Origin: Hyphochytrium catenoides
Taxonomy: Eukaryota; Protista; Hyphochytriomycota
Direction of reading: 5' to 3'
DNA length: 33,744 bases
Assembly (NCBI GenBank): GCA_900088475.1
Contig: FLMG01003455.1
Coordinates: 1 to 33,744, forward strand
Part shown: positions 1 to 33,744 of the stretch, one piece after another
Layout of the letters: each line of letters opens with the position of its first letter
Position numbering within the stretch: the stretch's first letter is position 1
Made by a program: the position numbers and the translations under genes
The notes under the pieces: model-generated
Databases searched by the model: none
What the model was told of the DNA's origin: nothing
The model's input: the letters and a program-made list of their open reading frames with translations, nothing else

Positions 1-976
1 GTAACCTTTAGCTGATGGCTTGATGACGGAGGATAAAGCAATGATCTGTCACCTCGTTGGCTCTGCCTGAACTTCTTCGGTTTCTTCTTTCGCCATCGTG
101 CTCGGGTATGGCACTTCATTTATGGCCTCCCTTCTGAGTCTCGCATCCTCCGCAGGACCAAAGTGTCTCCTACTCTCTCCTCCTATACCCCTTCCGTACC
201 CCTCATCCACTTTCTACAATAGCCCGGGTCCCGACGCTGAAAGTTGGACCTGCCTCAGTGAGAGTCTCCACTGTGACCTTGCGCCAGAGACTAGCAGCCC
301 GCAGTCTATCTACTCCTGCACACAATGCAGCGGAACCCTCCTGAAGCGTGCCGCTCCTCTCCACACTGAACTGCTCCTGCTCGGCCAATTCTCCTGCATG
401 CGAAGGTGAACACGAATGAAGAAAGCACAGAAGAAACTCAAACTCTGCCACCATCATGACCTTTCATCAAAGGAGAGATGTTTCAAGCATCCCCCAGGAG
501 TAAAGTCCTGAAGTCCTGGAGGTCCTCTGAGTCATCTTTCCACATCTCCGTTTTCTTGAGCGAGTTGAGTGCGTTCTATTGGCGTGGAGGAGATCAGAAG
601 ACAGGTACAAGAAGAGCGAGAAGGGAAAGAGCAGTGAAGAAAGCGAGAACGAGCGCGTTGAGATAAATGGTAAAGTGGATATAGCCCCTCACACCGAGAG
701 ACAGAGGAGGTGGAGATACGACGAGCACAGAAAGAGAGTCAACAGAGCAGAGCAGGTGCGGATGAAGATCTTTCTGACTGCTCTCCTTCCCTTCAACAGA
801 GTGACCGCCCCTCCTACCCTCCACCATCCACAGGCTAGACTGCCATCAGAACACTGAGCATCGGCTGCGCAGGGAGGGGACAGGACCAGGCAGGAGAAGG
901 GTCCGCATCAGCGCATCATCCGGCCACGCACCGTCAATAGTGGGAAACGTAGGCACACGCTTTCGTCTCTTGCAGG

Positions 977-3900
977 ATGGTCCAGGACGTAGGCAGCTCC
1001 ACGGACTGGACTCATGTGCGTCTCTCTTCTTTCTTTGCGCTTTTCGATAGCACTCCTTCTCTTCCTACTGGTTGACAGTTTGGCCCTTTGACGCTTTGTC
1101 CATTGTCCTCATAGACTCTGTCGCGGTCCAATTCCTCTCCTTTATGTCTTTTGCCTCCCGCCTGTAGGCTTTCATGTCTTCACTTCCCTCGCTGGCCATG
1201 CTCCTCGCCTCTTAGTATTGCCCGGGCTTCTCTCCCTACCTTCCTATGGGACCCTATCACGCTCTCCTTGTGTGGCCATTCTTGATGTCTCTCCCTTGAT
1301 GACGCAACCTCATTACTCTGAGCTCACTTCTGTTGACCTTTCTCCCATCAAGCCTAAGCTATCTATTTTCCTCCCTCTTCTGTTGGTCTTTTCTCTCCCT
1401 TTCTCACCTTCTCTCATTCTTGCTCTCTCTCTCTCTCTCTCTCCATCTCTCTCCATCTCTCTCTCCATCTCTCTTTGTCGGTTTCTCTTCACTTTGTTCT
1501 ATTGTCTCCTTTCCTCTCTTGGTTCTTGCCTCTGTCTTCTTTGGTCTCCTTCCCTACGCTAGCATTGCTTTGCCCGCTGCCTTCCATCTCTCTCACACTT
1601 CTCTCTCCTCTCTCTCTCTCTCTCTCTTCGTTTTTTAGGTCGCTATAACGCCCCATTTGCGGGCTCATGCTGACCTCTCAGAGCTGCGGCAGCGGTTGGA
1701 AGAGGCCGAGCACAACCCTAGAACTGACGAGGGTGTGGATATAGGAGAAGGAGGAGACCCTGTAGGCGTTCTCACTATAAAAAGCGTGAGAGTGCGAAAC
1801 GCTGCCCAACTGGAGTTTGTCTCTGGTAGGACGGAGGGGAGCACAGGAAAAGAAAATAGATAGGTAGACAGAGAAAGGCAGACTGGGTGAGGCAAGAGAA
1901 AGCAAGAGAGTGAGCAGGAGAGAGAGCGAACTATACAGCAAAAGATATCCGCATGGAATGGACGCAAGGGGGACAGAAGACTCCAGAGACCGTGAAGAGT
2001 GATGACGCCGGGAACTGCATGCAGACTTTAGGTTTTTAGCGTATCGCTGGATTCTTGACATTGTGCTCTCTCTGGCTCACTGTTCTCTCTCTTCCTCGCT
2101 GTCGATTCTCTCTTTCCCTCTGTCGTACTTTATATTCAACTCTGCCTATCTCATGTGTCTCTCTCTCTTGTCTCTCTTCCTCTCTCCCTTGTTCTCTTTG
2201 CCTCCCTCTCAACAGATTTTCCACGCCCCTACGTCACCTTCTCCACCCTTCCTCCTCCAAGCGGAGGTAACAGGGTGACAAAGAGTAGCACCGTGATAAA
2301 GGAAGAGACTGATGGCCGCTCATTCTCATGGCGGGAGGAAGAGTTCCGTTTCACGGGGTTGGGCTCCCTCGATTACAAGTTAAAGGTTGTCGTGAAGTCC
2401 AGGGAAGAGATAGCTGCCGACACCTTCATGGGCCAGGTGGTGATCCCATTTAAGGATCTACTTGACCAGGTAGGAAACACGAGCCATACCTGCTGTCCCC
2501 CTGTGGCTAGTCCCAGTTCCCTTGGTCTCCCCAGCCACTTCAATCTTCTCCTACTTCTTGTACTTCGACTTAACCGTATCCCGTGCTATGTCCAGTGTTG
2601 GCTCATGGGGCTTCATCTCCAGGAGCTCAGCTCTTTTTCCTCGCCGGTGTCATCTTCTTGTTCCTCGGGAAGGTTGACTAGCTCTTCTGCATTACTTTTA
2701 GGGCTTAGACCTCCATTAGGCTTTTTTCTATCTCTTCGAAATCGATCACTTAACGGGTTTTGTTCACATCTTTTGTCTCGTATTGCCGGTTGACTGGTAT
2801 TGCTGTCTCCTTTGTATCCTCTTGCGTCTGCTGTTTTCTACGCAGGAAACTCATGAGGGCTGGCACAAGCTGCAACCTGCCAGCGCTCTGGTCAAAGCCA
2901 AGAGAGCCTATGGAGAGCTGCACCTAGCTGTTAGATTCACATACTCTAAGGTACGTGAGGGAGAGGCGATAGGGCAACAGAGCTCGATACCGCTAGAGCC
3001 TACAGTAGGACGCATTCGGGCCTTTAGGTCAAGTGAATGCTGATTCTGCTTCCTCTTTTTCTTGCTTTCTTCTTGATGGTAAAGGCGTCACTGTTGAGGA
3101 AGCAAGTGGAAGAAGCGGAAAGATGGTACCACAAATTGGAGGCAGAAGCCGAGCTTTGGCAGAAAGCCGCGGCGGGAATGAAGGTTTGTGACCTCACTTG
3201 TCGCCCTCATTCGCGCTACTCTCCTCACATTTCTTTTACCTGTCGCTTCCGCTGTTTCTTTTCTATCGCGTCACTATTGTCTTCCTTACCTGCCCGTATC
3301 CTCATTCGCCCTCACTTGGTGCTGCCGACATCCTTTGCGCAGACTCATATTATCCACCCGGCATCTTATGGAGAGGCTGCAAGAAAGAGTAGGCTTTACA
3401 TTCCTGGCAATAGGTGTGGCCAAAGCTCATTTATTTTCACTCTCCCTCTCCTCCCCACGTATAGATAAGCTGCTCGTTCTCGGCTTTCATCTACATAACC
3501 TCCGTTTGCCAGCTTCCTTTAGTCATTATCATCTTTATCAATCTGTCGAGCTCTAGTTTTCTCCTTTTCGCTGTTGCTTCGGTAGTTGCTTACTGATAGT
3601 TTTCGTGCATCGCCGACCCTTGCTTCAGATTCCATTCCTGGTGTCACCATCCAGGTGCGGTTCAGCGCGCTTCACTCCCGGAAGGCTGCCGAGTGCAGAC
3701 TCCCTTTGGAGCGGGCTCCATTCTGACCTATAATGAGGACAATAAGACCTACAAGGTTGCGGTAGGTATATTAGGCTAGGGAAAGCGTCTTGACTATCAT
3801 TCTTGCAAAAGGGAGGATTGGCTGCAGGAACGTTCTAGAGAGACACTGAGTTAAATTAAAGCCCAGCCTCGGCTACGGGCGACATGGCTCAGGAGTTTAG

Positions 3901-5838
3901 AAAGAAAGAGATAAGGCTTCAGATATTAGGGTGGCAGTGGGAAACAATAGCCATGGGGCCAGAGACGGAGTGTACAGAAGTGTAGCAGCACCCCTTTTCT
4001 TGAGAGATCATTCTCCGTTCCTCGCGGGTCAAGTACTATGTGTAGCTAACCCCATGCGCCTTTCTTCTCTTCCGCTCCACTTGCACTGCACTTCTGTTCA
4101 CCACTATCTGGGCACGTCTCGTATTCAACCCACTATTTCCAGCTGTCATCGAAGGCCATAGGGTATTTCCAGTTTGACGAAGTCAAGGAACAGGAAGACA
4201 GCGACATCTTCCAACCAGGAGATGTCGTTCTTACCCCCTTTGGAGAAGGAAAGATTATTCATCACCGCCCTGACTCCTCATCCTACGCCGTCAAACTTCC
4301 CTTCGGTGTGGGCTACCTGTCCAGTACTGATGTCCAGAAGAAAGAGAAGAAAGCGTACGAGATGACCAACAAAGAACGGATAAGGATGGCGAGGGAGCTA
4401 CGGGCGGAAGGCAACGAGTTCTATAAGGTGAGGGACTTGTCATCCCTTCTTTTGAGTACCTGTTGAACTGTCTTTGCTCCAAGGACAGCTTAGAGAATGT
4501 TACATTTCCTGGATTTGGCTATTGATTTCTACCTGACTGGCCGTTCATGTTGTGCGCCGGACTCTACATTTGTCTAACTCGTTATTTCTTCCTCTTAGCC
4601 GTCTCTGTCTCCCTTAACCTCCTTTTCGCTTGGTCGCTGTCTTGTTGCTTTCACTTCGCTGGTGATGGCGTCTAAGGTCTTAACCTTTTCTCGTCCGCCA
4701 CTATCCTCTTTTAGCAAGGTCGAATAGAGGAGGCTCTGGCAAAGTACAACCACGCACTGGGCTATCTCAATTATTTTAGAGACGGCTCTCACAAAGAGAA
4801 GGCGGAAGTGCTGCAGATCATGGTTCCCTGCTACTCAAACGTGGCAGCGTGTAAGGTAGCTGCGCCAAAGCAAAGAGAGATGGAAATGAAGTGCGCGGTT
4901 TTTATATACACATGCTGGATGTTACCAATATCTCCCTCTCTCTGTCTGTCTCTTTGCACACTCAGCCTCTTTCTCTTGTCCCTTTGCTCCCCGCAGCTTA
5001 AATTGGGTGCCTACAAGGAGGTCGAGGTGGCTGCGAGTACGGTGATGGAGCTTCTTGAGGCTCTTAATGCGAACAAAGAGGGCAAGGTGGCGGAATGGCT
5101 GGGACGACTTGGAACCACAGAGCAAAGGCTTTTTAGTGACTGGGTGAGGGAGTGTTCGCGTTCTAAGTCTTCACGTCTCTGTTGCTCTCATGAACTCTTG
5201 GCTCTTCCCACACACGTCTTCAAGTCAACAGCTCTTCATGCGTCATACCTTTCGTGTCACACTGGCCACCTTAGCGCTCCTATGAAGAGAGCAACGGGGT
5301 AGTTTTCGTCTGGTTGTAAGAGTTTGTCAGAAGTAGTACTCGACAGTAGCTCGCTGACCTCGCGGCTCTCTCTTCTTTTGCTGCTGGTACGGAAGGGGAT
5401 TACCTAACCAGCTATTGCCCTCTCTTTGTGTTCAGCCCAGCAAAGCCCTCTACCGTCGCGGTGAGGCCTTCTACCGCCGCCGTGACTTGGAACTGGCACG
5501 CCGTGACCTCGCCCGTGCTTTCAGACTGGCACCAAAGGACAAGGCTTGTAGAGAGCTGCTGGAGGCTGTTATGAAAGAGATAAGAGGTAGTGCTCGTGAT
5601 GCAGTCTATGTCTCATTGACTCTTCTAGGGCTTCTTCCTCAAGCTGTCCTCTTTCAAAGCCTGCCTTGCGGCTAACTCCTGGCTCACGCTTATTGGCGCT
5701 CCTTCTGACTGTTCCGTCGACGCAGTCGAACGACAGAAAGAGAAGAAGACCTGGGGTAAAGTCTTCCAGCAAGATCCCCTTGATCCTACTACAGCGACAC
5801 TGACCGTCGCAGAGACCATCAGCAGCCCACGGCGGTAA
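977..5838 (+). CDS. Multi-exon C2-domain / tandem TPFG beta-repeat / TPR protein (FKBP/Cyp40-type TPR co-chaperone module without a PPIase domain), ~574 aa
   Basis: Hand-spliced GT-AG model in one continuous frame: 977-1015, 1639-1825, 2216-2469, 2846-2950, 3085-3183, 3343-3413, 3629-3761, 4143-4427, 4715-4855, 4997-5143, 5436-5586, 5726-5838 (1725 nt). C2-like segments: GVLTIKSVRVRN, PYVTF, FSWREEEFRF, LKVVVK...DTFMGQVVIPFKDL, GWHKLQ...GELHLAVRF. TPR segments: MTNKERIRMARELRAEGNEFYKQGRIEEALAKY, YSNVAACKLKLGAY, KALYRRGEAF...ARRDLARAFRLAPKDK, then EKKTWGKVF (like the FKBP post-TPR helix). The first exon/start codon and exon 3343-3413 are the least certain parts. Confidence 0.8.
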
Positions 5839-6070
5839 GTAATGGATAGAAAGCTTATGGTAATGAGATATCGGGGGCAAAAGAGACAGAAGTGACCCAG
5901 AATCGTCTTCGTCCTTCCCACTATTATTTTAGAGAGAGGAAGGAGAAGAGAGGAGAAGGGACGAAACGCGTGTGAGAAAGGGACCCAGTGAATGGGCCAA
6001 AGAGCTTTCCAAAGCCGGAAAGAAGGCCATCAGACGACGATATGTGACGTAGACCATGAGACAGTAGCGT

Positions 6071-6144
6071 GTATGAGAGAGAGAGAGACAGGCACACGGA
6101 GAGGAAAGAAAGAAAGAAAGACAGAAAGAAAGAGAGAGAGAGAG

Positions 6145-6183
<39 letters not shown>

Positions 6184-6192
6184 GAGAAGAGA
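6071..6192. repeat. Compound (GA)n/GAAA microsatellite
   Basis: Visible purine-rich repeat tract downstream of the C2-TPR gene. Confidence 0.85.
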
Positions 6193-7557
6193 GGAACAGA
6201 TAAGAGAGGTATGTCTTGCAAAGTAGGAGGTAAGGGGTCGCAGTTGAGATATACTGATGTTCGAGAATGAAAAGGCACCCGACCGAGGTTGAGGACTCAG
6301 GACCTGACTACTCTCTGCTTTCCATAGATCGCAATTAGATGATCCTTCTAGGACGAGACAACTAAAGGTGCCGCATCCTTAATCTTCATCTTTATTCGTC
6401 TCATTTAGAAGTTCCATCCTCTCTTCTCCGCGGCTCAGGCCGGTTGACAGCGTTACGTCTTTCCTTGGCGAAGCTCATCCTCCTGCTCCTTCCGGTGCTG
6501 ACCACTTGACCCACTATCTCTTTTTCTATCCAGAAAGCAAAGGAGACCTCTCACAAGTTGATTGATGAAGAGCCGGACGTCGCAGAGGAAAAGCGAGAGA
6601 GAGAGCAGAACAAAGGAGAAAGAAGTGGAGGGTCCGCTCTTCCCGTCGTCCTCACCTTCGTTGCAACCGCCGCTATTGCAGCTGCCTATGTCTTCAAGAA
6701 CAGACAAAGCTGAGGCAGCTCTACACCGAGAACCTTCTCTCTCTCCTCCTAAAGAAAACCACATCCCTCGTTGTAAGGCAAGCGTGGTGCTAGCTGACAG
6801 CAGTAAGACATGACAGGAGGAGTGGACAGCTAATGCAAGATCCTTACTTTGACCTTCATCAACGCCATGTCTTGAGAGATGAGACGGAGGAGAGTCTTCT
6901 CCTTTTGTCTTTTCTTAGTATAGAGTCCTCTCGGTCCCTGTCCGTCTGCTCCTAGCCTAACTTCTACTAGGGAATATGCCATTGGGTACAATCCTAGCGT
7001 GTTATGACTGTCCTCGATGGACAGAGAGAGGCAGGAAGAGGAGAGTGTCTGATGGCTAGGAGATGGCATTATAAAACTGCCTTTATAAGTGCAAACAAGG
7101 TCTCTCTTCTTTGGAAAAGATGTTAAGAGCATTGTATCTAACGTATTATCACAGGCTTTACATACAGACAGAGTAGACCATCACAAGGTCTAGCGGTGAC
7201 AAGTACATGTGCAAACGAAAGGAAATATTACTCTCTCTCTCTCTCTCTTTCCCTCTCTGTGTCTTCATCCTAGAGGAGAAAGAGACGGTAGGGACCATGG
7301 AGAGGCACGAAGGAAGAAGAGATGATCTCTAGATGAGAGGGCAGCTAGGAGAGGAAAGCAGCACCATCTCCAGCTGATGACCTCATGACCGCAGACTTCA
7401 GCTTGCTTAGCGATGATCTGCTCTTGAACTTGTACAGTTGACAGAGAGAGAGAAGGAATGGTCGTCGTAAAGAACTAAAAGGAAAGAGAGCGCAAGGAGA
7501 GACTCCCGTCTTGGGGGCCCTCTTGTTCTGCTCTCGCTGGTCCTCTCATTCTGAGCT

Positions 7558-8091
7558 TTATGCTTGGAAGGGCGTCGAGGAGTTGCCTGCCTCTGAGATG
7601 GTAGAAGGTGGCGTCCTCACCATGTCTCTGAGAGAGAATTTTCTGCTAGGCGTTCTCCCTTCCTTAGGCGTCCTGAAGCCGATCGAGCCCATGATGCTGT
7701 TGGTCAGTGACTGTGTGAAGCTCCCGCGGCTGTTCCTGCTGTTGCACCAGTAACAGTGCTGAGAGTTCGCCAGCTGGGGCCACACGCGGCACCGGGAGCA
7801 CGTGGTGTTCCTGCCGCTCCATAGAATGCCACCAATTGCTTTGGTGAGGCTTGGAGGTTTCTCATTGACAAAGAAGTCGTCCTGGGTGTGTCTCTCTTCT
7901 CCCTCTCCGTCTTCCTCACTTTCTGGTTTCTCTCCTACTGGCTTATGCTCAAGCGCTGCTTCAGGGTCTTCTGCTGTGGCGCTGTCCTTCCTTGCGCTAT
8001 GTCTTCTCAGGACGAAGAGAACAAGGATGACAGCGATCAGGCTGCCTCCTATGGCTGAGCCCACGATGATGAAAGTGGTGCTGGACCACAT
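7558..8091 (-). CDS. Hypothetical single-pass membrane protein (N-terminal signal-anchor, acidic linker, C-x2-C-x11-C-x2-C motif)
   Basis: 177-aa ATG-initiated ORF free of microsatellite sequence. Hydrophobic segment FIIVGSAIGGSLIAVILVLFVL is followed by basic RRHSARK, then CSRCRVWPQLANSQHCYWC. No family recognised; extra exons are possible. Confidence 0.55.
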   Translation of the reverse strand: MWSSTTFIIVGSAIGGSLIAVILVLFVLRRHSARKDSATAEDPEAALEHKPVGEKPESEEDGEGEERHTQDDFFVNEKPPSLTKAIGGILWSGRNTTCSRCRVWPQLANSQHCYWCNSRNSRGSFTQSLTNSIMGSIGFRTPKEGRTPSRKFSLRDMVRTPPSTISEAGNSSTPFQA

Positions 8092-8870
8092 CTTCCTTCT
8101 AATAATAGATTCCTCTCGAACACCTCTCTACTTTCTTTTCTCTCTCTCTCTCTCTCGTTGATTGCCTCCTCTCTGTCCCAGGGAGACGAGCTTTCAGTGC
8201 TGGAAAGGAGGGAACTAGATTTATAAGTGAGAAAGAGACGAAAGAGAAGAGAGAGTTCAATGCTTTGCGCAGTCTCTCTTTCTGTCGCCAAGTGGACGGA
8301 GGATGAAGAAGGTTATGTCGGTGGCAGCGGCAGCGGCGGCAACGGCGCGGGGAGGATAAGGAAGAGCTGGAAGGATCGATAATGGGCCCAAGGAGCCAGT
8401 TTGAGATATCATCTGAGAAAAAGATGCAAAGAGAGAGAGAGAGAAGAGAGAGAGACACACAGAGAGAGAGAGAGAGGGGGGCACAAAGAGATAAGGGTGA
8501 GAGGGCAAAGGGAGAGAAAGAGAAGACAATCAGGAAAGTAAGAGAGAGACCGAGAAATGAAGAAAGAGGAGCAAGAGAAAGCTGTGGCGAGGAGGGAGGA
8601 AAAGGGAGGGGAGGAGAGAGACAGAGGACGAACCCAGCAGGGGCAGATGTGCCTTCTGACCCAAGCTGGACTTATGAAGAGGAGGACAAGGCGTGGTTGG
8701 TGGTTATGTCTCTCTTCTACAGAGACGGCAGGAGTACGGCCTGAGACAAATGAAGTAGAGACGAGGGAGAGAAAAAGAGATAGAAAGAGATAGAAGAGAA
8801 GCAGAGAGAGAGGGAGAGAGAGAATCATACGACCACCAACCCTCTCTCAAACTTGTCTTGTCTTATTCTC

Positions 8871-8879
8871 NNNNNNNNN
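8871..8879. other. Assembly gap (9 N)
   Basis: Run of n bases in the sequence. Confidence 1.
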
Positions 8880-9371
8880 AAGCATAGAAAAAGAGCAAGT
8901 AAGGAGGAGGAGGTGGGAGTATGCTCATAAGGGACGGGCGAGAGAGACAGAGTGGAAAGAGAGAGAGATAAAGCATAGAAAGAGAGTGGAGAGACAGAGC
9001 AAACCGGCCATATAAAAGAGAGAGAGAGAGAGACAGAGACAAAAAGGGAAAATTATAAAGATCGAGACGTGGAGGATCGGGGGACGGGTGGGCCGGTTAT
9101 GTGTCCAACGACTCTAGAGAAAAAGTACCGATAACGATGGGTGGGGATGTGGGTTGGACCGTCTGCGCTGCAGTTCTAGTGACCCGAACAGAAAACAGAA
9201 ATTTCCGACCCCGTATCTCTACCGTTATCTGTCTTGGCTGGTAACTCTCTGTCTCAATCTGTATAATAAATAGTCTAGCTAAACAACTCTCTCTTTAGCA
9301 TTATTCTCATCTCCGACTTGTCTCTTTCTCTATCGTTAATGGAAGATGGTCCACTTTTCTCTCCCTTCAAT

Positions 9372-9373
<2 letters not shown>

Positions 9374-9407
<34 letters not shown>
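9374..9407. repeat. (CT)n microsatellite
   Basis: Perfect CT run. Confidence 0.9.
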
Positions 9408-9413
<6 letters not shown>

Positions 9414-11030
9414 CACTCTATTATGATCTCTCATCTTCCCGTCTCTTTTTAGGGTGTCTCTCGCTCGCTCTCTCTTCTCATCTCGTTGCGTGCTCTCTCC
9501 TCTCTTTTCTTCCGTGCTCTCTCTCTCCACCATCCCTCATCTTTTCTTGATGTTGACCGCCTCTCTCTCCTGTTGTCTGCTGGTTCCCTTCTCAAGACCT
9601 TAAGAGATGTCTCCTCCCCCGTCTTCTTCCTTTTTGGCCAAGATAACTTCCTTAAGGAACATGATGGAGGCTGATCATCAAAAAGATGTGTGTGCTCTGG
9701 TGTGGGACGTGCTGATCCTTCCTCGCGCAGCTTCGCTCCTAACCGGGGCTCAACCATCGTTGCTCATATTTGTTGTTGTCTCCTCTGTTATGCCGCTTCT
9801 GCTTTTTAGGAGTCGTCGGTCACAGGTCAATCTTGTTTATTGTCGTTGATGATTTGACTGCTGGCAGCTAAAGCTCTCTCTACAGGCGATCATGGGACTA
9901 ATAAGTAAGCCTGCCACGTGCTGACGCTGCTAGGAAATTTTTGATCTATACATTAATATACATTATATTAGCAGAATGAAGCGAGGATCATTATTCTCTT
10001 TGACAACAATGGCCGCCAGTCACCCTATGGCAATGTCCGTTTAGTCCTATGCCACACCACCCAGCAATGCGGGATTTTCCTTCTCCTCTTCGTATATATT
10101 CTTCGTATATATTGCCAACGAACGTATGATGAGACGTATGTGCTTTCTACATATTTCTCTCCCTCCTCATAATTGATGATTGAAAGAAGTCAAATGAGGC
10201 TGTCTTTCCATAGTATGATAGTAGAGGCTTCTTCAGAGTTATTAGAGGTCCCCTCACGAGCTCTGTATTCTCTCTTCTCTCTGACTAATAATGCCGGTGG
10301 TGGAGAATCCACCTTATCGTGTTGTGCTGGTGGTGCCGTCCTCCTTCTGCTGTTTCCTGCACTGCCCTTGTTTGTGCTGCACTTCTTGCTAATCTTTTTC
10401 TTCGTCGGTTGGTGGCTTCCCTCCTTTGCTGCGCTGCTAATCCACGTCTCCCATAGCGGTGGTACTCTGTGTGTGAACGCTTCAATAGGAAGTGGCTGCA
10501 GCTGTTTGGAGGAGGAGAGAGATCTTCTTCCCTCTTCATCATCATCGATCATCGTCCTCGGCAGCACTTCTTTCACGCTGCTGCTGTCCTCCTCTCCTCC
10601 TCCTCATCATCACCATTATTGTACTGCTGCATTATTAGGAAGGGAAGGACGCCCCTAATATAAACCATGGCTGGCTGTACTCACTTTACAGTCATCCTCC
10701 CGGAGCTCTCCTTGAAGAGGTTGGCACTTTACAAAGAGTGCGCTCTACTCGGCCCTCTCAGTCATAAATAACGGGGAATGCACCTTCAATAATATCGATT
10801 GGAGCGCTTTATGGGCGCACACTTGGCGACTTGGGACTACAGCACGAGCTACAACGGAGTACAGCATGGTAACAACTACAGCCTCATCAACCAGAACTGT
10901 GTAGAGAATGGGAGGAAAGGCAATTTCTGGTGCTGTTTGTATTGCCTGCGATAGTGAGAGACAGAGCAACAGAGAGCCAAGACAGAAGGACAGACAGAGT
11001 TCATAGAGAATAGCGAACCAGGGATAGAAG

Positions 11031-11196
11031 AAAGAGAGAGAGAGAGAGAGAGAGAGACGGAGAGAGAGAAAGAGAGAACAAGAGAGACAGAGTGAGAGAA
11101 AGACAGAGAGACAGACTGAGAGAAAGAGAGAGACACACAGAGAGAGACACAGAGAGAGACAGAGAGAGACACAGAGAGAGAGAGAGAGAGAGAGAG
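11031..11196. repeat. Compound (GA)n/GAGAGACA microsatellite
   Basis: Visible tract; source of the SLSLSV-type ORFs. Confidence 0.9.
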
Positions 11197-11768
11197 TAGG
11201 CTTCTGCCATCAGAAGTCTTCCTCGAGAGTCTAGGAGCGGCATCGCTAGAGCCCTCGCCTATTTCTACCTCTCCTTTCGGGGTTCTTCTACTAGCCAGCA
11301 TTTCTCTTCTCATATCCTTTCGAAGCTCCTACCTCCATCTTCTTAATCTAAGCCACAGCCCGCAGGAGAGGACTAGCAACAGATGCACTGACAGCTTCTG
11401 CCTTTCTCTCGTCCTTGCCGTTGACAGAGAGGTCTTGACCTTACAGAGCGAGAAAGTCAAAAGAGCAAGCGAGCCAGAGACAGAGAGAGAAAAGAGAGAG
11501 AGAAAGGAAGACATAGGGGACGAGACAAGCGAGCCGAACGATCTGCCTAAGAAGAGGACCCGGGCCTTTCACGACAGGAGAGCGCCTTAGAGCCGGGGCT
11601 TTTAAAGCTCGTCAATCGTCTTCGCCAGCTACTTCTCCTTCCCATCTGCAAGTCTCTCTCCTTCCCCACAGCCGAGCAAGCTCGATGGCCACTGCTGCTT
11701 CCCTACTCTCCCAGATATTGCGGCTTTTTGGTTAGAGGAAGGCGGGGTCTTGGCCCCAGAGGGCGTCA

Positions 11769-13244
11769 ATGGCGCCTCCTCCCCAAAGAGAAGAACCTGG
11801 AGACTCTCTCTCCCTGGCAGATGAAATCAAGAGAGAAATTCCATGCAGAGCCGCTGCTCCGGAGCAGGATGGAAAGACTCTGGCCTCTTCTTCCTCTCCA
11901 TCTCCTCCTTCTTCATCTAGCACTTCTCAATCTTCTACGTCTCTTCTCTCCTCCTGCTTTCTCTCCGTCAAAAGCGTTGTCTGCAACCCTCAGATTCTCT
12001 ACAATGCCCTGCTGGTCTGCGGTCTGCTTCTCTCTCTCACTCTCTTCAACATTGTCATGGAATACGTGACGCGCATGTTCAAGCCTCTTCCGGAGACCAG
12101 CGTCATGCTCGTCATCTCTCTCTCGTACGGCCTCACAGGCTTCCTCGCTGCCAGAATAGGGAGAGAGATGAGATCAGAAGCCCCCGAGCGTGTCTTTTTC
12201 CTTGTCTCTCTCTCTTATATCCTCGGCTGGTTCTTCTCTTTCCGCTCTCTTCGCTTTGTCTCCTTCCCTGCTAGAGTCCTAGGTAAGATGTGCAAGCCCG
12301 TGCCCGTGATGGCCTTCGACTGTCTTTTGGGAAAGTTCTATCCTCTAAGAAAGTATGCGACCACTCTGTCTATCACCCTGGGCGCCTCTCTCTTCATGCT
12401 CTATAGCAAAGAGGGAGGGAGCCAAGGGAAGAGCACGCTGAACGGGATGGTGATGCTTCTACTCTCTCTTTGCTGCGATGGCGCCACGGGAGCGATGGAG
12501 AACAAGTTTATCCCGAAGTATAGCATTGGCCCCTTTGAGCTCCTTCAAGGGATCAATCGCTATGTCTTTCTCTTCTCTCTCCTTGCGATCCTTCTCTCTT
12601 CTTCGCTGCATGAACTCAAGCACTTCGTTGAGACCGCAGGCTTGTCTCTCCTTCTCCTCTGCGCGGCAGGATCTATTGGGCAAGTCTTCATCTTCATAGT
12701 CATCTGCAGGCTTGGGGCTCTGAATGCTGTCATTATAGGCACAGCGAGGAAGGTTATTACCGTGGCTGCGTCCATTCTTCTGTACGGACACTTCCTGACT
12801 TTCTTCCAGTTCATTGGGCTCTGCATCACCTTCTGTGCCCTCCTGGTTGACGTCTACTGCAGTACAAAGCGGTTAAGGAGAAAAGCGAATGCAGAGGAGA
12901 CAAGAGGGAAACAGAACTGCGGCGGAGTTGCTCCCAAGCAAGGAGTCGCTCTTCCTGCTCAAGTTTTTCAGCTAGAAAAGCCAGAGAGCGAGCATGTCCT
13001 AGAGATTAAGGAAGGAACCGAGAAAGAACGCGTAGGGGAGAACGTGGCCAAGCCCAAGCCTCTCGGAAGCGTCAAGAGCGAAGAGAAGCACCCTCTCCTC
13101 TCTAAACGTGAGTCAGAGGAGGAAGAAGGAGAGGAGAGCACTGTGCTGGATGTAGTGATCGACCCTCCTCAGCCTGAGAGTCTTGGACAAGTCTGCAGCC
13201 CGCGAAACAAGAGACTGGAAAGCTCAAGAGAAGCTGATGGCTGA
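11769..13244 (+). CDS. SLC35B1: UAA-family nucleotide(-sugar) transporter, SLC35B1/HUT1/UTr1-like, intronless, 491 aa
   Basis: Multiple TM helices plus family motifs SLRFVSFPARVLGKMCKPVPVM (cf. YPTQVLGKSCKPIPVM), LSLCCDGATG, GSIGQVFIF...LGAL...RKVITVAASILLYGH. Low-complexity N- and C-terminal extensions. Confidence 0.88.
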   Translation: MAPPPQREEPGDSLSLADEIKREIPCRAAAPEQDGKTLASSSSPSPPSSSSTSQSSTSLLSSCFLSVKSVVCNPQILYNALLVCGLLLSLTLFNIVMEYVTRMFKPLPETSVMLVISLSYGLTGFLAARIGREMRSEAPERVFFLVSLSYILGWFFSFRSLRFVSFPARVLGKMCKPVPVMAFDCLLGKFYPLRKYATTLSITLGASLFMLYSKEGGSQGKSTLNGMVMLLLSLCCDGATGAMENKFIPKYSIGPFELLQGINRYVFLFSLLAILLSSSLHELKHFVETAGLSLLLLCAAGSIGQVFIFIVICRLGALNAVIIGTARKVITVAASILLYGHFLTFFQFIGLCITFCALLVDVYCSTKRLRRKANAEETRGKQNCGGVAPKQGVALPAQVFQLEKPESEHVLEIKEGTEKERVGENVAKPKPLGSVKSEEKHPLLSKRESEEEEGEESTVLDVVIDPPQPESLGQVCSPRNKRLESSREADG

Positions 13245-13705
13245 CAAAGTTGACCGGAAGAGGGGTAAAGACGTAAAAGCGGCAAGAGGTTACAGCAAAG
13301 GTCTCTCAAGACTGAATAACTGCCGCTACATCTGTTTATCATTGACAGTCACGGACTGGGCACGCACGAAGAGAAAGAGAATAGCGAGAGAGGGGCACAC
13401 AAGGCGAATTCTTAACCTTTGATTTATGAGCTCCTACAGGTGGACCAGCCTGTAGGGAGCTGGTGCCACCTTTGCTAGGAGTTTGGGACTTAGAATGTTA
13501 GCGATAGCATCTCAGAATCGACGGCGCTATGGGCGGAAGTGGCGCCGGGAAATAAATAGCCAGAGAATAGCAGCAGAAGACTGATGAGGAGAAGGAAGGA
13601 GAATGTAGAGCCAAGGTAAATAGGCGCACGGCTGCCAAAGAAGTTCCCTCGGGTCACAAAGACTGCAGCAAGAGGCTTCGAGAAAGGTCTCCTGTCCTTT
13701 CTCAG

Positions 13706-16700
13706 CTAGCTTGGATAATACGCATCTCCGCTCTCATCCGTCACACCGAGAATCTCTGTCACCTTTGCCAGAAACCTCGCCCTATAATCCTTTGGCGGAA
13801 TGGCGCTCAAACCTTTTCCTTCTGCTCCCTTCAGAGTGATCTTTACCAGCCTCTCCAGTCTCTTCTGCAGCGTCCACGTCTGCAAAATGTCAATGATCCC
13901 AATAAAGTAGAAACCTGGGCCCGATATATAGTTAGCCCGCCTCATTCCTCTATGCATCTCCCCTCCGGATCGGCCAGGAGCTACAACTTCACCACCATCT
14001 CGGCCTAGTCCTTCTCCGCCTGAGGGTTCCCCTCCCTCCTGCATCTGCCTTTGTCTTCTTTCTTCAAGTCTCCTCTGTCTCAGCTGTTCAGAGAGGAGTC
14101 TACGCGTGAGGCCACCTGGCTGGGTGTCTCGCTCGTAGTTCTGGTTGATTGGCGCATCATAGTTGAAGACCTCGCCATACTGGGCAAGGACAAAGGAGAG
14201 AGACTTGGTGAGGGAGACGAAGAAGACTGATTATAAGAGAAAATCGGGGAAAGAGACAGAAAGGACAAGAATCGACGGGCAGAGATAGAAGATAAAAGCT
14301 CTCAACATTGATATAGCTAAGCCAAGCTCTAATAGCACCTCTTACCGCGAACGGATTTGCCTGAGCATCTGTCTGTGGCCCAACAGCGCTGTAAACCACG
14401 TCGTTGGAGTCATCCTTCGAGTTCTGGATCGTTGAGAAGCTGTCTCTGTACTCTCGCTCCTCGTCTTCCTCTCGTGTACTCTGCTGCTGCAGAGGCCGGG
14501 GATTGTCCACCTGGTAGGTGAGCTCACTGACCCCGATGAGCAACGAATAGTCCATGATTCCAACGTCGCGAAGCAGCTTGGTATCTTTCCTGATTTGATG
14601 GTAGGTGGACTGCGCCTCGGTCTCAGGAAGGCGCAGCTTTTCCTTGAGATCGTTGTCCTTCAGAACTTCATCTGGCTCATGGCCCAGCAGTCTCTCATCA
14701 CAATGCGACTTCACCCCGAAGATGTACTTTTGATTGCAGTGCCTGCAGGTCACCTTCTTGCCTCTCTTTGTGCGAGTCATATTGCGGTTCACCCAAGAGC
14801 CCTTGATGTCATACCTAGAGACGCAGAGCATCTCGATCAGCAGAGAAGGAGCGAAGACAGGGCTGGAAGAGGAAGACAGATGGGCTGAGCAGCCAAACAA
14901 AGAGAGCGATCAGGTGGGACAAGAAAGATAGAGTCTGGCACATGAGGAAAGATAAAGGAAAGGAGAAAGAATAGACAGGCCAGCCTCTGCCTATGGCCTT
15001 AAGACTCATTCACAAGGTTCACCTGTAGTGGATCTGTTTATCTGTATAGAAGAGGTTTGCCATGACGACGAAGCAGAAGGTCTGCCTGTACATCTTCAGG
15101 CTGTAACAGCCATAGATTCGGGTCAGCAACGTCTTCTTGTTCTCCACTAAGTACTGCCCATACTGCTCAGCAATGGACTGTAGGAAAGTGCATTCTTCTC
15201 CACTCATGCTCTTAACGATGAGAGTTTTGTCTTGAGAAAAGAACATGAACGCGCCTAAGCATCGGGAAGAAAAATATCAGCCATGTCAACGCTACACCAA
15301 AGTGCTTCGATTTCCTGCTTTCTCTCTCACTCTTTATAAACGGTGAAGATTCTCTTTCTCTCTCTCTCTTCGCACTTTTCTGAAGCTCAATTTCTCTCTC
15401 TTTTCTTCATTCTCCGTCTCGTTCCCTTACTCTGAAGCTCCGCCCTCACTCCATATCCCCCCTTTCTTCTCTCTCTGTCTCTGTCTTTCTCTCAGTCTCT
15501 TCGTCCTCTTTGTCTCTCCGTCTTTCTCTTTCTTTTCTAAAGGTTTACTCTTTGCCTGCTTACCACTTGCTCCTTCGCTGATTCTGGCCTTGGTCGTATG
15601 CTCCAGTGAGGCACTGAGTTTCGCATTGGTCATGCCAAAGCCCGCGCGGATGTGCTTGAAGACGTTATGCTTATAAGCCGTAAAAACAGGTCCACGCTTC
15701 ACTTGTTGTCCTGAGGGTGCTCGACCTCCCACTGGGGACGACCAACAATATGAGTAAACAGTAAGGAGATCGGTACACTATTAGACAGGAGGAGCATCAC
15801 TATGAGCGAAAGAAGTTGGAGAGTGCTCATGGCACAGCCCAGTGCTCAGCCAGTGACCACGAGGCGACAACAATGGGAAAGAGCGAGAAAGTATCGGTGG
15901 GACCGCAACTGGGCGGATAAATATATAAGGTCCTAGCTAGTGCTAGCAAGACATAAGACCTACCTTCACCTCTCTCTGTGCGCGCCGCCAGGTAAAAATC
16001 CTTCCTGTCTGTGGTCTCAACATCCCCTGCCTCCTCCAGCGCAAGACGGATGCCCGACACCGTGTTATAAAGGACCTCTTCCCTTAGCGCCGTGTTTACT
16101 TGTGGGTCCAGTGAGTTGTCCTGTTCCGCTTCCCCTCCAGCTCCCTCTCCTTGGGCCCCCTTCCGTCGGCCGCACTGTCTAAAAGCATCCAGTACGTCCG
16201 AGAACTTGAAGTCATTCACCAGGAACCACACTAGGAAGTCCACATAGCCTTGAGCGCAAATAACGTAGTTGACCGCCTGAAAAGCTTTGGATTTATTGAG
16301 CTCCTTCGCTTCATTGTTCTCATCCGCGGCCATGAGGTTGAGGTCCACAGTTGAGAGATATATGACATAGACGAAGACGAGGATCACCCAGTATCCAGTG
16401 ATAAAAGACACGTACGTCGAAGACACGCGAATGATCTCTCTCCTGACCTCGATGGTCTTTTGAATGCCGTCTCTCAATCGGACCAGGGAGATCACCACGA
16501 TGACAATGGAGAAGACAATGAAGAGGATAACCCAGATGTAGAGGAACGCCCAAGCGGTGATGTTGGCGGTAAACTTGTCGCTTTCACCCTCCTGCACGGG
16601 ATCAGCGCGAGCCCAACAGAAAGAGACAGTGGACTGCCCTGCATAGTTTGCAGCAACAAGTACGATGGACATGAACAGAGGGAAGCCCCAGGAGAAGATG

Positions 16701-17651
16701 TGATACTTCTTCACGTTAGCTTTAAAGTTCGTGAAGGGGTTCGTTAAAGAGAGGTACAGATCAACAGACAGACAGAGGAACCAGCAAAGTGAGGAGAGGA
16801 TGAGGAACTCAGAGATGGCTCCCAATGCGCGGCAGAGATCATCGTATCCTCCTCCTTCTCCGTTTTGAGAAAGAGGCGCACATGCTTGATCCTCAGTTTC
16901 TCTCGTCAGGATACACCGTAAGGGAGCCTCTCCAACCACTCTGATAGCAAAGAGAAGGTCTATCATTGACCGATAGAAGAGAAGCGGGTTGGGATGTCTT
17001 CTGTTCTTCTTCTTGCCAAGATAGGAAAAGAGAATCAGAAGGGCGGAGATGAGAGTGAGGAGAGAGCCAAACATAGCTCCAGGCGAGATATAGACAAAAG
17101 ACACCTGAAGACCAAGTGCCAAGGTCACCACCAACATCAGCAGCACAACCACTTGAGGGACAATGTTCCTCTTTGCCACCGAAAACCATCCTTTTCTCTG
17201 TCCTCCTGAGCCCTCTTCTTGCCCGCCCTCTACATTATGCATGTGCGCGGGCGCTGCACCGCCTCCTGGCCCGTGATACCGGGGGGTCTCGTTCCTTTGA
17301 TACGGCGGACCTTCAAGACGGAGGTGACGTGTTTGACGTTAAGAAAGAGCTGACGACCAGGAACAGGTTCCGCCTCGAAAGGCAAACAAAGCATTCAGGG
17401 CACAGAGCTTGAGACTCTACCCTAAGGAATTAGAAAAGAATGAAGGGAGCCAGCGAAGGAGAAAAGCGGACAGTCCTCTTAGCAGAGAACTTACCATGAC
17501 CATCATCTTGAGGCCGGTACCCAGTCGCAGTGTCCACAGGTAGGGATCCAACAGTTGCGATGGTGCCAGAAGGTCTTGGACCGTGGGCTCTTCCTTCATA
17601 TCCAGTGACATCATATGGTCTCCTACTTATTGCGCCATCTGGCTGCTGCAT
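13706..17651 (-). CDS. GPCR-PIPK fusion: cAMP-receptor-like 7TM domain fused to a phosphatidylinositol phosphate kinase domain, ~948 aa
   Basis: Hand-spliced exons (minus strand): 17651-17495, 17310-15964, 15731-15564, 15254-15023, 14814-14346, 14179-13706; all GT-AG and phase-consistent. 7TM motifs: RRHPNPLLFYRSMIDLLF, LCRALG...SSLCWFLCLSVDLY, YHIFSWG, FCW, QGYVDFLVW. Linker ALREEVLYNTVSGI = LR(x)9GI. PIPK motifs: FKHIR, EGASGAFMFFSQDKTLIVK, TLLTRIYG, VVMANLF, YDIKGS, LKDNDL, MDYSLLIG, YFIGIIDILQ, SAIPPKDYRARF. The first exon is less certain; the alternative start is ATG 17242 (~873 aa). Confidence 0.92.
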
Positions 17652-19753
17652 GGCTGCTAGTCGTAGATAGAGTAAGGTCTAGACCAACTCTCAACCTCAA
17701 CGTAGGGAAGCCAAAGGGCAATTTACACTGCCATAGCGTTCTTGCTTGTTTACGCTTGCTATGTGAAGGGTAATGCTTGAGTTACGGGATTCTCCGCTTA
17801 GAGTGGTGTGCCAAAGATTCCAGCCAGAGTCCCCAGCATGAACGGCTGAAAGCTTCAGATTGAGAGCCGATGATGGAGCGTCAGCTTGCTGTTGAGCTCC
17901 CGATGACAGAGACTCGCGCTCTGATAAATCGGAAGAGCGGTTCTTGTCTACCCCATGCCTCGTGCACACTCTGTCTTGTGACGTAAGACCGGAGGAGAGC
18001 TTTCTGCCTTAGCACTCAGTCCATCAACAGCTGTCTCTCAATAACTCTGTCTTGATATGTGTTTCATTCAACAAACACCATGGGCACAACGTTGTGATAT
18101 GATGGTACCCACAATCCTACACATCCCCACGGAAAGCGTTCATGAAAACAGAGAAGCCCCAATTGTATTTTTCCTATAGCCTTACGCCTGAGATGAAATA
18201 TATTGAATGAGAGATTCAATAATTTCCAGTGGGCTGGGGCACAAGGGCCCACCCACCCGATGTCCTGGCTCTTCCTCCCTTTTACTTGTACTTGGTTCCT
18301 TTTTTCTGTCCCTCTTATTTCTCTAAAATCTATTCAAGAGCCACGTTCTAGGTTTTATTTATTTTTATCGGAATTAAATTTACCATAAGAAACAGCCCTT
18401 AGTTCCTAGACTTTTCCAGTTCACTTTTCATCGACCCATAAAAAGCTGCAAAATCATAACAAAAAGCTCTACTTGTAGAAAACGCAGGGCGATAAGCTCT
18501 GTTGAAGAATCTGCCTAGAAAGCAATCTGAAGTTTGAAGGCTCAACATCGCCAATCTACTTGGCTTCGTCTGAGGAAGGAGCGGCACAACCCGTGCGGCG
18601 TGGTGCCGAAGAAGGTGAAGGAACTATCATCAGTTTTGCCTGCCATGACGCGGAAGGACGGCGGCATTATAAGTAGCTTATCATCCCTCGTTAATAGGCC
18701 TTGCCTTTCCGCAAAAGCCAGCTGATAACAAGAGGTATTATCTCTCTTTCTTGTCCTCGTGATGACGGTCTAAGTCACAATGGTAAGGTAGATTCCAAGA
18801 ACCCGGCTTGTGTCCTTTGTCTTTGTGCCTCACTTATCAAAGTAGTACTAGCCTGTAGACGTATTTGAGAAATTGTATGGGAAGGGTGTGGATACTCATC
18901 ACTTGTCCACCACGACGATGAGTAGTAGCACCACCATGGGCAACTCTCAGGGCCGTGAGGAACGAAGAAGGCCTCTATAACAACCATCATCGCGTCGGTC
19001 CACGTCAAGCCTTTCATCATTGTGATGTCGCCACCCACACAGAATAAACCTGAGTTTGGACTCAGTAAAGCTAGGTAGCCACCAGCCCGGCGAGCTTGCG
19101 GGAGTGTTACATCTTATGTTACGTCAGAACAAGTCGCTGAGTCATTGTATGGCGAGCCATCATCATCCTAGGCCCGGGCAGGTCCTCTACTGAAATCAGT
19201 CCACCAATAGGCCCAACACCAAACGATCGACCCTCTGAGTGATGCCGCTATTATGCTCTCTGATGACAACGGAGGCTGTCATATAAGGGTGTAAGGTCTT
19301 TTTACTGCTGCCCATCATCAGCCCACGGAGCAACGGCGGGGCCATCCTAGATGGTGATCATGACAGACAAGTTCTCCTCGTCGAAGCTGAAGAAGAAGGA
19401 GAGGAGAGACATCATCAAGCAGTGTGGCGGACTCTGGAGTGGCTTCATTGCTATTTGCTCCGGAGCAGAGGGTTCTGGACCCTAGAAACGGGAGAGTGCC
19501 TCGTACCCATAGCTCGAGCGGGAAGAAGAGAGCCTCCTTTAGCATTCACAACAACTCGAGGAGCTCCTGCAGCAATTGCTATATCTGTGCGTGTGTTAGC
19601 GGTCTCCTTACTTTGTGGCTGCTTTCAGCCACAGCGCAGGCTTCCGTTACCTTGATGAGAATTAATCCCAGCAGAGCAGAGTTCCGGCAGCATTAAGCAA
19701 CAGCAGGCTGGACTAGGACATGGTAGCTCTGTGTCTCTTTATAACTCTACTCG

Positions 19754-20559
19754 TTATTGATAGATGCTGGTTACCAGCGTTTGGACTATCGAGTTGTTGC
19801 TTGAGCCATCAGCAGTATCGTGGCGGGGATCGTTCCACTGCTCTTTATCATTCCAGATGGTTGACATGTCGTCGTGAATGAAGGGAACCGCTCAGGACAT
19901 CCTCCCCGCGCCGTTCCACATCCGTCTGCGGTCCCAATCACTAGCTGCGGGTAGTGCCTCTAAGTCCTCTGTTCCACACCTGGCCACCATGGCATGACTT
20001 CATAGGGTTTTTGCCATGCTTTCGGGCGGCAGCTGTCATGCAAGCTCGTCCAGAGGTTTTTCTCAAGTGTCAAGAATGCTTACTCCTTGCCAGCTCACAT
20101 CTCCTAACCTTCGGTCCGCTTAGATTATCGTTATAAATAAAGAGAAGAACTTCCTTCTCAAGGTCGAGGAGTAGGCCCTGATGCTTCTAAGAAAAATCCT
20201 CGATGGACCTTTGGCAGCTACACAGTTTTGAAGGTGTCACCCAAGAGGCAATCCATCCGAGGCACATTCTGTTTAGGCCTCCCAGACGGTAACCGGAGAG
20301 CTAGTAGAGTCATTGTTAGCTCCCCGTCCATGATGTAATAACTACGGCGCTTGGAAGCCAAGCCCTTCCTATCAAGCCCTATGCGTCCACATCCACCTCT
20401 CCTGTGGATATATGAGAGCAACCTGATCCATTGCATTGCATTGAAGGTACAATCTCCAGCTGTAGAAGCTCTCTGGAGAGACTTGGCCTCTTGAGCTCTT
20501 CTTAGACTAATGGGAGTCGCAGCACTAGCGGTGATGCAAAAAAGCAGTAAAGCCTTCAA
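19754..20559 (-). pseudogene. Possible decayed secreted SGNH/GDSL-like esterase fragment (tentative)
   Basis: Broken reading frames: a signal-peptide-like ALLLFCITASAA, then LLGDT (GDS-like) near 20240, and a terminal WNDPRH...NNSIVQTLVTSI (DxxH plus helix) near 19830, separated by stops and frameshifts. Weak pattern match only. Confidence 0.15.
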
Positions 20560-20792
20560 ATGATGAGTCTCTCACAGGCCTGCTTTGGAGCCACCACCAG
20601 TTGTAGAGACCTGACCTCCAACTACCGGCTGGTTATTTCGCCACGCCAAGGACACGCAGAGCTATCTGGAAGATCCCTCAAGAGAGCTAACAAGAAGTCC
20701 GGTGCTTCTATTACATGACTTTCTCGTTGAAGCACTATCACGTCCTAGCGTCCGTCCGCGGCTATAAAACATCGTCGATAGCATGCGGGGCC

Positions 20793-23111
20793 TTACTTGC
20801 GAGAACGACCGCCTTCCTTGAGCAACAGGAGATGTCGAATATTCGGCTCCACTTCTAATGATGGCATCTCTTCACGCAAAAACACCTCTGCCCTTCTGAT
20901 TTCTCTAGCTTTGATGTACGCCTTCAGCAACTCAAAGCAGCTGATCTCGTCAGGACCCACGCCAGCCTCAGGCATGCCCTTGTGCAAGATCTCCTCCATT
21001 GCCTGCCAGTTTCCCATAGATCCATAGCCCCGCAAAAGCAGGTTGAAGTGAATATCGCTTGGCTTCAATCCTAACGATGGCATCTCTTCACGCAAGAACA
21101 CCTCTGCCTTCTCGAGCTCTCCTGACTTGATGTACGCCTTCAGCAACGCGGAGCAGCTGATCTCATCAGGATCCACGCCAGCCTCAGGCATACGCTTGTA
21201 CAGGAGTTCCTCCATTGCATGCCAGTTATCCATAGATCCATAGCCTCCCAGGAGCAGGTTGAAGTGAATATGACTTGGCTTCACTCCAAGCGATGGAACT
21301 TCGTCACAAAGAAATACCTCTGCCTTTTCGAGCTCTCCAGCCTTGATGTACGCCTTCAGCAGCGCAGAGCAACTGATCTCATCAGGACGCACGCCAACTT
21401 CAGACATCTGCTGGTACAGGATCTCTTCCATTGCCTGCCAGTTGCCCATAGATTCATAGCCTCCCAGAAGCAGGTTGAAGTAAATAAGGAGAGGCTGCAC
21501 TCCTAACATCGGTATTCCCTCGAGCAGGAACACCTCCCCCCTCTCGAGCTCTCCAGCCTTGATGTACGCCTTCAGCAACGCAGAGCAGCTGATCTCGTTA
21601 GGATTTAGGCCAACCTCAGGCATGCGCTTGTACAGGATCTCCTCCATTGCCTGCCAGTTGCCCATAGATTCATAGCCTCCCAGGAGCAGGTTGAAGTGAA
21701 TATGGCTTGGCTTCACTCCTAGGGACGGAACCTCCTCACAAAGGAACACCTTTGCCCTCTCGAGCTCTCCAGCCTTGATGTACGCCTTCAGCAGCGCAGA
21801 GCAGCTGATCTTATTAGGATTGACGCCAACTTCAGACATCTGCTGGTACAGGATCTCCTCCATTGCCTGCCAGTTGCCCATAGATTCATAGCCTCCCAGA
21901 AGCAGGTTGAAGTAAATAGGGAAAGGCTGCACTCCTAACATCGGTATTCCCTCGAGCAGGAACTCCTCCCCCTTCTCGAGCTCTCCAGCCTTGATGTACG
22001 CCTTCAGCAACGCAGAGCAGCTGATCTCATCAGGACGCACGCCCATCTCAGGCATGCGCTGGTACAGGACTTCCTCCATCGCCTGCCAGTTGCCCATAGA
22101 TCCATAGCCTCCCAGGAGGAGGTTGAAGTAGATTTCACTTGGCTTCACTCCTAGGGACGGAACTTTCTCACAAAGAAACACCTCTGCCCCCTTGAACTCT
22201 CCAGCCTTGATGTACGCCTTCAGCAGCGCAGAGCAGCTGATCTCATCAGGACGCACGCCAGCCTCAGGCATGCGCTTGTACAGGATCTCCTCCACTGCCT
22301 GCAAGTTGCCCATAGATCCATGGCCTCCCAGGAGAAGGTTGAAATGAATAACATTTGGCTTCAATCCTAGCGACGGAAATTCCTCATGGAAGAACATTTC
22401 TGCCCTCTCGAGCTCTCCAGCCTTGATGTACGCCTTCAGTACCTCAGTGCAGCTGATCTCATTGGGTTTCAAGCCAGCCTCAGGCATGCGCTTGTGCAGG
22501 ATCTCCTCCACTGCCTGCCAGTTGCCCACAGATCCATAGCCTCCCAGAAGAAGGTTGAAACGAGTGAGAGTTGGCTTCACTCCAAGCGACGGAGCTTCCT
22601 CACAAAGAAACGCCTCCGCCTTCTCGAGCTCTCCAGCCTTGATGTACGCCTTCAGTACCTTAGAGCAAGTGTGACTATTCGGCTTCACGCCAGCCTCAGG
22701 CATCTGCTGGTACAGCACCCTCTCGACGGCGTCAAGGTTTCTCGCTGCCCCATACTTCGCGATTTGTCGAGTGAAGCTCGCAACTGGAGGTGGCTCGCTT
22801 CCATCGTCCGGCATATCCCTTTCCGTATACAGATGAAGGGGACGAGTCCTCCCTCCCTTCTCCGCGTTATTGGACAGAGCCTTGCCATAGATTTCTCCCC
22901 ATTGGCCCAGCCCTTGGCCTGAGCATCGCTCCCTCAGAGAGGTCCATGCCACTTGGCTGGCGAGGGCAGTGTAAGTCCTCACGCTGATGGCCTTCCTGCA
23001 AGGCTGTGATGTTATCATCCTCTTCCAGCTCGCATTGACCCAGCTCAAAGAGTAATTGGCTCGGCATCCAGTTATCACACCCGAACGTGCATTCAGAATG
23101 GGCGTGACCAT
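20793..23111 (-). CDS. Pentatricopeptide repeat (PPR) protein, 18 motifs of 36 aa, probable mitochondrial presequence, intronless, ~772 aa
   Basis: PPR-like consensus repeated 18 times (xxxFNLLLGGY...GN..A.EE.L...M...G..PD/N and xxSCSALLKAYIKAGE.E.A..FL....P.LGV.P). First in-frame ATG is at 23111 (the track start 23147 is GTG). The N-terminal ~60 aa are Arg/Ser/Thr-rich and lack acidic residues. Confidence 0.92.
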   Translation of the reverse strand: MVTPILNARSGVITGCRANYSLSWVNASWKRMITSQPCRKAISVRTYTALASQVAWTSLRERCSGQGLGQWGEIYGKALSNNAEKGGRTRPLHLYTERDMPDDGSEPPPVASFTRQIAKYGAARNLDAVERVLYQQMPEAGVKPNSHTCSKVLKAYIKAGELEKAEAFLCEEAPSLGVKPTLTRFNLLLGGYGSVGNWQAVEEILHKRMPEAGLKPNEISCTEVLKAYIKAGELERAEMFFHEEFPSLGLKPNVIHFNLLLGGHGSMGNLQAVEEILYKRMPEAGVRPDEISCSALLKAYIKAGEFKGAEVFLCEKVPSLGVKPSEIYFNLLLGGYGSMGNWQAMEEVLYQRMPEMGVRPDEISCSALLKAYIKAGELEKGEEFLLEGIPMLGVQPFPIYFNLLLGGYESMGNWQAMEEILYQQMSEVGVNPNKISCSALLKAYIKAGELERAKVFLCEEVPSLGVKPSHIHFNLLLGGYESMGNWQAMEEILYKRMPEVGLNPNEISCSALLKAYIKAGELERGEVFLLEGIPMLGVQPLLIYFNLLLGGYESMGNWQAMEEILYQQMSEVGVRPDEISCSALLKAYIKAGELEKAEVFLCDEVPSLGVKPSHIHFNLLLGGYGSMDNWHAMEELLYKRMPEAGVDPDEISCSALLKAYIKSGELEKAEVFLREEMPSLGLKPSDIHFNLLLRGYGSMGNWQAMEEILHKGMPEAGVGPDEISCFELLKAYIKAREIRRAEVFLREEMPSLEVEPNIRHLLLLKEGGRSRK
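20841..22784 (-). repeat. Coding tandem repeat: 9 x 216 bp (A+B PPR pair)
   Basis: Blocks such as 'ctccagccttgatgtacgccttcagc' and 'cagttgcccatagat' recur at exact 216-bp spacing. Confidence 0.95.
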
Positions 23112-23745
23112 TGTGAACGTGAAGCAGCAGCAGACCTTTGCACGCACTCTATAAAAGAGCTTAAAGAATCACAGAGAGACCACTCTACCATCACCTATTT
23201 CTTCCTAATAAACGGTGATAGTCCCAAGTTCTGCGCACTAGGTCATAGCTACGATCGAGGGCTGACAGACCGTAAACGATGGCTCGGGTTTCTGTCCTTC
23301 AAACCAGTGCTGACTTGGGTCATTACAACGCTAGACTTGCTGTGCTGAAGGCATCCAGTCATCTGCTCTCGCCGACTGATTGCTCTGTAGGAAGTGCTGA
23401 TGTTCCGGTGACCTGGTAGTGAGGACTTGGCTGTTCATCAGCTTGATGCTTGAGAGGCGCGGAGGCGGACAGCAGCAGCAATGCATCCTTTGACGGTAGC
23501 CGCAGCCTCACAGCCTCACTCACCACCTCCATCTGTGCCAGAGAGGCCGCAAATCAATCAGAAGTGCCTTCAGCTTTCCTGTGCTACCACTGGGGGAGGC
23601 CTGCCCTCTGAATAAGAGGGATTACGGAATCAAGGCCGTATAAGCGGAGATTTATGTAGGATACATACTCTCCTATTCAGGATCGATCTGATACGCATAT
23701 GCCCTTCAAACAGCTGCATTCTTCTGGGGTCTTCACGAGGAAGTT

Positions 23746-24006
23746 CAACAGCAACAACAGCAGGAGCAGCAGCAGGAGCAGCAGCAGCGGCAGCAGCAGC
23801 GGCAGCAGCAGGAGCAGCAGCAGCAGCAGCGGCAGCAGCAGCGGCAGCAGCACCAGGAGCAACAGCAGGAGCAGGAGTGGCAGCAGCAGCAGGAGCAGCA
23901 GCAGCAGCAGCAGGAGCAGCAGCAGGAGCAGCAGCAGGAGCAGCAGCAGCGGCAGCAACAGCAGCAGCAGCAGCAGCAGAAGCAGCAGCGGCAGCAGTAG
24001 CAGCAG
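23746..24006 (+). repeat. Imperfect (CAG)n trinucleotide array with GAG/CGG/CAA variants (~87 triplets)
   Basis: Directly visible cagcaggagcagcagcagcgg... tract; it generates the poly-Ala, poly-Leu and poly-Ser ORFs in the track. Confidence 0.95.
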
Positions 24007-24069
24007 AGCGGGCAAACATTGGCGGCACCGCCGCACCTCTGTTCTAAGTGTCTGCTTCTAGATGAAGTT

Positions 24070-25515
24070 TGTTCAGAGTTCAGAGTTAATTGTGCGCATT
24101 GAGATCTGATTGTAAGACTGTTTAGCTGTCAGTTCGAAGGTGTTGGTCGTCTCCATGGCCAGCGGTGGTAGAATGCTGCACGCTGATGGCCTGGCAACAG
24201 TAGCAGCAAAAGCGCAACGGCAGGAAAGATTAAGGAAGGGAGGAAAGAGTACGACGAAGACATCAGAAGAGCCAACAGCATAATAGAGAAGAACATGATT
24301 TGTCTGTCGTCGCTTTGTGGATGATGCGTCATTTCGGGCTCTCACCTCATCGACTTTGTATGATGTCCTGACTAGGAGCCCACACAGCCTTCGTCCGCAT
24401 GTATGAGAACAAGGAAAGAGTGGCAGACACAACTTGTTGGTTGGTCGTTCCTGTGTCTCCGTCTGTCTGTCATTCAACATCTGATCTTCGCGTCCGACCT
24501 CTCACTAGATAATAGATAGACTTTCTTGAGATCTTCATGCTGGATTCAATGCGTCTTGAGTCCAGACCTCTTTCCATGTCTCTCTCTTTCTGAACGACAG
24601 CCAATGGAACTTACTCCTTTCTTTGAACAACTCCATTCGATGTGGCAGCTCTCTCATCACTTAGCACATCCCTGCCGAACGTTTTGTTGTCTTGTTCACC
24701 CCGCCCTTCTTCGAACTGGTACGAGGTATAGGGAAGAGACGACGCCTCTCTTCAAGCTCTCTTCTATCGGCCACATGCCAAGAATGACGAAGAAGGACAG
24801 CATTGCTGGCGTTTGACTTTTCTGTGCGTAACCTGCGCACAGGTCTTCACATGTCTAGCCCTGTTAGTGACAATATCATAGGGGTCGAAGTCCCTCGTCC
24901 GGTAATGAGGACAAGGAACCAACGGAGGTCTCTCGTTGGGGCTTCCCTTGGCCGGTACTGCTGTTGCTCTGGCTCCTTTTCCCTTCTCCTGCTCTTGGCT
25001 TCTTCATCCCTTCCTATGCCTCCTCGTCCCTTCTCCTTCTCCTGCTCTTGCAACTTCTTCATCCCTTGCTTCTTCCTCTATCACCGTGCTTCGCTTCCTA
25101 CTACGCTGCGCCGAAGGGCTAGAAGATCGTCACAAAGTCCTCGAGCGAACGGATTCACTAAATGTTATGTCCTGACAACTGAGCCAAATACTTTGGAAGA
25201 AGCCCATGAACGTCGTGATGCTCCAGGATGGGAAAGGAGCAATAAATGAAGAGATGGAGGCGATAGGGAGACTTCACGTGTGGGAGTGATAAGACCCTCC
25301 TACAAGCTCGAAGGGCATCGTAGGACCGGGCTCGGTCTTCAAATCCGAGACTGATGAGCGACGTGGCAGCATCGAAGGTACAAGCGCTCTATGTCCTGCG
25401 TTCACTTCGGAGAAAGGAGTTTATATGGAGCAACCATCTTGTTCAACAATGATGGGGATAAGAGCTAGAAACGTCTTTACGGGCTGACAGCAGGACCCTC
25501 GGCAGTGGAATCGCA
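24070..25515 (+). mobile_element. Degenerate, internally deleted Ty1/copia LTR-retrotransposon pol remnant (protease-region, integrase and RT fragments)
   Basis: Frameshifted fragments occur in copia order: VSMASGGRMLHADGLATV (~24150), FVDDAS (~24315), TPFFEQL...LSH...FCCLV (~24610), EPNTLEEA...W / AINEEMEAIGRLHVWE (~25180-25290), VFK...GSIE/YK (~25335-25385), VYMEQP (~25420), LYGL / QDPRQWN (~25475-25511). The RT fragments are the most convincing; the 5' boundary is uncertain and no paired LTRs were seen. Confidence 0.8.
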
Positions 25516-25668
25516 TAAAACCTCGAGCTCCTGCTGCCTCTTCGCTCTGCTTTCGCGTTATTGTCTTACTTTGTGGCTACCTATACTCCCTTCCTTCTAT
25601 CGCGCCCAGCAGAGCAGGACCTGTCAGCGTGATCGAGTTAATCTGCTTTTGCCCTCTCTATATTAGGG

Positions 25669-32928
<7,260 letters not shown>

Positions 32929-33648
32929 GGCTTATATTCAGGAGATTACTCTGGACGAACGCTGCGGGGAGGTTGTCTTACTGCTGCAGGCTAAGGACAG
33001 ATCTAACTTTCATCTCTCTCAAAACAGGGTAACTGATGATTGTGGAGATAAGCCAAAGTCTCTCCTATCCTACGTGCTCGCTGTCTCTCCCAGCATTCTT
33101 AACTGTCTCGTTCCTCCTTCGCTTGCAATTTTGCCTGCGGCAGCTTTTATTGGACGTTGCCTAGCCTGCAGATTGACACGGTGCTCTCTTCCGGTCCTGC
33201 GGTGTATTCTAAGGGAGCGCTCTCTCCTCTCTGCTCCTCTCGTCTTCTTTCTCTGGTTCTATCTCTCTGTCTCTTCTCTCCCTCTTGCTTGGCACCCTGG
33301 CAATGCAGTAGGTGCGGCTAGATGTGCGTGTCTCGGTTTCCAGCCTTTCCATGTCTATGACAGGCCATTTTCCTTCTGGTTTCCTTCCACCATTTCTCTC
33401 TCTCTTTCTCTCTCTCTTTGTGGGTATGTAGCCGTCTTTCTCTTCCCTCTTTGTCTCTCCCTCTCCTTTAGCTTTCCTGTTTCCCTACAGCGCTTCTTGT
33501 TCCTCTTCGTCTCCTCTCTCTTCTCTATCGCGACTCGCGTTCTCGTACGAAGAGAAGAAGATGGACAGATGGAAGGGTGAGGACAAGACTGACAAGGAAT
33601 GGAGACCAAGGAGGGGGTAGCTAAAACAGCCAAGCCTGTCCGTCTTTC

Positions 33649-33744
33649 TTTCTCTTTCTCTTTCTCTTTCTCTTTCTCTTTCTCTTTCTCTTTCTCTTTC
33701 TCTTTCTCTTTCTCTTTCTCCCTCTCCCTCTCTCTCCCTCTCTC
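33649..33744. repeat. (TTTCTC)n hexamer repeat grading into CT/CCCT repeats
   Basis: Directly visible at the window end. Confidence 0.9.

Follow-up and report, generated by a model that had tools for sequence, protein, structure and literature searches.

Does one locus of Hyphochytrium catenoides encode a single protein in which a seven-transmembrane (7TM) receptor is joined to a phosphoinositide kinase (PIPK), or does it hold a receptor and a kinase that are made, or lost, separately? Such fusions, the GPCR-PIPKs, have long been puzzling as receptors wired straight to a lipid kinase whose activity is unproven. The window, the whole stretch of DNA analysed here, spans 33,744 nucleotides, and an initial annotation had proposed that a 7TM region within it splices in frame to a complete PIPK domain. 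Our analysis indicates that the minus-strand locus is very probably one intact protein-coding gene of five exons, encoding a GPCR-PIPK (a type IV PIP kinase). Searches were conducted exon by exon, and a tree was constructed from the receptor half. A neighbouring transporter ORF gave matches of only 30–39% in the homologue search; the single match bearing an organism name was from a diatom, which agrees with a stramenopile host at no finer level.

The gene model comprises the following parts, listed in the direction of transcription.
17495–17651, minus strand: possible extra 5′ coding exon (putative), with ATG at 17651 and donor CATG/GTAAGT after 17495
15964–17242, minus strand: exon 1, the receptor half, with the N-terminal hydrophobic helix, 7TM bundle, helix 8 and linker (Pfam 7tm_2)
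15732–15963, minus strand: intron 1, boundary of receptor half and kinase half, GTAGGT...CCCCAG, 232 bases
15564–15731, minus strand: exon 2, linker end and start of the PIPK domain (VFTAYKHNVFKHIRAGFG ... SEGAS; tblastn, alignment)
15023–15254, minus strand: exon 3, remaining glycine loop (G-AFMFF) and catalytic lysine in IVKS at 15208–15219 (Pfam PIP5K)
14346–14814, minus strand: exon 4, DIKGS, Cys/His insert, LKDNDL, MDYSLL and start of the variable insert (Pfam PIP5K)
13706–14179 (coding 14179–13709), minus strand: exon 5, remaining variable insert, GIIDILQ, activation loop and stop (Pfam PIP5K)
13706–13708, minus strand: stop codon TAG

When the minus strand was spliced in silico, the exons joined into 2619 bases, or 873 codons, with no internal stop or frameshift, and all four introns (166–309 bases) were of the GT..AG type. 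Together with the Pfam matches of both halves, this supports the proposed in-frame splice; at its junction, 15964/15731, a GT..AG intron of 232 bases keeps the frame. Intron 1 contains stops in all three frames, and its length is not divisible by 3. Another acceptor, 21 bases downstream, also keeps the frame and would start exon 2 at 15710; because the linker is poorly conserved at this point, homology leaves the exact exon 1/exon 2 junction unfixed. When seven full-length homologues were used as tblastn queries, six matched all five exons in order, as full-length oomycete GPCR-PIPKs do, and neighbouring matches met at the junctions in query coordinates (555/555 and 632/631); the seventh missed the small exon 2. 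The split codons yield conserved residues, namely the G of SEGASGAF at the 5′ end of exon 3 and the R of IHxRYDIKGS in exon 4. The receptor–kinase fusion is thus predicted from comparison and frame logic.

The predicted protein has about 873 residues, or about 948 with the putative extra 5′ exon. Exon 1 is counted here from the ATG at 17242, the acceptor at 17310 being an alternative start. The more distant 5′ end suggested earlier, at ATG 17651, keeps the frame through 17495/17310 but needs one more intron, and its exon is putative: it is in frame with the main exon only via an acceptor such as 17310, and homology lends it no support.

Two membrane features were delineated in exon 1.
17105–17164, minus strand: extra hydrophobic helix before TM1, residues 27–46 (hydropathy, model)
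16217–17083, minus strand: seven-helix core, residues 54–342 (AlphaFold2 model, alignment)

The ORF at 17242..15827 matches Pfam 7tm_2 (9e-12; 45 bits against a cut-off of 20.6), and an exhaustive search with the receptor exon alone as query recovered 614 relatives with a best E-value of 1e-49; a Pfam PIP5K domain is present in 35 of the best 46 of these 614. A word-index protein search with the 471-residue ORF returned no match, a blank that is uninformative because the length window of this search leaves out most full-length fusions. The AlphaFold2 model of the receptor exon (pLDDT 81, pTM 0.83) contains helices at residues 54–76, 85–113, 131–167, 173–197, 228–255, 261–306 and 319–342, followed by helix 8, and solved GPCRs head its Foldseek matches, with Frizzled, Smoothened, class A and adhesion receptors at the top. 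According to the alignment, residues retained across the family include RHPNPL after TM1, DLxxSLTNPF in TM3, CW in extracellular loop 2 and G..D..VW in TM7. The helix preceding TM1, also helical in the model, has a mean Kyte–Doolittle value of 2.63 across 19 residues, and the same alignment columns are hydrophobic in homologues; it may act either as a signal anchor or as a cleaved signal peptide. With its net charge of +5, the loop following TM1 is assigned to the cytoplasmic side, and so, therefore, is the kinase.

The initial annotation had described this region as cAMP-receptor-like. A weak signal for Dicty_CAR, the Dictyostelium cAMP receptor family, does exist, but at 18.3 bits, over residues 146–214 only, it falls below the curated cut-off of 21, and a Dicty_CAR match at E<=0.001 occurs in only 6 of the best 46 of the 614 relatives. 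Membership in the cAMP-receptor family was rejected on that score, and the receptor half is better described as a GPCR-PIPK-class 7TM.

Between the two halves lies the linker that gives the family its signature.
16049–16087, minus strand: LR(x)9GI linker motif, exact translation LREEVLYNTVSGI

The motif is thus found by exact minus-strand translation at 16087–16049, where it had been reported, and it sits inside a wider conserved block that begins with PQVN (16049–16111) and matches, in the alignment, the consensus PQLNxALRxEVLxYTTxGI drawn from 28 relatives. The region is helical in the AlphaFold2 model (residues 381–404). LR(x)9GI is regarded as diagnostic of GPCR-PIPKs (PMC5784254, PMC12716839) and is reported only from them (PMC5784254). 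The GPCR-PIPK identity first put forward for the locus is therefore supported by the 7TM class, this linker, canonical in-frame introns and the intact catalytic motifs of the kinase half.

The principal motifs of the kinase half are located as follows.
14796–14810, minus strand: DIKGS
14679–14747, minus strand: Cys/His insert, CRHC...C...H
14538–14555, minus strand: MDYSLL
13880–13900, minus strand: GIIDILQ
13850–13867, minus strand: activation loop with KRLE

The three larger downstream ORF pieces each match Pfam PIP5K, at 1.5e-22 (exon 3), 5.5e-22 (exon 4) and 6.4e-14 (exon 5), and their profile positions are consecutive (20–94, 94–207 and 230–287), so that the three exons reach from 20 to 287 of 288. 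The small ORF piece at 15427–15732, which holds exon 2, had no Pfam match by itself but lines up with the beginning of the homologues' kinase domain. The glycine loop, IVK lysine, DIKGS, MDYSLL, GIIDIL and the KRLE of the activation loop are all intact. Exon 3 IVK(S) aligns to IIK(T) of solved PIP5K1A (5e-6), the MDYSLL region matches PIP4K2B, and the GIIDIL segment of exon 5 aligns to the solved kinases PIKfyve and PIP4K2C. Judged by its motifs, the PIPK domain is complete and predicted to be catalytically competent. The specificity position of the activation loop is Glu in type I enzymes and Ala in type II enzymes, and in swap experiments between the two types this position reportedly sets substrate choice. 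In the alignment, the Glu of KRLE stands opposite an Ala of KKAAH in PIP4K2C, and we take it to occupy the type I position; on this basis, conversion of PI4P to PI(4,5)P2 is the most likely predicted activity. The CxxC...C...H insert after DIKGS could be a module that binds metal; roughly half of the relatives with a kinase share it.

Taken together, these features suggest a protein that would begin with a hydrophobic signal or anchor helix, continue as a seven-helix receptor of the GPCR-PIPK class, and extend through a cytoplasmic tail, in which helix 8 is followed by the conserved LR(x)9GI helix, into the complete PIP kinase domain. As this tail runs from the cytoplasmic side into the kinase, the latter would lie against the membrane's inner face. 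When the 7TM bundle senses a signal, the tethered kinase might then change its position or its activity, with the helix 8/LRxGI segment acting as the relay, and the outcome would be a local rise in PI(4,5)P2. The knock-out and silencing phenotypes of Dictyostelium and Phytophthora relatives suggest that its roles could include chemotaxis, phagocytosis and development (PMC6033456, PMC12716839), in a family for which experimental proof of a phospholipid role is still missing (PMC12716839).

The fusion may also be real while the kinase is not gated directly by the 7TM half, a reading to which we assign a substantial but clearly minor probability: the receptor half could anchor a constitutive kinase to a membrane or organelle, it could signal to the kinase by way of heterotrimeric G proteins, or cleavage could set the kinase free. 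Helix 8 and the LRxGI helix are about 20 poorly modelled residues apart, and we know of no ligand for any GPCR-PIPK family member. These alternatives were left open in earlier work (PMC6033456), and Dictyostelium RpkA is reported to reside not at the surface, like a classic receptor, but on phagosomes and endosomal vesicles (PMC12716839). Nevertheless, distantly related eukaryotes show strong conservation of both the 7TM residues and the LRxGI helix, which argues for a specific role of the linker and for a receptor half that does more than anchor. We thus favour a kinase controlled by the receptor to which it is tethered.

A receptor without its kinase is conceivable from the reading frame, as reading through the first donor leaves the ORF open for 45 more codons and gives a 471-residue receptor-only protein ending at the stop 15827–15829. 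The locus would then yield two products, this protein and a separate or unexpressed downstream kinase remnant, a division that we regard as very unlikely. Several database relatives of about 410–525 residues do lack a PIPK domain, and the choanoflagellate group GPRch1 has lost it (PMC12716839), but the short database entries are mostly metagenome or run assemblies in which gene calls break at introns. The only public RNA run with matching sequence (5% of sampled words) provided one 235-base contig at 17083–17311, away from the receptor/kinase junction, and no contig in that run crosses the kinase junctions; the contig end at 17311 adjoins the acceptor at 17310, a fit to the putative 5′ exon that is suggestive only. 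Against two products, no motif is missing from the intact kinase exons, the exon 2 frame has no ATG upstream of the conserved start of the kinase, the two halves lie just 232 bases apart, and LR(x)9GI has been reported only in GPCR-PIPKs (PMC5784254). Moreover, all four introns contain stop codons and retention of three of them shifts the frame, so the kinase exons are readable only after splicing, in keeping with one spliced gene.

A decaying or silent copy within a multi-copy family is highly improbable, for although the one public run gave no sign of expression across the kinase junctions, its contig lies over the 5′ part with an end that fits a splice acceptor, and the 873 codons free of stops and frameshifts, the four canonical splice-site pairs and the intact catalytic and family motifs all speak for an intact gene. 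Both the pseudogene and the receptor-only gene with a kinase remnant were accordingly rejected, the kinase exons being open with intact motifs.

As the design of a receptor joined to a lipid kinase is already catalogued across many protists, the gene represents a new member and not a new kind of protein, and existing knowledge of the family is unchanged by it. No report of GPCR-PIPKs in the Hyphochytrium lineage was found in the literature searched, and neither term, GPCR or PIPK, occurs in the genome paper on Hyphochytrium. Novelty had been said to depend on the host lineage, and this is indeed so: the host appears to be a relative of the oomycetes, in which the family is expected. The gene provides a clean, intact example from a lineage adjoining the oomycetes and outside the published surveys consulted; it could help to date the oomycete expansion of the family, and, as its host is not a pathogen, it is a convenient origin of protein for biochemistry. 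More tentatively, and with the balance against it, the copy may be orthologous to particular oomycete classes, and the Cys/His insert and N-terminal membrane helix may have regulatory functions, so far uncharacterised, in type IV PIPKs.

The closest known systems are the oomycete GPCR-PIPKs (Phytophthora GK1–GK12, classes D1–D12; type IV PIPKs), which share the 7TM class, LR(x)9GI and the PIPK domain, along with the DLKGS-type, MDYSLL and IID motifs and a CxxC...C...H insert after the DLKGS motif. The best named matches come from Pythium insidiosum, Hyaloperonospora, Bremia, Globisporangium, Aphanomyces and Saprolegnia, and identity to oomycete GK proteins is about 29–36% in the receptor half, with the nearest named relatives at about 35%, and 38–67% in the kinase exons. 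The Hyphochytrium gene has its four introns of 166–309 bases, and its host is a relative of the oomycetes, not one of them. Placement within the family, which had been proposed as a check, was achieved in part: a quick tree of the receptor half sets the gene in a clade, supported at SH-aLRT 91, in which every labelled member is an oomycete, but it singles out no oomycete class as closest.

Dictyostelium discoideum RpkA, the founding functional example, is the same fusion of a 7TM receptor with a PIP kinase, with roles in cell-density sensing, phagocytosis and anti-bacterial defence (PMC3206951, PMC6033456). It belongs to a distant lineage (Amoebozoa), where it is a single copy, and is absent among the labelled best matches obtained here. 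The type I PIP5Ks (solved zebrafish and human PIP5K1A) and type II PIP4Ks align with the Hyphochytrium kinase in three places: the strand with the catalytic lysine, MDYSLL, and the IID segment with the activation loop. Whereas those enzymes are soluble, the Hyphochytrium kinase is tethered to a receptor, and it has two inserts: one of about 25 residues, rich in Cys and His, follows DIKGS, and a long variable one, acidic and Gly-rich, precedes the IID segment.

A row of open ORF pieces at 13706-17651 (minus strand) can be assembled into a predicted five-exon gene encoding a GPCR-PIPK (type IV PIPK). It is an intact and standard member of a family that is already well described, and its presence in this lineage is expected. 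The gene model comprises the following features:

17242 (ATG) to 15964, minus strand: exon 1, receptor half and linker
15963 to 15732, minus strand: intron 1, 232 bases
15731 to 15564, minus strand: exon 2, start of the kinase domain
15563 to 15255, minus strand: intron 2, 309 bases
15254 to 15023, minus strand: exon 3
15022 to 14815, minus strand: intron 3, 208 bases
14814 to 14346, minus strand: exon 4
14345 to 14180, minus strand: intron 4, 166 bases
14179 to 13709, minus strand: exon 5, followed by the stop codon TAG at 13708-13706

Each of the four introns has GT at its 5' end and AG at its 3' end, and the summed exons (2619 bases, 873 codons) contain no internal stop. Since the lengths of introns 1, 3 and 4 are not divisible by three and intron 2 carries stops in every frame, the kinase exons are readable only once spliced. 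Intron sizes of 166-309 bases agree with the mean of 208 bases published for introns of the Hyphochytrium genome (PMC5795050).

The initial annotation described a 7TM receptor spliced in frame to a complete PIPK, an observation confirmed by the domains, the reading frame and the ordered matches of homologues. Searches, fold prediction and tree construction were conducted exon by exon. When seven full-length homologues were compared with the window using tblastn, six matched the five exons collinearly on a single strand, and the remaining one had no match to the small exon 2; query coordinates adjoin at the junctions, as at 555/555 and 632/631 in the Pythium insidiosum protein. In an exon-by-exon alignment, the codon interrupted by intron 2 restores a conserved G (SEGAS-G-AFMFF), and the one interrupted by intron 3 restores a conserved R (IHx-R-YDIKGS). 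Only 232 bases separate receptor from kinase, and the exon 2 frame offers no ATG upstream of the point where the conserved kinase sequence begins. Homology does not fix the junction between exons 1 and 2, because the linker is variable there. An alternative in-frame acceptor lies 21 bases downstream of the first and would start exon 2 at 15710 instead of 15731, leaving the junction position uncertain by seven residues; the two acceptors could produce two isoforms differing by those linker residues.

The upstream ATG at 17651 originally proposed can be joined in frame through a donor at 17495 and an acceptor at 17310, which would extend the protein to 948 codons, but it requires an extra intron, and the 5' exon is putative. 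In one public run, in which 5% of sampled words were present, the sole contig recovered (235 bases, at 17083-17311) is identical over 229 letters and ends at 17311 with six letters unplaced. This end lies one base past the in-frame AG acceptor (exon start 17310), as expected for spliced RNA with an upstream exon, and is only a hint.

The largest piece, ORF 17242..15827, matches Pfam 7tm_2 at 9e-12, better than the curated cut-off, with weak 7tm_1 and Dicty_CAR matches that fall under theirs. Used by itself as the query of an exhaustive, profile-free search, exon 1 retrieved 614 relatives (best 1e-49, 36% identity); as no match exceeds 36% identity, the protein library searched contains no gene model for this protein. 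Among the 46 best of these relatives, 35 contain Pfam PIP5K, and the remainder are mostly short entries from metagenome or run assemblies. The residues that the alignment marks as conserved across the family are all kept here: RHPNPL after TM1, DLxxSLTNPF in TM3, CW in outer loop 2 and G..D..VW in TM7. AlphaFold2 produced a confident exon 1 model (pLDDT 81, pTM 0.83) with seven long helices and a helix 8 (347-359), for which Foldseek returned solved GPCRs throughout, Frizzled-7 first and then class A receptors, CD97 and Smoothened. With its net charge of +5, the loop after TM1 indicates the usual orientation of TM1-7 and a cytoplasmic kinase. An additional strongly hydrophobic helix (residues 27-46; 17105-17164, minus strand) lies about eight residues ahead of TM1, and the corresponding alignment columns are hydrophobic in homologues too. 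This helix may act as a signal anchor, in which case the protein would have eight membrane helices and its N-terminus in the cytosol, or it may be a signal peptide that is cleaved off.

The linker reported in the initial annotation, LREEVLYNTVSGI, is the exact translation of 16087-16049. The block PQxN.ALR.EVL....GI, conserved in the family alignment, is present here, and AlphaFold2 modelled the LRxGI block as helical (381-404), with a poorly modelled stretch between helix 8 and the block. LRxGI was defined as the GPCR-PIPK hallmark by van den Hoogen et al., who predicted that such proteins would turn up in more species, and a 2025 eLife survey (PMC12716839) confirms LR(x)9GI as diagnostic and the 7TM domain alone as sufficient to find the family. 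The interpretation of the gene as a GPCR-PIPK with an intact LRxGI linker is supported.

The named best matches are oomycetes (Pythium insidiosum, Globisporangium, Bremia, Hyaloperonospora, Aphanomyces, Saprolegnia and Phytophthora ramorum). A quick maximum-likelihood tree built from the receptor half places the window sequence in a clade (SH-aLRT 91) in which every labelled member is an oomycete, and does not fix its position inside that clade. More distant relatives come from Platysulcus, Rhodelphis and a choanoflagellate. The 46 proteins scanned for PIP5K as best matches to the receptor half include one from Rhodelphis marinus (1038 aa) and one from Platysulcus tardus (724 aa), the latter a deep-branching stramenopile. 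Platysulcus is not mentioned in the GPCR-PIPK family surveys consulted. In van den Hoogen et al., Aureococcus was the only stramenopile besides the oomycetes with a GPCR-PIPK. No link between Hyphochytrium and PIPKs was found in the searchable literature, including the genome paper (PMC5795050).

Several other genes or gene pieces of the window were also identified. A single-exon UAA/SLC35B-type nucleotide-sugar transporter gene (11769-13244, plus strand; Pfam UAA 6e-24) is convergent with the GPCR-PIPK gene, about 460 bases apart from stop to stop; its best database relatives share 30-39% identity, the sole organism-named match being a diatom. A long ORF at 20793-23147 (minus) consists almost entirely of pentatricopeptide repeats (PPR_3 2e-62, PPR_2 4e-57). 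Two adjoining ORF pieces with weak kinesin motor and kinesin-associated matches (28330-29953, minus) and a C2 domain piece close to the window start (2155-2793, plus) probably belong to other genes with several exons.

Functional data are limited to Dictyostelium RpkA and the Phytophthora GK genes (PMC6033456), and evidence for a lipid-signalling role of the family is described as still missing (PMC12716839). Our best guess is that the 7TM receptor would control local PI(4,5)P2 synthesis, with control passing via helix 8 and the LRxGI helix to the kinase. A serious alternative is that the kinase is under indirect control, or that the receptor half is a mere anchor.

Three downstream ORF pieces match Pfam PIP5K (1.5e-22, 5.5e-22 and 6.4e-14) over consecutive profile positions (20-94, 94-207 and 230-287 of 288). 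The small piece at 15427-15732 has no Pfam match alone, and alignment to homologues assigns it to the beginning of the kinase domain. The catalytic elements align as follows:

Glycine loop, spanning the exon 2/3 junction: family consensus
IVK lysine, exon 3: IIK of solved PIP5K1A
DIKGS, exon 4: family consensus
MDYSLL, exon 4: PIP4K2B
GIIDIL and activation loop, exon 5: PIKfyve and PIP4K2C

After DIKGS lies a Cys/His-rich insert, CRHC...C...H (14679-14747, minus strand), a candidate metal-binding module; 37 of the 70 relatives having the D-x-KGS motif match a loose pattern for it, the aligned PIP4K2B chain is without it, and cysteine and zinc go unmentioned in the main paper on the family. The Glu of the KRLE motif is aligned with an Ala of PIP4K2C. 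In swaps between type I and type II enzymes this position reportedly bears on substrate specificity, and the Glu points to a predicted PI4P 5-kinase specificity.

Follow-up and report, generated by a model that had tools for sequence, protein, structure and literature searches.

The window, a 33,744-nucleotide stretch of the Hyphochytrium catenoides assembly (contig FLMG01003455.1), carries on its minus strand an intact single-exon nuclear gene for a pentatricopeptide-repeat (PPR) protein without a catalytic domain. Its 18 repeats alternate strictly between two 36-aa motif types, A and B, and the protein is probably a mitochondrial single-stranded RNA binder that reads firmly at every second motif only. 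Organelles rely chiefly on PPR proteins for sequence-specific RNA binding, and designer RNA-binding tools are based on them; to our knowledge, nearly all that is known of the PPR code comes from plants. The features of the locus are:

20793..23111, minus strand: complete single-exon coding sequence, an open frame of 772 aa plus stop
23111-23109, minus strand: start ATG, the first ATG, common to paralogues on other contigs
22785..23111, minus strand: N-terminal 109 aa, probable mitochondrial presequence and disordered linker (from composition and pLDDT)
20841..22784, minus strand: PPR array of nine 216-bp units, each an A and a B motif of 36 aa (18 motifs in alternation)
21273..22136, minus strand: two copies of a 432-bp block (two units, four motifs)
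21705-22136, minus strand: copy of the 432-bp block, units 4-5
21273-21704, minus strand: copy of the 432-bp block, units 6-7
20796..20840, minus strand: C-terminal cap, aa 758-767 forming half an A-type motif (one helix), followed by a short basic tail
20793-20795, minus strand: stop codon, end of the 772-aa frame

There are no Ns within positions 20000-24000. The N-terminal 109-aa region is conserved among paralogues, and an equivalent of the C-terminal tail is kept at the paralogue ends on contigs C4408, C1149, C1634, C2965 and C4325. The protein ends 15 aa beyond the array, which is capped by a 19th half-motif. A GTAAG-like sequence overlaps the stop, and an intron at this point with a continuing frame was considered; it was rejected because five paralogues stop at the same point after a similar basic tail. 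No record of the exact 772-aa protein was found when it was looked up in public assemblies.

The original prediction had placed an array of 18 alternating 36-aa motifs at 20841-22784, and these borders are exact: motif 1 begins at 22784 and motif 18 finishes at 20841, with strict A/B alternation and no indels. Unit 1 consists of a degenerate A motif (A0) followed by B. Tandem Repeats Finder (TRF) reported a 216-bp period with 8.5 copies, 82% matches and a score of 2218. In the best 200-aa window, self-identity rose from 0.32 at lag 36 to 0.79 and 0.87 at lags 72 and 144, and A and B motifs are only ∼31% identical to each other. Since the two types alternate strictly, the structural unit is the 72-aa A-B pair, and the modular two-motif architecture proposed earlier is borne out. 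Motifs were called with one 36-aa model for A and another for B, because register assignment in HMMER was ragged when the model was a 72-aa unit. All 18 motifs measure 36 aa rather than the ∼35 aa typical of PPR motifs, and alignment to a designer PPR (dPPR) places the extra residue in helix b. Length does not strictly define PPR motifs: plant L2 motifs have 36 aa and S motifs 31-32 aa.

Membership of the PPR family is clear from Pfam, with hits to PPR_3 (1.8e-62, 207.7 bits, cut-off 25), PPR_2 (4e-57, 190.6 bits, cut-off 30), PPR (113.9 bits, cut-off 25), PPR_long (2.4e-31, 109.2 bits, cut-off 27) and PPR_1 (83.8 bits, cut-off 23.8). Pfam found no other credible domain in the 772-aa protein, E and DYW included. 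AlphaFold2 predicts a right-handed solenoid of antiparallel helices, with 18.5 regular helix pairs and a pLDDT >90 over the array; residues 1-106 have a pLDDT <50. In the model each motif comprises a helix a of 13 aa, a loop of 3, a helix b of 14 and a loop of 6. The best Foldseek matches were PPR10 structures (4m57/4m59; E 1e-17, probability 1.00), followed at lower rank by the designer PPRs 5i9f and 5orq (probability 1.00), and mitoribosomal PPR chains were present among the matches. A phmmer comparison with dPPR-U10 gave an E value of 3.5e-69, which upholds the proposed nearness to a consensus designer scaffold, and put motif position 5 on PPR code position 5 and motif position 36 on code position 35. 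The predicted fold and the sequence match those of PPR10 and designer PPRs, and RNA-facing positions were assigned through the dPPR alignment, not measured on the model.

The units were described earlier as nearly identical in DNA, which overstates their similarity. Mean DNA identity over the inner units is 83% (76-91%), and the overall range is 60-91%, with unit 1 sharing 60-69% with the others; protein identity is ∼74% among the inner units and falls to 69% when all nine are counted. Synonymous divergence between units is ∼0.15-0.9. The proposal of recent amplification holds for one 432-bp block, in which unit 4 vs. 6 are 90% identical (dS 0.15) and unit 5 vs. 7 are 91% identical (dS 0.27), but not for most unit pairs, whose dS values are 0.3-0.9. 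The duplication of units 4-5 and 6-7 is the sole clearly recent one within the array. Unit similarity is barely higher within a contig than between contigs (0.783 vs. 0.761). With dN/dS between units of ∼0.2-0.9 and the frame intact, purifying selection appears to act on the units.

Variation was expected to concentrate at motif junctions. There is indeed a hot spot at the B-to-A junction, but helix-b and loop sites elsewhere vary too: the most variable sites are A1, A34, B25, B28 and B36 in the present copy, and B22, B36, A14, A1, B27, A2 and B29 across the family. The term TALE-like does not fit this pattern. TAL effectors are likewise built from tandem helical repeats, each specifying one base through a pair of residues, but they belong to an unrelated fold family, bind double-stranded DNA, and have repeats almost identical save for two residues. 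Here unit protein identity is 74%, variation spreads over seven or more sites, and the top variable sites include A1, A34, B25, B28, B22 and A14, which are not code positions.

A search of the genome with the A and B models, suggested in the original prediction, recovered paralogues with different repeat numbers and code strings. The family lies on at least 12 contigs, all its members keep the 36+36 A/B pattern, and its arrays have 8, 10, 18, 20, 25+ and 28+ motifs. The genome yielded 144 unit matches of 43-148 bits, mostly 110-148 bits per full unit on the twelve core contigs and lower on four more distant ones (C58, C2157, C1539 and C2495). Family genes form a tandem cluster on C2965. Several paralogues hold N gaps or run into contig ends.

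No family-level relative outside the genome was found in a word search of 5.8 billion proteins with the present protein. In that search, as in a word search with the C58 paralogue (the most divergent doublet), an HMM profile search of 1.84 billion representatives and a pattern scan of metagenome contigs, the matches showed only generic PPR similarity. The best outside match reached 268 bits over 15 stretches, each of at most 39.6 bits, against 110-148 bits per family unit. The supposed lineage restriction therefore stands as far as public data go, and the subfamily appears so far only in the genome of H. catenoides, a non-photosynthetic stramenopile. Literature searches for stramenopile or oomycete PPR proteins, alternating, 36-aa or 72-aa PPR motifs, and Hyphochytrium PPR proteins found no published description, nor is PPR mentioned in the paper on the H. 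catenoides genome.

The two motif types differ in their code residues. The nine A motifs of the present copy carry ND (five), NN (three) and TN (one, in the first motif), and the eight canonical A motifs all have the same residue at A5; this monotonous U/C code predicts a low-complexity target. Across the family, 94 of 115 A motifs (82%) have canonical pairs (ND 31, TN 24, TD 20, NN 19), with N or T at position 5 in 112/115 and D, N or S at position 36 in 107/115. Family B motifs mostly carry other pairs (ST 32, SS 13, SN 9, AT 6, SD 6, plus others). In designer PPRs, ST and SS bound A only as a smear (PMC6468296). Judged by their residues, the ST and SS pairs of B motifs are weak or non-canonical and would have at best a weak preference for A. 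Code strings differ among paralogues, including close ones.

The first 60 aa contain 8 R/K, 0 D/E and 21 S/T/A. Neither psbA nor LHC genes were found in the H. catenoides assembly, and the genome paper reports that no plastid genome was found; plastid targeting was rejected given an assembly without psbA and LHC genes. A mitochondrial DNA of 48,127 bp is present in the assembly. The presequence-like composition of the N terminus, together with the absence of a plastid, suggests that the protein is probably mitochondrial. Both mtDNA strands were scanned with a PPR-code weight matrix, and motif-order permutations and Markov sequences served as nulls. With the present protein and 15 other arrays, no mtDNA site scored above chance (best 11.3 bits vs. 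a null maximum of 12.5 +/- 0.9). At ∼15 bits or less, the information available does not suffice to search 96 kb, and the scan had almost no power: it is uninformative, lends no support and does not count as negative evidence.

We propose that the protein would be imported into mitochondria via its basic, acid-free N-terminal presequence and would bind single-stranded RNA in the groove on its inner face, each motif taking one nucleotide, as in P-class PPR proteins. A motifs would read the base through residues 5 and 36, with ND and NN accepting U or C and TN accepting A. B motifs (ST, SS and others) may favour A weakly at best, and their pocket evolves at a near-neutral rate (B36, A1 and A2; pN/pS 1.1-1.3). 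Weak B pairs and a near-neutral B pocket would together mean that every second nucleotide supplies most of the specificity. Because repeat numbers and A-motif code strings vary among paralogues, these would bind different RNAs. Binding would stabilise, end-mark or translationally control a mitochondrial transcript, as with other PPR proteins without a catalytic domain.

A further step, which we consider doubtful, is that the A/B pair forms an obligate "reader plus spacer" module, with A reading by the canonical code, B permissive or differently coded, and a glycine-rich A helix a packed on a bulky B helix a that enforces alternation. If so, (i) RNA would be recognized at every second nucleotide; (ii) retargeting would proceed by unit duplication and by N/T and D/N switches in A motifs; (iii) a heterotrophic stramenopile would have independently evolved adaptive RNA recognition like that of the plant restorer-of-fertility-like (RFL) proteins; and (iv) designer PPRs with a two-nucleotide register would have a natural template in the array. 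The earlier label of a programmable scaffold is speculation; the B motif code is mostly non-canonical.

An RFL-like arms race, in which a fast-evolving family grows and alters its code residues so as to follow selfish or rapidly changing mitochondrial or viral RNAs and the B-pocket hot spots reflect diversifying selection, seems unlikely. It would accord with the tandem cluster on C2965, with varying copy and repeat numbers, with the different code strings of close paralogues and with the failure of public searches to find orthologues outside the genome. Non-synonymous change also exceeds the family-wide pS at B22 (1.39), B36 (1.32), A14 (1.26) and A1 (1.18), but these pN/pS values are pooled pairwise counts, which cannot establish positive selection, and at 1.1-1.4 they are indistinguishable from neutrality. 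By analogy with PPR10 and dPPR, four of the hot sites (B22, A14, B27 and B29), or half of them, do not face RNA, and in the ranking of all 72 sites the canonical code positions come no higher than 25th (A5, pN/pS 0.58) and 19th (A36, pN/pS 0.69). Nor did the mtDNA code scan yield a target. The genes called RFL in flowering plants share lineage-specific expansion, tandem clusters, variable repeat number and high non-synonymous change at some RNA-facing sites with the present family; they differ in lineage and motif organization, and the present family is not known to be linked to a mitochondrial selfish gene.

That the solenoid is structural or protein-binding, for instance a mitoribosomal or assembly-factor PPR protein with inherited, unused code-like residues, is improbable. 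Outside plants, PPR proteins often serve as ribosomal or scaffold subunits, mitoribosomal chains occur among the Foldseek matches noted above, B motifs lack canonical codes and the array is net acidic (90 D/E vs. 62 K/R). However, the restricted choice of residues in A motifs (position 5, N/T; position 36, D/N/S), with all four canonical pairs across paralogues, is hard to explain without base reading, and PPR subunits of ribosomes tend to be degenerate and encoded by one gene copy, whereas this family occupies 12 or more contigs with variable repeat numbers. An assembly artefact or dead copy, with short reads collapsing, expanding or chimerising repeats of paralogues or haplotypes, is very improbable. 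The assembly was built from 76-100-bp Illumina reads only, from a diploid with a SNP frequency of ∼2.75%, and gaps or contig ends interrupt some paralogues; the repeat count and phasing consequently stand as assembled only. The present copy, however, has no Ns, its 772-aa frame is intact with conserved N- and C-termini, and its units differ by 9-40%. The longest exact repeat within the gene is 60 bp, in the 21273..22136 block, and none reaches 71 bp; a 100-bp read would thus span every repeated stretch.

Compared with known systems, the family is an unusual, genome-restricted variant of the well-known PPR family and no new kind of system, and it leaves the picture of PPR proteins in general unchanged. 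It offers a natural experiment on motif context vs. base reading, with two alternating types of which one has a canonical code, and an example of PPR proteins having expanded independently in a single lineage outside plants, where they have no more than a 48-kb mitochondrial genome to work on. With P-class proteins (maize PPR10) and the designer dPPR/cPPR it shares the helix-hairpin solenoid, the lack of a catalytic C-terminal domain, the code residues at 5 and the last motif position and the ND/NN/TN/TD pairs of A motifs. It differs from them in having 36-aa rather than 35-aa motifs, owing to the extra helix b residue, and two strictly alternating types, B being mostly ST/SS; natural P-class repeats are also far less uniform. 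PLS-class proteins of land plants likewise build a higher-order repeat from different motif types, one of which (L there, B here) has a non-canonical code and 35-36 aa. Theirs is a P-L-S triplet and ours a doublet of equal-length motifs; the 31-32-aa S motif and the E and DYW domains are absent here, and there is no subfamily-level sequence relationship.

A doublet arrangement is not peculiar to the present family. Two-motif super-periods occur in proteins of Sphagnum (cluster P0310), a diatom (Grammatophora, P0221), a dinoflagellate (Polarella, P0327) and a bacterium (Parashewanella curva, P0183), and also in P0195, and with other very uniform PPR arrays they indicate that the design principle is not unique. 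These arrays are not homologous doublets, since their best single stretch reaches at most 39.6 bits against the unit profile, and they differ in motif types and lengths (35+35, 35+37, ∼85 aa). As in the H. catenoides family, their self-identity two motifs apart (70-85 aa) far exceeds that one motif apart.

Cutting the translation from the first ATG (23111) every 36 residues, beginning at residue 110, delimited the motifs of the array within an uninterrupted minus-strand frame.

Gene and array features (positions in the window)
20793-23147, minus strand: open frame over the array region, the only long one there
20793-23111, minus strand: PPR gene, single exon, 772 aa, uninterrupted frame from the first ATG (23111)
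22784, minus strand: start of motif 1 of the PPR array, from motif cutting of the translation
20841, minus strand: end of motif 18 of the PPR array, from motif cutting of the translation

The array consists of 18 consecutive 36-residue motifs with no insertions or deletions. Odd motifs are of type A (signature FNLLLGGYGS) and even motifs of type B (LLKAYIKAGE), so that the predicted extent (20841-22784), motif number and A/B alternation were reproduced exactly. The first A motif is degenerate, and motif 18 is followed by half a motif of type A, after which the protein ends in a short basic tail. Tandem Repeats Finder detected a 216-bp period over 20880-22715 (8.5 copies, 82% matches, score 2218). 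In the best 200-residue window, self-identity was 0.79 at lag 72 vs. 0.32 at lag 36, and 0.87 at lag 144. The two-motif period proposed for the array is real, and a four-motif period is superimposed on it.

The N-terminal segment starting at the first ATG is conserved in paralogues of other contigs, and so is the C-terminal end, from the last B motif through the half motif and basic tail to the stop, in at least five paralogues. A splice donor at the stop codon, which overlaps a GTAAG-like string, was considered and dropped; the stop was read as the true gene end because the paralogues terminate at the same place. About 640 bp upstream of the start codon, a CAGCAG-type hexamer is repeated 43 times (23749-24006), and several reading frames are open there, which would read as poly-Ala/Leu/Ser.

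The H. catenoides genome was assembled with Platanus from 76- and 100-bp reads of a heterozygous diploid, without long reads, into 4758 scaffolds and one mitochondrial record (PMC5795050). The assembly analyzed here has 4759 contigs (61 Mb). Judged from the sequence, the array does not look like an assembly artefact: exact repeats within the gene reach at most 60 bp and no 71-mer occurs more than once, so the project's 100-bp reads can bridge each repeated stretch. There are no Ns within 20000-24000; gaps are absent from this gene and present in several paralogues. The assembled number of repeats is probably correct. The window's single gap, a 9-base N run, lies at 8871-8879.

All Pfam PPR models matched far above threshold (PPR_3, 1.8e-62; PPR_2, 4e-57; PPR, 8.5e-34; PPR_long, 2.4e-31), and Pfam returned no catalytic or other credible domain in the 772-aa protein. 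An AlphaFold2 model, built with an alignment of seven paralogue sequences, predicted regular helix-pair motifs with pLDDT > 90 across residues 110-767, each consisting of two helices (13 and 14 residues) joined by a 3-residue loop and followed by a 6-residue loop; the first 106 residues were disordered. The top Foldseek matches in the PDB were maize PPR10, 8r6s_G (a PPR subunit of plastid-encoded RNA polymerase) and designer PPR proteins. Among PDB sequences, phmmer matched dPPR-U10 at 3.5e-69. Compared with dPPR-U10, each motif here has one extra residue, located in helix b, and residues 5 and 36 of the A and B motifs align with PPR code positions 5 and 35.

A six-frame genome search with the protein revealed paralogues at 57-73% identity on contigs C4408, C1149, C420, C1634, C2965 (a tandem cluster), C2767, C1873, C4325, C1676, C4263 and C1238, and more distant ones on C58 (43%), C2157 (33%), C2495 and C1539. 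Since the genome is heterozygous, some short-contig "paralogues" may be alleles. When the register was read with separate 36-aa A and B models, as the original prediction had proposed, every family array was ABAB... at 36-residue spacing, and repeat numbers differed (8, 10, 18, 20, 25+ and 28+ motifs). Rare exceptions were 37-38-residue spacings and 55-95-residue gaps, some of them similar to the region ahead of the array. A profile built from 68 units matched the genome 144 times, and full units in the core family mostly scored 110-148 bits. We conclude that the gene is genuine and intact, and that it belongs to a PPR subfamily restricted to this genome, in which a two-motif (36+36) architecture is strictly kept.

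The C2965 cluster extends over ∼2885-12750 (loci L008, L015, L022, L024, L019, L014 and L007). It contains a 1272-aa open frame in which spacers of 93-95 aa lie between three A/B arrays; these spacers look like the pre-array linker of single-array genes together with their degenerate first motif. Entire arrays may have fused in frame here, or the frame may be an artefact of scaffolding; N gaps are found close by.

Word-based searches of 5.8 billion proteins, with this protein and with the divergent C58 paralogue as queries, returned nothing beyond generic PPR proteins; those matching this protein had 20-38% identity over partial lengths. In an HMM search of 1.84 billion representatives, the best outside match to the 72-aa unit totalled 268 bits spread over 15 stretches, and the highest single stretch in any outside protein was 39.6 bits. 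No relative carrying two signature peptides was found among 241 million metagenome records, and no description of the A/B subfamily was found in the literature. The suggestion of a lineage-specific class was thus upheld, and in current public data the subfamily is confined to this genome. A two-motif super-period was nevertheless seen in several PPR proteins among the 150 best outside hits.

Two-motif super-periods in outside PPR proteins
Sphagnum cluster: 70 aa
Diatom protein: 74 aa
Polarella protein: 71 aa
Metagenomic protein: 72 aa (35+37)
Parashewanella curva protein: 85-aa unit, 82% unit identity

Other outside hits were very uniform single-motif arrays of 32 or 34 aa (80-85% identity). 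Doublet and highly uniform arrays therefore recur in PPR proteins, whereas the 36+36 pair, strict across the entire family, is particular to the H. catenoides subfamily. The P. curva (gammaproteobacterium) proteins P0183 and P0345 are PPR-like, about 1300 aa long, with 85-aa two-motif units, an unusually uniform doublet array for a bacterium. P0190 (34-aa PPR-like repeats, 80% identity) and P0199 (32-aa, 85%) have long non-repeat parts.

The A and B consensus sequences share 11 of 36 positions. The inner A+B units average 83% DNA identity (76-91%) and about 74% protein identity, and unit 1 is 60-69% identical to the others at the DNA level. Among inner units dS is 0.15-0.86, mostly 0.3-0.6, and dN/dS among units is 0.2-0.9. 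The sole recent-looking duplication is a 432-bp block (units 4-5 vs. 6-7; 90-91% identity, dS 0.15 and 0.27). Recent amplification therefore holds for this block, and "nearly identical" or "recently amplified" is overstated for the whole array. DNA identity was hardly higher between same-contig than between different-contig units (0.783 vs. 0.761), so uniformity is a property of the whole family, maintained either by selection or through exchange among copies, and does not reflect a recent burst in this gene.

The N-terminal 60 residues contain 8 basic, no acidic and 21 Ser/Thr/Ala residues. The contig carrying cox1 (C4759) is a 48,127-bp mitochondrial genome whose closest named relatives are stramenopiles (81-85% identity). 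No psbA or light-harvesting-complex genes are present in the assembly, and a plastid genome was not found in H. catenoides by the authors of the genome paper, which makes no mention of PPR proteins (PMC5795050). Given the basic, acid-free N-terminus and an organism without a plastid, mitochondrial import is the best inference. A cox1 profile scored equally (523.3 bits, E 7.0e-156) at C1785:9748-11091 and C4759:43188-44531; a portion of the mtDNA thus occurs in two copies in the assembly.

Lacking a catalytic domain, the protein would work by binding to a stretch of single-stranded RNA. In motif order, its code pairs are TN, NN, ND, ND, NN, NN, ND, ND, ND (A) and ST, TN, SS, SF, SS, SL, SS, SS, FN (B). 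In 115 A motifs from across the family, position 5 holds N in 57 and T in 55, position 36 holds D in 51, N in 44 and S in 12, and 94 carry a canonical pair (ND, TN, TD or NN). So narrow a choice of residues matches the PPR code of plants, the strongest argument from sequence that A motifs may read bases. A-code strings vary between paralogues. Among family B pairs, ST (32) and SS (13) predominate, and SN, SD, AT, LT and AC also occur; in designer PPRs, ST and SS gave just smeared binding to A (PMC6468296). Specificity would come from the A motifs, with U/C at alternate positions in this gene, and the B motifs would add little or favour A weakly. The best code-predicted sites in the mtDNA did not outscore permuted or Markov nulls, and such a scan was bound to fail because the information is at most about 15 bits.

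Site rates were obtained as pooled pairwise counts over 100 units (overall pS 0.386, pN 0.188).

Most variable sites (pN / overall pS)
B22: 1.39
B36: 1.32
A14: 1.26
A1: 1.18
B27: 1.14
A2: 1.09
B29: 1.03

Among the 72 sites, A36 ranked 19th and A5 25th in pN. The predicted concentration of variation at motif junctions held for the B-to-A junction (B36, A1, A2) and not for the other hot sites. By analogy with the PPR10 and dPPR RNA complexes, we take B36, A1 and A2 to ring the pocket of the B-facing nucleotide, and the remaining hot sites presumably lie in the a-b loop or outer helix. With rates near 1, relaxed constraint fits these sites at least as well as positive selection.
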